DNA from: Escherichia phage teqhad
Direction: 5' to 3' (one strand)
DNA length: 64,000 bases
Sequence record: NC_054933.1
In this document: piece after piece, positions 1-64,000 of the stretch
Layout: the number at the start of each line of letters is the position of its first letter
Numbering within the stretch: the first letter of the stretch is position 1
Notes under the pieces: generated by a model
Databases searched by the model: none
What the model was told of the DNA's origin: nothing
What the model saw: the letters and a program-made list of their open reading frames with translations, nothing else
Position numbers and translations under genes: made by a program

Positions 1-110
1 TTAAGAACTAATACACTCATTCCACGTTCTTTATAATTATGTGCAGCAGTCAAAAGAGAAGCAGATTTTCCAGCATTCATTGCTGCATAAGTAAAAATTA
101 AACTCGCCAT
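1..110 (-). CDS. tk: thymidine kinase, N-terminal part only (gene runs off the window start)
   Basis: Minus-strand translation from ATG at 110..108 reads [36 protein letters not shown] with a P-loop GKS, as I recall the T4 Tk N-terminus. Confidence 0.85.
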
Positions 111-111
111 T

Positions 112-300
112 TTAGTCCTTAGTTAAATTTTCTAAATATGTTTCTAAATCATTTTCAGCTTTATCGATAGATTTTACTAATTCGTAATATGTTTCGGCAT
201 CTCCATAATCAGAAGATATTTCAAAAGACAAATCCTTTTCTAAACTAATAATTTCACCAACTAAAAATAATATTTCGTTCTTTTGTTCGCGAGTAATCAT
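112..300 (-). CDS. small acidic hypothetical protein (62 aa), paralog of the next ORF
   Basis: ORF track; shares EQK..LF and YxEL..ExxLxxYL segments with 297..482; stop/start overlap with neighbours. Confidence 0.45.
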
Positions 301-482
301 AAGGAATTTATATAATTAATAAGTTCTTGTTCTTTATTATCGAATTCTTTAGAAAGTTCTTCGTACTCGTTTGCACTAAAAGGACCGCATTCATTACAAA
401 CTTTTTCCAATTCACTATTTTTATCCATAACTTCGTGGATAAGAGAAAAGAGTTTGTCTTTTTGTTCTTTGCTTAGGCTCAT
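297..482 (-). CDS. small acidic hypothetical protein (61 aa) with a CxxC pair
   Basis: ORF track; tandem paralog of 112..300. Confidence 0.45.
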   Translation of the reverse strand: MSLSKEQKDKLFSLIHEVMDKNSELEKVCNECGPFSANEYEELSKEFDNKEQELINYINSL

Positions 483-483
483 A

Positions 484-652
484 TATTAATTTCCAGAAGT
501 TTTAAAATAATTCGCTTTTGCTTAAATATTTCCACAGTTAAATGATCAGTATCTTTTTGACCAATTCCAATGGCAAAACCTTTATTAACAGCGAGTTCAA
601 TTAAATTATCAAGTTCACGTAACACTTCATATTGTAACTCAGAACTATTCAT
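484..652 (-). CDS. small hypothetical protein (about 56 aa), below the ORF-track size cut-off
   Basis: Read by eye on the minus strand (MNSSELQYEVLRELDNLIEL...); its ATG overlaps the stop of 649..882 in an ATGA junction. Confidence 0.3.
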
Positions 653-882
653 TTTGGTTCACCTTGTTTTACAAAGTCTGGATACGGTTGAAACCCGGAA
701 TAGAAACCTTCACCGGTATGATTTGTACATCCTTTATTGGAGCAATAGCAATAGCACCAATAATCAAAATCACATATCATTTCATCGTTACATAAAGTAA
801 AAACAACAGGCCATTTACACTTTTCACAATGGGCATTTTTAAGAATACTAGTTTGGCTCATAACCATGTAACCTTTAAGCAA
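649..882 (-). CDS. small cysteine-rich hypothetical protein (77 aa), possible zinc binder
   Basis: ORF track; nine Cys including HCEKC and CYCYC. Confidence 0.45.
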   Translation of the reverse strand: MLKGYMVMSQTSILKNAHCEKCKWPVVFTLCNDEMICDFDYWCYCYCSNKGCTNHTGEGFYSGFQPYPDFVKQGEPK

Positions 883-1070
883 TATTCTTCTACATGTTGT
901 TTACGACCTTTCTTATCAATAAAGGTATATTCAACGAATGTTCCAATGTAGTCTTTATCTACATCATGTGGACTATTAATTGGACATTTAGTACGGCAAA
1001 TGCGTTCCCATTGACGAATAATTTCCACTTTGTTTTTAGGATCAAACGGATGTGGGTAATGTACTTTCAT
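858..1070 (-). CDS. small hypothetical protein (70 aa)
   Basis: ORF track; sits in the compact overlapping minus-strand gene run. Confidence 0.45.
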   Translation of the reverse strand: MKVHYPHPFDPKNKVEIIRQWERICRTKCPINSPHDVDKDYIGTFVEYTFIDKKGRKQHVEEYCLKVTWL

Positions 1071-1521
1071 AATCCACCACTATTAAATCAATATCAGGAG
1101 TAAACATGTCGATTAATTTAGAAACCTTATCCCAATCGCCGCCAGCAATACCACAACCTATGCGTGGAATGTAAATTACCGGTTTAAACAAAAGGGTTTC
1201 TGCCTGTAGATTTAATTCTATCATGCAGTTTACTAAAGCACCATAATCAAGATTAGGACCCGGTTCGTATTGCGTATACAAATTATAGCATATACTAAAT
1301 CCTGTGGGATTATGTTTAAAAACAATAGACATATCGCCTAATTTATCACGAGAACCGTACTCAGTAGTGGTTTTATCTATTTCTAAAATTTTGGGATAGG
1401 CTCTTGCTAATTGACCAGCTACACCTGAACCCATAGTATGAAAACAATTGCACCCGTGCGCAATAATATTACCTTGAAGAAATAGGGCGACAATATCGCC
1501 CTTGATATATTTTACAATCAT
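1042..1521 (-). CDS. macro-domain protein (putative ADP-ribose / O-acetyl-ADP-ribose hydrolase)
   Basis: 159 aa; GDIVALFLQGNIIAHGCNCFHTMGSGVAGQLARAYP and IPRIGCGIAGGDWDKV resemble macro-domain ligand-binding loops. Confidence 0.6.
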   Translation of the reverse strand: MIVKYIKGDIVALFLQGNIIAHGCNCFHTMGSGVAGQLARAYPKILEIDKTTTEYGSRDKLGDMSIVFKHNPTGFSICYNLYTQYEPGPNLDYGALVNCMIELNLQAETLLFKPVIYIPRIGCGIAGGDWDKVSKLIDMFTPDIDLIVVDYESTLPTSV

Positions 1522-1859
1522 CTAGTACTCAATCCTCGATTATAAGAATCTACCAAACGGTCAACCATTGAATGACAAGCGGCTTTATCTTTCTCCTCCG
1601 CAACTGAACATTCTAAGGTATTCCACTTTTTAGCATATCGTTTTAACAATGTATCATTTTTGTATCTGCTTGATTTATCTCTTTCTCCGTCTTTATATGC
1701 ATATATTAATTTCTGCGCAAATTCAGCTTGGCATGCTTTATTTTTCCCGCAATAATCCGCTGCAGTACGGTTTACATACTCTCTAATTTCAGTATATGAT
1801 GTATCTGCTAACGCAGAAAATGAAATTAATCCTATACATAAAACCAAAATTTTAGTCAT
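1518..1859 (-). CDS. secreted or periplasmic cysteine-containing small protein
   Basis: N-terminal signal-peptide-like MTKILVLCIGLISFSALA; 4 Cys; overlaps the SLT gene start. Confidence 0.55.
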   Translation of the reverse strand: MTKILVLCIGLISFSALADTSYTEIREYVNRTAADYCGKNKACQAEFAQKLIYAYKDGERDKSSRYKNDTLLKRYAKKWNTLECSVAEEKDKAACHSMVDRLVDSYNRGLSTR

Positions 1860-2397
1860 TTACTATTTCCAAAAGTTTATTATTTTTAAGGTAATTAGCC
1901 TTTTCTAGGACTTCAGAAGCATATTTAGAACCTGCTTTAACATTCCATCCCGAATTATAAGAGGATATTGCTTTTCTTATATCGCCCTTATGTATATTTA
2001 ACCAATAAGAAAGTTCAATGTACGCCCAGGAAGCTGAATTGGACCGTTTATTCAACATTCTTTTTATTTCAGCATCGGTCATATTATAACCAAGTTCCTT
2101 AACTCTTGCTCGCATAGTAGGCAAATAATTTTGGAACATTCCATAAGCGTGATGCTTTGGTTTAGATTTTAAATTAACTCCGCCAGAGCTTTCTTGCCAT
2201 AAAATAGCAGCCATTATATGACCCAATCCGCTCTTGTGGATATTTTTGTGTGTTTTATATTTTCCATCCTTAGAAAATTGTTCCCCGAATTGATACGCGT
2301 AACGCATGTTATCGAGTTGGACATTACTGAAAGTATGCTCGGAGCTATGTGCCATCATTGAAATGGCCAATAGACCAGCGAGTAGTGCTTTTCTCAT
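1852..2397 (-). CDS. secreted soluble lytic transglycosylase (SLT) family protein
   Basis: Signal peptide MRKALLAGLLAISMMAHS; catalytic-type ESSGG motif and AYGMFQ motif typical of family-1 lytic transglycosylases. Confidence 0.65.
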   Translation of the reverse strand: MRKALLAGLLAISMMAHSSEHTFSNVQLDNMRYAYQFGEQFSKDGKYKTHKNIHKSGLGHIMAAILWQESSGGVNLKSKPKHHAYGMFQNYLPTMRARVKELGYNMTDAEIKRMLNKRSNSASWAYIELSYWLNIHKGDIRKAISSYNSGWNVKAGSKYASEVLEKANYLKNNKLLEIVND

Positions 2398-2404
2398 GCT
2401 TACC

Positions 2405-2866
2405 TCATTGAGTTTTAATTACTGCTTTAGAAGCCTTTCCTGGTAAACGACGACTGTTGATAATTGCCATCCTGCATTGAAGTGACGGGTCTTTGAACTT
2501 CTCATTAGGCTTACAAACCGTAAATCCAAGCCAAAGATTTCCATCTGTGATTTCTAAACGTCCAGGACGATATTCAACCCCATCAATAAAATCCTCGTCA
2601 ATGTCAGGACGCGGAGGCATACTCAGGAATTCATTAACTTCTAAAACATGGTCTTTTATTTTATGGAATAATTCAAAAACATATGTCTCATCAATCTCCC
2701 GTTGAATTGCACGATCAAGAAGATGTTGAGAATATTTTAGATGAAACGATGAGACTCCTGCTGCTTTTGATGCCTCACGAATCTCATTGTTAATTTGACG
2801 AAACTCCGACTCAAAGTGACGACGAAGCTTATTTCGACGGATAAAAACTTCTGTATTGATAGTCAT
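2405..2866 (-). CDS. regB: RegB sequence-specific endoribonuclease
   Basis: 153 aa, begins MTINTEVFIRRNKLRRHFESEFRQ; matches T4 RegB as recalled. Confidence 0.9.
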   Translation of the reverse strand: MTINTEVFIRRNKLRRHFESEFRQINNEIREASKAAGVSSFHLKYSQHLLDRAIQREIDETYVFELFHKIKDHVLEVNEFLSMPPRPDIDEDFIDGVEYRPGRLEITDGNLWLGFTVCKPNEKFKDPSLQCRMAIINSRRLPGKASKAVIKTQ

Positions 2867-2925
2867 GTTGTTCTCCTCTTAACTGATAGAAAAATTATAC
2901 CACAGTCAAGAGGAAAAGTAAACAG

Positions 2926-3204
2926 TTATTCTTTAAATCTAATCAATTTATTCATAGACTTTGAAACTTCTGCACGAACCTCATGTAAGTTTTTAAGCTG
3001 TTCAAGACGCTGCTCATAGTAAGCAATTTCATCTTCTTCGAGACAGTCCTGTGAATCTTCTTTAAGATAGCGTGCATAGTCCTGGAAAGCTTTACGGACT
3101 ACTTCCTGGAAGTCATCAAGACTTTGAATTTTCTTAGGAGCGGCAGATACACGACGAGGGGCAGTATAATACTCATAACCAAACCCTGCACTTAATTGAG
3201 CCAT
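2926..3204 (-). CDS. hypothetical protein (start set at the internal [11 protein letters not shown]...)
   Basis: ORF track 2926..3246; the track start looks like a non-ATG extension. Confidence 0.4.
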
Positions 3205-3206
3205 TA

Positions 3207-3506
3207 TTATTTTTCCTCTGGTTGGAACACTGCACGACAAGCCCACATACTGGCTTCTTTGAGTTTCGTTTTAGCAATAGTTAACTGATCGAGGCTTTCG
3301 GCATAATTCTTCGCGAATTCACAATCTTCACAATTATCTAGTGCTTCCCAGAATTCATCATACAAAGCATCAAAGATAAGTCCTAAACGAACTTCAGCGT
3401 CTTTGATAGCATTCACTTTACCGATTTTCTCTTCAGTATGTGGTTTATAACCCTTAATATCTTCAATCATATTTGACTTCCTCACCAGTACATAAATCAT
3501 ATTCAA
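3207..3506 (-). CDS. hypothetical protein
   Basis: ORF track; CEDCEF motif; true start possibly the internal MIEDIKG. Confidence 0.4.
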
Positions 3507-3684
3507 CTAAACGAATAGGTTCATGAATGCCATATCCCTGAACAGAAATTTCTGTCGTAGGATAAATTCCACTAATATCACCCATATTCCACGCTTCATT
3601 AAATTGCTGTTCGCCTGAATTACTAAACCATTCTGCGAAAGCATTTAGCACATCTTTAGAACCTTCAATAATTATCTTTGCCAT
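3463..3684 (-). CDS. hypothetical protein (73 aa)
   Basis: ORF track; stop/start coupling with the GrcA-like gene. Confidence 0.45.
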   Translation of the reverse strand: MAKIIIEGSKDVLNAFAEWFSNSGEQQFNEAWNMGDISGIYPTTEISVQGYGIHEPIRLVEYDLCTGEEVKYD

Positions 3685-4046
3685 TACAAACTCTCGGTAA
3701 AGGTACGAGCGATAACGTCGCGCTGCTGTTCCGGAGTCAGAGAGTTAAAGCGAACTGCATAACCGGATACACGGATGGTCAGCTGCGGATATTTTTCCGG
3801 ATGCTTAACTGCATCTTCCAGAGTTTCACGACGCAGAACGTTAACGTTCAGGTGTTGACCACCTTCAATTTTAACTGTAGGCTGTGGCTCAATTTCAATT
3901 TCACGGGCATGCAAACCGTAGAAAATTTCTGGGTCTACAAAAGAGTCCTCTTTAAAGGTTTTAGAGACAATAATTCGTGCTTGAATACCATCTTCAAAAT
4001 AAATAGTACCTTTATGTGTGCCTTCAAGAATTTGATATGCTTTCAT
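3684..4046 (-). CDS. autonomous glycyl-radical cofactor (GrcA/YfiD-like; T4 Y06I-like)
   Basis: C-terminal 60 aa [60 protein letters not shown] is essentially identical to E. coli GrcA as recalled, including the radical Gly in RVSGYAVRF. Confidence 0.9.
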
Positions 4047-4053
4047 ATAAACC

Positions 4054-4380
4054 TCAATTAGAAAATAAATTTATCCAAGATTGTTCTTTAATTAAAAATG
4101 GCTCAGAATCATATGCCATTAAACTTTGGGTGATTAGTCCTTTAAAAGGTCCATCAATAAATTCCATGGTAAAATATGGAATTTTATTCATTAACTGTGC
4201 GTTAGGAGCAGTGCACAAAACTCTGCATCCTTTGAATACACCTTTTTGTAATTTGTATTGCTTGGGATAAAATTCGCTTAAAATGTTGTTATTTGCCAAA
4301 ATTTCAAAATGATTTACCAATTTATTTTTAATAGTTTTTGGCGAAAAATAGAGATATTCGAAAAGCTGTGTGTCTGTCAT
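4054..4380 (-). CDS. hypothetical protein (start set at MTDTQLFEY)
   Basis: ORF track 4054..4434; internal ATG overlaps the stop of the upstream gene (TAATG). Confidence 0.4.
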
Positions 4381-4967
4381 TATTGCATTCCGATTACGAA
4401 AAACTGTGGACGAGTAATACCACCAATGCAACATTTACTATTACAGCAGTAGTGTACAGTGTCAATATGGACGCTATAAATCTTATCCATATCAGGAGAT
4501 TTGACAGGCTCATCAATTATATACAAAATTCGCGAAAGCGATAAACCTCTGAACTTGCTTCCTTTATTACCAATAAAACTGCGTACAGAATCAGTAAATA
4601 AACGAAAACGTATATCATCATTAGAATAACGCGAAAATTCCTTTTTAATGTTATTTGCAGAAATTTTAGCGTAAGCTGAAGTATTAGAAAGAACAATAAC
4701 TGTTCCGCCATCATACAGCCAATTAGCAGCAAAGTTAGTCACAGCAATTGATTTACCAGATTGACGTCCACCATCTATACGAAGTGTGCAGTACTGTTTA
4801 AGTAATTCTTCAAATGGCGGGATATATTCGTTTTTACAAATTTCTTCTACTCTAGCATCAGAATGGTGTGTAAAAGCATTCATCAGGGATAGATAAGGAC
4901 CAGTTAAAAATGTTCTCATTTTATTCTCTCTAAATTTGGGCCATTCCATGGCGCATGAATTGTCCAT
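4380..4967 (-). CDS. hypothetical P-loop-like protein
   Basis: GGRQSGKS Walker-A-like motif and ILYIIDEP Walker-B-like motif; probable true start at MRTFLTG. Confidence 0.5.
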   Translation of the reverse strand: MDNSCAMEWPKFRENKMRTFLTGPYLSLMNAFTHHSDARVEEICKNEYIPPFEELLKQYCTLRIDGGRQSGKSIAVTNFAANWLYDGGTVIVLSNTSAYAKISANNIKKEFSRYSNDDIRFRLFTDSVRSFIGNKGSKFRGLSLSRILYIIDEPVKSPDMDKIYSVHIDTVHYCCNSKCCIGGITRPQFFVIGMQ

Positions 4968-5060
4968 TTCTGTATTTACCCATTACCGCACTCAGGCTCG
5001 ACCTTATTACAGGTTGGCGGGAATCCCTCATAGAATCATGAGGTCCAGGCTGTTCCCATA

Positions 5061-5534
5061 TTATTTGAACGATTTAACGTACTGAATAGAACCTTTACTA
5101 TTTACAAAGGCAATTTTACCATTTTTATTATACATGGTAGCAGTACGTTGATAACCATAAGTTTGTTTACCAGATTGATAACCAACTAATGCGAAATTAT
5201 CTTCGCCCATTTTATTCTGTTTAGCGCGAATGCGTTCATGACCATGTGCCATAAGAACCTTAGCATCACCGGTTGCAATGGATCTACGAGTTTTTTCATC
5301 TTCAACTGTATTAACAAAGTCGTCAAATGAATCAAATTTAGCATGAGATTTATTATACAGTTTTCCATCTACTGCATAATTATATCCCTGTACATCCATC
5401 TCAACTTCTGTACCATCATCCAATACAGCAGTGATTTTTTGACCTTTTTTAAATTTCAAAAGATCAGTAAAAGATTCAGCAATAATTTGAGAATTAATAG
5501 CTGCTTCAGTGATAAATTCTTGATATGTTTTCAT
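5061..5534 (-). CDS. internal protein (IP) family, capsid-targeted
   Basis: N-terminus MKTYQEFITEA matches the conserved T-even IP capsid-targeting sequence with ITE|A and IAE|S gp21-type cleavage sites. Confidence 0.65.
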   Translation of the reverse strand: MKTYQEFITEAAINSQIIAESFTDLLKFKKGQKITAVLDDGTEVEMDVQGYNYAVDGKLYNKSHAKFDSFDDFVNTVEDEKTRRSIATGDAKVLMAHGHERIRAKQNKMGEDNFALVGYQSGKQTYGYQRTATMYNKNGKIAFVNSKGSIQYVKSFK

Positions 5535-5543
5535 ATGTTTCCT

Positions 5544-5960
5544 TTAAATGTAAATATTTTTACCGTAATACTTATACCAATGTGGTTTCATTAAAATTTT
5601 TTCATCAAGTCGTTGTTGACTCAATTTAATAGCTGATTTGCATGGATTATAATCATTTTTCCATTCTACTGGAATATCGCTGATGTCAGGAACTTCAGTA
5701 TCTTTTATACTGAACCCTCGTTTTAAGCATTCCGTTATAATGTCTAATTGACGCTTTCGCAAAAATTCTAACTTATCGTAAAAGAACGTAACATGGCCAG
5801 AACCTAAAATAAACTCGGAAGATATTTTAAAATCTTTAACGCGCTTACCATTTGCCACATGCTTACGAACTATACCAAAAACACGTGGCAATTCACGATA
5901 TTCTGCAATTAAATGCTGATCAGTAAGTTCAGATACTAAAGTCAAATTAATACGAGTCAT
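5544..5960 (-). CDS. denV: endonuclease V (pyrimidine-dimer DNA glycosylase)
   Basis: 138 aa, [12 protein letters not shown]...WYKYYGK, matches T4 DenV as recalled. Confidence 0.9.
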
Positions 5961-6019
5961 TTTATCCCTCCAAATAACTGTGAATATACTATCACAATTC
6001 TAGGAGAAAGTAAACAACT

Positions 6020-6988
<969 letters not shown>

Positions 6989-7007
<19 letters not shown>

Positions 7008-7477
7008 TCAGTGATAAAGTTATTTAAATTTTGAGTATATTTCTTTTCATCAAAAATCTTTTGCTGTCTGCGTAAACGCCATGGCATTTCAATGAACGTG
7101 TACCATATCCCAGATAATATTGCTGCTGTAAAAATATTAACAAGTATGGTTAAAATAATCCAATCTCCCGTTCTGTCTACTGGACTTTCTCCAAAGAAGC
7201 AAAATACAAATGATGTCACAGGAAAACTAATAATGTACCACAGAATCATAATTTTATCTGTGAACCAATCAGCATTTGTTAACTTAGCACGACCATTATG
7301 AATACACACGAATTTATCATCTGTTATAATAGATGGCTTAGCTGCTTGATATCCCATTCTAAACTCCCTAATCAACAAATTTTTCATATCTTCGGAACAA
7401 CCATTCCAGTCAACTCTATTAACTGAAATGCCATCATCCCCATCATCTAAATCATACCAGCGAGTTTTTAAAATCAT
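6989..7477 (-). CDS. small membrane protein (e.2-e.8 region), array member 1
   Basis: Central hydrophobic helices ILWYIISFPVTSFVFCFFG and WIILTILVNIFTAAILSGIWYTF; C-terminal tail FITECRKLK. Confidence 0.55.
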
Positions 7478-7836
7478 TTAATTTTCCTACAATCACTCAC
7501 AAACTCTTCCATTGATTCTTTTTCAATATAAGACATGTAGCTATTATATTCCTTTAATTGTATTTTGTAATCCTTTTTTCTTTGCCAATTTATTTTAAAA
7601 TTATCATAATGAAAATATAACATGGTACCAAAGAATGAAAATAATGAAATAATTTTAGTATAGTGAAGTTCACTCCAAACTTCTATTATATTTACTGTGC
7701 CGTCAATGTTTAAAATAAGACAGTCAATTAACAATCCAAAAAGACTACCCGCAAGAGCTGCAGCCAACGCTACAGCAAAAATTAAAAATGACTCAGGAAG
7801 AGAATATTTGACTTTATTTAGTTTTGGCTTTTGCAT
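7474..7836 (-). CDS. small membrane protein, array member 2
   Basis: TM helices; C-terminal EEFVSDCRKIK; TAAATG-type overlap with the downstream gene. Confidence 0.55.
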   Translation of the reverse strand: MQKPKLNKVKYSLPESFLIFAVALAAALAGSLFGLLIDCLILNIDGTVNIIEVWSELHYTKIISLFSFFGTMLYFHYDNFKINWQRKKDYKIQLKEYNSYMSYIEKESMEEFVSDCRKIK

Positions 7837-8231
7837 CGTGATTCCTTAACAAATTTCATAATTTCATCAAATTCATGCGCAGCAAGTTTAAGCTGATGTT
7901 CCTTTTTAATCTTTTTACACTGAGCTTTCCAATCACGTACACGTTTACGATAGTGTCTTCCTTGATACCAGTATCCTATCCAATTTATAGGTACTAATAA
8001 AAGCGGAACTACCAATGGAAGAATTAGTGTTGCTCCAAATATTGCACCAGATTCAATATCAGTCATAACGTCTATAACTATTCCAGCAATCAGCAGAATC
8101 ACAAATGATACGGCTACCACAGGACCTATTAACACATCAGTAGAAATTATCTGACGCTTTAATTCATACTTCAACGGTTTACTTGGAAGGTATAGTGATG
8201 GCTTTGACATATTCTCTACATTCCTTAACAA
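7818..8231 (-). CDS. small membrane protein, array member 3
   Basis: Two TM helices; tail KFVKESRCKSQN; true start probably ATG MSKPSLY near 8210. Confidence 0.55.
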   Translation of the reverse strand: MLRNVENMSKPSLYLPSKPLKYELKRQIISTDVLIGPVVAVSFVILLIAGIVIDVMTDIESGAIFGATLILPLVVPLLLVPINWIGYWYQGRHYRKRVRDWKAQCKKIKKEHQLKLAAHEFDEIMKFVKESRCKSQN

Positions 8232-8784
8232 ATTTTTCTAATAATAAATCGCTTTCAAAATTGGGATTTTCTACGAATTTATCAAAAAGATCATCAACAA
8301 TAGTTAAGATATTCTTTTTACTAAGAATACGTTTATTTTCATGCTTCGTTTCAGAATCAACTATAAGAGTAAAGAAATATTTCTTGCCCTGAAATTTTAC
8401 AGTAGTATCAATATAGAATAAATTTGACTTTTGTAAATTACGTTTAAACCATGCATCACTTAAACTATAAACACCAAGATAATCATAATCGTCGTTTAAA
8501 TAACATACTGTCCATTCAGGAGAAATGAAATCAGTAAATTCAACATCAAAATCACATGTTAATGAATGAATTGATTCAATACTGTTAATAAGTATTCCAG
8601 GACGTATTAAAGACTTTTTACCTTTATAAAATCCAGAAAGACTTTCATCAGTTTCATATGAAGAACCCCAATAATAATTACGTCCTTCTGCCATACGTTT
8701 AAGAGCATTTAATAATTGGTCTGGAACATCAACCTGTCTTTGGAACTCTTCAAACATTGAATTGAAATCACTTTGCATTTTCAT
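8179..8784 (-). CDS. hypothetical soluble protein (201 aa) at the head of the array
   Basis: ORF track; C-terminal EKFVKECREYVK encoded over the start region of the next gene. Confidence 0.55.
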   Translation of the reverse strand: MKMQSDFNSMFEEFQRQVDVPDQLLNALKRMAEGRNYYWGSSYETDESLSGFYKGKKSLIRPGILINSIESIHSLTCDFDVEFTDFISPEWTVCYLNDDYDYLGVYSLSDAWFKRNLQKSNLFYIDTTVKFQGKKYFFTLIVDSETKHENKRILSKKNILTIVDDLFDKFVENPNFESDLLLEKFVKECREYVKAITIPSK

Positions 8785-8825
8785 TCCTACTTACTCCAAG
8801 TAATAGGGGCCGAAGCCCCTTATCA

Positions 8826-9419
8826 TTATTTCAGAGAATTAATATATTCCTGAACATCGGCAGAGGTAGTTTCAACCCCAGAAATATTACCATTAAAGGT
8901 TTCAACTCGGGCGAGAGTATCTTCAATATCAACCTTAGTCAGCGCTGCAATTTCAACTACATCATCGGCAGTACTAATTCCAAGGGCATTCGCTGCACGA
9001 GTTTCACGGATATATTCCAATTTAACTGCAAGTTCTTGGCGAGCATCATCCAATTCAACTACTTTCTTGGCGATTTCAATTCGCATTTCAGCATAACCAT
9101 CAGCTTTAGTAGTCAACTGTTCAGCTGTTCGACGATATAGCAAGCCGAGTTTAGCATGCATTGTTACATCTTGACCTTCAGAAAGAAGCTTGCGAATTTC
9201 ACGCTCTTTTGATTCGGCCTGTCGATTCTTTTCGACAATAAGTTCACGAATACGTTTTTCTTCATTAATAGATTTAACAGAAGCAGTTTTTAGATCTTTA
9301 ATCTTATCAAGTAGTTTTGCTGCCGCAGCAGTATACTGTTCTTCAACAGATAGATTTTTAGCCATAGCAGAACCAAGTTTAGTGCGAATAAACTCAACAA
9401 TTTTCTTCAGTGTGTTCAT
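8826..9419 (-). CDS. coiled-coil protein with PspA/IM30-like character
   Basis: 197 aa, helical and charge-rich throughout with heptad-like patterning; weak resemblance to PspA-family helices. Confidence 0.5.
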
Positions 9420-9476
9420 AGTATTTCCTTAGGTTGGTATAATTAGATAATATCACGTTTCTAATAGATTGTAAAC

Positions 9477-9812
9477 TTATTCTTCGTCTAGCTCGTCGAT
9501 AAAGGCGTCGATGGCCTCGACAACGGCATCATTGATAGCCAATAAAATAAAATCATCGTCAGTACCTTTAGAAGATTTTAAAGCATTGATATATGCTTGG
9601 TTGGCGAGTTCCCAAGCCTTTTTAAAATAAGGAGCTTCATCATCGGGGCCAACGAAACGTACGCCTTCAAAGATACGGTTAGCATAATCCAATACCCACT
9701 GTACAGGCATGTTTTGAGAACGTTCGTTAAACTCTTTAAATTCCTTAGATTCAAAAAGCTCTTCAGGATAATCATTTCTATTACAAAAAGCTTTACTAAA
9801 GTTACGTTTCAT
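9477..9812 (-). CDS. hypothetical acidic protein (111 aa)
   Basis: ORF track; acidic C-terminus IDAFIDELDEE. Confidence 0.5.
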   Translation of the reverse strand: MKRNFSKAFCNRNDYPEELFESKEFKEFNERSQNMPVQWVLDYANRIFEGVRFVGPDDEAPYFKKAWELANQAYINALKSSKGTDDDFILLAINDAVVEAIDAFIDELDEE

Positions 9813-9855
9813 AATGTTTTCCTTGTGATGATAAGTCTATAGTAACGCCTTCATA

Positions 9856-10020
9856 CTTAGATGTAAACTATTTCAACATCGCCTTTTGCTGTTTTATAAC
9901 CTTCAGCCCAAGATACAACCGAGTTTTTATCTGAAGATTCAAATTCTGGCATTGGGCTTTCGCCAATGTTCACGCAGTATGTTTCTTCATTTTCGTCGAA
10001 CCAAATAATTAAAGTAGTCA
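9856..10020 (-). CDS. small hypothetical protein (about 54 aa), below the ORF-track cut-off
   Basis: Read by eye: MTTLIIWFDENEETYCVNIGESPMPEF... Confidence 0.3.
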
Positions 10021-10089
10021 TTTATTTCTCCGTTTCTGTATTTGTTTTGATAAGTCTATAATAACACCATCCTTGGTGTTTGTACACAA

Positions 10090-10416
10090 TTATTTCATAT
10101 TATTGAAATATTCTTCTGCGATTTCGTCGTTATCATGGTAAACTTTAGAAGACAGTTTAACATAACCTTCAGCAGTGAACATGTTAATCACAACCTTTAC
10201 AGTATACCACTGACCATCTTCATTACCCATTACTGCGTAAGTTTCAAACATCGGATGGTCAGGACCGATAACTTTAATATCATTCACTGTACGACCGAAA
10301 TCTTCTGAAACACATTTCATAAAGAAGTTGAACAGCTCACCGTAATTATCCATTTCATTCTCCAAGTTGTTTTCTGTATCAGTAGTTGATAGTTGTATAG
10401 TACCATGGAAGGGCAA
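10090..10416 (-). CDS. hypothetical protein
   Basis: ORF track start is TTG; true start may be the internal MDNYGELF. Confidence 0.5.
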   Translation of the reverse strand: MPFHGTIQLSTTDTENNLENEMDNYGELFNFFMKCVSEDFGRTVNDIKVIGPDHPMFETYAVMGNEDGQWYTVKVVINMFTAEGYVKLSSKVYHDNDEIAEEYFNNMK

Positions 10417-10561
10417 GGATGTAAACCGTTTTGTGAAAAAATTTTTAAAAAGTTTTGGGGAATTCTAGGGCAGGAAGGGGAAATCAAAGGATAGGATAAT
10501 ATATTATAAAGGGTAGAAACTAAATGATGTCTAGAGAGGCCCGGAAAGGCCTAGATACCAA

Positions 10562-10590
10562 AAAGCCCCAACCTTTCGGCTAGGGCTAAG
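10562..10590 (-). terminator. rho-independent terminator hairpin downstream of the IP-like gene
   Basis: Plus-strand aaaagccccaacctttcggctagggct; the minus strand reads a GC hairpin followed by a T-run. Confidence 0.6.
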
Positions 10591-10594
10591 AATG

Positions 10595-11068
10595 TTATTT
10601 GATTTGTTTAGCAGACCAAATGCGATCTTTAATAATTTTTTGGATGTCTTCAACATACTCTAGGTCATGAGCATGTGGATTATCTTTGAAACTATGAGCT
10701 CGCGCAAGTTTCTGGCCTTCGGTCTTAATTATCAAAAGTTCTTTAAGAATTGCTTCATACCTAGAGATAATTCCTTTAGCAATATTTTTTTCTTGTGCTG
10801 CTTTAGGGTCAGCCTTAGGAGCAGGTTTACCTGAAGCCTTTGCAAAAGCAGCTCCAGTAGCAACTAAACTTTTCCAGGCCATACTAACTGCATTTCCCGT
10901 AAATCCTTCTGCTTTCATGTCGCGAGCAAATTGGAATCGTGATTCATCAGAAGCATCTTTATAGGAATATTTACCCGCTGCAATGGCTGCTTTTGCGACA
11001 GCTTGAATTTCGGTGCTAAACGCTTCATTTAACACCGCTTCATTTAAAAATTGAGTATATGATTTCAT
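10595..11068 (-). CDS. internal-protein-like protein with a divergent capsid-targeting N-terminus
   Basis: MKSYTQFLNEAVLNEAF resembles the IP CTS MKTYQEFIAEA; Ala- and Lys-rich body. Confidence 0.55.
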   Translation of the reverse strand: MKSYTQFLNEAVLNEAFSTEIQAVAKAAIAAGKYSYKDASDESRFQFARDMKAEGFTGNAVSMAWKSLVATGAAFAKASGKPAPKADPKAAQEKNIAKGIISRYEAILKELLIIKTEGQKLARAHSFKDNPHAHDLEYVEDIQKIIKDRIWSAKQIK

Positions 11069-11118
11069 CTTATTTCCTGTTTTAATTTGTAGATTTAATA
11101 TACTTATTTATACTAAAA

Positions 11119-11146
11119 AGCCCCAACCTTTCGGCTGGGGCTAAGC
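11119..11146 (-). terminator. terminator hairpin, near-identical copy of the one at 10562..10590
   Basis: aaaagccccaacctttcggctggggct. Confidence 0.55.
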
Positions 11147-11149
11147 CTT

Positions 11150-11455
11150 GCGGCAACCTTGTCGGGGTTCCACCTGCTAAGGCAAGTGTTTGTACGAAAC
11201 GCCGGGATTCGAACCCGGTTATCAAGCAGTTGACGCTACTCAATATTTTTAAAAGGCCATATCTCGACCATATCCGAACGTTCCGTCAAAAACGCTACTC
11301 GGCTTACGGCAAAGATATTTCCTCGAATCGATAATTCGGTGCGCCGTTTCTGCTGTGATGTAAGGGGATATTAACAAATCATAAAGATTTATTAAGACCA
11401 GTCCTTACTCAGGGAACATCAGTCCGACGTCTTGCCGGTAGCGACCCGGCTTCTT
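11150..11455 (-). ncRNA. possible small stable RNAs of the tRNA cluster (T4 rnaC/rnaD-like)
   Basis: Non-coding stretch downstream of tRNA-Arg with a T-arm-like gggattcgaaccc at about 11211..11227 and paired termini (cgaaacg / cgtttc); position parallels T4 species 1 and 2 RNAs. Confidence 0.25.
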
Positions 11456-11458
11456 GTT

Positions 11459-11534
11459 TGGTCGAGGCAGTAGGGATCGAACCTACGACCCAGGACTTAG
11501 AAGGTCCTTGCTCTTCCTTCTGAGCTATGCCCCG
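11459..11534 (-). tRNA. tRNA-Arg (anticodon UCU)
   Basis: Cloverleaf read by eye on the minus strand; T-arm gtagg-gatcgaa-cctac; anticodon loop CUUCUAA; encoded CCA. Confidence 0.7.
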
Positions 11535-11538
11535 TAAT

Positions 11539-11614
11539 TGGGGTGACCGATGGGAGTCGAACCCATGACTACGAGAATCACAATCTCGAGTTCTACCAAC
11601 TGAACTACGGCCAC
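11539..11614 (-). tRNA. tRNA-His (anticodon GUG), tentative
   Basis: T-arm atggg-agtcgaa-cccat; anticodon loop UUGUGAU; discriminator C73. Confidence 0.5.
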
Positions 11615-11728
11615 ATTAATACCTACTCCAACAATCAAGATGTCTTCACACGAAATTAAGAGAAGAGTGATCAGTTCAACCCCTATAATCGCGTCAAGTA
11701 GATATTAATGTGACAGTTGTCACAAATT

Positions 11729-11803
11729 TGGCGGACGTGATAGGATTCGAACCTATAACCAATCGCTTAACAGGCGATCGCTCTGCCATTGAGCTACACA
11801 TCC
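11729..11803 (-). tRNA. tRNA-Asn (anticodon GUU), tentative
   Basis: T-arm atagg-attcgaa-cctat; anticodon loop CUGUUAA. Confidence 0.55.
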
Positions 11804-11807
11804 AAAT

Positions 11808-11894
11808 TGGTGGGGAGTGGTGGAGTCGAACCACCCGAGTCGCAATGACAATGGATTTACAGTCCACACCGCTACCTCTACGGGATAACTCCCC
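11808..11894 (-). tRNA. tRNA-Tyr (anticodon GUA), class II with long variable arm
   Basis: Anticodon loop CUGUAAA; long variable arm; overall pattern parallels E. coli tRNA-Tyr. Confidence 0.6.
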
Positions 11895-11907
11895 TTAATT
11901 CTTAATT

Positions 11908-11982
11908 TGGTGGCCCTGGGTGGAATTGAACCACCATCTGGCGATTATGAGTCGCTTGCTTGAACCTTCCAGCTACAGGGCC
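11908..11982 (-). tRNA. tRNA-Ile (anticodon CAU, presumably lysidine-modified) or tRNA-Met
   Basis: Anticodon loop CUCAUAA; acceptor ggccctg/cagggcc; T4 tRNA-Ile also carries CAU. Confidence 0.7.
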
Positions 11983-11983
11983 T

Positions 11984-12059
11984 TGGTGCTGATTGACGGA
12001 ATCGAACCGCCGACCTTCTCATTACAAGTGAGTTGCTCTACCTACTGAGCTAAATCAGC
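11984..12059 (-). tRNA. tRNA-Thr (anticodon UGU)
   Basis: Anticodon loop CUUGUAA; T-arm ggcgg-uucgauu-ccguc. Confidence 0.75.
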
Positions 12060-12064
12060 AAAAC

Positions 12065-12154
12065 TGGCGGAGGCGATAGGATTTGAACCTATGAGTCGCC
12101 GGAGCGACTGCCGGTTTTCAAGACCGGTGCATTAAACCACTCTGCCACGCCTCC
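12065..12154 (-). tRNA. tRNA-Ser (anticodon UGA), class II
   Basis: Reverse complement reads GGAGGCGUGGCAGAGUGG...CUUGAAA...GGUUCAAAUCC...CGCCUCCGCCA, matching T4 tRNA-Ser as recalled. Confidence 0.85.
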
Positions 12155-12156
12155 AG

Positions 12157-12230
12157 TCTCCATACAAGGATTTGAACCTTGGACCTCCTGATCCCAAATC
12201 AGGCGCTCTACCAAACTGAGCTACACGGAG
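12157..12230 (-). tRNA. tRNA-Pro (anticodon UGG), no encoded CCA, abuts tRNA-Ser
   Basis: Anticodon loop UUUGGGA; T-arm caagg-atttgaa-ccttg; 3' end 2-3 nt from the tRNA-Ser 5' end. Confidence 0.75.
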
Positions 12231-12240
12231 TAAATTAAAT

Positions 12241-12314
<74 letters not shown>

Positions 12315-12319
12315 AAATT

Positions 12320-12406
12320 TGGTGCGAGAAGTGGGACTCGAACCCACAAGGAAATCATTCCGCAGCATTTTAAGTGCTGTGCCTTTACCAATTTGACCAT
12401 TCTCGC
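12320..12406 (-). tRNA. tRNA-Leu (anticodon UAA), class II
   Basis: Reverse complement reads GCGAGAAUGGUCAAAUUGGUAAAGGCACAGCACUUAAAAUGCUGCGG...GGUUCGAGUCCCACUUCUCGCACCA. Confidence 0.85.
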
Positions 12407-12412
12407 TCTATA

Positions 12413-13045
12413 TTATTTATTACGTGAAAAAGATTGTTCTATCAATTCTGGACACTTTCGTTCTATCCATTTTCTAGCTTTTTGTGGGCTTATACCTATT
12501 ATTTTAGCAGCTTTACTAACCCATCCAAATTTAGAATAATCGATTTTAACTAATTCTTCGTAAATTTCATCAGTTAAAATCTTTTCATTAATATTTACCA
12601 GTAAATGATATAATTTATTATCATTAGCAATTTTAATGAATCTTTTATAGTTTCCGCCTTTACTTAAACCTAATGAAGTAATTGCAGATGATATAGTAGC
12701 CGAATTTAATAATGCGTTTAAAATTTCTTCATCACTAACATTATAACGCTTTTTATTATTTTTAATATTTTTACCAGCAAAAGTATCAGTTTGCGAATGG
12801 CAATTTGGACATAATAATCTTAAATTTGATTTAAGATGATTTTTATTATTTCCATCAATATGGTCTAATTGCAGAACAATATGCTTATTTTGCCATTTTG
12901 AAATTTTACAAATTGCACACTCATATGGAAAAATATTTTCTTTTATTATTTTGTCTTTCAGCTTTCCTGTACTAAAATTTGGATGTTTTCCTTCAAAAAT
13001 TTCAGCTAATTTAGTATCCATAATATAATTCCCAATTATTAACAA
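12413..13045 (-). CDS. free-standing HNH homing endonuclease with C-terminal helix-turn-helix
   Basis: HNH core LQLDHIDGNNKNHLKSNLRLLCPNCHSQTD; C-terminal WVSKAAKIIGISPQKARKWIER HTH-like; probable true start at MDTKL. Confidence 0.8.
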   Translation of the reverse strand: MLIIGNYIMDTKLAEIFEGKHPNFSTGKLKDKIIKENIFPYECAICKISKWQNKHIVLQLDHIDGNNKNHLKSNLRLLCPNCHSQTDTFAGKNIKNNKKRYNVSDEEILNALLNSATISSAITSLGLSKGGNYKRFIKIANDNKLYHLLVNINEKILTDEIYEELVKIDYSKFGWVSKAAKIIGISPQKARKWIERKCPELIEQSFSRNK

Positions 13046-13120
13046 AGGCTCTCAAACAAGAGCCCTTGATGATAGAGGGTATTAATCAGTGCGGTATGAG
13101 TTAATAATAACAAATAATTC

Positions 13121-13645
13121 TTAAAGCAAATTAAACATTTTAACGGTCGGCAAAACAATTTCTTCTTCTATATAAGAGTATTTAACACTCTCAACTACAC
13201 GCAAAAAATCATAATCATAATACTCAGAAGCATTACCTAAAATATTAATAAGTCCTTCAAGCACTTTATTACCATTCACAAAGAATAAGTCAAATACACG
13301 TTCTTCGTCTTCTTCGGATTTATTACCAAGGTCAACTTCTATGTCAAAGACCTTTTTAATGAATTCTGGATAAAGTTGTTCTGAGAACAGTCCTTCAACC
13401 AAGTATTCATAAATAAAAAGCGATTGCTCGCTGAACAAGCCATTACCACAATAACGTTCAGCTTTAGTACTAGAATGTCTGCTTTTAAACTTCTTTAAAA
13501 GATATTGGAATTGTAAGATTTCATGCTCTTCTACGCCAAACAGTGTTTTAGTTTTATAGTTGTCACCATCATTTTCCCAGGTAGTGACATCAATTACGTA
13601 ACCCTGCGGAATTGTAGTACCTAAACAAATATTCATTTTCACCAC
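13121..13645 (-). CDS. hypothetical protein (174 aa)
   Basis: ORF track; acidic, no recognised motif. Confidence 0.5.
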   Translation of the reverse strand: MVKMNICLGTTIPQGYVIDVTTWENDGDNYKTKTLFGVEEHEILQFQYLLKKFKSRHSSTKAERYCGNGLFSEQSLFIYEYLVEGLFSEQLYPEFIKKVFDIEVDLGNKSEEDEERVFDLFFVNGNKVLEGLINILGNASEYYDYDFLRVVESVKYSYIEEEIVLPTVKMFNLL

Positions 13646-13929
13646 GCTGCATTAATATACGTTTTCTGAATACATTCAAGACCCAAAGGATTCTTGAAAA
13701 TATCATATTCAAGAGGACCTTTTTCTGTTTCAATAAAGAAATCAAAATTTACTGTATTAAATTTACGGTCTTCCTTCACTAATTTAACCTGAGAAGATGA
13801 ACGGTCAATGTAAACCTTTTCAACTTCAAAACATGTTAAAATGCCATAATCATCAATCAAGGCTTTAGCTGCTTCTTGATCATATTTATATCCATTTTCA
13901 ACGGATGATACTTTAGCATAAAGAATCAT
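13639..13929 (-). CDS. hypothetical protein (96 aa)
   Basis: ORF track. Confidence 0.5.
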   Translation of the reverse strand: MILYAKVSSVENGYKYDQEAAKALIDDYGILTCFEVEKVYIDRSSSQVKLVKEDRKFNTVNFDFFIETEKGPLEYDIFKNPLGLECIQKTYINAAW

Positions 13930-13931
13930 TA

Positions 13932-14342
13932 TCAGCCTCTATCAACGATAGTATGAGTATGGGCATTTACGATTTGCCACCAGTCAAAGCGATTAGAACC
14001 ATAATCTGGTTTATTTTCATTTTCTTTAATGATATCACGCAGTTTATCTTCTGTTTCAGCATACGCAATTAAATCATCATATCCACCACAAGGGTAATAA
14101 TTATCACCTGCGAATAAAAGAAAATTTACCTTAGATGGATTTAAGTAATAATGGTCTTTAGGATATTTAGTTCCTCTCCAATCAGTTACTTCAACATAAC
14201 GGTAAGAAAATCCATTTTTACTTTCAATCCAACTCCACGCTTCAAAAGGAGTATTAAAAACTTTATCAGGTATTAAATTACCTTCAAAATGAGAAGGATT
14301 TGCATAATCCCCAGCATAAACATAATATTCGTTAATACTCAT
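13932..14342 (-). CDS. hypothetical protein (136 aa)
   Basis: ORF track; aromatic-rich. Confidence 0.5.
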   Translation of the reverse strand: MSINEYYVYAGDYANPSHFEGNLIPDKVFNTPFEAWSWIESKNGFSYRYVEVTDWRGTKYPKDHYYLNPSKVNFLLFAGDNYYPCGGYDDLIAYAETEDKLRDIIKENENKPDYGSNRFDWWQIVNAHTHTIVDRG

Positions 14343-14528
14343 TTATTCACCTTTAGAAATTTTATCCATAACGATAGCAATTAAACCAATTAAAAATGCT
14401 ACTACAAGTGAAAAAACATTTTCTGCTGTAGTCAATAATCCGCATATAAATCCAACAAACATTGAAAAACTAAAAGCAGAAGCAGAAATTGCAATAGCAA
14501 CATTTCGAATTAATTCACAACGTTTCAT
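14343..14528 (-). CDS. small two-helix membrane protein (61 aa)
   Basis: Hydrophobic helices AIAISASAFSFSMFVGFICGLL and VVAFLIGLIAIV. Confidence 0.5.
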   Translation of the reverse strand: MKRCELIRNVAIAISASAFSFSMFVGFICGLLTTAENVFSLVVAFLIGLIAIVMDKISKGE

Positions 14529-14586
14529 TTTATTCTCCTCAGTAGTAGATAGGGTAATAGTATCACTACCCTATCTAAAAGTAAAC
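14529..14586 (-). promoter_or_regulatory. early-promoter-like element (copy 1 of a repeated module)
   Basis: Minus strand reads aagTTTAC-(18 nt)-TACTAT...gaggagaataaaATG; the 22-mer gatagggtaatagtatcactac recurs at 14850..14871. Confidence 0.4.
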
Positions 14587-14838
14587 TTATTTTTTACGAA
14601 AAATTGATTTATATTTATCAGCCCATTTCTCGATGACTTTTTCTGGTCCATAGATAACAAAATAATCACCAAACTCTTCACCACCGAGTTGACCGAAATT
14701 ATCTAATGCATCACGAAGAACTCCATGAGGCATTTCGCCCATTTTATCTTTCTTACCAATGTAAATAAACTCAACTTTTACATCAGCAGCTTCAGCAATA
14801 AATTCTTGATACGTTTTCATTTTATTCTCCAATTTCAC
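14587..14838 (-). CDS. ipI: internal protein I (IPI)-like, capsid-targeted, with a divergent effector domain
   Basis: Internal ATG gives MKTYQEFIAEA, an exact IP capsid-targeting sequence; position next to 57B parallels T4 ipI; the mature part is unlike T4 IPI as recalled. Confidence 0.7.
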   Translation of the reverse strand: MKLENKMKTYQEFIAEAADVKVEFIYIGKKDKMGEMPHGVLRDALDNFGQLGGEEFGDYFVIYGPEKVIEKWADKYKSIFRKK

Positions 14839-14898
14839 ATTTGTTTTGATAGGGTAATAGTATCACTACTAAAACCCCGTGTAAACAACTTTGTGAAA
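14839..14898 (-). promoter_or_regulatory. early-promoter-like element (copy 2) upstream of the ipI-like gene
   Basis: Minus strand reads gttgTTTACAcggggttttagtagtgaTACTATtaccc...; shares the 22-mer with 14529..14586. Confidence 0.4.
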
Positions 14899-15595
<697 letters not shown>

Positions 15596-15596
<1 letters not shown>

Positions 15597-16348
15597 TATA
15601 GTACCTTTAGTGTATTTTTAATTTTAGAAAAAAGTTCTTCAAGAGAACCATCGTTTGTAATTACTAAATCACCATCACGAATTGGCAATCCAGCTTCTGT
15701 AATATGTGTATCATTGGATTTTTGACCAGGACGAACTACATGAATTACTGTAGCACCCATCGCCCTAGCCGCATCCATTTCATGATCTTGACGAGTATCA
15801 GGAACAATATAATAATCATAACCTGAGTTAAATTTATCAAGATAATCTAAAGCAAATAATTTTACCCAGTACATGCGGTCGAAGTTATTAACAATCAAAT
15901 CCGTACCTAGGGCTTGCATCAGACGACGGACTGACCATTGATCTTCAATATTATTTATAACGTCAGCAATCTTGTTAAATGCTACGAAATTAACTACGTC
16001 ATCAAAAACAAACACACCTTTAATTGGGCTTTTACTATTAAGATAGCAAAATGCTTGTTCCATAATCGTAATTACTTCTAATTTAGTCAGATTTAAATTA
16101 GTTTCACGATCATAGTCAATTCCTTCAAACTCTTTACGAGTTAAACAAGGATAGTCAGTGTTTGCTGCAAATACACCCCATGCATAAGCCAATGCATCTT
16201 TAATAGGACCAGCAAGTTGATATTTAACTGCAGAATAATTGCTCATGATAAAATCTGCAGTAGTATCTTTTCCACTACGCTTTACACCGCTTAAAAAGAT
16301 TAGTTTCATGTGTTTCTCCTCAAATTTAATTAAGATTATAACACACAA
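15596..16348 (-). CDS. 1: deoxynucleoside monophosphate kinase
   Basis: MKLIFLSGVKRSGKDTTADF P-loop; true start probably the internal ATG near 16309. Confidence 0.9.
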
Positions 16349-16358
16349 AACTGAAGCA

Positions 16359-16889
16359 TTAAACTTCTGCTATAATTTTTCCATCTTTTTCTACTTGAAA
16401 ATATGTGTAAGGAATCGTTGCAGTACATACTAAAGCCGGGTCTGAATCTTCTGTGTAGCTAAATTCTACTTCAGATAGGTCAGAAACCCAAGGCTTATAA
16501 AAATTTATTGACATCACGATTTCAGTTTTGCTATTATCTAAGATGTAAAGCGTAATGTACTCAGGACCTGTTTTTTGGGCAGTATTTTCACCTGTAAGAT
16601 AGTTGCTAGTTCCTAGCATCCATTCATACATTCCTATCCACGACTTAAGTTCTTCATCAACTATAAATCTCACAATGAGTGGATCATACTCAAATGTAAC
16701 ACCTGGACGTTGTGCTCGGCCCAGTCCAAACGGCCCAGTCACGGTATCAGTAACAGGTATTCTAATTCCTGGAATAGGAACTGACTGAGCATTTAAAGTA
16801 AAAGCAGATGTAGTATTACTATGTGGTATTGATACTACAAAGTTAGTTGTATTTGCTTGGTTAAAAATTTGTTGCAGAGCTTGCGACAT
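16359..16889 (-). CDS. 3: tail completion and sheath stabiliser gp3
   Basis: 176 aa from the internal ATG MSQALQQIFNQ; T4 order 1-3-2-4. Confidence 0.85.
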   Translation of the reverse strand: MSQALQQIFNQANTTNFVVSIPHSNTTSAFTLNAQSVPIPGIRIPVTDTVTGPFGLGRAQRPGVTFEYDPLIVRFIVDEELKSWIGMYEWMLGTSNYLTGENTAQKTGPEYITLYILDNSKTEIVMSINFYKPWVSDLSEVEFSYTEDSDPALVCTATIPYTYFQVEKDGKIIAEV

Positions 16890-16995
16890 ATATTCCTCAT
16901 AATGCTTTATAACTGTTGGTGGTATAATGGGTCTAAGTCTCTTCCATTCAATTCCATTTAGAACAAACAACAGAAAAGAATGGAAGATAATAGAA

Positions 16996-17820
16996 TTAGA
17001 TATTTGACCAGACTTTGTTTGCAGAGAAACGTTTTCCTTTTGAAACGAACTGTTGAAGTGGCATCAACACAACGTTCGCCCAGTCTTTCGGGGCGATTTC
17101 AACAAGGCTACCCATAATATTACCGGGTATATATGCCTTAATCATTTGGTCTGCACCCCTAAATCCTTTCACTTGACTCCAATCAATTTTTAATTTCGTT
17201 TTATTAGTAATAGTAGGTGTATTTGCATATTGCTTTAAAAGCTCTTCTAGAAATTGCTGACGAGCTTTAGGTGGAATATAGTGCAAGTTCAATCCGTACA
17301 TTAAATTATGCTTACCTAAACCAAGGTAAATTATCAAAGGAAATTTATCCCAGTAAGGAAGAGTTTCCTTGTGTTTAGCATCATAAGCAAAAGCATATAT
17401 TCGTCCCGGCTGCGGGCGAACAACTTTATGTCCTTTTACTTGCTTAATAGTTTCAGCAAACCACTTTCTGGTTTTATTATTAATTGCTGCACCTTCATTA
17501 CGAATTTTATCACGCAATGTTTGCCTGAATGAATTTATCATAAGCAGTTGTCTTTCTTGCTTATTGAGTTTATTCATTGGTTTTGATTCAAGCTTTTGAA
17601 TCTTTTCAGCTGTTTTAATTCCTGAAGCATATTTTGACATTGCCGAAGTAAACGTAGAGTATTTGATTCCTCTTTCTTCAGCAAATTGCTTTCCTGTCAT
17701 TCCTTTTGCTTTGGCCTTTTTGTATTCAAGACCTATCTGAATCCATTTCTTTTCGTTTAATGATTGCTTAACCTTTGGAACTTGGGGAGTGCTTTCATTA
17801 ATTATTTGAAAAATAGCCAT
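16996..17820 (-). CDS. 2: DNA end protector gp2
   Basis: 274 aa, size and position as in T4. Confidence 0.9.
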
Positions 17821-18272
17821 TATGCCCCCTTAAAGCCAAGAGCTCGTAATCCATCTTCTGTTAGAATTCTAAATTTTATTCCACGCTTTTCAGCTAAAGC
17901 TTGCGCTGCTTTCCATTTATCAGTATTAACGGAATATGTATAAATTTCATTCATAAATCTTTTCTTCGCTGCAGTTGTTAGATGTGCTGGTTTAACTGGT
18001 GGTTGTGTTTCTTTTTTAGGTTTTATTTCAATAAAAAATTCTTGTCCAGAAGAATCTTTCATCCAAATATCCATGAAGTATCTACGTTTTTTCCCTTCTG
18101 CATTACAAAAATAAGGAATTACTGCTGTTTCACTACCCCATGCAATAATTTCTGGATTTTTATCTAACCATTCAAAAAAGAATTTTTCCCAATTTGATCT
18201 ATACGTAATTTTTTTAGGGTCACCTCTATATTTTGATATATTTTTAGGAACCCATTTTCCAGAATATGCCAT
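17820..18272 (-). CDS. 4: head completion protein gp4
   Basis: 150 aa, size and position as in T4. Confidence 0.9.
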
Positions 18273-18283
18273 TGGATTCTCCT

Positions 18284-18291
18284 TATAAATA
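18284..18291 (+). promoter_or_regulatory. late promoter TATAAATA upstream of gene 53
   Basis: Exact TATAAATA about 30 nt before the gp53 ATG. Confidence 0.6.
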
Positions 18292-18319
18292 GATAATATA
18301 TTTATAAACAGGAGGGCCC

Positions 18320-18910
18320 ATGCTCTTTACATTTTTTGATCCGATTGAATATGCGGCCAAAACGGTGAATAAAAACGCGCCGACTATTCCTATGACAGAT
18401 ATTTTTAGAAACTATAAAGACTATTTCAAACGTGCTCTTGCGGGATACCGCTTACGTACTTATTATATTAAAGGTTCACCACGCCCGGAAGAATTAGCAA
18501 ATACTATATATGGAAATCCACAGTTGTATTGGGTTTTATTGATGTGTAATGATAATTATGACCCGTATTATGGATGGATTACTTCGCAAGAAGCTGCTTA
18601 TCAAGCATCTATACAAAAATACAAAAACGTAGGTGGAGACCAAATAGTATATCATGTAAATGAGAACGGTGAAAAATTTTATAATTTAATATCATACGAT
18701 GATAATCCATATGTTTGGTATGACAAAGGTGATAAAGCTAGAAAATATCCTCAATATGAAGGAGCACTTGCTGCGGTCGATACGTATGAAGCTGCTGTTC
18801 TTGAAAATGAAAAACTTCGTCAAATAAAAATAATAGCAAAATCAGACATTAATTCATTTATGAACGACCTTATACGTATAATGGAGAAATCTTATGGAAA
18901 TGATAAGTAA
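18320..18910 (+). CDS. 53: baseplate wedge protein gp53
   Basis: 196 aa, T4 order. Confidence 0.9.
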   Translation: MLFTFFDPIEYAAKTVNKNAPTIPMTDIFRNYKDYFKRALAGYRLRTYYIKGSPRPEELANTIYGNPQLYWVLLMCNDNYDPYYGWITSQEAAYQASIQKYKNVGGDQIVYHVNENGEKFYNLISYDDNPYVWYDKGDKARKYPQYEGALAAVDTYEAAVLENEKLRQIKIIAKSDINSFMNDLIRIMEKSYGNDK

Positions 18911-20621
18911 TAACCTTAATTGGTTTGTTGGTGTTGTTGAAGATAGAATGGACCCATTAAAATTAGGTCGTGTTCGTGTTCGTGTTGTTGGTCTGCATCC
19001 ACCTCAAAGAGCACAAGGTGATGTAATGGGTATTCCAACTGAAAAATTACCATGGATGTCAGTTATTCAACCTATAACTTCTGCAGCAATGTCTGGAATT
19101 GGAGGCTCCGTTACTGGACCGGTAGAAGGAACTAGAGTTTATGGTCATTTTTTGGACAAATGGAAAACTAACGGAATTGTCCTTGGCACGTATGGTGGAA
19201 TAGTTCGCGAAAAGCCTAATAGACTTGAAGGATTTTCTGACCCAACTGGACAGTATCCTAGACGTCTAGGAAATGATACTAACGTATTAAACCAAGGCGG
19301 AGAAGTAGGATATGATTCGTCTTCTAATATTATCCAAGATAGTAATCTAGACACTGCAATAAATCCCGATGATAGACCACTATCAGAAATTCCAACTGAT
19401 GATAATCCAAATATGTCAATGGCTGAAATGCTTCGCCGTGATGAAGGATTAAGACTAAAAGTTTATTGGGATACCGAAGGATATCCGACAATTGGTATTG
19501 GTCATCTTATCATGAAGCAGCCAGTTCGTGATATGGCTCAAATTAATAAAGTTTTATCAAAACAAGTTGGTCGTGAAATTACTGGAAACCCAGGTTCTAT
19601 TACAATGGAAGAAGCGACGACTTTATTTGAGCGTGATTTGGCTGATATGCAACGTGACATTAAATCACATTCTAAAGTAGGACCAGTCTGGCAAGCTGTC
19701 AACCGTTCTCGTCAAATGGCATTAGAAAATATGGCATTTCAGATGGGTGTTGGCGGTGTAGCTAAATTTAACACAATGTTAACTGCCATGTTAGCAGGAG
19801 ATTGGGAAAAAGCATATAAAGCCGGTCGTGATTCATTGTGGTATCAACAAACAAAAGGCCGTGCATCCCGTGTTACCATGATTATTCTTACGGGGAATTT
19901 GGAATCATATGGTGTTGAAGTGAAAACTCCAGCTAGGTCTTTATCGGCAATGGCTGCGACTGTAGCTAAATCTTCTGACCCTGCTGACCCTCCTATTCCA
20001 AATGACTCGAGAATTTTATTCAAAGAACCAGTTTCTTCATATAAAGGCGAATATCCTTATGTGCATACAATGGAAACTGAAAGCGGACATATTCAGGAAT
20101 TTGATGATACCCCTGGGCAAGAACGATACAGATTAGTTCATCCAACTGGAACTTATGAAGAAGTATCACCGTCAGGAAGAAGAACAAGAAAAACTGTTGA
20201 TAATTTGTATGATATAACCAACGCTGATGGTAATTTTTTGGTAGCCGGTGATAAAAAGACTAACGTCGGTGGATCAGAAATTTATTACAACATGGATAAT
20301 CGTCTTCACCAAATAGATGGAAGCAATACGATATTTGTTCGAGGCGATGAAACTAAGACGGTTGAAGGTAATGGAACTATCCTAGTTAAAGGTAATGTTA
20401 CTATTGTAGTTGAAGGTAATGCTGACATTACAGTTAAAGGAGATGCTACCACTTTAGTTGAAGGAAATCAGACTAATACAGTAAATGGAAATCTTTCTTG
20501 GAAAGTTGCTGGGACAGTTGATTGGGACGTTGGTGGTGATTGGACAGAAAAAATGGCATCTATGAGTTCTATTTCATCTGGTCAATACACAATTGATGGA
20601 TCGAGGATTGACATTGGCTAA
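18894..20621 (+). CDS. 5: baseplate hub / cell-puncturing device with lysozyme domain gp5
   Basis: 575 aa; internal lysozyme domain MAEMLRRDEGLRLKVYWDTEGYPTIGIGHL paralogous to e; C-terminal VEGN beta-helix repeats. Confidence 0.95.
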   Translation: MEMISNNLNWFVGVVEDRMDPLKLGRVRVRVVGLHPPQRAQGDVMGIPTEKLPWMSVIQPITSAAMSGIGGSVTGPVEGTRVYGHFLDKWKTNGIVLGTYGGIVREKPNRLEGFSDPTGQYPRRLGNDTNVLNQGGEVGYDSSSNIIQDSNLDTAINPDDRPLSEIPTDDNPNMSMAEMLRRDEGLRLKVYWDTEGYPTIGIGHLIMKQPVRDMAQINKVLSKQVGREITGNPGSITMEEATTLFERDLADMQRDIKSHSKVGPVWQAVNRSRQMALENMAFQMGVGGVAKFNTMLTAMLAGDWEKAYKAGRDSLWYQQTKGRASRVTMIILTGNLESYGVEVKTPARSLSAMAATVAKSSDPADPPIPNDSRILFKEPVSSYKGEYPYVHTMETESGHIQEFDDTPGQERYRLVHPTGTYEEVSPSGRRTRKTVDNLYDITNADGNFLVAGDKKTNVGGSEIYYNMDNRLHQIDGSNTIFVRGDETKTVEGNGTILVKGNVTIVVEGNADITVKGDATTLVEGNQTNTVNGNLSWKVAGTVDWDVGGDWTEKMASMSSISSGQYTIDGSRIDIG

Positions 20622-21150
20622 TATACTTCCAATGAGCGCTGATTTAGGAGAATCCATGGAAGGTTCTTCTATCGACGTCACCTTTACCGCTCAATTAGAA
20701 ACAGGTGAAACGTTAGTATCTATAAATATAACTAGTTACGAAGAAACTCCTGGGGTTTTAGTAGAAGAAAATCGCTTATATGGAACATATGAATCTGTAT
20801 TTGGTTTCGGAAATGATGCGTTGAAATATCGTTTAGGCGATGAATTTAAAACTGCTGCTTCATGGGAAGAACTTCCTACTGATTCTGATACTCAGCTGTA
20901 TTTGTGGAAAGCTCCTCAAAATCTCCAGAAGACATTCACTTACGAAGTAACATTAATATATGACTACCAAGAACAAAGTGAATCTGGAGGTTCTGGCAGT
21001 AATTCTAGGTCATCTTCTGATACTACTGAACCGACAGATCCTCCTGCTCCAGTAAGAAAAACTCTCGTTAAAAATTATACTAAAACTATAGTTGGAAATT
21101 GGAGTCGTTGGGCTAATAAATTGAGAAGCTATGTGTATGAGAGGCCATAA
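20593..21150 (+). CDS. 5.1: gp5.1-like protein
   Basis: Track ORF of 185 aa; true start probably an internal ATG; Ser/Thr-rich C-terminus. Confidence 0.7.
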
Positions 21151-21444
21151 ATGTCAGGATTAAGTTATGATAAGTGTGTTACTGCTGGCCATGAAGCGTG
21201 GCCTCCAACAGTTGTGAATGCTACACAAAGTAAAGTATTCACTGGAGGAATTGCTGTTCTCGTAGCAGGTGATCCAATTACAGAACATACAGAAATTAAA
21301 AAGCCATATGAAACACATGGCGGAGTGACACAACCCAGAACTTCTAAGGTATATGTCACTGGAAAGAAAGCTGTTCAAATGGCTGATCCAATATCATGCG
21401 GTGATACTGTGGCTCAGGCATCATCTAAAGTATTCATTAAATAG
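21151..21444 (+). CDS. 5.4: PAAR-repeat spike tip protein gp5.4
   Basis: 97 aa, immediately before gene 6. Confidence 0.85.
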
Positions 21445-21452
21445 GATTTAAA

Positions 21453-23435
21453 ATGGCAAATACCCCTGTAAATTATCAATTAACAAGAACAGCAAATGCT
21501 ATTCCCGAGATATTCGTCGGGGGTACGTTTGCTGAAATAAAACAAAACCTCATTGAATGGCTTAATGGCCAAAATGAATTTTTGGATTATGATTTTGAAG
21601 GCTCAAGATTAAACGTTCTGTGTGACCTTTTAGCTTATAATACATTATACATTCAGCAGTTTGGTAATGCTGCTGTGTATGAAAGCTTTATGCGTACTGC
21701 TAACTTACGAAGTTCAGTTGTTCAAGCTGCACAAGATAACGGATATTTACCTACTTCAAAATCCGCTGCGCAGACCGAAATTATGTTAACATGCACTGAC
21801 GCATTGAATAGGAATTACATTACTATTCCTCGCGGAACTCGCTTTTTAGCATATGCAAAAGATACTTCTGTTAATCCATATAACTTCGTTTCTACCGAAG
21901 ATGTTATTGCTATTCGTGATAAAAATAACCAATATTTTCCACGTTTAAAATTGGCCCAGGGACGTATAGTAAGAACTGAAATCATTTATGATAAATTAAC
22001 ACCTATTATCATTTATGACAAAAATATAGATAGAAACCAGGTTAAATTATATGTTGATGGAGCGGAATGGATTAACTGGACGAGAAAGTCAATGGTTCAT
22101 GCTGGTTCAACATCAACGATTTACTATATGCGTGAAACTATTGATGGAAACACTGAATTCTATTTTGGCGAAGGTGAAATTTCTGTTAATGCTTCTGAAG
22201 GAGCTTTGACCGCTAATTATATCGGAGGTCTTAAACCTACTCAGAACTCTACGATTGTTATTGAGTACATCAGTACTAATGGTGCTGACGCGAACGGAGC
22301 AGTCGGATTTTCATACGCAGATACATTAACAAATATAACTGTCATCAATATTAATGAAAATCCAAACGATGACCCAGATTTTGTTGGGGCAGATGGTGGT
22401 GGTGATCCGGAAGATATTGAGCGTATTCGCGAATTGGGTACTATTAAACGCGAAACCCAGCAACGCTGCGTAACTGCAACTGATTATGATACATTCGTTT
22501 CAGAGAGATTTGGTTCTATTATTCAAGCAGTTCAGACTTTCACTGATTCTACTAAACCTGGTTATGCATTTATTGCTGCTAAACCTAAATCAGGTCTGTA
22601 TTTAACTACCGTACAGCGCGAAGATATTAAAAATTATCTCAAAGACTATAATTTAGCTCCTATTACGCCATCAATTATTTCTCCTAATTATCTTTTTATT
22701 AAGACTAATTTAAAAGTCACATATGCTTTAAATAAACTGCAAGAATCCGAGCAGTGGCTTGAAGGTCAAATAATTGATAAAATTGATCGCTATTATACCG
22801 AAGATGTAGAAATTTTTAACTCGTCTTTTGCCAAGTCTAAGATGTTGACATATGTAGATGATGCAGATCATTCTGTCATTGGTTCATCAGCGACTATTCA
22901 AATGGTTCGTGAAGTACAAAACTTCTATAAAACGCCTGAAGCAGGTATTAAATACAATAATCAAATAAAAGATCGTTCTATGGAATCTAATACGTTTTCA
23001 TTTAATTCTGGACGAAAGGTTGTAAATCCTGATACTGGTTTAGAAGAAGATGTATTATATGACGTTCGTATAGTATCAACAGACCGAGATTCTAAAGGAA
23101 TTGGTAAAGTTATTATTGGTCCATTTGCTTCTGGCGATGTTACAGAAAATGAAAACATTCAGCCGTATACAGGCAACGATTTTAACAAATTAGCAAATTC
23201 TGATGGACGCGACAAATACTATGTTATCGGTGAAATAAATTATCCGGCTGACATGATTTATTGGAATATCGCTAAAATTAATTTAACATCTGAAAAATTT
23301 GAAGTTCAGACTATTGAATTATATTCTGATCCAACCGATGATGTTATCTTTACTCGCGATGGTTCACTGATTGTATTTGAAAATGACTTACGTCCACAAT
23401 ACTTAACTATCGATTTGGAGCCTATATCACAATGA
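21453..23435 (+). CDS. 6: baseplate wedge protein gp6
   Basis: 660 aa, T4 size and order. Confidence 0.95.
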   Translation: MANTPVNYQLTRTANAIPEIFVGGTFAEIKQNLIEWLNGQNEFLDYDFEGSRLNVLCDLLAYNTLYIQQFGNAAVYESFMRTANLRSSVVQAAQDNGYLPTSKSAAQTEIMLTCTDALNRNYITIPRGTRFLAYAKDTSVNPYNFVSTEDVIAIRDKNNQYFPRLKLAQGRIVRTEIIYDKLTPIIIYDKNIDRNQVKLYVDGAEWINWTRKSMVHAGSTSTIYYMRETIDGNTEFYFGEGEISVNASEGALTANYIGGLKPTQNSTIVIEYISTNGADANGAVGFSYADTLTNITVININENPNDDPDFVGADGGGDPEDIERIRELGTIKRETQQRCVTATDYDTFVSERFGSIIQAVQTFTDSTKPGYAFIAAKPKSGLYLTTVQREDIKNYLKDYNLAPITPSIISPNYLFIKTNLKVTYALNKLQESEQWLEGQIIDKIDRYYTEDVEIFNSSFAKSKMLTYVDDADHSVIGSSATIQMVREVQNFYKTPEAGIKYNNQIKDRSMESNTFSFNSGRKVVNPDTGLEEDVLYDVRIVSTDRDSKGIGKVIIGPFASGDVTENENIQPYTGNDFNKLANSDGRDKYYVIGEINYPADMIYWNIAKINLTSEKFEVQTIELYSDPTDDVIFTRDGSLIVFENDLRPQYLTIDLEPISQ

Positions 23436-26400
23436 CAGTAAAAGCACCTTCAGTCACTAGTCTCAGAATTTCCAAGTTATCCGCAAATCAGGTGCAAGTA
23501 CGCTGGGATGACGTTGGTGCTAATTTCTACTATTTTGTAGAAATCGCTGAGACAAAAACAAACTCGGGGGAAAAACTCCCGAGTAATCAATATCGTTGGA
23601 TTAATTTAGGATATACAGCAAATAATAGTTTCTTTTTTGACGATGCTGATCCATTAACAACATACATTATTAGAGTAGCCACAGCTGCGCAAGATTTTGA
23701 GCAGTCTGATTGGATTTATACCGAAGAGTTTGAAACTTTTGCTACAAATGCTTATACATTTCAAAACATGATTGAAATGCAATTAGCCAATAAATTCATT
23801 CAGGAAAAATTTACTCTTAATAATTCTGATTATGTTAATTTTAATAATGATACTATAATGGCTGCATTGATGAATGAATCATTCCAATTCAGCCCATCGT
23901 ATGTTGATGTTTCATCAATAAGTAATTTTATTATTGGTGAAAATGAGTATCATGAAATACAAGGTTCTATTCAGCAAGTATGTAAGGATATTAACCGAGT
24001 TTATTTGATGGAATCAGAAGGAATTCTATATCTTTTTGAGCGCTATCAACCTGTAGTTAAAGTATCCAATGATAAAGGACAAACCTGGAAAGCTGTAAAG
24101 CTCTTCAATGACCGTGTAGGATATCCTTTATCTAAGACAGTATATTACCAATCTGCGAACACAACATACGTTCTAGGATACGACAAGATTTTCTATGGCC
24201 GCAAATCTACTGATGTTAGATGGTCAGCTGATGATGTCAGATTTAGTTCGCAAGATATAACATTTGCTAAACTTGGTGACCAATTACATCTAGGATTTGA
24301 TGTAGAAATTTTTGCCACTTACGCGACTTTACCAGCGAATGTATACCGCATTGCAGAAGCTATTACTTGTACAGATGATTACATTTACGTTGTCGCCAGA
24401 GACAAAGTTAGATACATAAAAACGAGTAATGCACCTATAGATTCTGATCCATTATCTCCAACATATTCGGAAAGACTTTTTGAACCCGATACAATGACTA
24501 TAACTGGAAATCCTAAAGCAGTATGCTATAAAATGGATTCTATCGGTGATAAAGTTTTTGCGCTTATTATTGGTGAAGTTGAAACATTAAATGCTAATCC
24601 TAGAACATCAAAAATAATTGATTCCGCTGATAAAGGAATATATGTTTTAAATCATGACGAAAAGACATGGAAAAGAGTTTTCGGTAATACCGAAGAAGAA
24701 AGAAGACGTATTCAACCCGGATATGCGAATATGTCAACTGATGGTAAATTAGTTTCTCTGTCTTCGAGTAATTTTAAATTTTTAAGTGATAATGTTGTTA
24801 ATGACCCTGAAACTGTGGTGAAATATCAGTTAATCGGTGCTGTTAAATATGAATTTCCTCGTGAATGGTTAACTGATAAGCATTATCATATGATGGCATT
24901 TATAGCGGATGAAACATCTGATTGGGAGACTTTTACTCCTCAACCAATGAAATACTACGCAGAACCATTCTTTAACTGGTCTAAAAAATCTAACACACGT
25001 TGTTGGATAAACAACTCTGATAGAGCTGTAGTAGTTTATGCTGATTTAAAATACACCAAAGTTATAGAAAATATTCCAGAAACATCACCAGATAGATTAG
25101 TTCATGAATACTGGGATGATGGTGATTGCACTATAGTAATGCCAAATGTTAAATTCACTGGATTTAAAAAATATGCGTCTGGGATGCTTTTCTATAAAGC
25201 CTCCGGCGAAATAATTTCTTACTATGATTTTAACTATCGTGTGAGAGATACAGTAGAAATTATTTGGAAGCCAACTGAAGTATTTTTAAAAGCATTTTTA
25301 CAAAACCAAGAGCACGAGACTCCTTGGTCACCAGAAGAAGAGCGTGGATTAGCTGACCCCGATTTAAGACCATTAATTGGAACAATGATGCCTGATTCTT
25401 ATTTGTTACAGGATTCGAATTTTGAAGCATTTTGCGAAGCATATATTCAGTATCTTTCTGATGGGTATGGAACTCAGTATAACAATTTACGAAATTTAAT
25501 TCGTAATCAGTATCCTAGAGAAGAGCATGCATGGGAATATTTGTGGTCAGAGATATATAAAAGAAACATTTATTTAAATGCTGATAAACGTGATGCTGTT
25601 GCGAGATTCTTTGAATCACGTAGCTATGATTTTTATTCTACTAAAGGAATTGAAGCATCATACAAGTTTCTTTTTAAAGTTCTTTATAATGAAGAAGTTG
25701 AAATTGAAATTGAATCTGGGGCTGGTACTGAATATGATATAATCGTTCAATCTGATTCTTTGACTGAAGATTTAGTAGGACAAACGATTTATACAGCCAC
25801 AGGAAGATGTAATGTTACTTATATAGAAAGAAGCTATTCTAATGGTAAATTGCAATGGACCGTAACTATTCATAATCTTTTGGGAAGATTAATTGCTGGT
25901 CAAGAAGTTAAAGCAGAAAGACTCCCTAGTTTTGAAGGCGAAATTATTCGTGGCGTTAAAGGAAAGGATTTGCTTCAAAACAATATAGACTATATTAATA
26001 GAAGTAGATCATACTATGTAATGAAAATTAAATCCAATTTACCTTCTTCTCGTTGGAAATCTGACGTTATTCGTTTTGTTCATCCAGTAGGATTTGGATT
26101 TATAGCAATTACTCTTTTAACGATGTTTATTAATGTTGGTTTAACTCTTAAACATACAGAGACTATAATTAATAAATACAAAAACTATAAATGGGATTCT
26201 GGATTGCCTACTGAATATGCCGATAGAGTAGCTAAATTGACTCCAACTGGTGAAATTGAGCATGATTCAGTAACAGGCGAAGCAATTTATGAGCCTGGCC
26301 CAATGGCTGGTGTAGAATATCCTCTTCCTGATGACTATAATGCTGAAAATAATAATTCAATATTTCAAGGTCAATTGCCGTCTGAACGACGTAAATTAAT

Positions 26401-26530
26401 GAGTCCTTTATTTGATGCATCTGGAACAACATTTGCGCAATTTAGAGATTTAGTTAATAAACGTCTAAAAGACAATATAGGAAATCCAAGAGACCCTGAA
26501 AATCCAACACAGGTTAAAATAGATGAATGA
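23432..26530 (+). CDS. 7: baseplate wedge protein gp7
   Basis: 1032 aa. Confidence 0.95.
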   Translation: MTVKAPSVTSLRISKLSANQVQVRWDDVGANFYYFVEIAETKTNSGEKLPSNQYRWINLGYTANNSFFFDDADPLTTYIIRVATAAQDFEQSDWIYTEEFETFATNAYTFQNMIEMQLANKFIQEKFTLNNSDYVNFNNDTIMAALMNESFQFSPSYVDVSSISNFIIGENEYHEIQGSIQQVCKDINRVYLMESEGILYLFERYQPVVKVSNDKGQTWKAVKLFNDRVGYPLSKTVYYQSANTTYVLGYDKIFYGRKSTDVRWSADDVRFSSQDITFAKLGDQLHLGFDVEIFATYATLPANVYRIAEAITCTDDYIYVVARDKVRYIKTSNAPIDSDPLSPTYSERLFEPDTMTITGNPKAVCYKMDSIGDKVFALIIGEVETLNANPRTSKIIDSADKGIYVLNHDEKTWKRVFGNTEEERRRIQPGYANMSTDGKLVSLSSSNFKFLSDNVVNDPETVVKYQLIGAVKYEFPREWLTDKHYHMMAFIADETSDWETFTPQPMKYYAEPFFNWSKKSNTRCWINNSDRAVVVYADLKYTKVIENIPETSPDRLVHEYWDDGDCTIVMPNVKFTGFKKYASGMLFYKASGEIISYYDFNYRVRDTVEIIWKPTEVFLKAFLQNQEHETPWSPEEERGLADPDLRPLIGTMMPDSYLLQDSNFEAFCEAYIQYLSDGYGTQYNNLRNLIRNQYPREEHAWEYLWSEIYKRNIYLNADKRDAVARFFESRSYDFYSTKGIEASYKFLFKVLYNEEVEIEIESGAGTEYDIIVQSDSLTEDLVGQTIYTATGRCNVTYIERSYSNGKLQWTVTIHNLLGRLIAGQEVKAERLPSFEGEIIRGVKGKDLLQNNIDYINRSRSYYVMKIKSNLPSSRWKSDVIRFVHPVGFGFIAITLLTMFINVGLTLKHTETIINKYKNYKWDSGLPTEYADRVAKLTPTGEIEHDSVTGEAIYEPGPMAGVEYPLPDDYNAENNNSIFQGQLPSERRKLMSPLFDASGTTFAQFRDLVNKRLKDNIGNPRDPENPTQVKIDE

Positions 26531-27527
26531 TTCAAGTGTTATCTATCGTGCGATAGTTACTTCAAAATTTAGAACAGAAAAAATGTTGAATTTTTATAAT
26601 TCAATTGGAAGTGGTCCGGATAAAAACACTATCTTTATCACATTTGGAAGATCAGAACCGTGGTCATCAAATGAAAATGAGGTGGGCTTTGCCCCACCTT
26701 ATCCAACCGATTCTGTATTAGGCGTAACTGACATGTGGACGCATATGATGGGAACAGTGAAGGTTCTTCCATCAATGCTTGATGCAGTTATTCCTCGCAG
26801 AGATTGGGGAGATACTCGATATCCTGATCCATACACATTTAGAATTAATGACATTGTAGTGTGTAACTCAGCTCCTTACAACGCTACTGAATCAGGCGCA
26901 GGCTGGTTAGTATATCGTTGTTTAGATGTTCCTGATACCGGAATGTGTTCAATCGCATCTTTAACTGATAAGGATGAATGTCTTAAGTTAGGTGGAAAAT
27001 GGACTCCTTCTGCTAGGTCAATGACTCCTCCTGAAGGTCGAGGAGATGCTGAAGGAACAATTGAACCTGGGGACGGGTATGTGTGGGAATATCTATTTGA
27101 GATTCCGCCTGATGTATCTATAAATAGATGCACGAATGAATATATCGTGGTTCCTTGGCCTGAGGAATTAAAAGAAGACCCGACTAGATGGGGGTATGAA
27201 GATAATCTCACTTGGCAGCAAGATGATTTTGGATTAATTTACCGTGTTAAGGCAAATACTATCCGTTTTAAAGCATATTTAGATTCAGTTTATTTTCCTG
27301 AAGCTGCATTGCCAGGAAATAAAGGATTTAGACAAATATCAATAATCACGAATCCTCTTGAAGCTAAAGCTCATCCAAATGACCCAAACGTTAAAGCTGA
27401 AAAGGATTATTATGATCCGGAAGATTTAATGAGGCATTCGGGCGAAATGATTTATATGGAAAATAGGCCACCTATTATTATGGCAATGGATCAGACAGAA
27501 GAAATCAATATTCTGTTTACATTTTAA
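26523..27527 (+). CDS. 8: baseplate wedge protein gp8
   Basis: 334 aa. Confidence 0.95.
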   Translation: MNDSSVIYRAIVTSKFRTEKMLNFYNSIGSGPDKNTIFITFGRSEPWSSNENEVGFAPPYPTDSVLGVTDMWTHMMGTVKVLPSMLDAVIPRRDWGDTRYPDPYTFRINDIVVCNSAPYNATESGAGWLVYRCLDVPDTGMCSIASLTDKDECLKLGGKWTPSARSMTPPEGRGDAEGTIEPGDGYVWEYLFEIPPDVSINRCTNEYIVVPWPEELKEDPTRWGYEDNLTWQQDDFGLIYRVKANTIRFKAYLDSVYFPEAALPGNKGFRQISIITNPLEAKAHPNDPNVKAEKDYYDPEDLMRHSGEMIYMENRPPIIMAMDQTEEINILFTF

Positions 27528-27532
27528 ATTAA

Positions 27533-27555
27533 GGGAGCCCATGGGCTCCCTTTTT
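27533..27555 (+). terminator. rho-independent terminator after gene 8
   Basis: gggagcccatgggctccc hairpin followed by ttttt. Confidence 0.65.
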
Positions 27556-27558
27556 CTT

Positions 27559-27566
27559 TATAAATA
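27559..27566 (+). promoter_or_regulatory. late promoter TATAAATA upstream of gene 9
   Basis: TATAAATA about 25 nt before the gp9 ATG. Confidence 0.6.
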
Positions 27567-27590
27567 CTATAAACTCATAAGGAAACCGCT

Positions 27591-28457
27591 ATGTTCATTC
27601 AAGAACCAAAGAAATTGATTGATACCGGCGAAATTGGTAACGCTTCTACTGGTGATATCTTATTCGACGGTGGTAATAAAATTAATAGTGATTTTAACGC
27701 AATTTATAATGCGTTTGGCGATCAACGTAAAATGGCAGTAGCAAATGGCACCGGAGCAGATGGTCAAATTATCCATGCTACTGGATATTATCAAAAACAC
27801 TCTATTGCAGAGTATGCAACTCCAGTAAAAGTTGGCACTAGGCATGATATTGATACCTCTACCGTAGGTGTTAAAGTTATCATTGAAAGAGGCGAACTCG
27901 GCGATTGTGTTGAATTCATTAATTCTAACGGATCAATATCAGTTACTAATCCTTTGACAATTCAAGCTATTGATTCAATTAAAGGTGTTTCAGGTAATTT
28001 AGTAGTAACTAGCCCATATAGTAAAGTTACTTTACGCTGTATTTCATCTGATAATTCTACGTCGGTTTGGAATTATTCTATTGAAAGTATGTTTGGACAA
28101 AAGGAATCACCAGCTGAAGGTACATGGAATATTTCTACATCTGGATCAGTTGATATTCCACTATTTCATCGCACTGAATACAATATGGCTAAATTACTAG
28201 TTACATGCCAATCGGTAGATGGAAGAAAAATTAAAACAGCAGAAATAAATATTCTTGTGGATACTGTCAATTCAGAGGTAATTTCTTCTGAATATGCTGT
28301 CATGCGAGTTGGGAATGAAACCGAAGAAGACGAAATCGCTAATATTGCATTTAGTATTAAAGAAAATTACGTAACGGCGACTATAAGTTCTTCAACTGTC
28401 GGTATGAGAGCAGCAGTTAAAGTTATCGCTACGCAGAAAATCGGGGTGGCTCAATAA
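27591..28457 (+). CDS. 9: baseplate wedge, long-tail-fibre socket gp9
   Basis: 288 aa. Confidence 0.95.
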   Translation: MFIQEPKKLIDTGEIGNASTGDILFDGGNKINSDFNAIYNAFGDQRKMAVANGTGADGQIIHATGYYQKHSIAEYATPVKVGTRHDIDTSTVGVKVIIERGELGDCVEFINSNGSISVTNPLTIQAIDSIKGVSGNLVVTSPYSKVTLRCISSDNSTSVWNYSIESMFGQKESPAEGTWNISTSGSVDIPLFHRTEYNMAKLLVTCQSVDGRKIKTAEINILVDTVNSEVISSEYAVMRVGNETEEDEIANIAFSIKENYVTATISSSTVGMRAAVKVIATQKIGVAQ

Positions 28458-30265
28458 TGAAACAAAATATTAATATCGGTAATGTTGTAGATGATGGTAC
28501 CGGTGACTACCTGCGTAAAGGTGGTATAAAAATAAATGAAAACTTTGATGAGCTTTATTATGAACTCGGTGATGGTGATGTTCCATATTCAGCCGGTGCC
28601 TGGAAAACTTATAATGCTTCATCAGGACAAACATTAACAGCAGAATGGGGAAAATCGTACGCTATTAATACATCTTCTGGAAGAGTGACTATAAATCTTC
28701 CAAAGGGCACAGTTAATGATTACAACAAGGTAATTAGAGCTAGAGACGTATTTGCTACATGGAACGTCAACCCAGTTACACTAGTAGCTGCTTCCGGCGA
28801 TACGATTAAAGGGTCTGCAGTGCCAGTTGAAATTAATGTTCAATTCAGCGATTTAGAACTAGTGTATTGTGCCCCAGGACGTTGGGAATATGTCAAAAAT
28901 AAACAAATCGACAAAATTACCAGTTCAGACATTAGTAATGTAGCTCGCAAAGAATTTTTAGTTGAAGTTCAAGGACAAACGGACTTTTTAGATGTTTTCC
29001 GTGGAACTAGTTATAATGTAAATAACATCAGAGTAAAACATCGCGGTAACGAATTGTATTACGGTGATGTGTTTAGCGAAAACAGCGATTTTGGCTCTCC
29101 GGGCGAAAATGAAGGAGAACTAGTTCCTCTTGATGGATTTAATATTCGATTAAGACAGCCTTGTAATATTGGTGACACTGTTCAAATTGAAACATTTATG
29201 GATGGTGTATCGCAGTGGAGAAGTTCATATACAAGACGTCAAATTAGATTGTTAGATTCAAAATTAACGTCAAAAACTTCTTTAGAAGGAAGCATTTACG
29301 TTACTGATTTATCAACAATGAAATCAATTCCATTTTCTGCTTTTGGATTAATTCCAGGAGAACCTATTAATCCTAACTCTCTTGAGGTTCGTTTTAATGG
29401 AATTTTACAAGAATTGGCTGGAACAGTTGGAATGCCGTTATTTCATTGTGTTGGTGCCGATTCAGACGATGAAGTAGAATGTTCTGTTTTAGGTGGAACT
29501 TGGGAACAATCTCATACCGATTATTCAGTTGAAACTGATGAAAACGGCATACCGGAAATTTTACATTTCGATAGAGTATTTGAGCATGGTGACATTATCA
29601 ATATCACCTGGTTTAATAATGATTTGGGTACATTATTAACGAAAGATGAGATTATTGATGAAACTGATAATCTCTATGTATCGCAAGGACCAGGAGTAGA
29701 TATTTCCGGTGATGTAAATTTAACAGACTTTGATAAAATTGGTTGGCCAAATGTAGAAGCAGTTCAATCTTATCAACGCGAATTTAATGCTGTTTCAAAT
29801 ATCTTTGATACGATTTATCCTATTGGAACTATATATGAAAACGCTGTTAATCCAAACAACCCTGTTACATATATGGGATTCGGCTCATGGAAATTATTTG
29901 GGCAAGGAAAAGTTTTAGTTGGATGGAATGAAGATATTTCGGATCCGAATTTTGCTCTAAATAACAACGATTTAGATTCTGGCGGAAATCCTTCGCATAC
30001 TGCAGGTGGAACAGGTGGTTCTACTTCTGTTACATTGGAAAATGCTAATCTTCCTGCAACTGAAACAGATGAAGAAGTTCTAATAGTTGATGAAAATGGA
30101 TCAGTCATTGTTGGTGGGTGTCAATACGATCCAGATGAATCCGGTCCAATTTACACTAAATACCGTGAAGCTAAAGCATCTACTAACTCTACTCACACTC
30201 CGCCAACATCAATAACTAACATTCAACCATATATTACAGTTTATCGTTGGATAAGGATTGCATAA
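28457..30265 (+). CDS. 10: baseplate wedge protein gp10
   Basis: 602 aa. Confidence 0.95.
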
Positions 30266-30924
30266 TGAGTTTACTTAATAATAAAGCGGGAGTTATTTCC
30301 CGCTTAGCCGATTTTCTTGGTTTTAGACCTAAAGCTGGTAATATAGATGTAATGAATCGTCAATCAGTTGGGTCAGTGACAATTTCTCAATTAGCGAAAG
30401 GATTTTATGAACCAAACGTAGAATCAGCTATTAATGACGTTCACAATTTTTCTATAAAAGACGTTGGTACAATTATTACTAATAAAACTGGTGTTTCTCC
30501 TGAGGGTGTTTCTCAAACTGATTATTGGGCATTTTCTGGAACTGTAACAGACGATTCTCTTCCTCCGGGTTCTCCTGTTACAGTATTAGTATTTGGTCTT
30601 CCAGTTTCAGCAACAACTGGAATGACGGCAATTGAGTTTGTTGCAAAAGTTCGTGTTGCCCTTCAAGAAGCTATTGCGTCATTTACTGCTATCAACTCAT
30701 ATAAAGACCATCCGACAGATGGTAGTAAATTAGAAGTTACTTATTTAGATAATCAAAAACATGTATTAAGCACATATTCTACATATGGAATAACTATTTC
30801 ACAGGAAATTATTTCTGAATCTAAACCTGGCTATGGTACATGGAATTTATTAGGCGCACAAACTGTAACTTTAGATAATCAGCAGACTCCTACAGTACTT
30901 TATCATTTTGAGAGAACAGCATGA
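30265..30924 (+). CDS. 11: baseplate wedge, short-tail-fibre attachment gp11
   Basis: 219 aa from [17 protein letters not shown], overlapping the gp10 stop (ATAATGA). Confidence 0.95.
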
Positions 30925-32504
30925 GTAATAATACATATCAACACGTTTCTAATGAATCTCGTTATGTAAAATTTGATCCAACTGGTACAAATTTTCCGGA
31001 AGAGATTACTGATGTTCAGGCTGCTATAGCAGCCATTTCTCCTGCTGGCGTAAATGGAGTTCCTGATGCATCGTCAACAACAAAGGGAATTTTATTTCTT
31101 GCCACTGAACAGGAAGTTATAGATGGAACTAATAATACCAAAGCAGTTACACCAGCAACGTTGGCAACAAGATTATCATACCCAAATGCTACCGAAGAAG
31201 TTTATGGACTTACACGTTATTCAACAGACGATGAAGCTGTAGCTGGTGTTAATAATGAATCATCTATAACTCCGGCTAAATTTACTACAGCAATTAATCA
31301 CATTTTTGATACACGAATTTCTTCTGAAAGTTCACTTGGCGTTATTAAGTTATCATCTCTACCGCAAGCATTAGCTGGTGCAGATGATACTACTGCAATG
31401 ACTCCATTAAAAACGCAGCAGTTAGCTATTAAATTAATTGCGCAAATTGCTCCTTCTGAAACCACAGCTACCGAATCGGACCAAGGTGTTGTTCAATTAG
31501 CAACAGTAGCACAGGTTCGTCAGGGAACTTTAAGAGAAGGCTATGCAATTTCTCCTTATACGTTTATGAATTCATCTGCTACTGAAGAATATAAAGGCGT
31601 AATTAAATTAGGAACACAGTCAGAAGTTAACTCGAATAATGCTTCTGTTGCTGTTACTGGTGCAACTCTTAATGGTCGTGGTTCTACAACGTCAATGAGA
31701 GGCGTAGTTAAATTAACTACAACTGCCGGCTCACAGAGTGGAGGTGATGCTTCATCAGCACTAGCTTGGAATGCTGACGTTATCCATCAAAGAGGCGGTC
31801 AAACTATTAATGGAACACTCCGCATTAATAACACGCTTACAATAGCTTCAGGTGGAGCAAATATTACCGGAACAGTTAACATGACCGGTGGTTATATTCA
31901 AGGTAAGCGTGTCGTAACACAAAATGAAATTGATAGAACTATTCCTGTCGGAGCTATTATGATGTGGGCCGCTGATAGTCTTCCTAGTGATGCTTGGCGT
32001 TTTTGCCACGGTGGAACTGTTTCAGCATCAGATTGTCCATTATATGCTTCTAGAATTGGAACAAGATATGGCGGAAGTTCATCAAATCCTGGATTACCTG
32101 ATATGCGTGGTCTTTTTGTTCGCGGCTCTGGTCGTGGCTCTCACTTAACAAATCCAAATGTTAATGGTAATGACCAGTTTGGTAAGCCTAGATTAGGTGT
32201 AGGTTGTACTGGTGGATATGTTGGTGAAGTACAGAAACAACAGATGTCTTATCATAAACATGCTGGCGGATTTGGTGAGCATGATGATTCTGGAGCATTC
32301 GGTAATACCCGTAGATCAAATTTTGTTGGTACACGTAAAGGACTTGACTGGGATAACCGTTCATACTTCACCAATGACGGATATGAAATTGACCCGGCAT
32401 CACAACGAAATTCCAAATATACATTAAATCGTCCTGAATTAATTGGAAATGAAACACGTCCATGGAACATTTCTTTAAACTACATAATTAAGGTAAAAGA
32501 ATGA
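30921..32504 (+). CDS. 12: short tail fibre gp12
   Basis: 527 aa. Confidence 0.95.
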
Positions 32505-33964
32505 CAGATATTGTACTGAATGACTTACCATTCGTTGACGGCCCTCCTGCGGAGGGCCAGAGCCGCATTTCCTGGATTAAAAACGGCGAAGAAATATTAG
32601 GAGCTGACACACAGTATGGAAGCGAAGGTTCAATGAATAGACCTACAGTTTCTGTACTAAGAAATGTTGAAGTTCTTGATAAAAACATTGGAATACTTAA
32701 AACATCTTTAGAAACCGCAAATAGTGATATTAAAACCATCCAGGGCATCTTAGATGTATCTGGTGATATTGAAGCTTTAGCGCAAATAAGTATCAATAAA
32801 AAGGATATTTCTGACCTTAAAACGCTAACCAGTGAACATACAGAAATATTAAATGGAACTAATAGTACAGTTGACAACATTCTTGCTGATATTGGTCCAT
32901 TTAACTCCGAGGCCAACTCTGTATACAGAACGATCAGAAATGATTTACTGTGGATAAAGCGTGAACTTGGACAATACACTGGTCAAGATATTAATGGTCT
33001 TCCTGTTGTAGGAAATCCTAGTAGTGGAATGAAGCATCGCATTATTAATAATACTGATGTCATTACTTCACAGGGAATACGTTTAAGTGAATTAGAAACA
33101 AAATTTATTGAATCTGATGTAGGTTCTTTGACCATTGAAGTTGGTAATCTTCGCGAAGAGCTTGGACCGAAACCACCGTCTTTTTCACAAAACATTTACA
33201 GCCGCTTAAATGAAATTGACACTAAACAGACAACAGTTGAGTCTGACATTAGTGCTATTAAGACCTCAATAGGATATCCAGGAAATAATTCGATTATTAC
33301 GAGTGTTAATACAAACACTGATAATATTGCATCTATTAATTTAGAGCTAAATCAAAGTGGAGGTATTAAACAGCGTTTAACCGTTATTGAAACTTCTATT
33401 GGTTCAGATGATATTCCTTCGAGTATTAAAGGCCAAATCAAAGATAATACAACTTCAATCGAATCTTTAAATGGAATCGTCGGTGAAAACACTTCATCTG
33501 GTTTAAGAGCGAATGTTTCGTGGTTAAACCAAATTGTTGGAACTGATTCTAGCGGTGGACAACCTTCTCCTCCTGGGTCTCTTTTAAACCGAGTTTCTAC
33601 AATTGAAACTTCTGTTTCAGGCTTGAATAACGATGTTCAAAACCTACAAGTAGAGATTGGTAATAACAGCACAGGAATTAAAGGACAAGTTGTAGCGTTA
33701 AATACTTTAGTAAATGGAACTAATCCAAACGGTTCAACTGTTGAAGAACGCGGATTAACCAATTCAATAAAAGCTAACGAAACTAACATTGCATCAGTTA
33801 CACAAGAAGTGAATACAGCTAAAGGCAATATATCTTCTTTACAAGACGATGTTCAAGCTCTCCAAGAAGCCGGTTATATTCCTGAAGCTCCAAAAGATGG
33901 CCAAGCTTACGTTCGTAAAGACGGCGAATGGGTATTGCTTTCTACCTTTTTATCACCAGCATAA
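32501..33964 (+). CDS. wac: fibritin (whisker antigen control)
   Basis: 487 aa coiled-coil with C-terminal foldon [27 protein letters not shown]. Confidence 0.95.
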
Positions 33965-33967
33965 CAT

Positions 33968-33990
33968 GGGGCCGCAAGGCCCCAAAGGAT
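33968..33990 (+). terminator. terminator after wac
   Basis: ggggccgcaaggcccc hairpin followed by a T-rich tract. Confidence 0.6.
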
Positions 33991-33996
33991 TTTTAA

Positions 33997-35698
<1,702 letters not shown>

Positions 35699-35739
35699 TA
35701 AATATTATAAACTAATTAAAGCCCAGATTAGGAGAAATC

Positions 35740-38880
<3,141 letters not shown>

Positions 38881-38908
38881 TATTAAAGCATATTAAAGAG
38901 GATTAAAA

Positions 38909-40888
38909 ATGACTTTATTATCTCCGGGCATTGAGCTCAAAGAAACTACGGTTCAAAGCACCGTGGTTAATAACTCTACTGGTACAGCAGCTTTGGCCGG
39001 TAAATTCCAGTGGGGTCCTGCTTTTCAGATTAAACAGGTTACAAATGAAGTAGATTTAGTTAATACTTTTGGTCAACCAACCGCTGAAACTGCTGACTAT
39101 TTTATGTCTGCGATGAATTTCTTGCAGTACGGAAATGACTTACGAGTAGTTCGTGCTGTTGATAGAGATACCGCTAAAAACTCATCTCCGATTGCTGGTA
39201 ATATTGAATACACAATTTCTACCCCAGGTAGTAACTATGCAGTTGGAGATAAAATCACGGTCAAATATGTTTCAGATGATATTGAAACTGAAGGTAAAAT
39301 TACTGAAGTAGACGCAGATGGAAAAATTAAGAAAATTAATATTCCTACTGCAAAAATTATCGCTAAAGCGAAAGAAGTCGGTGAATATCCGGAATTAGGT
39401 TCTAACTGGACTGCGGAAATTTCTTCGTCTTCCTCTGGTTTAGCTGCAGTAATAACTCTTGGAAAAATTATTACTGATTCTGGTATTTTATTAGCTGAAA
39501 TTGAAAATGCTGAAGCTGCTATGACAGCGGTTGACTTTCAAGCAAATCTCAAAAAATACGGAATTCCAGGAGTAGTAGCTCTTTATCCAGGCGAATTAGG
39601 CGATAAAATTGAAATTGAAATCGTATCTAAAGCTGACTATGCAAAAGGAGCTTCTGCATTACTCCCAATTTATCCAGGTGGTGGTACTCGTGCATCTACT
39701 GCTAAAGCAGTGTTTGGATATGGACCACAAACTGATTCACAGTACGCTATTATAGTTCGTCGTAATGATGCTATTGTTCAAAGCGTTGTTCTTTCAACTA
39801 AGCGTGGTGAAAAAGATATTTACGATAGTAACATCTATATCGATGACTTTTTCACAAAAGGTGGTTCAGAATATATTTTTGCAACTGCACAAAACTGGCC
39901 AGAAGGCTTCTCTGGAATTTTAACTCTGTCTGGTGGATTATCATCAAATGCTGAAGTAACAGCAGGAGATTTGATGGAAGCTTGGGACTTCTTTGCTGAC
40001 CGTGAATCTGTTGATGTTCAATTGTTTATTGCTGGTTCTTGTGCCGGTGAATCTCTTGAAACAGCATCTACTGTCCAAAAACATGTTGTTTCAATTGGTG
40101 ATGCTCGTCAAGATTGCTTAGTATTGTGCTCACCTCCGCGTGAAACTGTAGTTGGAATTCCTGTAACTCGTGCAGTAGATAATTTAGTTAACTGGAGAAC
40201 TGCGGCAGGTTCATACACTGATAATAACTTTAATATCAGTTCAACCTATGCAGCAATCGATGGCAACTACAAATATCAGTATGACAAATATAATGATGTG
40301 AATCGTTGGGTTCCATTAGCAGCTGATATTGCTGGTTTATGCGCAAGAACTGATAACGTATCTCAGACTTGGATGTCTCCAGCTGGTTATAATCGTGGCC
40401 AGATTCTTAACGTTATTAAACTTGCTATTGAAACTCGCCAGGCTCAGCGCGACCGTTTATACCAAGAAGCTATCAACCCAGTAACTGGTACAGGTGGTGA
40501 TGGTTACGTATTGTATGGTGATAAAACAGCTACTTCTGTTCCTTCTCCATTTGATCGTATTAACGTTCGTCGTCTGTTTAATATGTTGAAAACGAATATC
40601 GGACGTAGTTCAAAATATCGTTTGTTCGAATTAAACAACGCGTTTACTCGTTCATCATTCCGCACAGAAACTGCCCAGTACTTACAGGGAATTAAAGCTC
40701 TCGGTGGAATTTATGAATATCGTGTAGTTTGCGATACAACAAATAACACTCCGTCAGTAATTGATAGAAATGAGTTTGTTGCAACATTCTACATCCAACC
40801 GGCTAGAAGCATTAACTACATTACCTTAAACTTCGTAGCAACTGCTACTGGTGCAGATTTCGATGAGTTAACTGGTCTTGCAGGTTAA
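38909..40888 (+). CDS. 18: tail sheath protein gp18
   Basis: 659 aa. Confidence 0.97.
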   Translation: MTLLSPGIELKETTVQSTVVNNSTGTAALAGKFQWGPAFQIKQVTNEVDLVNTFGQPTAETADYFMSAMNFLQYGNDLRVVRAVDRDTAKNSSPIAGNIEYTISTPGSNYAVGDKITVKYVSDDIETEGKITEVDADGKIKKINIPTAKIIAKAKEVGEYPELGSNWTAEISSSSSGLAAVITLGKIITDSGILLAEIENAEAAMTAVDFQANLKKYGIPGVVALYPGELGDKIEIEIVSKADYAKGASALLPIYPGGGTRASTAKAVFGYGPQTDSQYAIIVRRNDAIVQSVVLSTKRGEKDIYDSNIYIDDFFTKGGSEYIFATAQNWPEGFSGILTLSGGLSSNAEVTAGDLMEAWDFFADRESVDVQLFIAGSCAGESLETASTVQKHVVSIGDARQDCLVLCSPPRETVVGIPVTRAVDNLVNWRTAAGSYTDNNFNISSTYAAIDGNYKYQYDKYNDVNRWVPLAADIAGLCARTDNVSQTWMSPAGYNRGQILNVIKLAIETRQAQRDRLYQEAINPVTGTGGDGYVLYGDKTATSVPSPFDRINVRRLFNMLKTNIGRSSKYRLFELNNAFTRSSFRTETAQYLQGIKALGGIYEYRVVCDTTNNTPSVIDRNEFVATFYIQPARSINYITLNFVATATGADFDELTGLAG

Positions 40889-40904
40889 TACAGTGCATTC
40901 TAAA

Positions 40905-40922
40905 GGCCTGTTTCGGCAGGCC
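40905..40922 (+). terminator. hairpin terminator after gene 18
   Basis: ggcctgtttcggcaggcc. Confidence 0.5.
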
Positions 40923-40923
40923 A

Positions 40924-40990
40924 TATAAATACACTATATCCTTAATTCTTTAATTCTATATGCCCTAGGTTAAACATAGGGATATAAATA
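40924..40990 (+). promoter_or_regulatory. two late-promoter TATAAATA boxes upstream of gene 19
   Basis: TATAAATA at about 40924..40931 and 40983..40990. Confidence 0.6.
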
Positions 40991-41004
40991 CTACAGAGGC
41001 TAAT

Positions 41005-41496
41005 ATGTTTGTAGATGATGTAACACGAGCGTTTGAATCTGGTGATTTTGCTCGACCTAACTTATTCCAAGTAGAAATTTCTTATCTTGGACAAAATTTT
41101 ACGTTTCAATGTAAAGCCACTGCTTTACCAGCTGGTATTGTAGAAAAAATTCCAGTCGGATTTATGAACCGTAAAATTAACGTAGCAGGCGATCGTACAT
41201 TCGATGACTGGACTGTTACAGTAATGAACGATGAAGCTCATGATGCTCGCCAGAAGTTTGTTGATTGGCAAAGCATTGCTGCAGGACAAGGAAACGAAAT
41301 TACTGGTGGAAAACCTGCAGAGTATAAAAAGAGCGCTATCGTTCGTCAATATGCTCGTGACGCTAAAACAGTAACAAAAGAAATTGAAATTAAAGGTCTG
41401 TGGCCTACTAACGTGGGTGAACTTCAATTAGATTGGGATTCAAACAATGAAATCCAAACCTTTGAAGTAACTCTTGCTCTCGATTATTGGGAATAA
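41005..41496 (+). CDS. 19: tail tube protein gp19
   Basis: 163 aa. Confidence 0.97.
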   Translation: MFVDDVTRAFESGDFARPNLFQVEISYLGQNFTFQCKATALPAGIVEKIPVGFMNRKINVAGDRTFDDWTVTVMNDEAHDARQKFVDWQSIAAGQGNEITGGKPAEYKKSAIVRQYARDAKTVTKEIEIKGLWPTNVGELQLDWDSNNEIQTFEVTLALDYWE

Positions 41497-41528
41497 AATG
41501 AATGGGGAGAAATCCCCATCCTGCTTAA

Positions 41529-43153
<1,625 letters not shown>

Positions 43154-43154
<1 letters not shown>

Positions 43155-43393
43155 TGGAAGGTTTAATTGAAGCTATTAAATCAAACGACCTCGTAGCCGC
43201 TCGTAAATTATTTGCTGAAGCCATGGCTGCAAGAACGACTGATTTAATCAAAGAAGAAAAAATCGCTATCGCTCGTAATTTCTTAATCGAAGGTGAAGAA
43301 CCTGAAGACGAGGATGAAGATGATGACGAAGATAGTGATGATAAAGACGACAAAAAAGACAAAGACTCTGACGAAGACGAGGATGATGAATAA
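43154..43393 (+). CDS. 67: prohead core protein gp67
   Basis: 79 aa with a poly-acidic C-terminus. Confidence 0.9.
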
Positions 43394-43818
43394 TGCTTCT
43401 GATCCCTGAAACTCATGAATTAGTTCTCGAGAATGTCGAAGCACTTATTCCTGAAGCACAGGGTCGCTTTGACGAGTTGTCTTCTGCTTTAAATAAAGAC
43501 GATATAAATAAAATTATCGAGAATATGCTTGATGATGAAACTGATTTAGCGGTTGCATTAGCTTCTATTAATGAAAATATGCCGTTAAATGAATTTATCG
43601 TTAAACATGTTTCTGCCCGTGGTGAAATTACTCGCACTAAAGATCGCAAAACCCGCGAACGTAATGCATTTCAAACTACCGGGTTGTCTAAAGCAAAACG
43701 TAGACAAATTGCTCGTAAAGCTACCAAAACGAAGATTGCCAATCCAGCAGGTCAATCTCGTGCTCAGCGTAAGCGTAAAAAAGCTCTTAAACGCCGTAAA
43801 GCATTAGGATTAAGCTAA
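43393..43818 (+). CDS. 68: prohead core protein gp68
   Basis: 141 aa. Confidence 0.9.
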
Positions 43819-44456
43819 TGAATGAACCCCAATTACTAATTGAAACTTGGGGTCAACCTGGCGAAATTATTGATGGCGTACCAATGCTTGAATCTCATGA
43901 TGGAAAAGACTTAGGCTTAAAACCTGGTTTATACATCGAAGGAATATTCATGCAAGCGGAAGTCGTCAATAGAAATAAACGTCTTTATCCAAAACGTATA
44001 TTAGAAAAAGCGGTAAAAGACTATATTAATGAGCAAGTTTTAACTAAACAAGCTCTCGGAGAATTAAATCATCCTCCACGCGCTAATGTTGACCCGATGC
44101 AAGCCGCTATCATTATAGAAGATATGTGGTGGAAAGGAAATGACGTATACGGACGAGCTCGTGTTATTGAAGGTGACCATGGTCCTGGAGATAAATTAGC
44201 AGCTAATATTCGTGCCGGATGGATTCCAGGAGTTTCTTCTCGTGGATTAGGTTCATTGACTGACACAAATAAAGGTTATCGTATCGTAAACGAAGGATTC
44301 AAATTAACTGTAGGTGTTGATGCAGTATGGGGTCCAAGTGCTCCAGATGCATGGGTAACTCCTAAGGAAATTACCGAATCACAGACGGCGGAAGCCGATA
44401 CAAGTGCCGATGACGCCTATATGGCTCTCGCAGAGGCCATGAAAAAAGCGTTATAA
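43818..44456 (+). CDS. 21: prohead core protease gp21
   Basis: 212 aa. Confidence 0.95.
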   Translation: MNEPQLLIETWGQPGEIIDGVPMLESHDGKDLGLKPGLYIEGIFMQAEVVNRNKRLYPKRILEKAVKDYINEQVLTKQALGELNHPPRANVDPMQAAIIIEDMWWKGNDVYGRARVIEGDHGPGDKLAANIRAGWIPGVSSRGLGSLTDTNKGYRIVNEGFKLTVGVDAVWGPSAPDAWVTPKEITESQTAEADTSADDAYMALAEAMKKAL

Positions 44457-44459
44457 ATA
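44452..44459 (+). promoter_or_regulatory. late promoter TATAAATA upstream of gene 22
   Basis: TATAAATA overlapping the gp21 stop. Confidence 0.6.
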
Positions 44460-44486
44460 TTATTATCTAAACAACAGGACTACAAA

Positions 44487-45296
44487 ATGCTTAAAGAACA
44501 ACTGATTGCCGAAGCGCAGAAAATTGATGCTTCCGTTGCTCTTGATAGTATTTTCGAATCAGTTAATATTTCTCCGGAAGCAAAAGAAACTTTCGGCACT
44601 GTATTCGAAGCTACCGTCAAGCAGCACGCCGTTAAATTAGCTGAATCTCATATCGCTAAAATTGCTGAAAAAGCAGAAGAAGAAGTAGAAAAAAATAAAG
44701 AAGAAGCAGAAGAAAAAGCTGAGAAGAAAATCGCTGAGCAAGCTTCTAAATTCCTTGACCATCTTGCAAAAGAATGGCTCACTGAAAATAAATTAGCAGT
44801 AGATAAAGGCATTAAAGCCGAACTGTTTGAATCCATGCTTGGTGGATTGAAAGAGCTCTTCGTTGAACACAACGTTGTTGTTCCAGAAGAATCAGTTGAT
44901 GTTGTAGCTGAAATGGAAGAAGAACTGCAAGAACATAAAGAAGAATCAGCTCGTCTGTTCGAAGAACTCAATAAGCGTGACGCATATATCAATTATGTGC
45001 AGCGTGAAGTGGCATTGAGCGAAAGTACTAAAGATCTGACTGAGTCTCAAAAAGAAAAAGTCTCTGCTCTGGTCGAAGGTATTGATTATTCAGATGCATT
45101 CTCAAGCAAATTGAGTGCCATCGTAGAAATGGTGAAGAAATCTAATAAAGATGAAAGCACTATTACTGAGAGTATAAATACTCCTGATACTGAAGCAGCC
45201 GGACTGAATTTCGTCACTGAAGCTGTAGAAGATAAATCTGCACAAGGTGCAGAAGATATTGTAAGTGTATATGCGAAAGTCGCATCTCGTTTCTAA
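44487..45296 (+). CDS. 22: prohead core scaffold protein gp22
   Basis: 269 aa, E/K-rich helical. Confidence 0.95.
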   Translation: MLKEQLIAEAQKIDASVALDSIFESVNISPEAKETFGTVFEATVKQHAVKLAESHIAKIAEKAEEEVEKNKEEAEEKAEKKIAEQASKFLDHLAKEWLTENKLAVDKGIKAELFESMLGGLKELFVEHNVVVPEESVDVVAEMEEELQEHKEESARLFEELNKRDAYINYVQREVALSESTKDLTESQKEKVSALVEGIDYSDAFSSKLSAIVEMVKKSNKDESTITESINTPDTEAAGLNFVTEAVEDKSAQGAEDIVSVYAKVASRF

Positions 45297-45314
45297 TTTT
45301 AAAGGTTAACACAA

Positions 45315-46880
45315 ATGACTATCAAAACTAAAGCTGAACTTTTGAACAAATGGAAGCCATTACTGGAAGGTGAAGGTTTACCGGAAATTGCTAATAGCAA
45401 ACAAGCGATTATCGCTAAAATCTTTGAAAACCAGGAAAAAGATTTCCAGACAGCTCCGGAATATAAAGACGAAAAAATTGCTCAGGCGTTCGGTTCTTTC
45501 TTAACAGAAGCTGAAATCGGTGGTGACCACGGTTACAACGCTACTAACATCGCTGCTGGTCAGACTTCTGGCGCAGTAACTCAGATTGGCCCAGCTGTTA
45601 TGGGTATGGTACGTCGTGCTATTCCTAACCTGATTGCTTTCGATATTTGCGGTGTTCAGCCGATGAACAGCCCGACTGGCCAGGTATTCGCACTGCGCGC
45701 AGTATATGGTAAAGACCCAATCGCTTCCGGTGCTAAAGAAGCATTCCACCCAATGTATGGTCCAGATGCAATGTTCTCTGGTCAGGGTGCTGCTAAGAAA
45801 TTCCCAGCTCTGGCTGCTAGTACTGAAACTGTTGTAGGTGATATCTATACTCACTTCTTCCAGGAAACCGGTACTGTATATCTGCAAGCTTCAGCTGTTG
45901 TGACAATTGATTCTAGTGCAAATGATGCAGCTAAATTAGATGCTGAAATTAAGAAACAAATGGAAGCAGGTGTACTGGTAGAAATCGCTGAAGGTATGGC
46001 TACTTCTATCGCTGAACTTCAGGAAGGTTTCAACGGTTCTACCGATAACCCATGGAATGAAATGGGCTTCCGTATCGATAAACAAGTTATCGAAGCTAAA
46101 TCTCGTCAGCTGAAAGCTGCTTACTCTATCGAATTAGCACAAGACCTCCGCGCTGTTCACGGTATGGATGCTGATGCTGAACTGTCTGGTATTCTGGCTA
46201 CCGAAATCATGCTGGAAATCAACCGTGAAGTTGTTGATTGGATTAACTACTCAGCTCAGGTTGGTAAATCTGGTATGACCCTGACTCCGGGTTCTAAAGC
46301 TGGTGTGTTTGACTTCCAGGATCCAATTGATATTCGTGGTGCTCGCTGGGCGGGTGAATCCTTTAAAGCTCTGTTGTTCCAGATTGACAAAGAAGCAGTT
46401 GAAATTGCTCGTCAGACCGGTCGTGGTGAAGGTAACTTCATTATCGCTTCCCGTAACGTAGTTAACGTTCTGGCTTCAGTTGATACTGGCATTTCTTATG
46501 CTGCACAGGGTCTGGCTACCGGCTTTAACACTGATACTACCAAGTCAGTATTTGCTGGTGTTCTGGGTGGTAAATACCGTGTATATATCGACCAGTATGC
46601 TAAACAGGATTATTTCACTGTAGGTTATAAAGGTCCGAACGAAATGGATGCTGGTATTTACTACGCTCCATATGTAGCTCTGACTCCGCTGCGTGGTTCC
46701 GATCCGAAGAACTTCCAACCAGTAATGGGATTCAAAACTCGTTACGGTATCGGTATCAACCCATTTGCAGAATCCGCTGCTCAGGCTCCGGCTTCTCGCA
46801 TCCAGAGCGGTATGCCTTCTATTCTGAATAGCCTTGGTAAAAACGCTTACTTCCGCCGTGTATATGTTAAAGGTATCTAA
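45315..46880 (+). CDS. 23: major capsid protein gp23
   Basis: 521 aa, MTIKTKAELLNKWKPLLEGEGLPEIANSKQAIIAKIFENQ. Confidence 0.98.
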   Translation: MTIKTKAELLNKWKPLLEGEGLPEIANSKQAIIAKIFENQEKDFQTAPEYKDEKIAQAFGSFLTEAEIGGDHGYNATNIAAGQTSGAVTQIGPAVMGMVRRAIPNLIAFDICGVQPMNSPTGQVFALRAVYGKDPIASGAKEAFHPMYGPDAMFSGQGAAKKFPALAASTETVVGDIYTHFFQETGTVYLQASAVVTIDSSANDAAKLDAEIKKQMEAGVLVEIAEGMATSIAELQEGFNGSTDNPWNEMGFRIDKQVIEAKSRQLKAAYSIELAQDLRAVHGMDADAELSGILATEIMLEINREVVDWINYSAQVGKSGMTLTPGSKAGVFDFQDPIDIRGARWAGESFKALLFQIDKEAVEIARQTGRGEGNFIIASRNVVNVLASVDTGISYAAQGLATGFNTDTTKSVFAGVLGGKYRVYIDQYAKQDYFTVGYKGPNEMDAGIYYAPYVALTPLRGSDPKNFQPVMGFKTRYGIGINPFAESAAQAPASRIQSGMPSILNSLGKNAYFRRVYVKGI

Positions 46881-46894
46881 TCTTTGACGATTTA

Positions 46895-46925
46895 AGGGAC
46901 CTTCGGGTCCCTTTAGTTGTTTTTA
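46895..46925 (+). terminator. terminator after gene 23
   Basis: gggaccttcgggtccc hairpin followed by a T-rich tract. Confidence 0.65.
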
Positions 46926-46928
46926 TGG

Positions 46929-46936
46929 TATAAATA
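46929..46936 (+). promoter_or_regulatory. late promoter TATAAATA upstream of gene 24
   Basis: TATAAATA about 28 nt before the gp24 ATG. Confidence 0.6.
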
Positions 46937-46963
46937 AATCATATAAACCAAAAGGAAAGCGCA

Positions 46964-48247
46964 ATGGCTAAAATCAACGAACTTCTGCGCGAATCAACCA
47001 CAACGAATAGCAACTCAATCGGTCGCCCAAATCTCGTTGCTTTGACTCGCGCTACCACTAAATTAATATATTCTGACATTGTAGCAACGCAAAGAACTAA
47101 TCAACCTGTTGCTGCTTTTTATGGTATCAAATACCTTAACCCAGATAACGAATTTACATTTAAAACTGGTGCTACTTACGCTGGCGAAGCTGGATACGTA
47201 GACCGAGAACAAATCACAGAATTAACAGAAGAGTCTAAATTAACTCTCAATAAAGGCGATTTATTCAAATATAATAATATCGTTTATAAAGTATTAGAAA
47301 ATACACCATTTGCTGATATTGAAGAAAGTGATTTAGAATTAGCTCTTCAGATTGCAATTGTTCTTTTAAAGGTTCGTCTATTTTCTGATGCTGCAGTAAC
47401 AAGCAAATTTGAAAGCTCTGATAGTGAAATTGCGGATGCTAGATTCCAGATTAATAAATGGCAAACCGCAGTTAAATCTCGTAAACTTAAAACTGGCATT
47501 ACAGTTGAATTAGCACAAGATTTAGAAGCAAATGGATTCGATGCTCCTAATTTCTTGGAAGATTTGCTTGCAACCGAAATGGCAGATGAAATCAATAAAG
47601 ATATTCTGCAGTCTTTGATTACAGTGTCAAAACGCTATAAAGTTACAGGAATTACTGATACTGGATTCATTGATTTGAGTTATGCATCTGCACCTGAAGC
47701 CGGTCGTTCATTATACCGAATGGCGTGTGAAATGGTTTCACATATCCAGAAAGAATCAACTTATACAGCAACGTTCTGTGTTGCTTCAGCTCGTGCTGCT
47801 GCGATTCTTGCTGCATCAGGTTGGTTAAAACATAAACCAGAAGATGACAAATATCTTTCACAAAATGCCTATGGGTTCTTAGCTAATGGTTTACCGCTTT
47901 ATTGCGATACCAACAGCCCATTAGATTATGTAATCGTTGGCGTAGTAGAAAATATCGGTGAAAAAGAAATTGTTGGATCAATTTTCTATGCTCCGTATAC
48001 AGAAGGTCTTGACTTAGATGACCCTGAACATGTAGGTGCATTTAAAGTTGTAGTTGATCCAGAAAGTTTGCAGCCATCTATCGGTTTATTAGTTAGATAT
48101 GCTTTATCTGCAAATCCTTACACTGTAGCAAAAGATGAAAAAGAAGCAAGAGTAATTGACGGTGGAGACATGGATAAAATGGCGGGTCGTTCAGATTTGT
48201 CTGTTTTATTAGGTGTTAAGCTACCAAAAATTATCGTTGATGAATAA
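46964..48247 (+). CDS. 24: capsid vertex protein gp24
   Basis: 427 aa, gp23 paralog. Confidence 0.97.
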   Translation: MAKINELLRESTTTNSNSIGRPNLVALTRATTKLIYSDIVATQRTNQPVAAFYGIKYLNPDNEFTFKTGATYAGEAGYVDREQITELTEESKLTLNKGDLFKYNNIVYKVLENTPFADIEESDLELALQIAIVLLKVRLFSDAAVTSKFESSDSEIADARFQINKWQTAVKSRKLKTGITVELAQDLEANGFDAPNFLEDLLATEMADEINKDILQSLITVSKRYKVTGITDTGFIDLSYASAPEAGRSLYRMACEMVSHIQKESTYTATFCVASARAAAILAASGWLKHKPEDDKYLSQNAYGFLANGLPLYCDTNSPLDYVIVGVVENIGEKEIVGSIFYAPYTEGLDLDDPEHVGAFKVVVDPESLQPSIGLLVRYALSANPYTVAKDEKEARVIDGGDMDKMAGRSDLSVLLGVKLPKIIVDE

Positions 48248-48253
48248 AACAAA

Positions 48254-48274
48254 GGGACCGAAAGGTCCCTTTTT
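48254..48274. terminator. bidirectional terminator between gene 24 (+) and rnlB (-)
   Basis: gggaccgaaaggtccc hairpin flanked by A-run and T-run. Confidence 0.65.
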
Positions 48275-48276
48275 AT

Positions 48277-49281
48277 TTAACTTACCAATTCAATCCAAGC
48301 CGGACGAAGTACATCTTGTACCATTTTAACTAATTCCTTCTTAATCAAAGAAGGATTATCCGCTTGAGCTAAAGTAATACCTTCACGAGAAGTTTCTTCC
48401 AAAATATCTTGAACAGTTAGTCCCATCACCTTTCCAAAATCCTTTGGACCAATTTCGCCAATTTTAGAAATAACGTTATTTACTCGATTCAGTGTAACGT
48501 AACAAGCTAAAATTCCAACCAATTTGTTATCAGCTTCTGACAGTTCAACTTTAGCTTTAATAGGCTTATCAGACTTTTTCTTTTCACTAAATTTAGAGTT
48601 CTTGCATTTGATGGCTACACGATTGCGATTAGGCAGCCAAGAAGGATAACAAGGTTTCAATACATATCCTTCAGCAGTAAATACTTCGCCTTTTGCTTCA
48701 GCATTCCAAACGCATTTATTTGCATCAACTAATCCAGCATGGTCTACTGTAAAATTATAATCTTGGACGACAGAATCTAAATCATTTGGCAATTTAATAA
48801 GTTCTTCAAATTTACCGCGACCTAAAAGTGGAGCCATTTTAAATTTAAATGTATTACAAAATGATTCCATCATATAATCATCGACATAAGTTACATCACC
48901 ACTTTCGGTAGTAACAATAATGTCAAATACATAAAAATCTTTATCACCATAATCGACATTCTTCTGAATGCCAGGTCCAGCGAATTCGCCAAAGACTTGA
49001 TAAGATACAACCGCTGAAGTTTCCATAATATCTTGTACTGCTTTAATAGAATCAGCGTAATTCTTCAAAATAATTTCATACCCAAAGAAATCTTCAGCAG
49101 GAAGAATAGGACCAGTGCGTTTAGCACAAGTTACTTTATCACGCTCAATAATCAACGAGAAATTTGTGCCATGAATCTTTTCACGAGCCACCCATTCGCC
49201 ACCAGTCAATCCCAAGCTATAAAGTTTTTCAATAAATTTAGAGTTGTAATGATTTTCAAGACTGCTATACTTTTTAAACAT
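48277..49281 (-). CDS. rnlB: RNA ligase 2
   Basis: 334 aa; nucleotidyltransferase motif I EKIHGTN. Confidence 0.93.
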
Positions 49282-49290
49282 AATTAATCC

Positions 49291-49569
49291 TCAAAATGTA
49301 ATTTCTAACCAATCACCATCACGCTGATCACTATTGACTTTAAAATTAAATCCTTCTTTTCTCAGCCAATCACCAATTTCTTCAGTAATCAATTTATCGC
49401 GAGCAGTACAATAATAACTAAAATATGTTTTACCTTGTTCAGCTGCTTTATTAGCAAGTTCCGAAAAATCTTTAATAAAACACTCTAGCTTAAACTGTTT
49501 ACTTTTAAGTGCTTTTTCACGTAATTGATTAGCAAAAGATTCATTTTCATAAAAATCATACTGTTCCAT
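49291..49569 (-). CDS. hypothetical protein (T4 24.2 position)
   Basis: 92 aa ORF. Confidence 0.55.
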   Translation of the reverse strand: MEQYDFYENESFANQLREKALKSKQFKLECFIKDFSELANKAAEQGKTYFSYYCTARDKLITEEIGDWLRKEGFNFKVNSDQRDGDWLEITF

Positions 49570-49771
49570 TTTTCACCTTTTTATTAATATGTCTTTTTCT
49601 ATAGACAACTTTTTCTCGAGTTTCAAATTTATTCTTAGCAGTCATAGCTCGAGCCCATAATACAGCCACTTCTTTTGCCTGTAAGTTCAATTCACGAGCA
49701 ATTTCAATGAATGACTTTCCAGACTCATGAAGAGTAAACACCACAACTTCAGTTCTCATAATCAATCTCAT
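49556..49771 (-). CDS. small protein with possible helix-turn-helix (T4 24.3 position)
   Basis: 71 aa; SGKSFIEIARELNLQAKEVAVLWARA resembles an HTH. Confidence 0.5.
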   Translation of the reverse strand: MRLIMRTEVVVFTLHESGKSFIEIARELNLQAKEVAVLWARAMTAKNKFETREKVVYRKRHINKKVKNGTV

Positions 49772-49839
49772 GTTATCGAGTTGGTGCCATTATATACATC
49801 ATTTTCTGAGTGTGTTTTGTGTGCTTTCAAAATGAAGAA

Positions 49840-49858
49840 AGGGGCCGAAGCCCCTTAT
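49840..49858 (-). terminator. terminator after hoc
   Basis: Plus-strand aggggccgaagcccct; the minus strand has the hairpin followed by tttcttcatttt. Confidence 0.6.
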
Positions 49859-49860
49859 GA

Positions 49861-50991
49861 TTATGGATAGGTATAGATGATACCAGTTTCTAAAGCAGTT
49901 TTATGAATGATGTATCCATTACGTGATTCTTGAACATCAACTTCTGGATAGTCTTTCATCATCTTCTGAAGAGTGTAACGATGCAGGTAGTATTTACTAT
50001 CTGGATCTTCAGTTTTCCAATCTTTACCTTCTTCGGTCATTTTTTGGATTTCATCCATAACCCACCAACCGCACCAGATATAAGCCGAAGTACGATGTGG
50101 AAGAGGATGAACATAAGGCAATTCACCTTCTGGTTCTGGAGCAACTTTATCAGTCACTTGAACTTGACCTTCTGCTGTGATAGTTTTGCTATCATAATCA
50201 GTGGCAGTAACAGTTGCAGTAACTTCAATAGTTTGACTTCCAATAGATGATGTATCAACGGTGTATACATTAGTTGACCCTTCTACAGGAGAAGAATCTT
50301 TCTTCCATGAGTATTCGATTTGTGCTTCTTCTGGAGCATCAGTGACATTAGCAGTAAATGTAGCCGAAGCATCTTGCTGAACGTTAATAGAAGCAGGAGT
50401 CAATGTAACCTGCGGATTCATTGTTTTCTTATTAACTGTCAATGATACTTCATTAGAAGTAACTTCCTTTTCATTATAATTTTCAGCCGTTACTTGGGCT
50501 ACACACTTGATTTTTTTAACTCCGCTTGTGTCAGGAGTGTAATTGAATGTAGCGTCAGTTGCTTCGTCTACAGGAGAACCGTCAACGTACCATTGATACG
50601 TAGCGTTTGCACCTGATGGCTGTGAAGCTAAGGCAGCGGTAAATTCAATTGGAGTTCCAATCACTCCAGCATCAGGGCTACCAGGAGTTACAGCTAAAGT
50701 AGTTGTTTGTGTCTTATTTTGAACTGTGATAGTTGTACTAATTTCAGCTGTTTCAGGTTCAGATTCTGCAACTTGATTGGTTGCAACTACTTTAATAGTC
50801 TTTTGACCGGCAGGTCCTTTTAGTACATAACTAAAAGTTGCTGACGTTTCTTCCTGTGGAGCGTCGTCTACAGTCCAAGCATATGTAATAGGTCCATCTC
50901 CAGTTTGACCACTGGGTGTAGCAGTAAACTGCTGAGTCTGATCTATAACTCCAGTAGGTGTTTTAGGAGTTATATCAACTGTAAAAGTCAT
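49861..50991 (-). CDS. hoc: highly immunogenic outer capsid protein (Ig-like domains)
   Basis: 376 aa, Thr/Val-rich Ig-like repeats. Confidence 0.93.
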   Translation of the reverse strand: MTFTVDITPKTPTGVIDQTQQFTATPSGQTGDGPITYAWTVDDAPQEETSATFSYVLKGPAGQKTIKVVATNQVAESEPETAEISTTITVQNKTQTTTLAVTPGSPDAGVIGTPIEFTAALASQPSGANATYQWYVDGSPVDEATDATFNYTPDTSGVKKIKCVAQVTAENYNEKEVTSNEVSLTVNKKTMNPQVTLTPASINVQQDASATFTANVTDAPEEAQIEYSWKKDSSPVEGSTNVYTVDTSSIGSQTIEVTATVTATDYDSKTITAEGQVQVTDKVAPEPEGELPYVHPLPHRTSAYIWCGWWVMDEIQKMTEEGKDWKTEDPDSKYYLHRYTLQKMMKDYPEVDVQESRNGYIIHKTALETGIIYTYP

Positions 50992-51000
50992 AAGTTATCC

Positions 51001-51681
51001 TTATTTTAATGTTACGAAAGAAGAATTGCGTGTTTCACGAATTAAAACTGATCCGTCACGGTTAATGTAATAAATTAAGCTAAATAATGTTTGGTGTGCA
51101 GAAGCATGCTCAAAACTAGTTGGGTGAGATTTCCAATCCGGAGTTTCAGCGATCCATTGATAAATCCACCAAGGAACAGTACAGAATCCTGGATTTTTTC
51201 CAATCAGCTGAAGATTCGGGCTAAAGTTTTCCGGAAGAGTAAATACAGACGGCTTTTCAGATTCAATAATCTCAGCTACAGCCTGTTCAAACTTTTCTTC
51301 AACAAAGGGAGTATCTTCAATCAAAACGTCGGTATTTTCAGGAATTTTATCCGTTTCTACTACTTCAATTTTAATGTCAGATTTAACTGGAGAATCAATC
51401 AGAAGTGCTGCTTCTGGATTGACTTCTTCATCGTCATATTTTAATCCCTCTGCAGCATCAGCAGCATCAATTAAGTCTTTAATAGATAACCCATCAGTCT
51501 CTGGCATAGGTTCACTAGCGAGCTTCTGGAGAGCTTCTTCAATATCAACAACGATATTATCAAAAGATTTATTCTTTTTGACCTTTATACCAAACTGTTC
51601 AGCATATTCAGCTAATTTAGCTTTAGCTTCTTTATTATCATCAAGAGCCTTCAGCTCTGCAATATAATCTTTATCTATCAT
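51001..51681 (-). CDS. inh: inhibitor of prohead protease
   Basis: 226 aa, T4 position between hoc and uvsW. Confidence 0.85.
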   Translation of the reverse strand: MIDKDYIAELKALDDNKEAKAKLAEYAEQFGIKVKKNKSFDNIVVDIEEALQKLASEPMPETDGLSIKDLIDAADAAEGLKYDDEEVNPEAALLIDSPVKSDIKIEVVETDKIPENTDVLIEDTPFVEEKFEQAVAEIIESEKPSVFTLPENFSPNLQLIGKNPGFCTVPWWIYQWIAETPDWKSHPTSFEHASAHQTLFSLIYYINRDGSVLIRETRNSSFVTLK

Positions 51682-51694
51682 AATATTTCCTCAG

Positions 51695-51702
51695 TATAAA
51701 TA
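51695..51702 (+). promoter_or_regulatory. late promoter TATAAATA upstream of uvsW
   Basis: TATAAATA about 30 nt before the uvsW ATG. Confidence 0.55.
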
Positions 51703-51731
51703 TAGATATATTTATTACATGGTATTTAGAC

Positions 51732-53243
51732 ATGACTGACATTAAAGTACATTTTTATGATTTTAGTCACGTGAGAATTGATTGTGAAGAAAGTACATTT
51801 CATGAACTCCGTGATTTCTTTAGCTTTGAAGCTGATGGGTATCGTTTTAATCCGAAATACAAATATGGCCACTGGGATGGACGAATCCGTCTTTTAGATT
51901 ATAATCGTCTTCTTCCATTCGGCTTAGTCGGGCAAATTAAAAAGTTCTGTGATAACTTTGGCTATAAAGCCTGGATTGACCCACAAATTAACGAAAAAGA
52001 AGAATTATCAAGAAAAGATTTTGATGAATGGCTTTCTAAATTAGAAATCTATTCAGGAAATAAAAGAATTGAACCACACTGGTATCAAAAAGATGCAGTG
52101 TTCGAAGGATTAGTTAATCGTCGTAGAATTCTTAATCTTCCAACATCCGCTGGTAAATCGTTAATTCAAGCTTTGCTTGCGCGATATTATTTGGAAAATT
52201 ATGAAGGTAAAATTCTTATCATTGTTCCAACAACTGCTCTGACAACTCAGATGGCTGATGACTTTGTTGATTATCGTTTATTCAGTCATGCAATGATAAA
52301 GAAAATTGGTGGAGGAGCATCAAAAGATGATAAATATAAAAATGATGCACCAGTCGTTGTTGGTACATGGCAAACTGTAGTAAAACAACCGAAAGAATGG
52401 TTCTCACAGTTTGGAATGATGATGAATGATGAATGCCATCTTGCTACAGGAAAAAGTATTTCATCTATCATATCAGGTTTAAATAACTGCATGTTCAAAT
52501 TCGGTTTGTCTGGTTCATTACGTGACGGCAAAGCTAATATCATGCAGTATGTTGGAATGTTCGGTGAAATATTTAAGCCAGTAACGACTTCTAAATTAAT
52601 GGAAGATGGACAAGTAACTGAGCTAAAAATTAATAGTATTTTTCTTCGCTATCCAGATGAGTTCACTACTAAATTAAAGGGAAAAACTTACCAAGAAGAA
52701 ATAAAAATTATTACTGGGCTCAGTAAAAGAAATAAATGGATCGCTAAATTAGCTATTAAGCTTGCGCAAAAAGATGAAAACGCTTTTGTCATGTTTAAAC
52801 ATGTATCGCATGGTAAAGCTATTTTCGATTTAATTAAAAATGAATACGATAAAGTTTATTACGTATCAGGGGAAGTTGATACCGAAACCCGCAATATAAT
52901 GAAAACCTTAGCTGAAAATGGTAAAGGAATAATTATAGTAGCTAGTTATGGTGTATTTTCTACTGGTATTTCAGTTAAAAATCTGCATCACGTTGTTTTA
53001 GCGCACGGTGTTAAATCAAAAATCATTGTATTACAAACAATCGGTCGTGTATTACGTAAGCATGGTTCTAAAACAATCGCAACCGTCTGGGACCTCATAG
53101 ATGATTGTGGTGTTAAGCCAAAATCTGCTAATACGAAAAAGAAATATGTTCATTTGAACTATCTTTTAAAACACGGCATTGATCGTATTCAGCGCTACGC
53201 AGATGAAAAATTTAATTACGTAATGAAAACAGTTAATTTATAA
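51732..53243 (+). CDS. uvsW: UvsW SF2 helicase
   Basis: 503 aa; Walker A LPTSAGKS; DECH box. Confidence 0.93.
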   Translation: MTDIKVHFYDFSHVRIDCEESTFHELRDFFSFEADGYRFNPKYKYGHWDGRIRLLDYNRLLPFGLVGQIKKFCDNFGYKAWIDPQINEKEELSRKDFDEWLSKLEIYSGNKRIEPHWYQKDAVFEGLVNRRRILNLPTSAGKSLIQALLARYYLENYEGKILIIVPTTALTTQMADDFVDYRLFSHAMIKKIGGGASKDDKYKNDAPVVVGTWQTVVKQPKEWFSQFGMMMNDECHLATGKSISSIISGLNNCMFKFGLSGSLRDGKANIMQYVGMFGEIFKPVTTSKLMEDGQVTELKINSIFLRYPDEFTTKLKGKTYQEEIKIITGLSKRNKWIAKLAIKLAQKDENAFVMFKHVSHGKAIFDLIKNEYDKVYYVSGEVDTETRNIMKTLAENGKGIIIVASYGVFSTGISVKNLHHVVLAHGVKSKIIVLQTIGRVLRKHGSKTIATVWDLIDDCGVKPKSANTKKKYVHLNYLLKHGIDRIQRYADEKFNYVMKTVNL

Positions 53244-53256
53244 GGGCTTCGGCCCT

Positions 53257-53499
53257 TTGGAGAAAAAGATGTTACTAGAATTTAAACAATTTCTTTATGA
53301 AGCTTCTATTGATGAATTTATGGGTAAAATTGCCTCTTGTCAAACATTAGAAGGTTTAGAAGAACTTGAAGCTTATTATAAGAAAAGAGTCAAAGAAACT
53401 GAATTAAAAGATACTGATGACATCTCTGTGAGAGATGCTTTGGCAGGAAAAAGAGCTGAATTAGAAGATTCAGATGATGAAGTAGAAGAAAGCTTTTAA
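53257..53499 (+). CDS. uvsW.1: UvsW.1 small acidic protein
   Basis: 80 aa ORF immediately after uvsW. Confidence 0.8.
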   Translation: MEKKMLLEFKQFLYEASIDEFMGKIASCQTLEGLEELEAYYKKRVKETELKDTDDISVRDALAGKRAELEDSDDEVEESF

Positions 53500-53555
53500 A
53501 TTAAAAAAGGCCCAACCAAAAAGGAAGGGCCAAAACTATAGACTAAAGGTCACAC

Positions 53556-53722
53556 TATAGCAAAAGTTGTGTTTCATTTAATTGTTCTTCCGAACTTTCT
53601 GAAACTGGTAGTTCTTTAATGTAATTATAGCAAGGCCCGGGATGTACAGGACCTTTGTCTGTTTCAACAACCAATGCAGAATCGATTGGAGTTTTACAGA
53701 CAACACAAATCTTATCTGACAT
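53556..53722 (-). CDS. small zinc-ribbon-like protein (uvsY.-2 position), missed by the ORF track
   Basis: About 55 aa: MSDKICVVCKTPIDSALVVETDKGPVHPGPCYNYIKELPVSESSEEQLNETQLLL; coordinates uncertain by about 2 nt. Confidence 0.45.
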
Positions 53723-53750
53723 GATTGTCTCCTCTGAATTATATATCTAT

Positions 53751-53975
53751 TTATACAACTCTCATATGCATATCAATGCCCATATCTTTAGAATAAAAAT
53801 ATTCATCAAGATATCCGGCAAATTTTCCTTTAATATAAAGGACATCTTCACCACACGGGTGGTCGGCCAGGATACGAATATCCTGGCGCTTAAGATTATG
53901 CTTTTTCATTAAGAATTGAATTTCCGTTTCAAATTCTTCTTCATAATTAAAAGCATCATCAATGCTATATCTCAT
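53751..53975 (-). CDS. hypothetical protein (uvsY.-1 position)
   Basis: 74 aa ORF. Confidence 0.6.
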   Translation of the reverse strand: MRYSIDDAFNYEEEFETEIQFLMKKHNLKRQDIRILADHPCGEDVLYIKGKFAGYLDEYFYSKDMGIDMHMRVV

Positions 53976-54388
53976 TATTTTCCAGCCTCAAATGCTCGCA
54001 TGTCTTGAATATGCTTAATAGCAAATCCACGCGATTTAATAGCATCAAGAGCTCCGCTACAAAAATCCAATAAAATTCCCCAATACTGTAACGAGGTATC
54101 AACCTTTAAAACATCCTTATCCGCTGATAGAACTGTCTTCATTTCTGATTTCTCGTAACGATCCATACTAAATTCATCACCATCTCCTCGTCCCGAGTAG
54201 TAGTCTAATTTAGCTTTAAGAGCAACTTTTTTCTGTGCATCAATTCTAAGCATTTCCTTTTTAATACTTGAATGCTTATTAAGCCATTTACTATATAACA
54301 TCACATTATTAGCTGCTTCATACTGTAATTTAGTCGAATCTATAAACACATCTTTCTTCAATTCTTCTTGAAGATCTTCTAATCTCAT
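53975..54388 (-). CDS. uvsY: recombination mediator UvsY
   Basis: 137 aa. Confidence 0.93.
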   Translation of the reverse strand: MRLEDLQEELKKDVFIDSTKLQYEAANNVMLYSKWLNKHSSIKKEMLRIDAQKKVALKAKLDYYSGRGDGDEFSMDRYEKSEMKTVLSADKDVLKVDTSLQYWGILLDFCSGALDAIKSRGFAIKHIQDMRAFEAGK

Positions 54389-54454
54389 ATTGTTCTCTAT
54401 TCAATTGTTATTGGATGGACTTAGATTCATTATACCACGTTTATACGTGAAGCA

Positions 54455-54853
54455 TTATACTCTATTACTGGAAGCCAGTTGTAGTTTTATCTGCTCAATG
54501 TCATCAGGGTTATCAATGACCGAAAAGCGTATTTCTACTATCAGAGTATAATCATCATAAACTGGTATAACATTAACTGCTAATTTATCAATACGTGGCT
54601 CATAGTTTCTTACTGCGCTTTCGATATTGCGCTCAACTGTGTCAGCAGTAAGAGGAGTCATATTTTCAAAAAGCTGGTCTGATAAATCACATCCAAATTC
54701 AGGGTCAAACGGTCTTGAACCTTTTCTTGTTGTAATAATTCCCAAAAGACTGTTTTTAATTGACCTTAATCCAAGTGATCTGGAAACGTCTTTGTTCCAA
54801 TCCATTTTCATCTCTGGGTCAATATCAGAATAAAGCTTATTAATATTTGCCAT
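54455..54853 (-). CDS. 25: baseplate wedge protein gp25
   Basis: 132 aa. Confidence 0.95.
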   Translation of the reverse strand: MANINKLYSDIDPEMKMDWNKDVSRSLGLRSIKNSLLGIITTRKGSRPFDPEFGCDLSDQLFENMTPLTADTVERNIESAVRNYEPRIDKLAVNVIPVYDDYTLIVEIRFSVIDNPDDIEQIKLQLASSNRV

Positions 54854-55479
54854 TACAATAGCTCAAAGAATTCTTTGAGTCCTCTTATTACATGAGCGTG
54901 AGTTTTTCCACACTCTGGACACTTAATTGGAACAGCCAAATAAACAGTAGGCTTTAAAAGCATATCTTTTATAGCTACAATATCTGACTCTGTGATGATA
55001 GAATATAAATCTTCCAGTTCTTTTTCATTTAAGTCTTCAACTGGAATGCTTTCCCCGTTAGCATGAATCGTTTCTATACATGATACTATCATGTGGGCTA
55101 TATTTTTATCATCAAAAATTTTAGGGTAATGGAATTTAATTTTAATGTCACCCAGTGTATACCAGAGGTCTTCTGGTGCATCTATTTGTGTATGTAATAG
55201 ATTTATATGGGTTGGTATTTCAGTTCCACAGGTGCACTTCCAGGAATTTTCGTGATTAACTTCACCAAGAGAATGTGCCCATAAATGAATCAACAATAGT
55301 TCTGATTCTTGGCGGTTTAAATCTTTTGCATTTGTGCAGTCTTTGATTAGCTTTTTAACAATTACTTCTACGGAACCATTATTTTTGGCAGTAATAAGTT
55401 CTAGATATTCTTTAAGCGTGAATGCGCGACAATTGATTATTTTAGAACCAACTCTCACATCAAATTTATATTCATACAT
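54853..55479 (-). CDS. 26: baseplate hub protein gp26
   Basis: 208 aa. Confidence 0.9.
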
Positions 55480-55504
55480 ATTTAGCTCCTTTATTTATCA
55501 TATT

Positions 55505-55512
55505 TATAAATA
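55505..55512 (+). promoter_or_regulatory. late promoter TATAAATA upstream of gene 51
   Basis: TATAAATA about 18 nt before the ATG. Confidence 0.6.
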
Positions 55513-55529
55513 GAATAAAAGGAGCATCT

Positions 55530-56279
55530 ATGGCAAACATTATTCGTTGTAAATTACCAGATGGTGTTCATCGTTTTAAACCATTTACGGTAGAAGATTA
55601 TCGAGATTTTTTGTTAGTTCGAAACGATATAGAACATCGGTCACCACAAGAACAAAAAGAAATAATTACTGATTTAATTGATGATTATTTTGGAGACTAT
55701 CCGAAGACTTGGCAACCATTTATATTTTTGCAGGTATTTGTAGGTTCAATAGGTAAAACTAAAGTACCCGTCACATTTGTATGTCCAAAATGTAAAAAAG
55801 AAAAGACAGTTCCATTTGAAATATATCAAAAAGAATTAAAGGAACCTGTTTTTGATGTAGCTAATGTTAAAATTAAATTAAAGTTTCCTTCTGAGTTTTA
55901 TGAAAATAAAGCAAAGATGATTACTGAAAATATTCATTCTGTTCAAGTAGATGAAATATGGTATGATTGGAAGGAAATTAGTGAATCAAGCCAAATAGAA
56001 CTTGTTGATGCCATCGAGATAGAAACATTAGAAAAAATTCTCGATGCAATGAATCCTATTAATTTAACTCTACATATGTCATGCTGTAATAAGTACATTA
56101 AAAAATACACTGATATAGTAGACGTGTTTAAGCTATTAGTTAACCCAGATGAGATATTTACTTTTTATCAAATTAATCACACACTCGTAAAAAGTAATTA
56201 TAGCTTAAATTCAATAATGAAAATGATTCCTGCCGAGCGCGGATTCGTATTAAAACTGATTGAGAAGGATAAACAATAA
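55530..56279 (+). CDS. 51: baseplate hub assembly catalyst gp51
   Basis: 249 aa. Confidence 0.9.
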
Positions 56280-57454
56280 TGAGTATGTTGCAACGCCCCG
56301 GATATCCAAATCTCAGCGTTAAATTATTTGATAGCTACGACGCTTGGAGTAATAATAGATTTGTTGAATTAGCTGCTACTATTACCACATTAACTATGCG
56401 GGATTCTCTTTATGGACGAAATGAAGGAATGCTGCAGTTTTATGATTCTAAAAATATCCACACAAAAATGGATGGAAATGAAATAATTCAAATTTCTGTA
56501 GCTAATGCAAACGATATTAATAATGTTAAAACACGAATTTATGGATGCAAGCATTTTTCCGTGTCAGTAGATTCAAAAGGTGATAACATCATTGCTATTG
56601 AATTGGGAACTATTCATTCTATAGAAAATCTTAAATTTGGTAGACCATTTTTCCCTGATGCAGGTGAATCTATAAAAGAAATGCTTGGTGTCATTTATCA
56701 AGACCGCACATTATTAACTCCAGCAATAAATGCTATAAATGCTTATGTTCCTGATATTCCATGGACTAGCACATTTGAAAACTATTTGTCATATGTAAGA
56801 GAAGTTGCTCTAGCTGTAGGAAGCGACAAATTTGTATTTGTATGGCAAGACATCATGGGAGTTAACATGATGGACTATGATATGATGATAAATCAAGAAC
56901 CATATCCAATGATTGTCGGTGAGCCATCTTTAATAGGTCAATTTGTCCAAGAATTAAAATACCCATTAGCATATGATTTTGTTTGGTTGACTAAATCGAA
57001 TCCTCACAAACGTGACCCAATGAAAAATGCTACTATCTATGCTCATTCATTTTTAGATTCTTCACTGCCAATGATTACTACAGGAAAGGGCGAAAACTCT
57101 ATTGTGGTGTCAAGGTCAGGTGCTTATTCTGAAATGACTTATAGGAATGGATATGAAGAAGCTATTCGTCTTCAAACTATGGCACAATATGACGGCTATG
57201 CTAAATGTTCTACTGTCGGTAATTTTAACTTGACTCCTGGTGTTAAAATTATTTTTAATGATAGTAAAAACCAATTTAAAACAGAATTTTACGTTGATGA
57301 AGTTATCCATGAATTATCAAATAATAATTCAGTAACTCATCTATATATGTTCACTAATGCAACGAAACTGGAAACAATAGACCCAGTTAAGGTTAAAAAT
57401 GAATTTAAATCTGATACTACCACTGAAGAAAGTAGTTCTTCCAATAAGCAATAA
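56279..57454 (+). CDS. 27: baseplate hub protein gp27
   Basis: 391 aa. Confidence 0.95.
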
Positions 57455-57932
57455 AGAAGTTTCTATTCCTAAAATGGGTCTTAAACATTATAACATTTTA
57501 AAGGATGTTAAAGGTCCTGATGAAAATTTAAAACTTCTTATTGATTCTATTTGTCCGAATTTATCACCGGCAGAAGTTGATTTCGTTTCTATTCATTTAT
57601 TGGAATTTAATGGAAAGATTAAATCTCGTAAAGAAATAGATGGCTATACTTATGACATTAATGATGTCTATGTATGCCAAAGATTAGAATTTCAATACCA
57701 AGGAAATACATTTTATTTTAGACCTCCTGGAAAATTTGAACAATTTTTAACGGTGAGCGATATGTTATCCAAATGCTTGCTTAAGGTCAATGATGAAGTT
57801 AAAGAAATTAATTTTCTTGAGATGCCAGCATTCGTTTTAAAATGGGCAAATGATATTTTTACAACTTTAGCAATTCCTGGCCCTAATGGTCCAATAACCG
57901 GAATTGGCAATATTATTGGATTATTTGAATGA
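57399..57932 (+). CDS. 28: baseplate hub distal protein gp28
   Basis: 177 aa; overlaps the gp27 3' end. Confidence 0.9.
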
Positions 57933-59701
57933 AAAAGCCACAAGAAATGCAAACGATGCGTAGAAAAGTTATTTCAGATAATAAACCAACACAGGAAGCG
58001 GCTAAATCCGCTTCCAACACTTTATCTGGACTTAACGATATATCTACGAAATTGGATGATGCTCAAGCTGCCTCTGAATTAATAGCTCAAACTGTCGAAG
58101 AAAAATCGAATGAAATAGTTGGAGCAATTGACAACGTTGAAAGCGCAGTGAGTGATACTACCGCAGGTTCTGAGTTAATTGCCGAGACTGTTGAAATTGG
58201 CAATAATATCAATAAAGAAATCGGTGAATCACTCGGGAGCAAATTAGATAAATTAACAAGTTTACTAGAGCAAAAAATCCAGACAGCTGGAATTCAACAG
58301 ACTGGGACTAGTTTAGCTACAGTTGAAAGCGCTATTCCTGTTAAAGTCGTTGAAGATGATACTGCTGAATCTGTGGGTCCTTTATTACCGGCTCCCGAAG
58401 CAGTTAATAATGATCCTGATGCTGATTTTTTCCCGACCCCTCAGCCAGTTGAGCCAAAGCAAGAATCACCAGAAGAAAAACAGAAAAAAGAAGCATTTAA
58501 CTTAAAATTATCTCAAGCTTTAGATAAATTAACAAAGACAGTTGATTTTGGATTTAAGAAATCTATTTCAATTACTGATAAAATATCAAGCATGCTATTT
58601 AAGTACACCGTCAGTGCTGCTATTGAAGCTGCTAAAATGACTGCAATGATATTGGCTGTTGTTGTTGGAATAGACCTGTTGATGGTTCATTTTAAATACT
58701 GGTCAGATAAATTTTCAAAAGCCTGGGATTTATTTAATACTGACTTTACTAAATTCTCTAGCGAAACCGGAACATGGGGTCCTTTATTACAGAGCATCTT
58801 TGATTCTATTGATAAAATTAAACAACTTTGGGAAGCGGGAGATTGGAGTGGATTAACAGTAGCTATTGTTGAAGGGCTTGGAAAGGTTCTTTTTAATTTA
58901 GGAGAGCTTATTCAATTAGGTATGGCTAAATTATCTGCGGCAATTCTTCGAGTTATTCCTGGTATGAAAGATACCGCTGATGAAGTAGAAGGAAGAGCGC
59001 TGGAAAATTTCCAAAATTCTACTGGAGCATCTCTCAATAAAGAAGACCAGGAAAAAGTTGCAAATTATCAAGATAAACGAATGAACGGAGACCTTGGTCC
59101 GATAGCAAAAGGATTAGATAAAATTGCTAATTGGAAAACTCGTGCATCTAATTGGATTCGTGGGGTTGATAATAAAGAAGCACTAACTACCGACGAAGAA
59201 CGTGCAGCAGAAGAAGAAAAATTAAAGCAACTTTCACCTGAAGAAAGAAAAAATGCTTTAATGAAGGCTAATGAAGCCCGTGCCGCAATGATTCGCTTTG
59301 AAAAATATGCTGATTCAGCTGATATGAGTAAAGACTCAACGGTTAAATCTGTTGAATCTGCCTATGAAGACCTTAAAAAACGGATGGATGACCCGGATTT
59401 AAATAATTCACCGGCAGTTAAAAAAGAACTTGCTGCTAGATTTTCTAAAATTGATGCTACTTATCAAGAGCTCAAGAAAAATCAGCCTAATGCCAAACCT
59501 GAAACTTCTGCTAAATCGCCAGAAGCAAAACAAGTCCAGGTAATAGAAAAGAACAAAGCACAGCAAGCTCCTGTTCAACAAGCATCTCCTTCAATCAACA
59601 ATACTAATAATGTTATTAAGAAAAATACTGTCGTTCATAATATGACACCTGTCACAAGCACGACTGCTCCTGGTGTATTTGATGCGACTGGAGTTAATTA
59701 A
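57929..59701 (+). CDS. 29: tail tape-measure / baseplate hub protein gp29
   Basis: 590 aa. Confidence 0.95.
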   Translation: MKKPQEMQTMRRKVISDNKPTQEAAKSASNTLSGLNDISTKLDDAQAASELIAQTVEEKSNEIVGAIDNVESAVSDTTAGSELIAETVEIGNNINKEIGESLGSKLDKLTSLLEQKIQTAGIQQTGTSLATVESAIPVKVVEDDTAESVGPLLPAPEAVNNDPDADFFPTPQPVEPKQESPEEKQKKEAFNLKLSQALDKLTKTVDFGFKKSISITDKISSMLFKYTVSAAIEAAKMTAMILAVVVGIDLLMVHFKYWSDKFSKAWDLFNTDFTKFSSETGTWGPLLQSIFDSIDKIKQLWEAGDWSGLTVAIVEGLGKVLFNLGELIQLGMAKLSAAILRVIPGMKDTADEVEGRALENFQNSTGASLNKEDQEKVANYQDKRMNGDLGPIAKGLDKIANWKTRASNWIRGVDNKEALTTDEERAAEEEKLKQLSPEERKNALMKANEARAAMIRFEKYADSADMSKDSTVKSVESAYEDLKKRMDDPDLNNSPAVKKELAARFSKIDATYQELKKNQPNAKPETSAKSPEAKQVQVIEKNKAQQAPVQQASPSINNTNNVIKKNTVVHNMTPVTSTTAPGVFDATGVN

Positions 59702-59709
59702 GGAATAAT

Positions 59710-60804
59710 ATGGCAATTGTTAAAGAAATAACTGCTGATTTAATTAAAAAGTCCGGTGAGAAAATTTCAGCCGGACAGAGTACTAAATCAGAAGTAGGAA
59801 CTAAAACATACACAGCCCAGTTTCCAACTGGGCGTGCTAGTGGTAATGACACTACAGGGGACTTCCAGGTAACAGATCTATATAAGAATGGATTATTATT
59901 TACTGCATACAATATGTCATCTAGGGATTCTGGAAGTCTTAGATCGATGAGATCTAACTACTCTTCTTCATCTTCGAGTATTTTACGTACAGCCAGAAAC
60001 ACTATCAGTAATACAGTATCAAAACTGTCAAATGGATTAATATCAGATAATAATTCAGGAACAATAAGTAAAGCCCCTGTTGCAAATATTCTTTTACCAA
60101 GATCTAAATCCGATGTTGATACATCATCACATAGATTTAATGATGTTCAAGAAAGTCTTATCAGCAGAGGCGGAGGTACTGCTACTGGTGTGCTAAGTAA
60201 TATTGCTTCAACTGCAGTATTTGGGGCACTGGAAAGTATAACACAAGGTATAATGGCTGATAATAATGAACAGATTTATACGACAGCCAGAAGTATGTAT
60301 GGTGGTGCTGAAAATAGAACTAAAGTGTTTACATGGGATTTGACTCCACGTTCAACAGAAGATTTAATGGCTATTATTAATATCTATCAATATTTTAACT
60401 ATTTTTCTTATGGTGAAACGGGTAAATCTCAATATGCTGCTGAAATAAAGGGGTATTTAGATGATTGGTATCGTTCTACGTTAATTGAACCTTTATCTCC
60501 GGAAGACGCAGCTAAAAATAAAACACTATTTGAGAAAATGACATCGAGTTTAACTAACGTTCTAGTAGTTTCAAACCCGACAATTTGGATGGTGAAAAAC
60601 TTTGGTGCAACATCTAAGTTTGATGGAAAAACGGAAATATTTGGCCCATGCCAAATACAAAGCATCAGATTTGATAAAACACCTAATGGTAACTTTAACG
60701 GATTGGCTATTGCTCCAAACCTCCCTAGTACATTTACTCTTGAGATTACTATGAGAGAAATTATCACGTTAAACCGTGCTTCTTTATATGCGGGGACTTT
60801 TTAA
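59710..60804 (+). CDS. 48: baseplate tail-tube junction protein gp48
   Basis: 364 aa. Confidence 0.95.
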   Translation: MAIVKEITADLIKKSGEKISAGQSTKSEVGTKTYTAQFPTGRASGNDTTGDFQVTDLYKNGLLFTAYNMSSRDSGSLRSMRSNYSSSSSSILRTARNTISNTVSKLSNGLISDNNSGTISKAPVANILLPRSKSDVDTSSHRFNDVQESLISRGGGTATGVLSNIASTAVFGALESITQGIMADNNEQIYTTARSMYGGAENRTKVFTWDLTPRSTEDLMAIINIYQYFNYFSYGETGKSQYAAEIKGYLDDWYRSTLIEPLSPEDAAKNKTLFEKMTSSLTNVLVVSNPTIWMVKNFGATSKFDGKTEIFGPCQIQSIRFDKTPNGNFNGLAIAPNLPSTFTLEITMREIITLNRASLYAGTF

Positions 60805-61769
60805 TGTATTCTTTAGAGGAATTTAATAATCAAGCAATAAACGCAGATTTCCAACGTAATAATATGTTTAGCTGCGTTTTTGCGACAACTCCATCAACTA
60901 AAAGCTCTTCGTTGATAAGTTCAATTAGCAACTTTTCTTATAATAACTTGGGCCTAAATTCAGATTGGTTAGGATTGACTCAAGGTGATATTAATCAGGG
61001 AATTACCACGCTAATTACTGCTGGCACACAAAAACTGATAAGAAAATCAGGGGTTAGTAAATATCTTATTGGCGCTATGAGTCAACGTACAGTTCAAAGT
61101 TTATTAGGCTCATTTACAGTTGGTACATATTTAATTGACTTCTTTAACATGGCATATAACTCATCTGGATTGATGATATATTCTGTAAAAATGCCAGAGA
61201 ATAGATTATCCTATGAAACTGACTGGAACTATAACTCTCCTAATATTCGTATAACTGGAAGAGAATTAGACCCTTTGGTTATTTCATTTAGAATGGATTC
61301 AGAAGCTTGTAACTATCGTGCAATGCAAGACTGGGTTAACGCTGTTCAAGACCCAGTAACTGGATTGCGTGCTTTACCGCAAGATGTCGAGGCAGATATT
61401 CAGGTTAATCTTCATTCTCGTAATGGATTGCCTCATACTGCGGTGATGTTCACTGGATGCATTCCAATATCAGTGAGCGCTCCTGAGTTATCATATGATG
61501 GAGATAACCAAATAACTACATTTGACGTTACTTTTGCGTATAGAGTGATGCAGGCTGGAGCAGTTGATAGGCAAGCTGCGCTTGAATGGCTTGAATCTGC
61601 TGCTATAAATGGTATTCAAAGCGTTCTCGGAAATAGTGGAGGTGTTACTGGACTATCTAATTCGCTTTCACGACTCAGTAGATTAGGGGGAACTGCAGGA
61701 AGCATTTCAAACATTAATACTATGACAGGAATTGTCAATTCGCAAAGTAAAATATTAGGAGCAATATAA
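60804..61769 (+). CDS. 54: baseplate tail-tube initiator gp54
   Basis: 321 aa. Confidence 0.95.
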   Translation: MYSLEEFNNQAINADFQRNNMFSCVFATTPSTKSSSLISSISNFSYNNLGLNSDWLGLTQGDINQGITTLITAGTQKLIRKSGVSKYLIGAMSQRTVQSLLGSFTVGTYLIDFFNMAYNSSGLMIYSVKMPENRLSYETDWNYNSPNIRITGRELDPLVISFRMDSEACNYRAMQDWVNAVQDPVTGLRALPQDVEADIQVNLHSRNGLPHTAVMFTGCIPISVSAPELSYDGDNQITTFDVTFAYRVMQAGAVDRQAALEWLESAAINGIQSVLGNSGGVTGLSNSLSRLSRLGGTAGSISNINTMTGIVNSQSKILGAI

Positions 61770-61772
61770 CAA

Positions 61773-61796
61773 TGGGGACCTTTCGGTCCCCATATT
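61773..61796. terminator. bidirectional terminator between gene 54 (+) and alt.-1 (-)
   Basis: ggggacctttcggtcccc hairpin followed by atattttta. Confidence 0.65.
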
Positions 61797-61797
61797 T

Positions 61798-62088
61798 TTA
61801 TTTACGGAATGAAATAAAAGCAGCAACTGAAGCAACTAAACTGTCTTCAATATAAACCTCAATTTTTACCGGAGCTTCTGACTCAAATTTACCTGTTACT
61901 ATACCCTGAAAAATACTTTCAGTCTGTTCTGGCTTTGAAAAATTTTCAGAAGGAAAAATTCCGAACTTTTTATCTGTTCCAAAAATTTTAATAAATTCAT
62001 CGTAAACTGCTTCATTAAAAGCATTATCAGCAGGAATAACGCCTTCAACTACAAGTTCTTGACCTAAAAAGCGCAAAGAAGATTTCAT
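61798..62088 (-). CDS. hypothetical protein (alt.-1 position)
   Basis: 96 aa ORF. Confidence 0.55.
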   Translation of the reverse strand: MKSSLRFLGQELVVEGVIPADNAFNEAVYDEFIKIFGTDKKFGIFPSENFSKPEQTESIFQGIVTGKFESEAPVKIEVYIEDSLVASVAAFISFRK

Positions 62089-62148
62089 TTTGTGTTCCTC
62101 ATGTTATGCCAGTAAGACTACTATAACACAACACGAGGGACTTGTAAA

Positions 62149-64000
62149 CTACATTTTGAACTTTTTAGACATTCCGTTGATGTTAACCAAAGAAGCCAAG
62201 ATTTGAGAAACTTCGTTTTCCTCTTCTTTTGATTCTTCTACAAGGAATTGATTAAATCCAGCCATTGGACGAACTTCACCAGTTTCCATTAGATGGTCGC
62301 CATCATATACCGATTCCTCTAATTGTTCAGAAGGAGGAACGATTGTACCTTCTATTAGATACTTGTTATAAGCAGTTTCTTTCATAAAGTACGTGCTCAC
62401 TTTATTAATCTTCAGTAAAATTCCACGCGGTAGAATAACTTCAGCTTCTGATGGAAATCCTGATAAATGACCTGGAACGATAACTTTGATTCGCTCAGCT
62501 CCTTTAATTACCATACCCACGCTAGTTTCAGCATCTTCATTAGCATATGTAGAATGACTACCCATATGCATCAAATCTTCTGCATCAACGGAACCTTCTC
62601 CTTCGCCAGAAAATACTGCGCCGGAATCATCTAGAGCCATATAGTTTTTACCGTGCTCACCGAAAATATTTGGTTTAAGCGATGTGGATACGAAGTTCTT
62701 GAAATAGAACATTTTGTTTTCAATATTATGACGCAAAGTTTTAAAGGTAACTTCTTGTCCACGGTAAAGTGTAGTTCCTGGAGGAAGAACTGAACCTTTA
62801 GCGAATGCAGAATCAAGCGTCTCGATGTGTTTAATAGCTCGTTCCATATATTCTTCACGGGTAGAATCTGGTTTACCCAAAAGGAACGAGTTCATTTCAA
62901 CATATGAATCTGCACAATAATCTTCAATTACGTCAGATTCAGCCTGAGTTAATCCTTTTGGAGTTACTTCAGTACTTGCATATTCATATGCCTGAGCGGC
63001 AGATTCATTAATCAATTTATAAATGCCATTCATGACAAATTGAATAATAGCTGTCTTTTCATCTGGCGTAGCTTTAGAACCTTTAGCTAAATCATTGACA
63101 ATTTTCTTAATAACATCAAAACTATTAGAAATATTAATATCAGCAAGATCGCTTAAAATTTTATCAGTTTTATAATCAAAGAATTCTTTATTCTTTAAAT
63201 ATTCTTGAGAACCTTGATATGTTATATCGCTCTGCAGCTTGATAGATGGATCGCGTAAACGTGCATGGGCCAATGCAATATGATTTCGGAAGTTTTCTAG
63301 TTCATAATCGTTAGATTTAAAACGAGAAGCACTTCTCATACCACCGATAGCTCCTTTGCTAAAGTTTGAACCAATCTGAATAACGCCAGAGTTCATCGGA
63401 CCTTCTGCTTTATATACCGGAACTTTAGATTCAAACTCTTGATATTTCTTAGCAGCGAAGCTATCACCCTGAAGTGAAGCATCAACAGTAGAATATTGAG
63501 CTTGTGCTGCTAATCGACGACTAATTTTAGTTTTCTGAATAACAGCTTGATCCGTGCGCTTATCATTTTCTAAAGCAATAGAAGCAGCAACAGCGACAGC
63601 TTTAGGAACAGCATTACCTGTTTTAACGTCTACATAAACATCACCAACCTTTGATTCAACTTTTGTGAATAACTCAGTTGAAATAGGAGGTACACCTGGA
63701 ATGTCTTCTAAATTGGCATTTTTACGGTAAACCATAATATATGCATATTTCTTATCATAGTCCCAGATTTCCTTTAAAAGAACATATCGACCTGCTCCTT
63801 TAGTACGTACTAAACGGTCAGCAATAACTTGCATTTGACGAGCTGCGCCATTTGTTTTACTTTTTAGTACGCGGAATAGGCATGCGTCGATTTTATACTG
63901 TTTCATTGTTTGAAGAGCAGTATCAAAAACAGCATTAATGACGCCAATTGGATTTCCACCCAAGTTTCTAAGCTTGACTAACGATAATTTCTCGTTGACA
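62149..64000 (-). CDS. alt: Alt ADP-ribosyltransferase, C-terminal part (N-terminus lies beyond the window end)
   Basis: Over 600 aa in frame reaching the window edge; the track start is a non-ATG internal codon; position after gene 54 as in T4. Confidence 0.85.
   Translation of the reverse strand, partial: VNEKLSLVKLRNLGGNPIGVINAVFDTALQTMKQYKIDACLFRVLKSKTNGAARQMQVIADRLVRTKGAGRYVLLKEIWDYDKKYAYIMVYRKNANLEDIPGVPPISTELFTKVESKVGDVYVDVKTGNAVPKAVAVAASIALENDKRTDQAVIQKTKISRRLAAQAQYSTVDASLQGDSFAAKKYQEFESKVPVYKAEGPMNSGVIQIGSNFSKGAIGGMRSASRFKSNDYELENFRNHIALAHARLRDPSIKLQSDITYQGSQEYLKNKEFFDYKTDKILSDLADINISNSFDVIKKIVNDLAKGSKATPDEKTAIIQFVMNGIYKLINESAAQAYEYASTEVTPKGLTQAESDVIEDYCADSYVEMNSFLLGKPDSTREEYMERAIKHIETLDSAFAKGSVLPPGTTLYRGQEVTFKTLRHNIENKMFYFKNFVSTSLKPNIFGEHGKNYMALDDSGAVFSGEGEGSVDAEDLMHMGSHSTYANEDAETSVGMVIKGAERIKVIVPGHLSGFPSEAEVILPRGILLKINKVSTYFMKETAYNKYLIEGTIVPPSEQLEESVYDGDHLMETGEVRPMAGFNQFLVEESKEEENEVSQILASLVNINGMSKKFKM

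Follow-up and report, generated by a model that had tools for sequence, protein, structure and literature searches.

Between the thymidine kinase gene (tk) and a macro-domain gene of Escherichia phage teqhad (NC_054933.1) lies a run of tiny genes, and the question is whether they are genuine, to which part of the T-even genome they belong, and what their products may do. An earlier note on this DNA regarded them as candidate host-takeover or anti-defense effectors matching the vs.3-vs.8 region of phage T4. We analyzed positions 112-1070 of a stretch of 64,000 nucleotides, which we refer to as the window. For the sake of simplicity, the five open reading frames (ORFs) are called A to E:

1..110, minus strand: 5' end of tk, encoding thymidine kinase, with its ATG at 110-108
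112..300, minus strand: gene A, ortholog of tk.1; 62 aa, pI 4.2, net charge -10, DUF7438
297..482, minus strand: gene B, ortholog of tk.2; 61 aa, pI 4.5, net charge -7, DUF7438
479..652, minus strand: gene C, orphan gene resembling RB32ORF110c; 57 aa, absent from T4
649..861, minus strand: gene D, predicted zinc-ribbon protein resembling RB32ORF111c/RB49ORF089c; 70 aa from the ATG at 861, absent from T4
858..1070, minus strand: gene E, ortholog of tk.3; 70 aa, pI 8.8, DUF7202
1042..1521, minus strand: macro-domain gene of the tk.4/adfM type; 159 aa, matching the Pfam Macro and DarG models

The ORF listing and translation show that the five ORFs, all on the minus strand, cover segment 112-1070 with zero noncoding gap, encoding proteins of 62, 61, 57, 70, and 70 aa for A to E. 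Exact ATGA stop/start overlaps join them at the four internal junctions (297-300, 479-482, 649-652, and 858-861), and the stop codon of A lies 1 nt away from the tk start codon. The start of E sits 29 nt inside the macro-domain gene, an overlap that is not of the stop/start type. The earlier note had described a run of five tiny overlapping genes between tk and the macro-domain gene, and that layout holds. Its lengths for the first, second, and fifth ORFs are also correct, but the third is 57 aa rather than 56 and the fourth is 70 aa rather than 77, and its stop/start overlaps apply to the internal junctions and not to the junction of the fifth ORF with the macro-domain gene. When the 959 nt were shuffled 2,000 times, no shuffle (0/2000) placed five ORFs of ≥55 aa on a single strand, and the maximum ORF coverage was 0.56, compared to the observed 1.0, indicating that the tiling is not due to chance. 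Values of dN/dS between 0.04 and 0.39 across all five genes indicate purifying selection, and each of the five proteins could be assigned to a Pfam or PHROG family. A scan for sigma-70 promoters stayed at background (14 sites versus 15.7 expected), and Rfam returned no match.

These results bear on the possibility that some of the ORFs, C especially, are chance or decaying reading frames between real genes, which we consider extremely improbable. C has almost no relatives outside the T-even phages, with just three representatives among 1.84 billion protein clusters, and it has neither a Pfam family nor a known phenotype. However, its dN/dS is 0.24 relative to a 57%-identical homolog whose synonymous sites are near saturation, it is preceded by the Shine-Dalgarno sequence AAGGTGA and coupled through ATGA at both ends, it is intact in 437 phage records, and the shuffle test argues against a chance tiling. 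C also matches phrog_3452 (E 2.8e-33). From these comparisons, we regard C as a lineage-restricted orphan protein. Two apparent relationships of C were rejected: a distant membership of C in DUF7438 was discarded (hhalign probability of 5.8%, global alignment z of ~1), and a single-sequence match to an "addiction module antidote" in the PDB (E 0.23) was gone when a profile was used as the query. A 57-aa protein of Escherichia phage UFV-AREG1, P0194, is labeled DUF7202 and matches residues 1-41 of C as well as E, which probably points to a chimera or a frameshift in its annotation.

Bases 1-1600 of the window match 693 phage records, nearly all of them Tequatrovirus, with Shigella phage ESh18 as the best match at 98%. 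Segment 112-1070 corresponds to the tk.1-tk.3 part of a Tequatrovirus genome, flanked by tk and tk.4. T4 (NC_000866) has just three genes in this interval, tk.1, tk.2, and tk.3 (NP_049720-NP_049722; UniProt P13306-P13308), whose proteins are 98.4%, 96.7%, and 92.9% identical to A, B, and E, respectively. The shared genes also agree with T4 in order, strand, and ATGA overlaps, and A, B, and E are identified as the T4 orthologs by both identity and position, with the DNA colinear except for one 379-bp indel. The match to the vs.3-vs.8 region proposed previously is thus incorrect. The RegB gene occupies 2405-2866 and vs.3, which opens the vs.3-vs.8 block, 2926-3204; the five genes are located downstream of vs and tk.4, outside the regB-to-denV interval of that block. 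The small Vs proteins, which the earlier note had named for comparison, show no similarity to the five proteins either: phmmer and profile searches among the 365 ORFs of the 64-kb window returned only self matches and the A-B pair, with no resemblance to a Vs protein. Annotations of the five genes already exist for hundreds of T4-like phages, and their products already belong to Pfam or PHROG families of unknown function, so the lack of conservation that had been named as a possible refutation is not what we find. A full-text literature search with the tk.1/2/3, DUF, and RB32ORF111c names found no paper discussing these genes.

Several features of the flanking DNA deserve separate mention. The product of the macro-domain gene shares 94-99% identity with its counterparts in ESh18, Sf22, and Dhakavirus and represents a divergent allele relative to T4. 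A perfect GC-rich palindrome (AGGGCGA-N5-TCGCCCT, 1484-1502) lies in the 5' end of this gene and has a terminator-like score on both strands. In the Moonvirus Citrobacter phage CF1, the tk.4-like macro gene is split (1853-2143 and 2152-2319 of L004), which may reflect a pseudogene or a sequencing frameshift. The adjacent vs gene (valyl-tRNA synthetase modifier; 1518-1859, minus strand) encodes 113 aa versus 115 in T4, as two residues are deleted from its signal-like N-terminal part.

When the window is aligned with T4, the DNA is nearly identical apart from a single clean 379-bp indel, which leaves T4 without C and D. The ends of this indel lie in an 8-nt direct repeat, TATGAGCC, whose two copies bound the C-D cassette:

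855..862, minus strand: upstream copy of TATGAGCC, in the start-codon context of D
476..483, minus strand: downstream copy of TATGAGCC, in the start-codon context of tk.2

Since D occupies this locus in Tequatrovirus, Dhakavirus, Moonvirus, Krischvirus, Slopekvirus, and Gelderlandvirus, a C-D deletion in the T4 lineage would be the parsimonious direction. The number of phage records differs by gene (A, 194; B, 740; C, 437; D, 764; E, 836), and the gene combinations vary in Sf22, PSD2001, CF1, Merlin, UTK0003, Phi1, and phiKp_1. Identities are also mosaic gene by gene: the C protein is 100% identical to those of T2 and RB14, the neighboring D protein is only 87% identical to that of RB14, and E is 100% identical to the Sf22 protein and 93% identical to that of T4. 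These mosaic identities suggest that recombination breakpoints fall at gene boundaries. A clean cassette indel at a start-codon microhomology illustrates how a gene-sized module can be swapped in T-even phages without disturbing translational coupling.

We turn to the individual proteins. A and B both match Pfam DUF7438 (PF24219) over their full lengths and above the curated gathering score of 25 bits: A scores 55.6 bits (E 7e-15; residues 2-59 on profile positions 1-57) and B 69.2 bits (E 4e-19; residues 3-61 on positions 1-57). Both also match phrog_653, their global alignment has 17 identities and a z of 9.35 (2,000 shuffles), and phmmer links them with an E of 8.5e-5. By family membership, A and B are true paralogs, as had been proposed, but the pair is not a "clear" one in direct comparison, where BLASTP of A against B gave no match. 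Tk.1 is the rarer copy (194 phage records versus 740 for the Tk.2 type), and 573 of the 740 Tk.2 records carry a version that is less than 60% identical. Tandem DUF7438 pairs are also found in Gaprivervirus, Gelderlandvirus, and Moonvirus. The dN/dS values are 0.22-0.24 for A and 0.25-0.39 for B. Sequence periodicity, on which the helical structure of A, B, and C alike is based, suggests two amphipathic helices flanking a Gly/Pro break in A and B, and both are likely to be helical hairpins.

For D, a mechanical start at TTG 882 yields 77 aa, and a conserved ATG at 861, which is part of the ATGA overlap, yields 70 aa. The true start is almost certainly ATG 861 because the Dhakavirus homolog lacks the upstream extension and the ESh18 and RB14 proteins are annotated from the same ATG. 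The "MVM" residues of this extension simply arise from codons conserved at the C-terminus of E (Thr-Trp-Leu-stop). The earlier note counted nine cysteines in 649..882; the protein contains eight and remains Cys rich. D matches Pfam Phage_zn_bind (PF23895) full length at 93.4 bits, above the gathering score of 27 bits, with residues 1-70 on profile positions 1-69. A word-indexed search retrieved six close matches, and a cross-genus alignment query retrieved a wider set of homologs. All 121 of the retrieved homologs (121/121) carry PF23895, and among 117 homologs the cysteines and histidine are conserved as follows:

C12 and C15: conserved in 117/117 homologs
C40 and C45: conserved in 116/117 homologs
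H48: conserved in 117/117 homologs
C24: conserved in 104/117 homologs
C30, C36, and C38: lineage specific

This pattern suggests that D is a putative Cys4(+His) zinc-ribbon protein, with C12, C15, C40, and C45 as predicted Zn ligands. Structure prediction produced a confident model of D, for which the Elf1 and topoisomerase I (C-terminal type) zinc ribbons appear to be the closest known folds, although these matches are weak (Z of ≤4.1). A Trm112-like PDB match (E 0.09) was at chance level and was rejected. An in-frame 6-nt tandem duplication (TGCTAT twice, 745-756, minus strand) adds Tyr-Cys next to the predicted second zinc knuckle, and among the 764 phage records of the D family, it occurs only here and in ESh18. 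In the Krischvirus phages Phi1 and FL15 (2298-2492 of L005 and L009), an unrelated 64-aa Cys-rich ORF (C-x2-C ... C-x2-C-x-C) lies directly upstream of the D homolog.

Another possibility is that the small proteins, and D above all, work alongside thymidine kinase in nucleotide metabolism, perhaps as accessory subunits of the phage dNTP-synthesizing complex. D lies about 1 kb or less upstream of tk in Tequatrovirus, Moonvirus, Krischvirus, Slopekvirus, Gelderlandvirus, and Dhakavirus, and all five genes are cotranscribed with tk. Gene order within the Straboviridae, however, reflects general genome colinearity rather than a functional link. D homologs on three unrelated metagenomic phage contigs reside within arrays of small (early) genes with no tk within 4 kb, and T4 retains tk while lacking C and D. 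Furthermore, tk itself is nonessential (bioRxiv 10.1101/2025.11.20.689424). We therefore consider a role in nucleotide metabolism very unlikely. Among the five proteins, D is the best candidate for a nucleic acid- or polymerase-associated binder.

E matches Pfam DUF7202 (PF23832) full length at 128.4 bits, above the gathering score of 27 bits, with residues 1-70 on profile positions 1-70. The earlier note had counted two Cys-rich products in this run, presumably including the fifth ORF, but E has three cysteines, which are conserved in 64/67 (C29), 42/67 (C64), and 5/67 (C25) homologs. As only C29 is conserved, E is not a second zinc protein. The N-terminal motif HPFDPKNK of Tk.3 is almost invariant, and the confident predicted structure is that of a basic protein with a three-stranded beta-meander. 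Tk.3 is under the tightest constraint of the five (dN/dS of 0.04-0.09) and remains 81% identical in amino acids to the Phapecoctavirus copy despite saturated synonymous sites. Homologs of this DUF7202 protein extend beyond the Straboviridae to Phapecoctavirus, Justusliebigvirus, and Henunavirus, where HPFDPKNK is kept and the neighbors are unrelated hypothetical genes:

L011, 2501-2713: Tk.3 homolog outside the Straboviridae
L012, 2495-2713: Tk.3 homolog outside the Straboviridae
L013, 2462-2695: Tk.3 homolog outside the Straboviridae

We also considered that Tk.3 could bind ADP-ribose in a WWE-like manner as a partner of Tk.4/AdfM, the macro-domain protein encoded by the gene that tk.3 overlaps. 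The sole PDB profile match of the Tk.3 family is the WWE domain of PARP14 (1x4r, E 0.023), and tk.3 lies directly downstream of tk.4 in Tequatrovirus, Gaprivervirus, and the Moonvirus Merlin. That match, however, places 37 C-terminal residues of Tk.3 on the start of the WWE domain, and Tk.3 is too short to accommodate the rest. No macro-domain gene neighbors the homologs of Phapecoctavirus, Justusliebigvirus, and Henunavirus, and tk.4 is the single hit with DarTG2, with no requirement for tk.3 (bioRxiv 10.1101/2025.11.20.689424). A WWE domain in E is ruled out by fold, length, and context, as the complete fold of ~80 to 100 residues is absent, and such a partnership is highly improbable. Among the five proteins, Tk.3 is the best candidate for binding a highly conserved target.

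Are these genes expressed, and do they matter for phage growth? T4 Tk.1, Tk.2, and Tk.3 are classed as "early-RNA_middle-Protein" in omics tables, which implies that the proteins were identified (PMC9697503). The absence of translation, named in the earlier note as a possible refutation, thus does not apply to the T4 orthologs of A, B, and E, which are detected as proteins (PMC9697503). In a HIDEN-SEQ transposon study, T4 tk.1, tk.2, and tk.3 were nonessential, with insertions at 20/22, 15/16, and 23/23 sites, respectively (bioRxiv 10.1101/2025.11.20.689424). That study reports no conditional requirement for tk.1 to tk.3 with RexAB, RnlAB, CBASS, DarTG1, DarTG2, or minimal medium, while vs is important in minimal medium and tk.4 is the single DarTG2 hit (bioRxiv 10.1101/2025.11.20.689424). 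The same study gives high insertion counts for Bas37_0219-0222, with q = 1 in all three of the comparisons covered here, out of six (bioRxiv 10.1101/2025.11.20.689424). These four genes lie between tk and tk.4, and gene order and lengths, rather than sequence, suggest that they correspond to a Tk.2-like gene, C, D, and Tk.3. In our own searches, PADLOC and NCBIfam gave no match for any of the five proteins, single-protein sequence searches of the PDB yielded only chance-level matches, and no similarity to any characterized protein emerged. A BFVD fold search returned unannotated family members only, and fold matches overall were weak (Z of ≤4.1) and carried little functional information.

At least one of the five proteins could be a dedicated inhibitor of a bacterial antiphage defense, like the neighboring AdfM in a counter-defense cluster. 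The genes are small, made early, nonessential, and variably present among close relatives, and Tk.1 and Tk.2 are strongly acidic, as are several known protein or DNA mimics. Next door, tk.4 has been shown to be an anti-DarTG2 factor, and the same study identified further unannotated T-even anti-defense genes, namely, nrdC.1, which counters Septu, and bas37_0203, which counters Druantia III (bioRxiv 10.1101/2025.11.20.689424). However, tk.1 to tk.3 give no hit with any tested defense, as opposed to the single DarTG2 hit of tk.4, and the Bas37 counterparts are unaffected in the clinical-isolate comparisons covered here, including the one in which bas37_0203 falls with a log2FC of -5.8 (bioRxiv 10.1101/2025.11.20.689424). 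The five proteins have no similarity to any solved structure, and the comparison with known anti-defense families suggested in the earlier note matched none of them to a characterized inhibitor. D and Tk.3 are also slow evolving (dN/dS of 0.04-0.2), unlike the fast evolution frequent in arms-race genes. We therefore regard a dedicated anti-defense inhibitor as plausible but less likely than not. The more general suggestion of uncharacterized small proteins in a region rich in host interaction genes is reasonable given the adjacent tk.4 (AdfM) and the variable presence of the five genes, but an effector role is unproven.

Taken together, the five are genuine accessory genes of a variable T-even segment that is dispensable in the laboratory, and their T4 orthologs are expressed. 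Each product is too small for an enzyme, carries no catalytic motif, and has no enzyme fold match, from which we infer that none of the five is an enzyme. Most likely, they are small nonenzymatic accessory binders. The best overall explanation, to which we assign a probability of roughly 0.6, is an accessory tk.1-tk.3 segment encoding five small nonenzymatic binders. The segment would be part of an early/middle unit comprising regB, vs.1, vs, tk.4, the five genes, and tk. It would hold five independent, translationally coupled small genes (two for acidic DUF7438 proteins, the orphan C, the putative zinc-ribbon protein D, and the predicted beta-meander protein Tk.3). The comparisons show that these genes come and go as cassettes of gene size where start codons share microhomology, and T4 lacks C and D through one such event, the 379-bp indel. 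Each protein most likely acts in a stoichiometric manner, as a binder of some host or phage macromolecule, and such binding would confer a condition- or host-specific advantage, for example, in host takeover or counter-defense.

There is a chance, which we hold at well below even, that one or more of these proteins inhibit a host factor or a defense not yet screened, acting stoichiometrically and by a mechanism unlike those of described inhibitors, and would thus be new. D and the very strongly conserved Tk.3 are the best candidates for such an inhibitor, and D escaped all T4 genetics because T4 lacks it. As found, the segment is ordinary and adds little, and its practical value lies in prioritization. 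It contains selected, nonessential small proteins, with expressed T4 orthologs, beside a proven counter-defense gene. C and D have been invisible to T4 work since T4 apparently lost both, making D the foremost target and C a lesser one. D and Tk.3 are also found in phage groups far from this one, and finding what one of them does would at once annotate phage genes by the hundreds.

Apart from the Elf1 and topoisomerase I zinc ribbons, the closest known systems lie at the same locus. Like A, B, and E, the T4 proteins Tk.1 to Tk.3 are annotated as uncharacterized "conserved hypothetical" proteins; unlike T4, teqhad also carries C and D, which lie between tk.2 and tk.3. Counterparts of C and D are annotated at the same position in RB32, RB14, and T2, as RB32ORF110c and RB32ORF111c ("similar to RB49ORF089c"). 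The macro-domain protein of teqhad is 58% identical to T4 Tk.4/AdfM, and its gene overlaps tk.3 by 29 nt, compared to 4 nt in T4. T4 tk.4 has been shown experimentally to be the anti-DarTG2 factor AdfM (bioRxiv 10.1101/2025.11.20.689424). AdfM resembles the five genes in sharing their transcription unit, in being early, and in being nonessential except with a defense system. However, AdfM is an enzyme domain of 155 to 159 aa with clear DarG homology, whereas the five small proteins have neither an enzyme fold nor a known defense phenotype.

Follow-up and report, generated by a model that had tools for sequence, protein, structure and literature searches.

Tk.4 of Escherichia phage teqhad is a Gln-type macrodomain protein with a probable role in reversing DarT2 DNA ADP-ribosylation

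Introduction

What would a stand-alone macrodomain protein do in the early region of a phage that also encodes an ADP-ribosyltransferase? The question is raised by a minus-strand gene at positions 1042–1521 of the 64,000-nucleotide stretch of Escherichia phage teqhad DNA analysed here (NC_054933.1; the window, below). A preliminary description had read its product as a macrodomain protein with glycine-rich loops, and had proposed two uses for such an eraser of ADP-ribose: tuning the phage's own ADP-ribosylation, or reversing host defence modifications such as those that DarT places on DNA. It had also taken the gene to be absent from T4 and possibly an accessory acquisition. Here we establish the identity of the gene and its counterpart in T4, locate its active-site positions by alignment to characterised macrodomains, and weigh the roles that it may have.

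Results and discussion

Gene, fold and relatives

The tk.4 (adfM) coding sequence (1042..1521, minus strand) encodes a 159-residue stand-alone macrodomain protein and belongs to a compact series of genes on the minus strand. Its start codon overlaps the stop codon of vs in an ATGA tetranucleotide, read directly from the sequence (1518..1521, minus strand) and arranged identically in T4, and its 3' end overlaps the start of tk.3 by 29 nt. We infer from the ATGA overlap that translation of tk.4 is coupled to that of vs. Close to the start codon, codons 7–13 of tk.4 form a GC-rich hairpin in AT-rich surroundings (1482–1502, AAGGGCGA-TATTG-TCGCCCT), which T4 tk.4 has too, with one additional closing base pair. 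One possible explanation is mRNA folding that is conserved at this end of the gene; another is that the hairpin simply follows from the encoded KGDIVAL peptide, which is itself conserved.

Profile searches place the product in the macrodomain superfamily, as the preliminary description had proposed. Tk.4 scores 34.1 bits with the Pfam Macro profile (PF01661), whose gathering threshold is 22 (E 2.8e-8), the match taking in residues 22–136 of the protein and model positions 2–117 of 118, and PHROG 335, which is labelled 'phosphatase', matches with an E value of 2e-71. An AlphaFold2 model, computed from 51 homologs with the T4 sequence row left out, is confident (mean pLDDT 94.7, pTM 0.89) and has the macro fold: a Foldseek search of the PDB with this model found TARG1, Poa1p, BT1257, DarG and SCO6735 (E 1e-8 to 4e-10, TM scores of about 0.7–0.8), and among the 50 listed of its 174 matches (E ≤ 1e-3) each is either a macrodomain or a TTHA0132-like designed hydrolase. 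The closest profile relatives of the Tk.4 family are likewise BT1257 (E 3e-19), TARG1 (7e-17), Poa1p (8e-16), SCO6735 (1e-14) and DarG (2e-11). Relatives of teqhad Tk.4 were found by tblastn in 2,781 phage records, which puts the macrodomain match far beyond chance; they occur in phages of many genera, including those of Pseudomonas, Vibrio, Acinetobacter and Geobacillus, and several database records name tk.4 'macro domain protein'. Macro domains are present in 41% of myoviruses (PMC9503650). The stretch 1042–1521 of teqhad is therefore confirmed as a real macrodomain gene.

Orthology with T4 tk.4

The order tk.1, tk.2, tk.3, tk.4, vs, vs.1, regB is common to the teqhad window and T4, and over its first 4 kb the window shares 97.7% identity with genomes of Tequatrovirus, for example that of Shigella phage ESh18. 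Teqhad Tk.4 itself is 97–99% identical to Tk.4 of Shfl2, Sf21 and slur13, and 58% identical to T4 Tk.4 (NP_049723) over 155 residues (E 8e-71). The teqhad and T4 genes agree in slot (tk.3 / tk.4 / vs), strand, putative ATGA coupling and length class (159 against 155 residues), and all 14 family-invariant residues, including H22, N25 and Q84, are common to the two proteins. They differ in overall conservation, the 58% amino-acid identity of Tk.4 contrasting with 93–100% for the products of the neighbouring genes, and in the second glycine-rich loop, where teqhad GCGIAGGDW is the family consensus and T4 GAGIGKGNW deviates from it.

In T4 the gene (T4p110) is annotated as 'phosphatase; Tk.4; contains A1pp phosphatase motif', and an A1pp match in tk.4 orthologs was reported in 2006 by Nolan et al. 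(PMC1524935). The view that T4 lacks a macrodomain gene, and that the teqhad gene may be an accessory acquisition, is thus wrong: T4 has tk.4 at the identical slot, its A1pp match has been on record since 2006, and the family extends over thousands of phage records and its domain over two-fifths of myoviruses. The teqhad gene is an ortholog of the long-annotated T4 tk.4 (adfM), already known and not a new acquisition, and the labels 'phosphatase' and 'hypothetical protein' should give way to tk.4/adfM, macrodomain anti-DarTG2 factor.

The surrounding gene cluster shows several further features. Relative to T4, a 374-nt insertion (484–856) lies between tk.2 and tk.3 and brings two small minus-strand ORFs that are absent from T4, one of 57 residues (479–652, minus strand) with no Pfam hit and one of 77 residues (649–882, minus strand) that matches the phage zinc-binding domain PF23895 (E 1e-26). 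On the other side of tk.4, a minus-strand ORF at 3207–3506 matches T4 Vs.4 with 100% identity across 87 residues. We take Vs.4 to be the anti-CBASS sponge Acb2, in which case two counter-defence genes, tk.4/adfM and vs.4/acb2, would lie at most 2 kb apart in one early cluster. The minus-strand ORF at 3463–3684 (73 residues) matches T4 Vs.5 (58 residues) over 17 residues only, so that in teqhad the place of vs.5 is taken by a small gene that is mostly unlike it. A promoter and terminator scan of positions 1–4500 found promoter-like sites in no excess over shuffled sequences (16 found, 18.1 expected); upstream of the operon, its best match on the minus strand was at 2922–2894, before regB.

Published evidence for a role against DarTG2

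The anti-DarTG2 role of this gene is already reported, by knockout and for the T4 allele only. In a preprint of November 2025 (10.1101/2025.11.20.689424), tk.4 was the single significant hit when a T4 transposon library was challenged on a DarTG2-expressing host, and a clean tk.4 knockout sensitised T4 to DarTG2; the gene was accordingly named adfM, anti-DarT factor Macrodomain. That T4 AdfM removes ADP-ribose from DNA is the inference of those authors, in whose words hydrolysis 'seems likely'. A further anti-DarTG2 factor was to be expected in T4, since the phage remains DarTG2-resistant without adfA and adfN (gene 30.3) (PMC11825919). Independently, gp104 of PhiKZ, a chimallivirus macrodomain, has also been named AdfM; it removes DarT2-installed ADP-ribose from thymidine in oligonucleotides in vitro, and it is less active when a conserved Asn of its catalytic site is changed (N23A) (PMC13309987). 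Of the two uses first proposed for the teqhad protein, reversal of DarT-type DNA ADP-ribosylation therefore pointed in the right direction, in agreement with the T4 genetics.

Active-site positions

The HGCNC motif of Tk.4 (residues 22–26; 1444..1458, minus strand) was placed by family alignments and by alignment to SCO6735 H24-V25-C26-N27, and puts N25 at the position of the ribose-contacting Asn (N27 in SCO6735, N22 in DarG). It is followed by the first glycine-rich loop, MGSGVAG (residues 30–36; 1414..1434, minus strand), whose aligned counterparts are MGKGIA in DarG and MGAGIA in TARG1, by the NLYTQ motif (residues 80–84; 1270..1284, minus strand), placed by hhalign of the family profile and by MAFFT alignments, and by the second glycine-rich loop, PRIGCGIAGGDW (residues 119–130; 1132..1167, minus strand), placed by phmmer and hhalign to TARG1, BT1257 and SCO6735. 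Residues H22, G23, N25, C26, N80 and Y82 are invariant among 51 family members; in the family alignment P119, G122, G124 and W130 of loop 2 are invariant and M30, G33 and A35 of loop 1 invariant or nearly so. The glycine-rich loops noticed at the outset are thus real, MGSGVAG and IGCGIAGG (residues 121–128) both falling in highly conserved family columns.

The position that sets Tk.4 apart from DarG and TARG1 is Q84, found in 51 of 51 family sequences and as Gln in T4 Tk.4 too. With the family profile aligned to M. tuberculosis DarG (PDB: 5M3I), TARG1 (2LGR), SCO6735, BT1257 and PhiKZ gp104, Q84 coincides with the catalytic lysines K80 (DarG) and K84 (TARG1), and with the essential Gln85 of SCO6735; BT1257, like SCO6735, has Gln at this position. 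A HMMER pairwise alignment to BT1257 set NLYTQ one gap off, and the profile-profile and MAFFT alignments were taken instead. In loop 2, A126 stands at the position of the TARG1 catalytic D125. SCO6735 frees DNA of thymidine-linked ADP-ribose and can rescue cells from the toxicity of DarT; the Q85A change abolishes its activity and N27S nearly does so, and the mechanism proposed for it is water-mediated, with Gln85 positioning the distal ribose (PMC9411070). Because the invariant Q84 matches SCO6735 Q85 and N25 matches N27, the description that best fits the Tk.4 lineage, on these alignments, is that of a Gln-type, ALC1/TARG1-like macrodomain.

Proposed mechanism and its alternatives

The reading that we favour, with a probability of roughly two in three, is that Tk.4 is a stand-alone early-region macrodomain acting as an orphan antitoxin, which would hydrolyse the thymidine-ADP-ribose marks of DarT2 by SCO6735-like chemistry. 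In such a scheme the host DarT2 toxin would ADP-ribosylate thymidines in single-stranded phage DNA, the modified base would be engaged through its ADP-ribose in the Tk.4 cleft formed by loop 1 (MGSGVAG), loop 2 (IGCGIAGG) and N25, and hydrolysis of the thymine-ribose bond would allow replication to proceed. Q84 would position the distal ribose for cleavage by a water molecule, much as has been proposed for SCO6735 Gln85, held by Asn27. As the catalytic lysine is replaced by the invariant Q84, the chemistry is probably unlike that of DarG and TARG1 and, by analogy, more likely SCO6735-like; Tk.4 would appear to work like DarG, but is not DarG.

Several observations speak against a hydrolase of this kind. 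Teqhad Tk.4 differs at 42% of its residues from the T4 allele that was tested, for which the genetics come from a preprint; it has neither the catalytic lysine seen in DarG and TARG1 nor the basic residues with which SCO6735 holds DNA; and its HxCNC motif is common to yeast Poa1p, an ADP-ribose-1''-phosphate phosphatase. The acidity of the protein was also considered as an objection to a DNA substrate and dropped: the pI of teqhad Tk.4 is 5.03 against 9.7 for SCO6735, but PhiKZ AdfM, which acts on DNA, is equally acidic (5.05), so that acidity is no argument here.

Tk.4 could protect without catalysis, by binding and inhibiting DarT2 directly or by shielding ADP-ribosylated sites, and two observations fit such a role: SCO6735 Q85A remains an inhibitor of DarT in vitro, and a stronger one than either DarG K80A or TARG1 K84A (PMC9411070), and the sharply bounded divergent cassette in tk.4, described below, could be a surface co-evolving with a variable toxin. 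We nevertheless consider it unlikely, as the substrate-binding and SCO6735-type catalytic positions are invariant in 51 diverse members, which argues for selection on catalysis, and Tk.4 is without the C-terminal DarT-binding domain of DarG. The resemblance to Poa1p raises instead the prospect of a small-molecule hydrolase that acts on ADP-ribose-1''-phosphate or O-acetyl-ADP-ribose and clears NAD-derived by-products or signals during infection. Beyond the shared HxCNC motif and N-terminal region (E 1e-9; Foldseek TMq 0.80 to 6lfr), this would accord with the 'phosphatase' annotation in T4 and in PHROG 335, and with the argument of Aravind and colleagues that soluble ADPr derivatives may be the preferred targets of many macro domains in phages (PMC9503650). 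It is improbable as the function of Tk.4, however, in that metabolite clearance leaves the DarTG2-specific phenotype of T4 tk.4 unexplained and that Tk.4 appears to have Ala126 in the place of F152, a Poa1p residue that was picked for mutation in the structural work. The two activities are not mutually exclusive, so that turnover of small molecules would more probably accompany the function than constitute it.

The other use first proposed, that Tk.4 erases the marks of the phage's own Alt, ModA and ModB and so tunes them, starts from a correct observation. The window does carry the alt ADP-ribosyltransferase gene (62149..64000, minus strand; PF03496 ADPrib_exo_Tox, 72.6 bits, E 3.5e-20), with its reading frame open to the window end and its 5' end cut by the window edge; ModA and ModB are encoded outside the window. 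The co-occurrence of a writer and an eraser is the sole argument for such tuning. The residue that Alt, ModA and ModB modify is arginine. For TARG1-like macrodomains the documented linkages are to Glu/Asp esters and to thymine or uracil, and not to arginine (PMC9411070; PMC13036486), and the marks of these enzymes would thus fall outside the documented substrates of the class to which Tk.4 appears to belong. The presence of macro domains in 41% of myoviruses and of Tk.4 relatives across many phage genera would also speak against a purpose tied to these transferases, and we regard the proposal as unsupported, chemically unlikely and highly improbable. Hydrolysis of DarT2 marks thus remains the reading that we prefer.

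A divergent allele cassette within tk.4

MAFFT alignment of the window to T4, followed in 100-column steps, gives 47–69% nucleotide identity over 1057..1438, inside flanks of 96–100%; identity is back at 89% in the stretch containing the first 80 nt of tk.4. The alignment thus delimits a cassette replacement, sharply bounded and with its breakpoints inside tk.4, and the flanking proteins retain 93–100% identity to those of T4. Phage records with at least 90% identity to the cassette number 290. For the adjacent vs-vs.1 DNA (1539–2400), 500 records reach at least 95%, and about 290 of these carry the cassette allele, so that the teqhad allele is the commoner and the T4 allele the rarer among sequenced relatives; the anti-DarTG2 test has therefore covered the minority allele, and the majority allele is of the teqhad type. 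Intermediate tk.4 alleles, with 75–82% identity, also occur (P0002, P0004 and P0007).

Such allele variability is typical of counter-defence genes. One may speculate that the cassette reflects an arms race in which different AdfM alleles would each suit particular variants of host DarT2, or other toxins that ADP-ribosylate bases, with Gln-type Tk.4 as a second, mechanistically distinct, water-mediated and lysine-independent phage solution, though we hold this as a doubtful proposal. By analogy with SCO6735, the substrate range of Tk.4 might be wider and take in uracil-ADPr on RNA and Glu/Asp-ADPr on protein.

Comparison with known macrodomains

SCO6735 of Streptomyces coelicolor (PDB: 5E3B) is an ALC1-like, Gln-dependent thymidine-ADP-ribose DNA hydrolase that is stand-alone like Tk.4. 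The two align with an hhalign probability of 98.6% and share the Gln at the catalytic-Lys position, the positioning Asn and the loop 2 pattern PRIGCGxAGGxW. They differ in that identity is about 27%, that SCO6735 K34 is S32 in Tk.4, and that the extended basic mobile loop of SCO6735 (K89, K93) is five residues shorter and acidic in Tk.4 (QYEPGPNLDY). SCO6735 Val25 is Gly in Tk.4, its role being proposed to run via the backbone.

Human TARG1/OARD1 (PDB: 4J5S) is the best structural match (Foldseek E 3.7e-10, TM up to 0.83; hhalign 98.5%), but both members of its K84/D125 catalytic dyad are replaced in Tk.4, by Q84 and A126. Poa1p (PDB: 6LFQ–6LFU) resembles Tk.4 in the N-terminal half, HGCNC aligning with Poa1p HSCNC (His23), and it is this resemblance that accounts for the historical 'A1pp phosphatase' label. 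The match splits in two because Poa1p carries an insertion between its N- and C-terminal halves. The Phe that corresponds to A126 of Tk.4, F152, was read from the F152A mutant chain and the PDB entry title.

With the DarG macrodomain (M. tuberculosis, 5M3I; T. aquaticus, 5M31) Tk.4 has fold and class in common (hhalign 97.7% to M. tuberculosis DarG), and DarG is its best hit in NCBIfam and PADLOC, a sub-threshold one that covers the macro part only (positions 2–142 of 338 and 3–144 of 329). Against the NCBIfam DarG equivalog NF048014 Tk.4 scores 28.7 bits, below the cut-off of 250; in the matches to the DarG models the 159-residue protein has no C-terminal DarT-binding domain, and no darT lies next to teqhad tk.4, whose neighbours are tk.3 and vs. 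A bacterial relative on the Pelagimonas phthalicica chromosome (P0091; L003 8001–8459), 40% identical and also stand-alone, sits among housekeeping genes, and DarT-like or ADP-ribosyltransferase neighbours were not found at this locus, which thus lends no support to a recent origin of the Tk.4 lineage from a DarTG operon.

PhiKZ gp104 AdfM aligns with the Tk.4 family at an hhalign probability of 96.5%. By analogy, Tk.4 probably shares the function of DarG and PhiKZ gp104, the reversal of DarT2 thymidine ADP-ribosylation, but not their active site: DarG and PhiKZ gp104 carry FPTK with the catalytic Lys, whereas the Tk.4 family carries LYTQ. Judged by these motifs, the name AdfM covers two macrodomain lineages, the Gln-type LYTQ lineage of T4 Tk.4 and the DarG-like, Lys-type FPTK lineage of PhiKZ gp104, a difference that may help those who work on DarTG counter-defence.

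Follow-up and report, generated by a model that had tools for sequence, protein, structure and literature searches.

We think it somewhat probable that the overlapping genes vs.1 and vs encode an early, co-exported periplasmic module made up of a murein-cleaving enzyme (Vs.1) and a small, disulfide-stapled partner (Vs). The pair lies in the 64,000-nt stretch of the genome of Escherichia phage teqhad (NC_054933.1) that was analysed, here called the window. A first-pass annotation had read the two ORFs as translationally coupled exported proteins, an SLT transglycosylase and a Cys-containing partner. Its enzyme family, signal peptides and conserved pairing held up, but it missed their identity with T4 vs.1 and vs, both already known and annotated, here in a Tequatrovirus genome.

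The DNA is 99% identical to that of Tequatroviruses, with the gene order of T4. vs.1 (1852..2397, minus strand) encodes a precursor of 181 aa (20.7 kDa) that is 100% identical to T4 Vs.1 (UniProt P13311). vs (1518..1859, minus strand), labelled ‘valyl-tRNA synthetase modifier’, encodes a precursor of 113 aa (12.9 kDa) that is 99% identical to T4 Vs (P13310); the sole differences are one 2-aa indel, which makes the signal peptide here two residues shorter, and one substitution, both within that peptide. As in T4, the order is regB-vs.1-vs-tk.4 and the two ORFs overlap by 8 nt (ATGACTAA, 1852..1859, minus strand), an overlapping pair as first described. vs.1 ends with ...AAT GAC TAA and vs starts with ATG ACT AAA within the vs.1 stop region; a weak Shine-Dalgarno-like GGAAAT lies 8 nt upstream, inside vs.1, and the –8 junction is common to all close relatives. 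The Shine-Dalgarno sequence of vs.1 itself, GAGGT as read from the sequence (2402..2406, minus strand), overlaps the regB stop codon TGA (2405-2407). The upstream neighbour, the regB endoribonuclease gene (2405..2866, minus strand; Pfam REGB_T4, E = 8e-69), ends 7 nt from vs.1, and on the other side vs overlaps by 4 nt (ATGA) the macrodomain gene tk.4 (1042..1521, minus strand; Pfam Macro), the product of which is AdfM, an anti-DarT factor (bioRxiv 10.1101/2025.11.20.689424). Because vs also overlaps tk.4 and regB abuts vs.1, the 8-nt overlap is not special to this pair, and since the genes of this T4 block are all tightly packed or overlapping, overlap alone is weak evidence of partnership. 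NCBIfam profile searches with Vs and Vs.1 gave no matches.

Both products carry conserved, predicted Sec-type signal peptides, in line with the earlier remark on their N-termini. The calls were made with a simple rule set: a positively charged n-region, an h-region of 10-15 hydrophobic, uncharged residues and small amino acids at positions –3 and –1. Of the ATG ORFs in the window that reach 60 aa (116 in all), three passed it, two of them Vs.1 and Vs; of the T4 genes annotated in the region (27), vs and vs.1 alone did so. Their signal scores exceeded those of RI and Spackle, T4 proteins that are experimentally periplasmic. By heuristic n/h/c analysis, the predicted signal peptide of Vs.1 comprises residues 1-18 (2344..2397, minus strand; MRKALLAGLLAISMMAHS, followed by SEH), laid out as MRK, ALLAGLLAISMMA and HS before the SE of the mature protein. 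This hydrophobic N-terminus varies in sequence among aligned homologues, and in the AF2 model residues 1-20 form a detached helix of low pLDDT (55-57). The same analysis gave residues 1-18 for Vs (1806..1859, minus strand; MTKILVLCIGLISFSALA, followed by DTS), laid out as MTK and ILVLCIGLISFSALA before DT. Across 52 distinct Vs/Vs.1 pairs the signal peptide is kept in kind while being unrelated in sequence. Every full-length Vs copy has a Sec-type signal peptide except in one lineage, the Karamvirus-type Vs of Enterobacter and Cronobacter phages, where a canonical lipobox (LSGC) takes its place. The Vs of the window was itself considered as a lipoprotein and rejected, as its ‘LVLC’ lacks G, A or S at –1 and homologues do not conserve Cys8. 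Vs with an N-terminal His tag was reported to be insoluble (PMC8076793). Vs and Vs.1 thus look like secreted periplasmic proteins, as far as such sequence predictions go.

The lytic transglycosylase motifs noted at first reading, ‘WQESSGG’ and ‘AYGMFQ’, were found in the 181-aa product, and an HMM search placed its SLT/GH23 lysozyme-like domain (PF01464; residues 61-154; 1936..2217, minus strand) above the Pfam gathering threshold (25.1 vs 21.3 bits, E = 1.4e-5). Several Vs.1 homologues also carry PF01464 in precomputed assignments, and Vs.1 belongs to phrog_600 (E = 2e-68). In an alignment of 61 homologues, E69, G86, Q89, Y147, N148 and G150 were invariant and S70 and S71 conserved at 90% or above, which traces the motifs E-S, G-M-F-Q (‘GMFQ’, G86/Q89) and Y-N-x-G (‘SYNxG’, Y147/N148/G150). 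The GAA codon of the predicted catalytic Glu69, in the ‘QES’ motif and invariant in the homologues, lies at 2191..2193 (minus strand). Foldseek comparison of the AF2 model (pLDDT 89) with the PDB gave MltD, the GH23 chitinase Ra-ChiC, a g-type lysozyme and Slt as best matches, all of them weak (E 8e-3 to 0.2, TM 0.45-0.54), and a sequence profile search of the PDB returned nothing at E < 0.01. Vs.1 is therefore predicted to be a murein-cleaving enzyme of the GH23/SLT family, probably a lytic transglycosylase using Glu69. Non-hydrolytic cleavage between MurNAc and GlcNAc to give 1,6-anhydroMurNAc is what defines a lytic transglycosylase. That label is not proven, because a chitinase and lysozymes that act by hydrolysis are also members of GH23. 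Printed reports of the SLT match of Vs.1 go back to 2003/2006 (Nolan 2006).

The predicted mature Vs (1521..1805, minus strand; 95 aa, 11,048 Da, pI 8.9) is modelled by AF2 as a four-helix bundle (pLDDT 74; helices 3-19, 23-41, 51-66 and 71-94). The four Cys attributed to the 113-aa protein at first reading are right for this mature part; counting C8, which lies in the signal peptide and is not conserved, there are five. The mature Cys residues, encoded on the minus strand at 1749-1751 (Cys37), 1731-1733 (Cys43), 1608-1610 (Cys84) and 1575-1577 (Cys95), are all conserved. The Cys37/Cys43 and Cys84/Cys95 pairs flank loops 1 and 3 of the predicted bundle, and their intra-pair spacing varies among homologues (X5/6/10 and X8/10). 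Judged from sequence and model, pairs of variable spacing are typical of disulfides rather than of a zinc site.

Vs falls into phrog_1256 (‘valyl tRNA synthetase modifier’, E = 5e-40). Among 1.8 billion proteins it had five representative sequence relatives, and a broad profile extended these to 50 clusters. All 50 profile matches carry PF26829 in precomputed assignments, and no bacterial family was found in this set. The clusters with a source name are all from phages (one, on a contig of 169 kb, bears the label A. baumannii) and the others come from short metagenomic contigs. A lead to the LprI/DUF1311 family had come from an ‘LDxAY’ motif and the arrangement of the Cys residues. This homology was rejected, as PF07007 matched none of 22 Vs-like sequences (the E. 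coli YecT control matched at E = 1e-17) and hhalign against YecT gave 0.25% probability. Homology to Spackle was rejected likewise (hhalign probability 0.4%, with no similarity beyond the signal peptide).

The pair is conserved and tightly linked, and the coupling of its translation, claimed at the outset, is suggested by the overlap. Searched with a broadened profile, 55 of 58 vs.1 loci had a Vs-like ORF directly downstream, and for 52 of these the distance lay between –8 and +3 nt; the same search found no Vs-like gene at the vs.1-like loci of Aeromonas phage 31, Det7 and a Felixounavirus. The divergent Vs forms are homologous (hhalign 97.7% probability, E = 1.9e-12), and PF26829 was assigned to all of them. 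The two genes stay together in other surroundings too, for example in Acinetobacter phage Mokit, where regB and tk.4 are not neighbours. Vs diverges far faster than Vs.1, with 28-57% identity in Vs at 60-75% identity in Vs.1. By raw tblastn count, 794 phage records had Vs and 2044 had Vs.1, which had suggested that vs.1 usually occurs without vs; the locus profile search overturned this as an artefact of the fast divergence of Vs.

Both genes are transcribed early and belong to the early RNA/middle protein class, and both products were detected by T4 proteomics (PMC9697503 supplement). A sigma-70 promoter-like site upstream of regB (2894..2922, minus strand; TTTACT-17-TATAAT with an extended TG), a consensus match only, is the likely start of a regB-vs.1-vs-tk.4 early transcript; promoter-like sites in the region were not above chance (9 found vs 9.1 expected). 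Within regB, vs.1 and vs there was one internal promoter-like match (2240..2213, inside vs.1), also not above chance, and no terminator-like site was found between these genes on the coding strand. The sole terminator-like site on that strand lies downstream, inside tk.4. Both vs and vs.1 are non-essential, with near-saturating insertions. In published T4 transposon data (HIDEN-SEQ Data S8), they are the only genes of the block in which insertions were depleted in LB, by ~10-fold: 26.6 reads per site in vs and 22.6 in vs.1, against 179 in regB, 290 in tk.4, 652 in vs.3 and 265 in vs.4. From LB to M9, insertions in vs fell further to 5.0 reads per site (log2FC –2.19, padj about 0) and those in vs.1 to 11.9 (log2FC –0.87, p = 0.0055). 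The depletion pattern was repeated in other transposon libraries. An insertion in vs.1 may also uncouple the translation of vs, and polarity of this kind could account for the depletion in vs.1.

In the module that we favor, vs.1 and vs would be transcribed early on the regB-vs.1-vs-tk.4 message and translated in a coupled manner through the 8-nt overlap. Their conserved signal peptides would direct both products into the Sec pathway, with cleavage after an AxA-type site. In the periplasm, mature Vs.1 (predicted 163 aa, 18.8 kDa, pI 9.65, no Cys) would cleave murein, probably as a lytic transglycosylase through Glu69, while mature Vs (11.0 kDa) would fold into four helices, its two helical hairpins stapled by Cys37-Cys43 and Cys84-Cys95 disulfides. 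Because of their synteny and shared fitness signature, the two proteins may take part in one periplasmic process on the host sacculus before lysis, in which Vs would assist, target or regulate Vs.1 and not simply inhibit it; this last step is the least certain of the scheme.

Predicted export of Vs creates a topological conflict with binding to the cytoplasmic ValRS. Three ways out are possible: the assignment of this ORF to tau is wrong, a non-exported pool of Vs moonlights in the cytoplasm, or processed Vs meets ValRS only after cell breakage. We tentatively entertain the idea that Vs is in vivo a Sec-exported, disulfide-bonded partner of Vs.1, that the ValRS effect stems from another ORF or arises after breakage, that the pair serves Straboviridae as a conserved device for envelope remodelling and that its loss explains the minimal-medium defect of vs mutants.

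The alternative that survives best, though we consider it rather unlikely, is that Vs is the cytoplasmic peptide tau, which binds host ValRS and alters it, its N-terminus being no export signal or an inefficient one, and that vs.1 encodes an unrelated periplasmic enzyme placed next to it by dense packing. The family is annotated in this way everywhere, and purified tau reportedly modifies purified ValRS. The defect of the vs knockout is specific to minimal medium, where amino-acid limitation could make tRNA charging matter; overlaps are generic here, as vs also overlaps tk.4, and vs.1 insertions could be polar on vs. This account is hard to reconcile with Sec-type signals in all 52 distinct orthologues, not conserved in sequence and with a lipobox in one lineage, with four conserved Cys in loop-stapling pairs of variable spacing, and with the persistence of vs beside vs.1 where regB and tk.4 are not neighbours. 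In the original sequence record, from 1986, the gene appears simply as ‘ORF 60.9’. Moreover, the predicted processed mass of 11.0 kDa is closer than that of the 13.1-kDa precursor to tau, a protein of ~10 kDa, and such a match would imply passage through signal peptidase. In full-text literature searches, which did not extend to the original vs/tau papers, no paper was found that associates the term ‘synthetase modifier’ with either the periplasm or a signal peptide.

The first-pass annotation had also offered an inhibitor as one form of the partner. Vs would then be a periplasmic inhibitor or immunity protein that restrains the Vs.1 muramidase, in the manner of Spackle with gp5 or of Ivy, PliG or LprI, and loss of Vs would do harm by freeing Vs.1. 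The two products share a predicted compartment, the genes are coupled in the order enzyme, then small partner, and sequence change is much quicker in Vs than in Vs.1. Vs resembles Spackle in being small, with a predicted helical fold, a signal peptide and Cys residues, and in M9 the vs mutant fares worse than the vs.1 mutant. If Vs.1 were a dispensable but dangerous enzyme, however, insertions in vs.1 would be expected to be neutral; instead, in LB they were as strongly depleted as those in vs (22.6 and 26.6 reads per site, respectively, where the neighbours had 180-650), and they dropped further in M9. Vs has no sequence similarity to Spackle (hhalign 0.4%) or the LprI family, and a structure search with its model gave no match to any inhibitor. 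Simple inhibition thus fits the transposon data poorly, and we judge it improbable.

A role in lysis timing, also suggested at first reading, is unsupported and is the least probable of these proposals: an accessory lysis device of a secreted second endolysin and its regulator would suit the predicted secreted murein enzyme, the place of the pair in Mokit, within a series of exported proteins that closes with the antiholin rI, and the Felixounavirus homologue that is annotated ‘putative lysin’ and adjoins rIIB, but both genes are of the early RNA/middle protein class and non-essential with near-saturating insertions, and they are flanked here by regB and tk.4, not adjacent to t or e. Late expression, linkage to a holin or spanin and a requirement for lysis, the hallmarks of a lysis cassette, were not found for vs.1 and vs. 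The genes e, t, rI and rIII, together with the spanins, explain the lysis of T4-infected cells; Vs and Vs.1 are not the lysis enzymes, and the pair is, as first proposed, distinct from endolysin e.

Hundreds of phage genomes now carry the label ‘valyl-tRNA synthetase modifier’ (Vs matches occur in 794 records), and it is at odds with a protein that bears the marks of a secreted, disulfide-bonded product locked to a murein enzyme across genera. If Vs is periplasmic, a textbook T4 function needs re-examination, the minimal-medium phenotype recently described for vs needs an explanation in the cell envelope, and T4-like phages have an unrecognised early peptidoglycan-remodelling module.

Among known systems, Vs.1 is most readily compared with the family-1 lytic transglycosylases. 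Like them, it would have a single SLT domain within ~160 mature residues behind a signal peptide, and it shares the E-S, G-x-x-Q and Y-N-x-G motifs. Its model is helical and lysozyme-like, with MltD and Slt among the nearest, though weak, matches. Vs.1 differs from the family by strong divergence (no PDB sequence match at E < 0.01; Foldseek E ~1e-2), and from SLT/GH23 enzymes by a family-specific N-terminal helix (residues 25-38), in which Q27, N30 and G38 are invariant. Small Sec-exported ‘specialised’ lytic transglycosylases, such as VirB1, EtgA, IpgF and P19, belong to secretion and conjugation systems. Vs.1, the activity of which is predicted, is set apart from other SLT/GH23 enzymes as an early, non-virion phage protein without an associated envelope-spanning machine.

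Two groups of inhibitors resemble Vs in outline. The LprI/DUF1311 (PF07007) proteins, for example YecT, are exported or lipoprotein domains of ~100 residues, as is Vs, and are all-alpha with conserved Cys pairs. T4 Spackle (sp) is helical and disulfide-bonded and pairs with a murein hydrolase, the gp5 lysozyme. It is likewise a small T4 protein with a signal peptide and Cys residues, and is periplasmic according to the T4 record. Spackle is an inhibitor, whereas the transposon genetics of vs and vs.1 argue against pure inhibition; and the enzyme that Spackle targets belongs to the virion of the superinfecting phage, its gene lying elsewhere, whereas vs adjoins the gene of its putative partner.

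The window genome is a Tequatrovirus (T4-like), with 99% identity over positions 900–3300 to many Escherichia phages by database comparison and a T4-matching gene order (denV ... regB–vs.1–vs–tk.4 ... tk). The two overlapping genes picked out in the first-pass annotation are present as vs.1 (1852..2397, minus strand; 181 aa, 100% identical to T4 Vs.1) and vs (1518..1859, minus strand; 113 aa, 99% identical to T4 Vs). The small Cys-containing partner it described is T4 Vs, which it had not recognized. Differences from T4 Vs are confined to the N-terminal hydrophobic segment (a 2-residue indel and one substitution). The vs.1/vs overlap is 8 nt (ATGACTAA). Overlap is the rule in the regB–vs.1–vs–tk.4 block and not special to this pair; the tk.4 start codon lies over the vs stop (ATGA), and regB stops 7 nt ahead of vs.1, within the vs.1 Shine-Dalgarno sequence GAGGT. 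Time-resolved omics of T4 records both vs and vs.1 as real products, with early RNA and middle protein (PMC9697503 supplement). The downstream neighbour tk.4 (1042..1521, minus strand) encodes a macrodomain protein, named AdfM, that shields T4 from the DarTG2 defence system (2025 preprint, bioRxiv 10.1101/2025.11.20.689424). A perfect G+C-rich inverted repeat (AGGGCGATATTGTCGCCCT; 1484..1502, both strands), with a T-rich stretch behind it on the minus strand, sits in the tk.4 5' end, 20–37 nt past the start. The repeat is terminator-like (the region holds five sites of this kind, where 1.4 would be expected) and could dampen transcription beyond vs or fold the start site of tk.4 translation into a structure.

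Residues 61–154 of Vs.1 match the Pfam SLT profile at 25.1 bits (curated threshold 21.3). In an alignment of 61 homologues with identity down to 40%, the family-1 lytic-transglycosylase signature was invariant: E69 (QES), G86/Q89 (GMFQ) and Y147/N148/G150 (SYNxG). The AF2 model (pLDDT 89) is confident except for a detached N-terminal helix, residues 1–20. Its closest PDB neighbours were MltD, Slt, the GH23 chitinase Ra-ChiC and g-type lysozymes, at modest scores (E ~1e-2, TM ~0.5), and sequence-profile searches of the PDB with Vs.1 gave nothing significant. Since the Pfam match and invariant motifs go together with modest structural scores and no PDB profile match, we consider Vs.1 a divergent GH23/SLT protein, predicted to be a transglycosylase or hydrolase. 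GenBank labels for vs.1 vary, including 'endonuclease', 'RegB', 'rI antiholin' and 'C-type lysozyme/alpha-lactalbumin family protein'.

Both N-termini have a Sec-type n/h/c layout with an AxA-type site, MTK-ILVLCIGLISFSALA|DTS in Vs and MRK-ALLAGLLAISMMAHS|SEH in Vs.1. Of the window's 116 ATG-initiated ORFs with 60 aa or more, only 3 passed a simple signal-peptide rule set, two of them being vs and vs.1; of 27 genes annotated in this region of T4, these two alone passed. The third ORF (14343..14528, minus strand; 61 aa) has a charged N-terminus and then a long hydrophobic stretch, and is a predicted small membrane protein. RI and Spackle, known periplasmic T4 proteins, have less hydrophobic h-regions than Vs and Vs.1. 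Other phages supplied 52 distinct Vs/Vs.1 pairs, and in every one both N-termini were signal-like, without sequence conservation. The core reading, an exported SLT enzyme with an exported Cys-containing partner, is sound. In one lineage of Enterobacter/Cronobacter phages (such as myPSH1140 and Pet-CM3-4; loci L040, L041, L044 and L056), Vs instead begins with a canonical lipobox, MKKLFVLLVVVALSGC, in which ALSGC|K takes the place of a signal-peptidase-I site; the protein there is a predicted lipoprotein. This exchange of signals is sensible only if Vs is extracytoplasmic.

Predicted mature Vs (95 aa, 11,048 Da, pI 8.9) was modelled as a four-helix bundle (pLDDT 74), in which Cys37/43 flank the helix 1–2 loop and Cys84/95 the helix 3–4 loop. 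The four Cys noticed earlier are kept throughout the family as two pairs with variable internal spacing (X5/6/10 and X8/10). As the pairs flank loops and their spacing varies, they would be expected to form two hairpin-stapling disulfides and not a metal site. The insolubility of N-terminally His-tagged Vs on expression (PMC8076793) is weakly consistent with an exported disulfide protein. Structural neighbours of the Vs model were uninformative. Vs showed no similarity to Spackle or to the LprI/DUF1311 lysozyme-inhibitor family, which the Cys pattern had suggested.

Vs belongs to phrog_1256 and PF26829, labelled everywhere 'valyl-tRNA synthetase modifier'. The family is restricted to T4-like phages; 1.8 billion proteins yielded only five representatives at 50% identity. 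The 1986 record of the region (X04567) names vs only 'ORF 60.9' and vs.1 'ORF 61.4', so the link to the vs gene known from genetics was made later. GenBank labels have drifted widely, often to 'valyl-tRNA synthetase', the enzyme itself. In Edwardsiella phage PEi20 (NC_028683; locus L003, 2353–2700) the recorded 'vs' is a 54-aa C-terminal fragment, and a complete 115-aa Vs ORF, signal peptide included, begins right after the vs.1 stop; the short call is therefore an annotation artefact. Such shortened calls are probably what phrog_38498 (54 aa) collects.

By plain tblastn, 794 phage records contained Vs and 2044 contained Vs.1, as if vs.1 usually stood alone; inspection of the ORFs directly 3' of vs.1 in divergent phages overturned this. 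Krischvirus JEP8, Pseudotevenvirus Lw1 and Acinetobacter phage Mokit carry there a 108–119-aa ORF whose product has a signal peptide, four Cys and, at the C-terminus, a Y/F-x-x-G-L motif. Profile–profile comparison with the T4-type Vs alignment gave 97.7% probability (E=1.9e-12) and aligned all four Cys, and a database search found that these divergent proteins all carry PF26829 already. An HMM built on the combined set placed a Vs-like ORF downstream of vs.1 in 55 of 58 loci, the junction spanning -8 to +3 nt in 52; in Lw1 a single ORF is inserted, and one locus carries a frameshift. The exceptions were Aeromonas phage 31, Det7 (Ackermannviridae) and a Felixounavirus. In Aeromonas phage 31 (locus L004, 2405–3096) the vs.1–tk.4 interval holds a 75-aa ORF and the 146-aa lipoprotein-like ORF105c, which contains a C-X10-C pair; an ORF here may be a non-homologous Vs replacement. 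The pair persists among other neighbours: in Mokit it is preceded by a segB-like gene and followed by further exported proteins and rI. The Mokit run (locus L005, 1780–3647), five predicted exported proteins, comprises vs.1, the Vs-like gene, two small ORFs with signal-peptide/TM-like N-termini and the antiholin rI. Vs diverges much faster than Vs.1 (28–57% identity where Vs.1 retains 60–75%).

Published T4 transposon-insertion data (HIDEN-SEQ; bioRxiv 10.1101/2025.11.20.689424) identify vs as the gene most depleted in M9-glucose versus LB, confirmed by a clean knockout; its authors call the role of ValRS modification unknown, and vs.1 appears nowhere in the main text. In supplementary Data S8, mean reads per TA site in LB and M9 were 26.6 and 5.0 for vs (log2FC -2.19, padj ~0) and 22.6 and 11.9 for vs.1 (-0.87, p 0.0055, padj 0.16). 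Neighbours gave 179 and 403 for regB (+1.17, padj 0.80), 290 and 275 for tk.4 (-0.07), 652 and 626 for vs.3 (-0.06) and 265 and 262 for vs.4 (-0.02; padj 1.0 for the last three). The low reads thus indicate a fitness signature common to vs and vs.1 and absent from their neighbours. The dip recurs in other transposon libraries. Both genes are non-essential, with insertions at 30/32 and 46/52 TA sites. Lost translational coupling onto vs is a possible cause of the vs.1 depletion; insertions in regB show no depletion, which speaks against strong polarity at the transcript level. Elsewhere in Data S8, nrdA, nrdB and td insertions are enriched in M9, as are those in regB, and regA insertions are depleted.

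The best-supported reading is that vs.1–vs is a predicted early, co-expressed and co-exported periplasmic module. Vs.1 would be its murein-cleaving GH23/SLT enzyme and Vs a small, disulfide-stapled helical partner, both taking part in a single pre-lysis process on the sacculus. Its main rival, the textbook view that Vs works on ValRS in the cytoplasm, fits the minimal-medium phenotype of vs but sits poorly with a signal peptide kept across the family, its lipobox variant, the paired Cys and the constant position next to vs.1. The tau peptide of the 1970s literature was ~10 kDa; if this value holds, processed Vs (11.0 kDa) lies nearer to it than the 13.1-kDa precursor does, which would imply that tau had gone through signal peptidase. 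A Spackle-like role of Vs as pure inhibitor of Vs.1 is a poorer fit, as insertions in vs.1 are themselves not neutral. The lysis-timing role suggested in the first-pass annotation, or one in lysis itself, lacks support: the genes are expressed early, are non-essential and are not linked to t or e.

Both members of this predicted periplasmic module are already known as T4 genes, and the SLT homology is in print: Nolan et al. 2006 (PMC1524935) reported the vs.1 match for six T4-like genomes, citing an earlier T4 genome review. What is of interest is how strongly vs.1 and vs are linked, together with an unremarked conflict between the annotation of Vs and its sequence.

What the first reader, a model, noticed from the sequence alone, without database searches (positions are those of the whole stretch)
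3684..4046. Host-derived glycyl-radical cofactor whose C-terminus is near-identical to E. coli GrcA
The last 60 aa appear essentially identical to host GrcA/YfiD while the N-terminus is divergent. This implies recent host capture or strong constraint from interaction with host pyruvate formate-lyase, and presumably repairs oxygen-damaged PFL during infection. A T4 homolog, Y06I, is known; the finding here is the degree of identity.
Basis: partly seen in the sequence, partly recalled or inferred. Interest (0 to 1): 0.4.

Follow-up and report, generated by a model that had tools for sequence, protein, structure and literature searches.

The report
T4 GrcA gene patched with host DNA
This is the known T4-type phage gene vs.6 (Y06I), a spare part for the host enzyme pyruvate formate-lyase, and its conserved second half is a 172-base stretch of DNA copied exactly from the E. 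coli grcA gene, a host-to-phage overwrite that has recurred in T-even phages of different host genera.

Summary
Window 3684-4046 (minus strand) encodes a 120-aa protein that is 100% identical to T4 Vs.6/Y06I. Its last 60 residues are identical to E. coli GrcA; the first 60 are about 27% identical.

The identity is in the DNA as well. Window 3697-3868 (172 nt) is an exact substring of E. coli grcA, with every synonymous site matching (dS = 0). Other bacterial grcA copies that encode the same or nearly the same peptide differ at 2-42 sites (median 23). Phage copies outside Tevenvirinae differ from every bacterial copy at 23 or more sites. GC is 0.49 in the tract and 0.35 in the N-terminal part. 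The last four codons are phage-type. This tract is the window's only megablast match to 5,426 E. coli chromosomes.

So peptide constraint is real but does not explain the identity. The gene is a mosaic: an old, diverged phage grcA whose conserved half was recently overwritten by host DNA. The overwriting is recurrent and host-specific. Jiaodavirus contigs with near-identical N-halves carry 155-nt tracts identical to Klebsiella or to Raoultella grcA.

The gene and its biochemistry are already known. I found no paper describing the host-DNA patch. The closest parallel is psbA exchange in cyanophages. Interest is moderate.

The parts
3684..4046 (-). CDS vs.6 / Y06I, the phage autonomous glycyl-radical cofactor (GrcA homologue): 120 aa plus a TAA stop
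   Evidence: ORF list. Pfam Gly_radical 2.8e-18. Best NCBIfam match is TIGR04365 spare_glycyl at 153 bits, below the 170-bit cutoff. Matches 6OWR GrcA at 8.6e-42. 100% aa identity to T4, and annotated vs.6 in related phages.
3697..3868 (-). Host-derived tract: 172 nt (gene nt 179-350, codons 60-117) identical base for base to E. coli grcA
   Evidence: Exact substring of L001 grcA; adding one base on either side breaks it. Alignments. About half of 5,426 E. coli genomes are 100% identical and the rest differ by 1-2 nt. GC is 0.494, against 0.348 in the N-terminal part and 0.359 in the whole window.
3869..4046 (-). Phage-type N-terminal half (codons 1-59 plus the first base of codon 60). It is AT-rich and has no DNA similarity to host grcA; protein identity is about 27%.
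   Evidence: blastn in distant mode aligns only query nt 179-363 to E. coli. GC3 is 0.21 here and 0.45 in the C-half. HMMER still aligns residues 22-60 to GrcA, so this half is a diverged homologue, not unrelated sequence.
3684..3696 (-). Phage-type tail: the third base of codon 117, codons 118-120 and the stop. It has 4 synonymous differences from E. coli (ACC GAG AGT TTG versus ACT GAA AGC CTG). It overlaps the ribosome-binding region and the TAATG start overlap of the downstream gene.
   Evidence: The 3' end of the host tract varies between close relatives: T4 keeps ACT GAA, which gives 178 identical nt. The Jiaodavirus annotation places an RBS at this spot.
3762..3764 (-). Codon GGT for Gly95 in the RVSGY motif, the predicted radical-bearing glycine. 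It aligns with the glycine of the same motif in the solved GrcA and PflB chains; from memory these are GrcA Gly102 and PflB Gly734.
   Evidence: Sequence and alignment to 6OWR and 1H16/1CM5. Gly734 is named as the radical site of E. coli PFL in PMC8683613.
4052..4055 (-). GAGG Shine-Dalgarno-like element 5 nt upstream of the ATG, overlapping the TGA stop of the upstream ORF (4054-4434)
   Evidence: Read from the sequence. This is an inference from the consensus only.
3463..3684 (-). Downstream gene (73 aa, phrog_1986, function unknown). Its ATG overlaps the vs.6 stop (TAATG).
   Evidence: The same arrangement is seen in KMB40, T4, JK45 and Jiaodavirus.

Best explanation
The gene is the T-even phage vs.6 (Y06I). 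It encodes a small protein that carries the C-terminal glycyl-radical loop of pyruvate formate-lyase (PFL). The host PFL-activating enzyme puts the radical on it (Gly95 here). The activated protein then docks onto PFL whose own loop has been cut off by oxygen, and activity is restored. This was shown biochemically for the identical T4 protein. Whether it helps the phage in oxygen-exposed, fermenting hosts is inferred. At the DNA level the gene is a mosaic. An old, AT-rich, strongly diverged phage grcA supplies codons 1-59 and the last four codons. Codons 60-117 are a patch of E. coli chromosomal grcA. My inference is that the patch was copied in by homologous recombination between the phage copy and host DNA during infection, as gene conversion or natural marker rescue. 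This region can recombine because the peptide is so constrained that phage and host DNA stay about 80-90% identical there. The tract stops where homology stops: at the domain boundary on the 5' side and just before the stop codon on the 3' side. The process recurs. E. coli T-evens carry E. coli tracts. Some Klebsiella T-evens (Jiaodavirus) carry tracts identical to Klebsiella or Raoultella grcA, and others carry tracts 1-10 nt away from a Klebsiella-type allele. After a first conversion the homology is nearly perfect, which should make later conversions easier. That would explain why phage copies fall into two classes, 0-10 or at least 23 differences from a host allele.
For: Shown here.
(1) The 172-nt tract is an exact match to E. 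coli grcA, with 0 of about 42 synonymous sites changed.
(2) Constraint alone does not produce this. 156 other bacterial grcA copies, whose C-terminal peptide is the same or nearly the same, differ from E. coli at 2-42 sites (median 23), and only a sister Escherichia sp. is within 5. Slopekvirus, Pseudotevenvirus and phage ENT3 copies have an identical peptide over the compared codons 61-116 but dS of 1.1-1.5 against E. coli. Krischvirus, T5-like and jumbo-phage copies are saturated.
(3) Both junctions are sharp. There are 13 differences in the 25 nt upstream of the tract and 4 in the last 13 nt.
(4) Composition steps at the junction: GC 0.49 versus 0.35, and GC3 0.45 versus 0.21, where the host gene has 0.43.
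(5) The direction is host to phage. Among bacteria the two halves of grcA diverge together (for example L004 0.044/0.049 and L250 0.78/0.57), and the tract has host composition.
(6) The two halves give discordant histories among phages. Window versus L103: N-half dS 0.39, C-half 0. L103 versus JK45: 0 and 0.157. L191 versus KLB8: 0 and 0.31. L191 versus L186: 0.053 and 0.346. Fisher p values are 4e-5, 0.027, 5e-4 and 0.008.
(7) The tracts are host-specific. Jiaodavirus contig L191 has a 155-nt exact match to L250, whose GrcA protein is GRCA_KLEP7 of Klebsiella. Jiaodavirus contig L186 has a 155-nt exact match to L198, whose GrcA is that of Raoultella ornithinolytica. The phage and bacterial contexts of these contigs were confirmed by colinearity. 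The cultured K. pneumoniae phage KPV15 is 157/158 identical to the Klebsiella allele, and E. coli phages are 85-89% identical to it.
(8) Of 96 phage copies, 16 lie within 0-10 nt of a bacterial allele. All 12 of those with a taxonomic assignment, or shown colinear with a Jiaodavirus, belong to Tevenvirinae; the other four are unclassified IMG/VR contigs with Tequatrovirus-type N-halves. The remaining 80 lie at 23 or more.
(9) The tract is the only megablast match of the 64-kb window to any of 5,426 E. coli chromosomes.
Function: Y06I and YfiD are activated by PFL-AE and restore O2-cleaved PFL (Wagner et al. 2001, as summarised in PMC8683613).
Against: The recombination mechanism is inferred from sequence patterns only. 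Nothing here shows when or how the exchange happens, or whether it is neutral or selected. Phage-to-phage recombination could spread one E. coli tract among co-infecting T-evens, so the number of independent host-to-phage events in E. coli phages is uncertain; the Klebsiella and Raoultella cases are the clean evidence for recurrence. Host tracking is imperfect. Tequatroviruses isolated on Yersinia and Hafnia carry the E. coli-type tract. Raoultella phages Ra_O-1 and Ra_O-2 are only 94.6% identical to the Raoultella allele tested. KLB8's donor was not found; its nearest allele is 10 nt away. JK45 and Mosigvirus EP32a differ from E. coli at 6-7 sites, mostly GC-to-AT changes. These could reflect an older tract decaying, a different Escherichia donor, or a partial conversion; I could not tell which. 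The protein scores below the NCBIfam GrcA equivalog cutoff (153 versus 170 bits). No in vivo role in infection is known.
Confidence: 0.85

Rival explanations
1. Pure purifying selection. The C-terminal peptide must fit host PFL and PFL-AE, so it cannot change, and shared codon preference keeps the DNA the same without any recent exchange.
For: The 60-residue peptide is the same or nearly the same in 80 Enterobacterales and Pasteurellaceae genomes and in several phage genera. grcA is a highly expressed gene (my own knowledge), so codon bias could lower dS.
Against: Copies with the same or nearly the same peptide differ at 15-44 of about 174 nt between bacterial genera, and by dS 1.1-1.5 in Slopekvirus and Pseudotevenvirus. 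The phage's own codon usage is AT-rich: GC3 is 0.21 in the N-half and 0.08-0.15 in jumbo-phage copies. Identity tracks particular host alleles of E. coli, Klebsiella and Raoultella. The identity ends abruptly four codons before the stop, although the peptide stays identical there.
Confidence: 0.02
2. A single whole-gene capture from E. coli by an ancestor of T-even phages. The N-half then diverged fast because it is weakly constrained, and the C-half simply had no time to change.
For: Both halves are homologous to GrcA. vs.6 is conserved in all T4-like genomes compared in PMC1524935.
Against: Synonymous sites in the N-half show no detectable DNA similarity to the host, while the C-half has dS = 0; one divergence time cannot give both. 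Phages with dS = 0 in the N-half differ by dS 0.16-0.31 in the C-half, and the reverse also occurs. Jiaodaviruses with about 98-99% identical N-halves carry tracts from different bacterial genera.
Confidence: 0.03
3. Transfer in the opposite direction: the phage tract was copied into the bacterial grcA genes.
For: Phage-to-host exchange of gene segments has been reported for psbA (PMC1484495).
Against: T-even phages are strictly lytic (my own knowledge). The tract has host GC3, not phage GC3. In bacteria the C-half diverges in step with the N-half and in the expected order: Escherichia sp., then Citrobacter, then Klebsiella and Salmonella, then Yersinia. All 5,426 E. coli genomes carry the tract at their chromosomal grcA gene, annotated next to ung and eamB in the loci inspected.
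Confidence: 0.02
4. Artefact: host DNA contamination or chimeric assembly at a shared conserved region.
For: Two of the key Jiaodavirus examples (L191, L186) are metagenome assemblies.
Against: The tract is flanked on both sides by phage sequence within one ORF. A chimera would switch context once and not return. The same mosaic is present in hundreds of independently sequenced isolates, including T2 and T4, and in the isolate KPV15. L191 and L186 are colinear with a cultured Jiaodavirus for kilobases on both sides.
Confidence: 0.01
5. The conversion is real, but it is maintained by positive selection for host-identical nucleotide or RNA sequence (for example host-optimised codons for fast translation, or shared post-transcriptional control of grcA mRNA) rather than by neutral recurrent recombination.
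For: Host-like tracts are fixed in about 640 Tequatrovirus and Mosigvirus records, which are 95-100% identical to this one. The two amino-acid differences between the E. coli and Klebsiella peptides (LEDAVK versus LLDAVE) travel with the tract.
Against: Slopekvirus phages of Klebsiella keep the E. coli-type peptide and unconverted DNA, so host matching is not required.
Confidence: 0.25

Closest known systems
Bacteriophage T4 Y06I (gene vs.6), autonomous glycyl-radical cofactor
   Same: The protein is 100% identical. The genome position is the same, between the lysozyme/denV region and regB-vs-tk. The same host-identical DNA tract is present; in T4 it is 178 nt long. The published biochemistry is activation by PFL-AE and reconstitution of O2-cleaved PFL (PMC8683613).
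   Different: There are 2 synonymous differences in the N-half, and 2 in the tail where T4 keeps the host bases. That Y06I is vs.6 is from annotation in related records and from my memory of UniProt naming; it was not independently verified.
E. coli GrcA (YfiD), the 'spare part' protein for pyruvate formate-lyase (PDB 6OWR; NCBIfam TIGR04365)
   Same: The C-terminal 60 residues are identical, including the RVSGY radical glycine. 172 nt of DNA are identical. The whole length is alignable.
   Different: The N-terminal 60 residues are about 27% identical, and the protein is 7 residues shorter. The score is below the curated equivalog cutoff (153 versus 170 bits). It is encoded by a lytic phage within a run of same-strand small ORFs whose stop and start codons overlap, not as the host's separate grcA gene between ung and eamB.
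Intragenic host-phage recombination in cyanophage psbA/psbD (Zeidner et al. 2005; Sullivan et al. 2006, PMC1484495)
   Same: A host-derived metabolic gene in T4-like phages, with patchy GC along the gene, segments that match host lineages, and discordant histories within one gene.
   Different: Here the tract is 100% identical to a named host species. It has the same boundaries in every case, at the edge of the homology, and it runs from host to phage only. It occurs in the classical enterobacterial T-evens. The psbA signals are statistical mosaics across a wholly conserved gene, and exchange in both directions is reported.
Marker rescue and insertion/substitution recombination between T4 and cloned homologous DNA in the host cell (standard T4 genetics; my own knowledge)
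   Same: Cytosine-containing DNA resident in the infected cell recombines with the phage genome across a few hundred bases of homology and replaces the phage allele.
   Different: That is a laboratory procedure with perfect homology on plasmids. Here the donor would be the chromosome, the homology is imperfect before the first event, and the outcome is fixed in natural populations. It was not tested here.

Membership tests
GrcA/YfiD autonomous glycyl-radical cofactor (TIGR04365 spare_glycyl; InterPro IPR011140) | A small stand-alone protein (about 120-130 aa) whose C-terminus is a Gly_radical domain (PF01228) | tested here: met
   120 aa. PF01228 matches at 2.8e-18 with 66.8 bits (cutoff 22.2), residues 61-101.
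GrcA/YfiD autonomous glycyl-radical cofactor (TIGR04365 spare_glycyl; InterPro IPR011140) | A conserved radical glycine in the RVSGYAV motif, aligned with the glycine of the same motif in GrcA and PflB (from memory GrcA Gly102; PflB Gly734 per PMC8683613) | tested here: met
   Gly95 lies in RVSGYAVRF. The alignment is identical to 6OWR, and to 1H16/1CM5 residues 697-759.
GrcA/YfiD autonomous glycyl-radical cofactor (TIGR04365 spare_glycyl; InterPro IPR011140) | A full-length score above the curated equivalog cutoff | tested here: not met
   153.3 bits against a cutoff of 170; E. coli GrcA scores 233.9. The shortfall comes from the diverged N-terminal half. TIGR04365 is still the best-scoring family, aligned over residues 20-120.
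GrcA/YfiD autonomous glycyl-radical cofactor (TIGR04365 spare_glycyl; InterPro IPR011140) | Radical installed by PFL-activating enzyme, and restoration of activity to O2-cleaved PFL | not testable with these tools
   Reported for T4 Y06I and E. coli YfiD by Wagner et al. 2001, as summarised in PMC8683613. The window protein is identical to the T4 protein.
Host-phage mosaic auxiliary gene (intragenic recombination, psbA type) | A segment with host-level nucleotide identity, flanked by phage-type sequence inside one ORF | tested here: met
   172/172 nt match, with 13 differences in the 25 nt upstream and 4 in the 13 nt downstream.
Host-phage mosaic auxiliary gene (intragenic recombination, psbA type) | A step in base composition at the junction | tested here: met
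   GC 0.494 versus 0.348, and GC3 0.45 versus 0.21.
Host-phage mosaic auxiliary gene (intragenic recombination, psbA type) | Discordant evolutionary histories of the two segments | tested here: met
   The dS contrasts run in both directions, with Fisher p from 4e-5 to 0.027. No formal recombination software (3SEQ, GARD) was run.
Host-phage mosaic auxiliary gene (intragenic recombination, psbA type) | Independent events with different donor lineages | tested here: met
   E. coli, Klebsiella (GRCA_KLEP7 protein) and Raoultella ornithinolytica tracts occur in closely related phages.

The most novel reading that the evidence does not exclude
In Tevenvirinae, vs.6 is a self-renewing recombination site with the host chromosome. 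Extreme peptide constraint keeps enough homology for host grcA DNA to overwrite the phage copy again and again, and each overwrite raises the homology for the next one. This would be a bistable 'lock-in', consistent with the observed split into 0-10 versus 23 or more differences. The tract would then be a natural, datable record of the bacterial lineage a strictly lytic phage has recently replicated in. It could serve as a host tag for uncultured T4-like phages, and as a way to measure how often chromosomal DNA enters lytic phage genomes in nature.
Probability: 0.45. Interest if true: 0.65.

Novelty: new member of a known kind. Interest (0 to 1): 0.5.

Why it matters
The gene and its biochemistry are not new. 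Three things are worth knowing.

First, T4 and T2, the classical T-even phages, carry a 172-178-nt stretch that is base-for-base E. coli chromosomal DNA. Their Klebsiella-infecting relatives carry the equivalent stretch from Klebsiella or Raoultella. This is direct sequence evidence that strictly lytic phages which destroy the host chromosome still take up chromosomal DNA by homology, repeatedly and recently.

Second, it gives a simple, testable system for measuring that flow. One can put synonymous watermarks in host grcA or in phage vs.6 and ask which phage recombination and nuclease genes are needed.

Third, there are practical consequences. The tract may indicate the recent host genus of uncultured T4-like phages. 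Also, grcA has been proposed as a qPCR marker for Straboviridae (PMC12845203), although its conserved half is identical to the host gene in many phages, so host DNA may amplify.

Tried and rejected
(1) Convergent codon usage or constraint was rejected by the bacterial and phage controls.

(2) pflB as donor was rejected. E. coli pflB is only about 80% identical to the tract (H225).

(3) The genome-contig scan returned only 80 species and missed K. pneumoniae. Klebsiella phages therefore first appeared to have no close donor, at 17-19 differences. A degenerate-pattern scan of metagenome contigs solved this, and an exact-protein lookup named the donors.

(4) The IMG/VR scan gave few T4-type copies, so a population-scale analysis of Tequatrovirus was not possible. 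I used identity bands from BLAST instead.

(5) I tested whether phage variants of the E. coli tract match E. coli alleles. The only hit is one site: the K-12-type CGC in L098, which is Yersinia phage ZN18. That is too weak to count as an independent event.

(6) Literature searches for a prior description of the DNA-level patch found none. Miller et al. 2003 (PMC150520) and Bowman et al. 2019 (PMC6754787) were not available, and I did not attempt to open Wagner et al. 2001, so prior mention cannot be excluded.

(7) The promoter and terminator scan around the gene gave no more sites than shuffled sequence does. No claim is made about transcription.

(8) Structure prediction was not run. The C-half is identical to a solved protein, and the question was evolutionary.

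Full report
WHAT IS THERE

Window 3684-4046 holds a 120-codon ORF on the minus strand. Its stop codon overlaps the start of the next gene (TAATG), and a GAGG lies 5 nt upstream of its ATG. The product matches Pfam Gly_radical at 2.8e-18. It matches the solved E. coli GrcA structure 6OWR at 8.6e-42 over residues 22-120, and the C-terminus of pyruvate formate-lyase, residues 697-759. The gene is 100% identical in DNA to Escherichia phage teqhal and is present in 755 phage records. Several of these annotate it as vs.6 / autonomous glycyl radical cofactor. The protein is 100% identical to that of phage T4. The gene order around it (e, denV..., vs.6..., regB, vs, tk) is that of a Tequatrovirus. So this is the T4 Y06I/vs.6 orthologue itself.

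THE OBSERVATION

Residues 61-120 are identical to E. coli GrcA 68-127 (60/60). The first 60 residues are about 27% identical.

blastn against 5,426 complete E. coli genomes aligns only gene nt 179-363, at 97.8%. Base by base, gene nt 179-350 (window 3697-3868, 172 nt) is an exact substring of E. coli grcA, and one more base on either side breaks the identity. By the Nei-Gojobori method, the C-half has 0 synonymous differences in about 42 synonymous sites. The four differences from E. coli all lie in the last four sense codons, and all are synonymous. They sit where the ribosome-binding region and start codon of the downstream gene overlap. Upstream of the tract there are 13 differences in 25 nt. 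GC is 0.494 in the tract, 0.348 in the N-terminal part and 0.359 in the whole window. GC3 is 0.45 in the C-half and 0.21 in the N-half; the same segment of the host gene has 0.43. About half of the E. coli genomes are 100% identical over the tract, and the rest differ by 1-2 nt; K-12 has CGC where the phage has CGT. Megablast of the whole 64-kb window against those genomes finds no other chromosomal match.

IS PEPTIDE CONSTRAINT ENOUGH?

No. The C-terminal peptide is the same or nearly the same in 80 Enterobacterales and Pasteurellaceae species, yet their DNA differs from the phage tract at 15-44 positions. Even a sister Escherichia species differs at 4. Over 156 other bacterial copies the tract differs from E. 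coli at 2-42 positions, with a median of 23. Phage copies in Slopekvirus, Pseudotevenvirus and phage ENT3 encode the same peptide over the compared codons 61-116 but have dS of 1.1-1.5 against E. coli. Krischvirus, T5-like, jumbo and Aeromonas phage copies are saturated. Identity at every synonymous site therefore means shared DNA ancestry that is very recent, after E. coli split from its closest sampled sister species.

DIRECTION OF TRANSFER

Among bacteria the two halves of grcA diverge together and in the expected order of relatedness. The tract has host composition, not phage composition. All E. coli genomes carry it at their chromosomal grcA gene, which lies next to ung and eamB in the loci inspected. 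The transfer ran from host to phage.

ONE EVENT OR MANY?

The two halves of the phage gene have discordant histories.

- The window gene and IMG/VR contig L103 differ by dS 0.39 in the N-half and 0 in the C-half.
- L103 and Shigella phage JK45 differ by dS 0 in the N-half and 0.157 in the C-half (Fisher p = 4e-5 and 0.027).

Klebsiella T-evens (Jiaodavirus) at first seemed to have no close donor. The genome contigs sample lacked K. pneumoniae, so I scanned metagenome contigs with a degenerate pattern for the Klebsiella-type peptide.

- Jiaodavirus contig L191 carries a tract identical over 155 nt to bacterial contig L250. That tract includes about 17 sites that differ from E. coli.
- Jiaodavirus contig L186 carries a tract identical over 155 nt to a different bacterial contig, L198.
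- An exact-sequence lookup names the L250-type GrcA protein as GRCA_KLEP7 of Klebsiella, and the L198-type as Raoultella ornithinolytica GrcA.
- L191 and L186 are colinear with the cultured Jiaodavirus KLB8 for kilobases on both sides. L250 and L198 are colinear with bacterial ung-grcA-eamB loci.
- L191 versus KLB8 gives N-half dS 0 and C-half 0.31. L191 versus L186 gives 0.053 and 0.346 (p = 5e-4 and 0.008).
- The cultured K. pneumoniae phage KPV15 is 157/158 identical to the Klebsiella allele. 112 further phage records, Klebsiella phages in every listed case, are 95-99% identical to it. The E. coli phages listed are 85-89% identical.

At least three donors (E. coli, Klebsiella and Raoultella) have therefore overwritten the same segment in closely related phages. 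Of 96 phage copies examined, 16 lie within 0-10 nt of some bacterial allele. Twelve of these are Tequatrovirus, Mosigvirus or Jiaodavirus by taxonomy or colinearity; the other four are unclassified IMG/VR contigs with Tequatrovirus-type N-halves. The remaining 80 lie at 23 or more, and none falls between.

HOW IT MOST LIKELY WORKS

Function. YfiD and Y06I receive a glycyl radical from the PFL-activating enzyme and then bind PFL that oxygen has cleaved at Gly734, which restores activity. This comes from Wagner et al. 2001 as summarised in PMC8683613. The window protein is identical to Y06I, so this biochemistry transfers directly. The benefit to the phage is inferred: it would keep fermentative acetyl-CoA and ATP supply going in oxygen-exposed hosts.

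Evolutionary mechanism. This is inferred from the sequence anatomy. The C-half is the only part of the phage gene where phage and host DNA remain about 80-90% identical. Unconverted phage copies share exact runs of about 20-35 nt with host copies. Host DNA present in the infected cell can therefore pair with the phage copy. A heteroduplex or copy-choice event would replace everything between the outermost matched stretches. That fits the constant 5' junction at the domain boundary. It also fits the 3' junctions, which vary within the last roughly 25 nt: the 3' end of the host tract differs between the window gene, T4, L100, L103 and L191. After a first conversion the homology is nearly perfect, so further conversions should be easier. 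That would produce the two-class distribution. Why only Tevenvirinae show it is unknown. These phages degrade the host chromosome into fragments and rely heavily on recombination (my own knowledge), but that link was not tested.

WHAT DOES NOT FIT NEATLY

- JK45 and Mosigvirus EP32a differ from E. coli at 6-7 sites, mostly GC-to-AT changes. I cannot tell decay of an older tract from another Escherichia donor or a partial conversion.
- KLB8's donor is unsampled; the nearest allele is 10 nt away.
- Tequatroviruses isolated on Yersinia and Hafnia carry the E. coli-type tract. Two Raoultella phages are only 94.6% identical to the Raoultella allele tested. The tract therefore reflects evolutionary rather than laboratory host.
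- Spread of one tract by phage-phage recombination cannot be separated from repeated host-to-phage events within E. coli phages.

COMPARISON WITH WHAT IS KNOWN

The gene is T4 vs.6/Y06I and belongs functionally with GrcA. It nevertheless scores 153 bits against the 170-bit equivalog cutoff of TIGR04365, because of its diverged N-half. vs.6 was listed among the ORFs conserved in all T4-like genomes compared by Nolan et al. 2006, where a role in nucleotide metabolism was suggested (PMC1524935). The evolutionary pattern most resembles intragenic recombination of psbA/psbD between cyanophages and their hosts (PMC1484495). Here it is cleaner: exact identity to named host species, fixed boundaries, and one direction only. 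Seven literature searches found no description of the DNA-level patch. Two key subscription papers were not held and I did not try to open the original biochemistry paper, so priority cannot be asserted.

VERDICT

The gene and its function are already known. The host-tracking gene conversion appears to be a new example of a known kind of host-phage exchange. Interest 0.5.

Noticed in passing
window 11459-12406 (minus strand): A cluster of 10 tRNA genes: Arg-tct, His, Asn, Tyr, Met, Thr, Ser, Pro, Gly and Leu. From memory this set differs from that of T4. The tRNA-Tyr stretch (11805-11898) is 89.5% identical to a tRNA-Tyr on the listed example of 219 E. coli 'plasmid' records that match the window at 80-90%; that record is about 100 kb and may be a phage-plasmid.
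   Followed up: no
L091 (Salmonella jumbo phage PHA46) 295-657; L094 (Escherichia phage UE-S1) 298-657; L097 (Aeromonas phage AsFcp_4) 301-684: In these distant phages the vs.6/GrcA homologue sits between or next to nrdD and nrdG, the anaerobic ribonucleotide reductase and its activase, which form the other phage glycyl-radical system. This linkage may indicate co-expression under anoxia, or a wider 'spare part' role. In the Tequatrovirus KMB40 no nrdD or nrdG is annotated within about 4 kb either side of vs.6.
   Followed up: no
window 3684-4046 (protein): The phage protein scores 153.3 bits on NCBIfam TIGR04365 (GrcA equivalog), below the 170-bit cutoff. This may be why the phage records name it inconsistently: hypothetical protein, pyruvate formate-lyase, ribonucleotide reductase subunit and acetyltransferase-related protein all occur.
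   Followed up: partly
literature: PMC12845203: grcA was chosen as the conserved marker gene for PCR/qPCR typing of Straboviridae. The conserved half of that gene is DNA-identical to the E. coli host gene in Tequatrovirus, so primers placed there could amplify host DNA. I did not check the primer positions.
   Followed up: no
L033 (genome contigs record 'Vagococcus sp. WN89Y') and L024 ('Klebsiella sp. WOUb02 plasmid unnamed4'): A genome labelled Vagococcus (Firmicutes) carries an Enterobacteriaceae-type grcA, 91% identical in protein to E. coli GrcA, which suggests contamination or mislabelling. A 275-kb record labelled plasmid carries what is elsewhere a chromosomal grcA locus.
   Followed up: no
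L126 and L166-L176 (IMG/VR 'viral' contigs): One IMG/VR contig (L126, 19 kb) carries a bacterial-type grcA (MITGIQ... N-terminus). A group of short contigs carry full-length PflB/TdcE-like C-termini with host-like GC3. These are probably bacterial or prophage-flank sequence classed as viral.
   Followed up: no
L095, L096 and L139-L165 (Tequintavirus, T5-like phages): T5-like phages of E. coli and Salmonella also encode a GrcA-like protein of about 122 aa, about 52% identical to the T4 type. In IrisVonRoten it lies next to a tRNA gene. Their C-halves are 38-41 nt from every bacterial allele, so they show no sign of host conversion.
   Followed up: partly

Follow-up and report, generated by a model that had tools for sequence, protein, structure and literature searches.

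The open reading frame at positions 5061 to 5534 of the analysed DNA of Escherichia phage teqhad (the window, that is, the whole stretch of 64,000 nucleotides from record NC_054933.1) is, judged by its sequence, ip4, an internal protein gene that had already been named in T2-type coliphages. The e-denV-ip4 arrangement in which it stands is a common variant of a known gene-shuffling hotspot, real but ordinary. Overall, the explanation that we favour, and regard as likely, is that Ip4 is a packaged, gp21-processed and injected anti-defence protein whose gene takes part in cassette shuffling at its locus. The coordinates of the features discussed below are collected in Table 1.

Gene identity and order at the e-to-vs.8 locus

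The ORF listing of the window contains an ATG-initiated frame on the minus strand that encodes 157 aa with the N-terminus MKTYQEFITEAAINS, which bears out the 157-aa product starting with MKTYQEFITEA described in an earlier, sequence-only reading of this DNA. The product scores 319.4 bits (E 5.7e-96) with Pfam family PF24183 (DUF7412), whose cut-off is 27, and the alignment is full length, residues 1-157 lying on profile positions 1-158. It also matches PHROG 3155, 'internal virion protein' (E 6e-102). T2 ipIV, RB32 Ip4 and Yersinia phage PST ipIV are each 100% identical to it in amino acid sequence by tblastn, and K3 Ip4 (UniProt Q38388), a match from the BFVD structure search, is 99% identical. 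Ip4/ipIV of T2, K3, RB32, RB70 and PST belong to the same family (PF24183 DUF7412 / PHROG 3155) as the window protein, and the length, the capsid-targeting sequence (CTS) and the e-to-vs.8 locus of Ip4 in T2, RB32, PST and K3 are all the same as here. The gene, its name and its annotation (T2, RB32, PST and K3 Ip4/ipIV) are already known.

Ip4 is encoded in 469 of 50,697 phage records searched by tblastn, 289 of them at an identity of at least 99%. The ip4 copies of phiD1, T2, RB32 and teqsoen differ from that of the window by 1 to 17 nt each, and all of these differences are synonymous, with no amino acid change. These comparisons show that ip4 is a conserved protein-coding gene under purifying selection; the Pfam and PHROG matches and the synonymous-only differences rule out a chance reading frame at 5061-5534.

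The sequence-only reading took the N-terminus for a capsid-targeting sequence and placed ipII and ipIII of T4 between denV and e. The first 11 residues do match the N-termini of T4 IPII and IPIII (MKTYQEFIAEA) at 10 of 11 positions, and the leader plus CTS is 94-95% identical in nucleotides to those of T4 ipII and ipIII. In addition, the frame lies within the e-to-vs.8 interval that holds these two genes in T4. One could therefore ask whether it is simply ipII or ipIII in the standard position, the T4 order having been given wrongly, but this is practically out of the question. The T4 record reads vs.8-denV-ipII-ipIII-e, as in that reading, whereas the window reads vs.8-ip4-denV-e; since the two orders differ, the frame is not ipII or ipIII in the standard position, and the description of an internal-protein gene in a non-T4 position holds. 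No CTS-bearing ORF was found between denV and e in the window. In BLASTP, only residues 1-13 of Ip4 align with IPIII, that is, nothing beyond the CTS, and the alignment with IPII is weak: it spans 77 residues, the CTS among them, at 31% (E 7e-7 when just the two sequences are compared) and depends on the common N-terminus. The frame belongs to a separate Pfam and PHROG family and is named Ip4 or ipIV in T2, RB32, PST and K3. Ip4 as an orthologue of T4 IPII or IPIII was thus rejected, the mature parts not being similar and the Pfam and PHROG families being different. What the three proteins share is the e-to-vs.8 locus, a near-identical leader and CTS, an I-x-E↓A site and a basic pI; what separates them is that the mature sequences are unrelated and that ip4 lies on the other side of denV. 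The earlier placement of the frame 'upstream of denV' stands for the lower window coordinates and fails for transcription: all genes here are transcribed leftward, so the ORF is downstream (3') of denV.

In the direction of transcription, the order is e-ipIII-ipII-denV-vs.8 in T4, e-denV-ip4-vs.8 in this window and in phiD1, e-ip4-vs.8 without denV in T2 and RB32, and e-denV-IP105-ip4-vs.8 in teqsoen and many others, IP105 being an extra 105-aa CTS gene found in close relatives of the window phage. In T2 and RB32 ip4 directly follows e because denV is absent there; in the window, by contrast, a divergent denV allele stands between e and ip4. The gap from the denV stop codon to the ip4 start is 9 nt, and ip4 is the last gene of the variable e-to-vs.8 segment. 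Of the two intervals that define the internal-protein loci of T-even phages (e-to-vs.8 and tRNA-to-57B), ip4 thus occupies the first, between e and vs.8. As this is the same locus that holds T4 ipII and ipIII, the arrangement represents reshuffling in a known hotspot and not a new location. In other genera Ip4 is likewise found in an e-to-vs.8-type interval: the order is e-ip4-ipII in Klebsiella Jiaodavirus 311F, and in Salmonella Gelderlandvirus STML-198 ip4 and then another internal-protein gene lie behind a gene that aligns with e.

The denV-ip4 junction occurs in 163 records that cover at least 80% of a 221-nt junction probe, a count that also takes in genomes with an additional IP105 cassette, as split matches were joined. 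The best 30 matches to the 3.1-kb region comprise 11 that are colinear with the window and 19 that have an insertion of ~330 bp. A CTS gene across denV from ipII and ipIII is therefore nothing new, the gene being already named and the Ip loci being known variable hotspots. Comeau et al. are also said to have described the variability of internal-protein loci in 2007, and variability of the internal-protein repertoire is discussed in PMC12373910 (citing Repoila 1994) and PMC3012670.

Three CTS-type ORFs were found in the 64-kb window, namely ip4 and the ORFs at 10595-11068 and 14587-14820. The second ORF has an exact late promoter motif at 11105-11112, and the third is taken to lie at a putative ipI-equivalent locus. 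The e-to-vs.8 locus lies in the window, and the ORFs on the tRNA side suggest that the second Ip locus does too. Homologues of T4 IPI, IPII and IPIII and of Ip5, Ip7, Ip9 and IP105 were not found in the 64-kb window. Three CTS-type ORFs in a window with none of these homologues make the reading of a rearranged and variable injected-protein repertoire, which had been drawn from the sequence, correct.

Table 1. Features of the ip4 region and other CTS-type ORFs in the window
Feature	Position	Strand	Basis and remarks
vs.8	4380-4967	-	ORF, Pfam and PHROG annotation; followed by vs.7 and GrcA-like vs.6
Region downstream of ip4, equivalent of the T4 denV-vs.8 junction	4968-5060	-	T4 homology restarts after the stop codon; structure z -0.28
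ip4 CDS, 157-aa precursor	5061-5534	-	Stop codon 5061-5063; ORF, Pfam, PHROG, identity to named orthologues
Folded mature domain (about residues 25-157), predicted	5061-5462	-	Beta-hairpin, three helices, four-stranded beta-meander (AlphaFold)
Linker, codons 11-20	5475-5504	-	Ends in second motif [I/L/M]-x-E↓[S/A] (IAE↓S); E20 conservation, motif scan
Leader-plus-CTS segment, 49 nt, putative recombination linker	5499-5547	-	blastn blocks against teqsoen overlap exactly here
CTS, codons 1-10, MKTYQEFITE	5505-5534	-	Ends in gp21-type motif I-T-E↓A; 10/11 match to IPII/IPIII, motif scan
ip-gene leader, conserved	5535-5562	-	Shine-Dalgarno AGGA 5540-5543; overlaps last 19 nt of denV
denV (endonuclease V), divergent allele	5544-5960	-	Pfam Pyr_excise, PHROG 1183; directly upstream of ip4 in the transcription unit
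e-denV intergenic cassette	5961-6019	-	Early-promoter-like GTTTAC ... TAGTAT and overlapping PeSL-like stem-loop; fold
e lysozyme	6020-6514	-	ORF, Pfam and PHROG annotation
Two exact T4 late-promoter motifs TATAAATA upstream of e	6528-6535 and 6541-6548 (6528-6548)	-	Pattern search
nudE	6552-7007	-	ORF, Pfam and PHROG annotation
Second CTS-like ORF, 157 aa, MKSYTQFLNE↓A	10595-11068	-	95% identical to RB32ORF133c; PHROG 2280, unknown function
Third CTS ORF, 77 aa, MKTYQEFIAE↓A, pI 5.8	14587-14820	-	PHROG 8111 'internal virion protein', E 1.8e-50

Cassette boundaries and transcription

Breakpoints were located by pairwise blastn and from the raw junction sequences of the window against T4, T2, RB32 and teqsoen. 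Relative to T4, homology of 95-96% stops at 5971, downstream of e, and restarts exactly at the ip4 stop codon at 5061, from where window positions 5061 to 4026 match T4 L002 positions 4943 to 3900 at 95.5%. On the other side, window 6600-5971, which spans the e-denV cassette, matches T4 and T2 at ~96% over the segments from e up to the point just ahead of ipIII and ipIV, respectively. The denV gene matches T4 denV at 77% (in nucleotides over the 5' 294 nt, in amino acids over the full length), against 95-96% in the flanks. The segment that T2 and RB32 lack is essentially the denV ORF, from about 5550/5561 to 5960/5970.

The ip genes of this locus share the sequence that heads them. Positions 5503-5562 (60 nt, leader and CTS codons) are 95% identical to the leader plus CTS of T4 ipII, and positions 5503-5549 (47 nt) are 94% identical to that of T4 ipIII. 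The last 18 nt of the window denV (AAAAATATTTACATTTAA) are identical to the leader preceding T4 ipII and RB32 ip4, and in the alignment a TTTAAAGGAAACATATGAAAACATATCAAGAATTTAT block heads the ip genes of the e-to-vs.8 locus in different phages. The window and teqsoen are 98% identical overall, and their two alignment blocks overlap by the 49 nt of leader plus CTS, a stretch that is present twice in teqsoen as a direct repeat (before IP105 and before ip4) and once in the window. Such a difference in copy number is what unequal exchange by homology between direct repeats would leave behind. The boundaries of ip4 are accordingly this repeat (5499-5547) on one side and the stop codon on the other, and the order variants differ by precise cassette insertions and deletions bounded by the shared repeat of ~49 nt.

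The mechanism that we propose is homologous recombination between the near-identical leader and CTS stretches of ~49 nt at the head of each ip gene. Such shuffling of cassettes, together with gain and loss of the denV ORF, would have brought ip4 to its non-T4 position and would account for the four tequatrovirus architectures, namely those of T4, of T2 and RB32, of the window and phiD1, and of teqsoen. Modular shuffling mediated by PeSL (promoter-early stem-loop) linkers has been described in T4-type phages (Arbiol et al. 2010, PMC2839356). Like this locus, PeSL cassettes have non-essential ORFs that lie between short, conserved linkers of a regulatory kind in a hyperplastic region, with the breakpoints of insertions and deletions inside the linkers. 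However, the repeated linker of ip4 consists of a Shine-Dalgarno leader and CTS-coding sequence and is not a promoter/stem-loop unit; the PeSL-like part of this region is the e-denV spacer upstream of denV, with its promoter-like sequence and strong stem-loop. Mapping of the breakpoints to the 49-nt leader-plus-CTS repeat is a small increment of the present analysis.

ip4 is not preceded by a promoter-like intergenic region. On its strand, the nearest exact TATAAATA motifs are the pair before e, the closer ones being 1-mismatch variants, and a scan found no minus-strand terminator-like site between the late promoters of e and ip4. A dedicated late promoter or terminator for ip4 was looked for and rejected, the search giving only 1-mismatch TATAAATA sites and a downstream spacer with little structure (z -0.28). 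Since incorporation into the prohead needs late synthesis and ip4 lacks a late promoter of its own, late transcripts of ip4 would probably start at the two late promoters before e and run on through e and denV. This counts against the favoured explanation to some extent: there is no exact late promoter directly before ip4, and the read-through would have to pass ~1 kb including a stable stem-loop.

That stem-loop lies between e and denV. Positions 5955-6025 on the minus strand fold with -22.2 kcal/mol (z -4.4), none of 200 shuffled sequences being as stable, and the structure also pairs with the Shine-Dalgarno sequence of denV. The overlapping GTTTAC ... TAGTAT element, which we take to be an early promoter from the T4 early-promoter consensus, may provide early expression of ip4 as well. 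A generic sigma-70 scan gave no more sites than in shuffled sequences and did not list the GTTTAC-type element, and therefore we infer the promoter from its motif.

Predicted propeptide and fold of the Ip4 precursor

gp21, the prohead protease, cleaves after the Glu of an (L/I)-x-E motif that is followed by A or S. Ip4 begins with a CTS of the MKTYQEFIxE type that marks the internal proteins of T-even phages, and at the sequence level it carries gp21-type cleavage motifs at residue 10 (ITE↓A) and residue 20 (IAE↓S). E20 is invariant in 13 close homologues, and its conservation is still 90% or more once distant ones are included; the second cleavage motif is kept in two of the three distant homologues. 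Both E10 and E20 are kept throughout the family, also by homologues of 34-36% identity with N-termini of the form MNFxxFLNES. The role of the CTS in capsid targeting is documented (PMC3012670, PMC9391042), and it brings proteins into the core of the T4 prohead, foreign ones included (PMC3012670).

These observations bear on the view that the CTS is a relic of recombination and that Ip4 is not packaged but works as an ordinary early protein of the cytoplasm. Such a view draws on the co-transcription of ip4 behind the early gene denV, with no exact late promoter of its own, and on the fact that the CTS-coding stretch doubles as a recombination linker. Yet the CTS and both cleavage motifs are conserved as protein even in the 34-36% homologues, whose DNA leader is unrelated, and in other genera too, and a CTS is sufficient to package even foreign proteins (PMC3012670); we consider a relic very improbable.

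The Ip4 family is small. A search of 5.8 billion proteins gave only 14 clusters, none of them below 61% identity, and an exhaustive search returned seven matches among 1.84 billion representative proteins, three of which are genuine distant homologues (34-36% identity) and one a fragment. The distant homologues start with MNFEQFLNES, MNFKDFLNES and MVTFKEIYNS, which are variants of the CTS. One of them is on a 2.8-kb metagenomic contig on which all four ORFs have CTS-like starts, and this ties the Ip4 family independently to the internal-protein class. Another of the seven, an RTX/Ig-repeat adhesin, was rejected as a homologue, as it covers only a 20-residue beta-hairpin motif that occurs in eight repeats. 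Sequence searches of NCBIfam, PADLOC and PDB with Ip4 gave nothing above noise.

AlphaFold prediction from the 13 close homologues only gave a pLDDT of 50, and with the three distant homologues added it gave a pLDDT of 83.8 and a pTM of 0.78. Confidence is low for residues 1-20, with pLDDT below 50 for residues 10-18, and high for the compact domain of about residues 25-157 (pLDDT 84). A search for structural relatives of the domain in PDB and BFVD found none except K3 Ip4 itself, the sole BFVD neighbour (TM 0.96 to the window protein model). The model thus suggests an orphan fold behind a disordered propeptide of 20 residues, and a confident structure model with an orphan fold is the other small increment of this work. 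The mature protein is predicted to be of 15.5-16.5 kDa with a pI of 9.1-9.3 (22 K+R versus 17-18 D+E). Most of the invariant positions are G, K, N, Y or T, and an HGH motif is lost in the distant homologues.

Proposed role and significance

In the route that we propose, the CTS would take the Ip4 precursor into the scaffolding core of the prohead, gp21 would remove the first 10 or 20 residues, and the mature protein (~15.5-16.5 kDa) would stay with the packaged DNA and be injected with it. Internal proteins are known to be injected with phage DNA (PMC12373910, PMC9391042), and the packaging and injection route of T4 IPII and IPIII is, by analogy, probably the same for Ip4. From the sequence features and this analogy, it is highly likely that Ip4 is a packaged, processed and injected protein. 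No direct report of Ip4 in virions, or of its cleavage or injection, was found in the searchable literature, virion proteomics included, and nothing relevant to its function was found there either. T2 ipIV appears in one preprint only as a zero-mutation control locus.

Once injected, Ip4 would neutralise a first-response host nuclease, which by analogy may well be another GmrSD variant; this target is plausible but still tentative. Each of Ip1, Ip2 and Ip3 inhibits its own GmrSD-type type IV restriction enzyme without cross-protection, and the authors proposed that 'the two Ip loci' encode further GmrSD inhibitors (PMC12373910). IPIII that lacks the CTS is active in the cytoplasm of the host (PMC9391042). 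The prototype for the anti-restriction function proposed here is T4 IPI*, the inhibitor of GmrSD from E. coli CT596, a small injected protein that is processed by gp21 from a CTS-bearing precursor (PMC3012670; PMC12373910). Similarity of Ip4 to IPI*, Ip2 or Ip3, or to any other known inhibitor, was not found in sequence or fold, and IPII and IPIII, unlike Ip4, have demonstrated GmrSD targets (PMC12373910). The presence/absence polymorphism of Ip4 fits an arms race; against this, Ip4 is near-invariant in coliphages (289 records at 99% or more), unlike the rapid diversification often seen.

A structural role, as basic proteins embedded in the packaged DNA, is the classical proposal for IPII and IPIII. 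Ip4 might similarly be mainly a structural or charge-neutralising head component with no specific host target. Its predicted pI is in keeping with this, and lysines of internal proteins contact DNA phosphates (PMC3012670); moreover, neither Ip locus of the window holds an IPII or IPIII homologue, so that Ip4 could replace them in bulk. However, Ip4 is missing from many T-even phages, T4 itself included, and is therefore dispensable for head function, and its precisely conserved globular fold and sequence exceed what charge neutralisation needs. As IPII and IPIII, earlier thought to be structural, also proved to be specific inhibitors (PMC12373910), we hold a mainly structural role to be quite unlikely.

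A stronger competitor accepts packaging and injection and departs from our favoured explanation in the target, which would be a non-GmrSD defence, or else in an activity other than inhibition. The fold of Ip4 has no relative among solved or viral predicted structures, so nothing ties Ip4 to GmrSD. The family is tiny, with its seven matches in 1.84 billion representatives, and conservation of Ip4 in phages from other genera that infect Klebsiella and Salmonella points to a target of wide distribution. On the other hand, all three characterised proteins of the Ip loci target GmrSD variants and the same is predicted for the rest (PMC12373910), and no catalytic motif is conserved in Ip4. We give this alternative a minor though appreciable chance. 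Within it, the lack of a PDB or BFVD relative and the few database matches mean that the orphan-fold Ip4 could be an injected inhibitor of a non-GmrSD or still-undescribed host defence system, a version to which we assign a slightly lower chance. If it were true, the near-invariance of Ip4 in phages of E. coli, Shigella, Yersinia, Citrobacter and Serratia would reflect a conserved host target, and the e-denV-ip4 arrangement would place the genes of a DNA-repair enzyme and of an injected anti-defence protein in a single transcription unit.

Packaged, processed and injected anti-defence activity, with cassette shuffling at the locus, remains the reading that we prefer. Of all phage proteins, the internal ones are the first to encounter the host cytoplasm. 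Ip4 is widespread (469 records) and highly conserved, with no report of its function found, and it is therefore a reasonable choice for the next search for targets in therapeutic T4-like phages.

Candidate internal proteins beyond Ip4

Two further open reading frames of the teqhad window begin with a capsid-targeting sequence (CTS) or a CTS-like N-terminus. The 77-aa product, an acidic protein with a pI of 5.8, has a match in PHROG 8111, "internal virion protein" (E value 1.8e-50). Its position is taken to be the ipI-equivalent locus; the product resembles T4 IPI at the N-terminus, but is unrelated to it past that point. The other ORF encodes a product with a pI of 9.4, whose CTS-like N-terminus contains two motifs of the type cleaved by the prohead protease gp21. 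This product is 95% identical to RB32ORF133c, which is annotated as "hypothetical" and is flanked by a 34 bp imperfect direct repeat, and the family to which it belongs, PHROG 2280, is described as of "unknown function". The ORF looks like an internal protein gene unrecognised in annotations.

Features of the teqhad window discussed in this part
Feature	Coordinates	Strand	Description
T4-type vs.8 start	5031 (region 4968-5035)	-	conserved; ATG AGG GAT TCC = MRDSRQPV
denV	5544-5960	-	divergent allele in Ip locus
e-denV spacer stem-loop	5955-6025	-	fold -22.2 kcal/mol, z -4.4
CTS-like ORF, 157 aa	10595-11068	-	N-terminus MKSYTQFLNE/AVLNE/A
Late-promoter motif	11105-11112	-	exact, TATAAATA; 36 nt upstream of the CTS-like ORF
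CTS ORF, 77 aa	14587-14820	-	exact T4 CTS, MKTYQEFIAE/A

By tblastn, no homologue of T4 IPI, IPII or IPIII, nor of Ip5, Ip7, Ip9 or IP105 (a 105-aa CTS gene of relatives such as teqsoen), was found in window positions 1-64000, and teqhad appears to lack IPIII. Among the internal proteins of T4, three in number, IPIII is the largest.

Distant matches to Ip4

A distant Ip4 homologue (36% identity) is encoded on a Logan contig, ERR14707364 (positions 1-2794). All four ORFs of this contig, in which both orientations are represented, have CTS-like N-termini (MNFEQFLNES, MNFQRFLNEA, MSFKKYLDEQ and MKFSEFLNES), and the contig is a cluster of internal-protein genes from a phage using a variant targeting sequence. 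In addition, the Ip4 profile search of representative proteins matched a giant RTX/Ig-repeat adhesin-like protein of 1879 aa, in which eight repeats align with profile positions 36-55 (E = 2e-6; LQDGTEIEASVTGYDKAGN against LDDGTEVEMDVQGYNYAVDG). This match probably reflects a common beta-hairpin motif rather than homology.

Variation on both sides of ip4

At its 5' end, vs.8 is prone to indels. In the window, the frame of the conserved T4-type start does not run on into the long vs.8 ORF (4380-4967). The annotated lengths differ (219 aa in T4, 189 aa in RB32 and 179 aa in phiD1), and the ORF found at this position in T2 is just 110 aa long. Meanwhile, the strong stem-loop of the e-denV spacer overlaps an early-promoter-like GTTTAC/TAGTAT, an architecture resembling that of the promoter-early stem-loop (PeSL) cassettes. 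In the predicted fold, the denV Shine-Dalgarno sequence base-pairs within the stem-loop, which could possibly control denV translation on read-through transcripts.

The denV gene itself is only 77% identical between T4 and the window, whereas the DNA on both sides is 95-96% identical. T2 and RB32 have no denV ORF, and the absence is precise; moreover, the last 18 nt of denV in the window are identical to the leader preceding T4 ipII and RB32 ip4. Therefore, denV behaves like a mobile cassette in the Ip locus.
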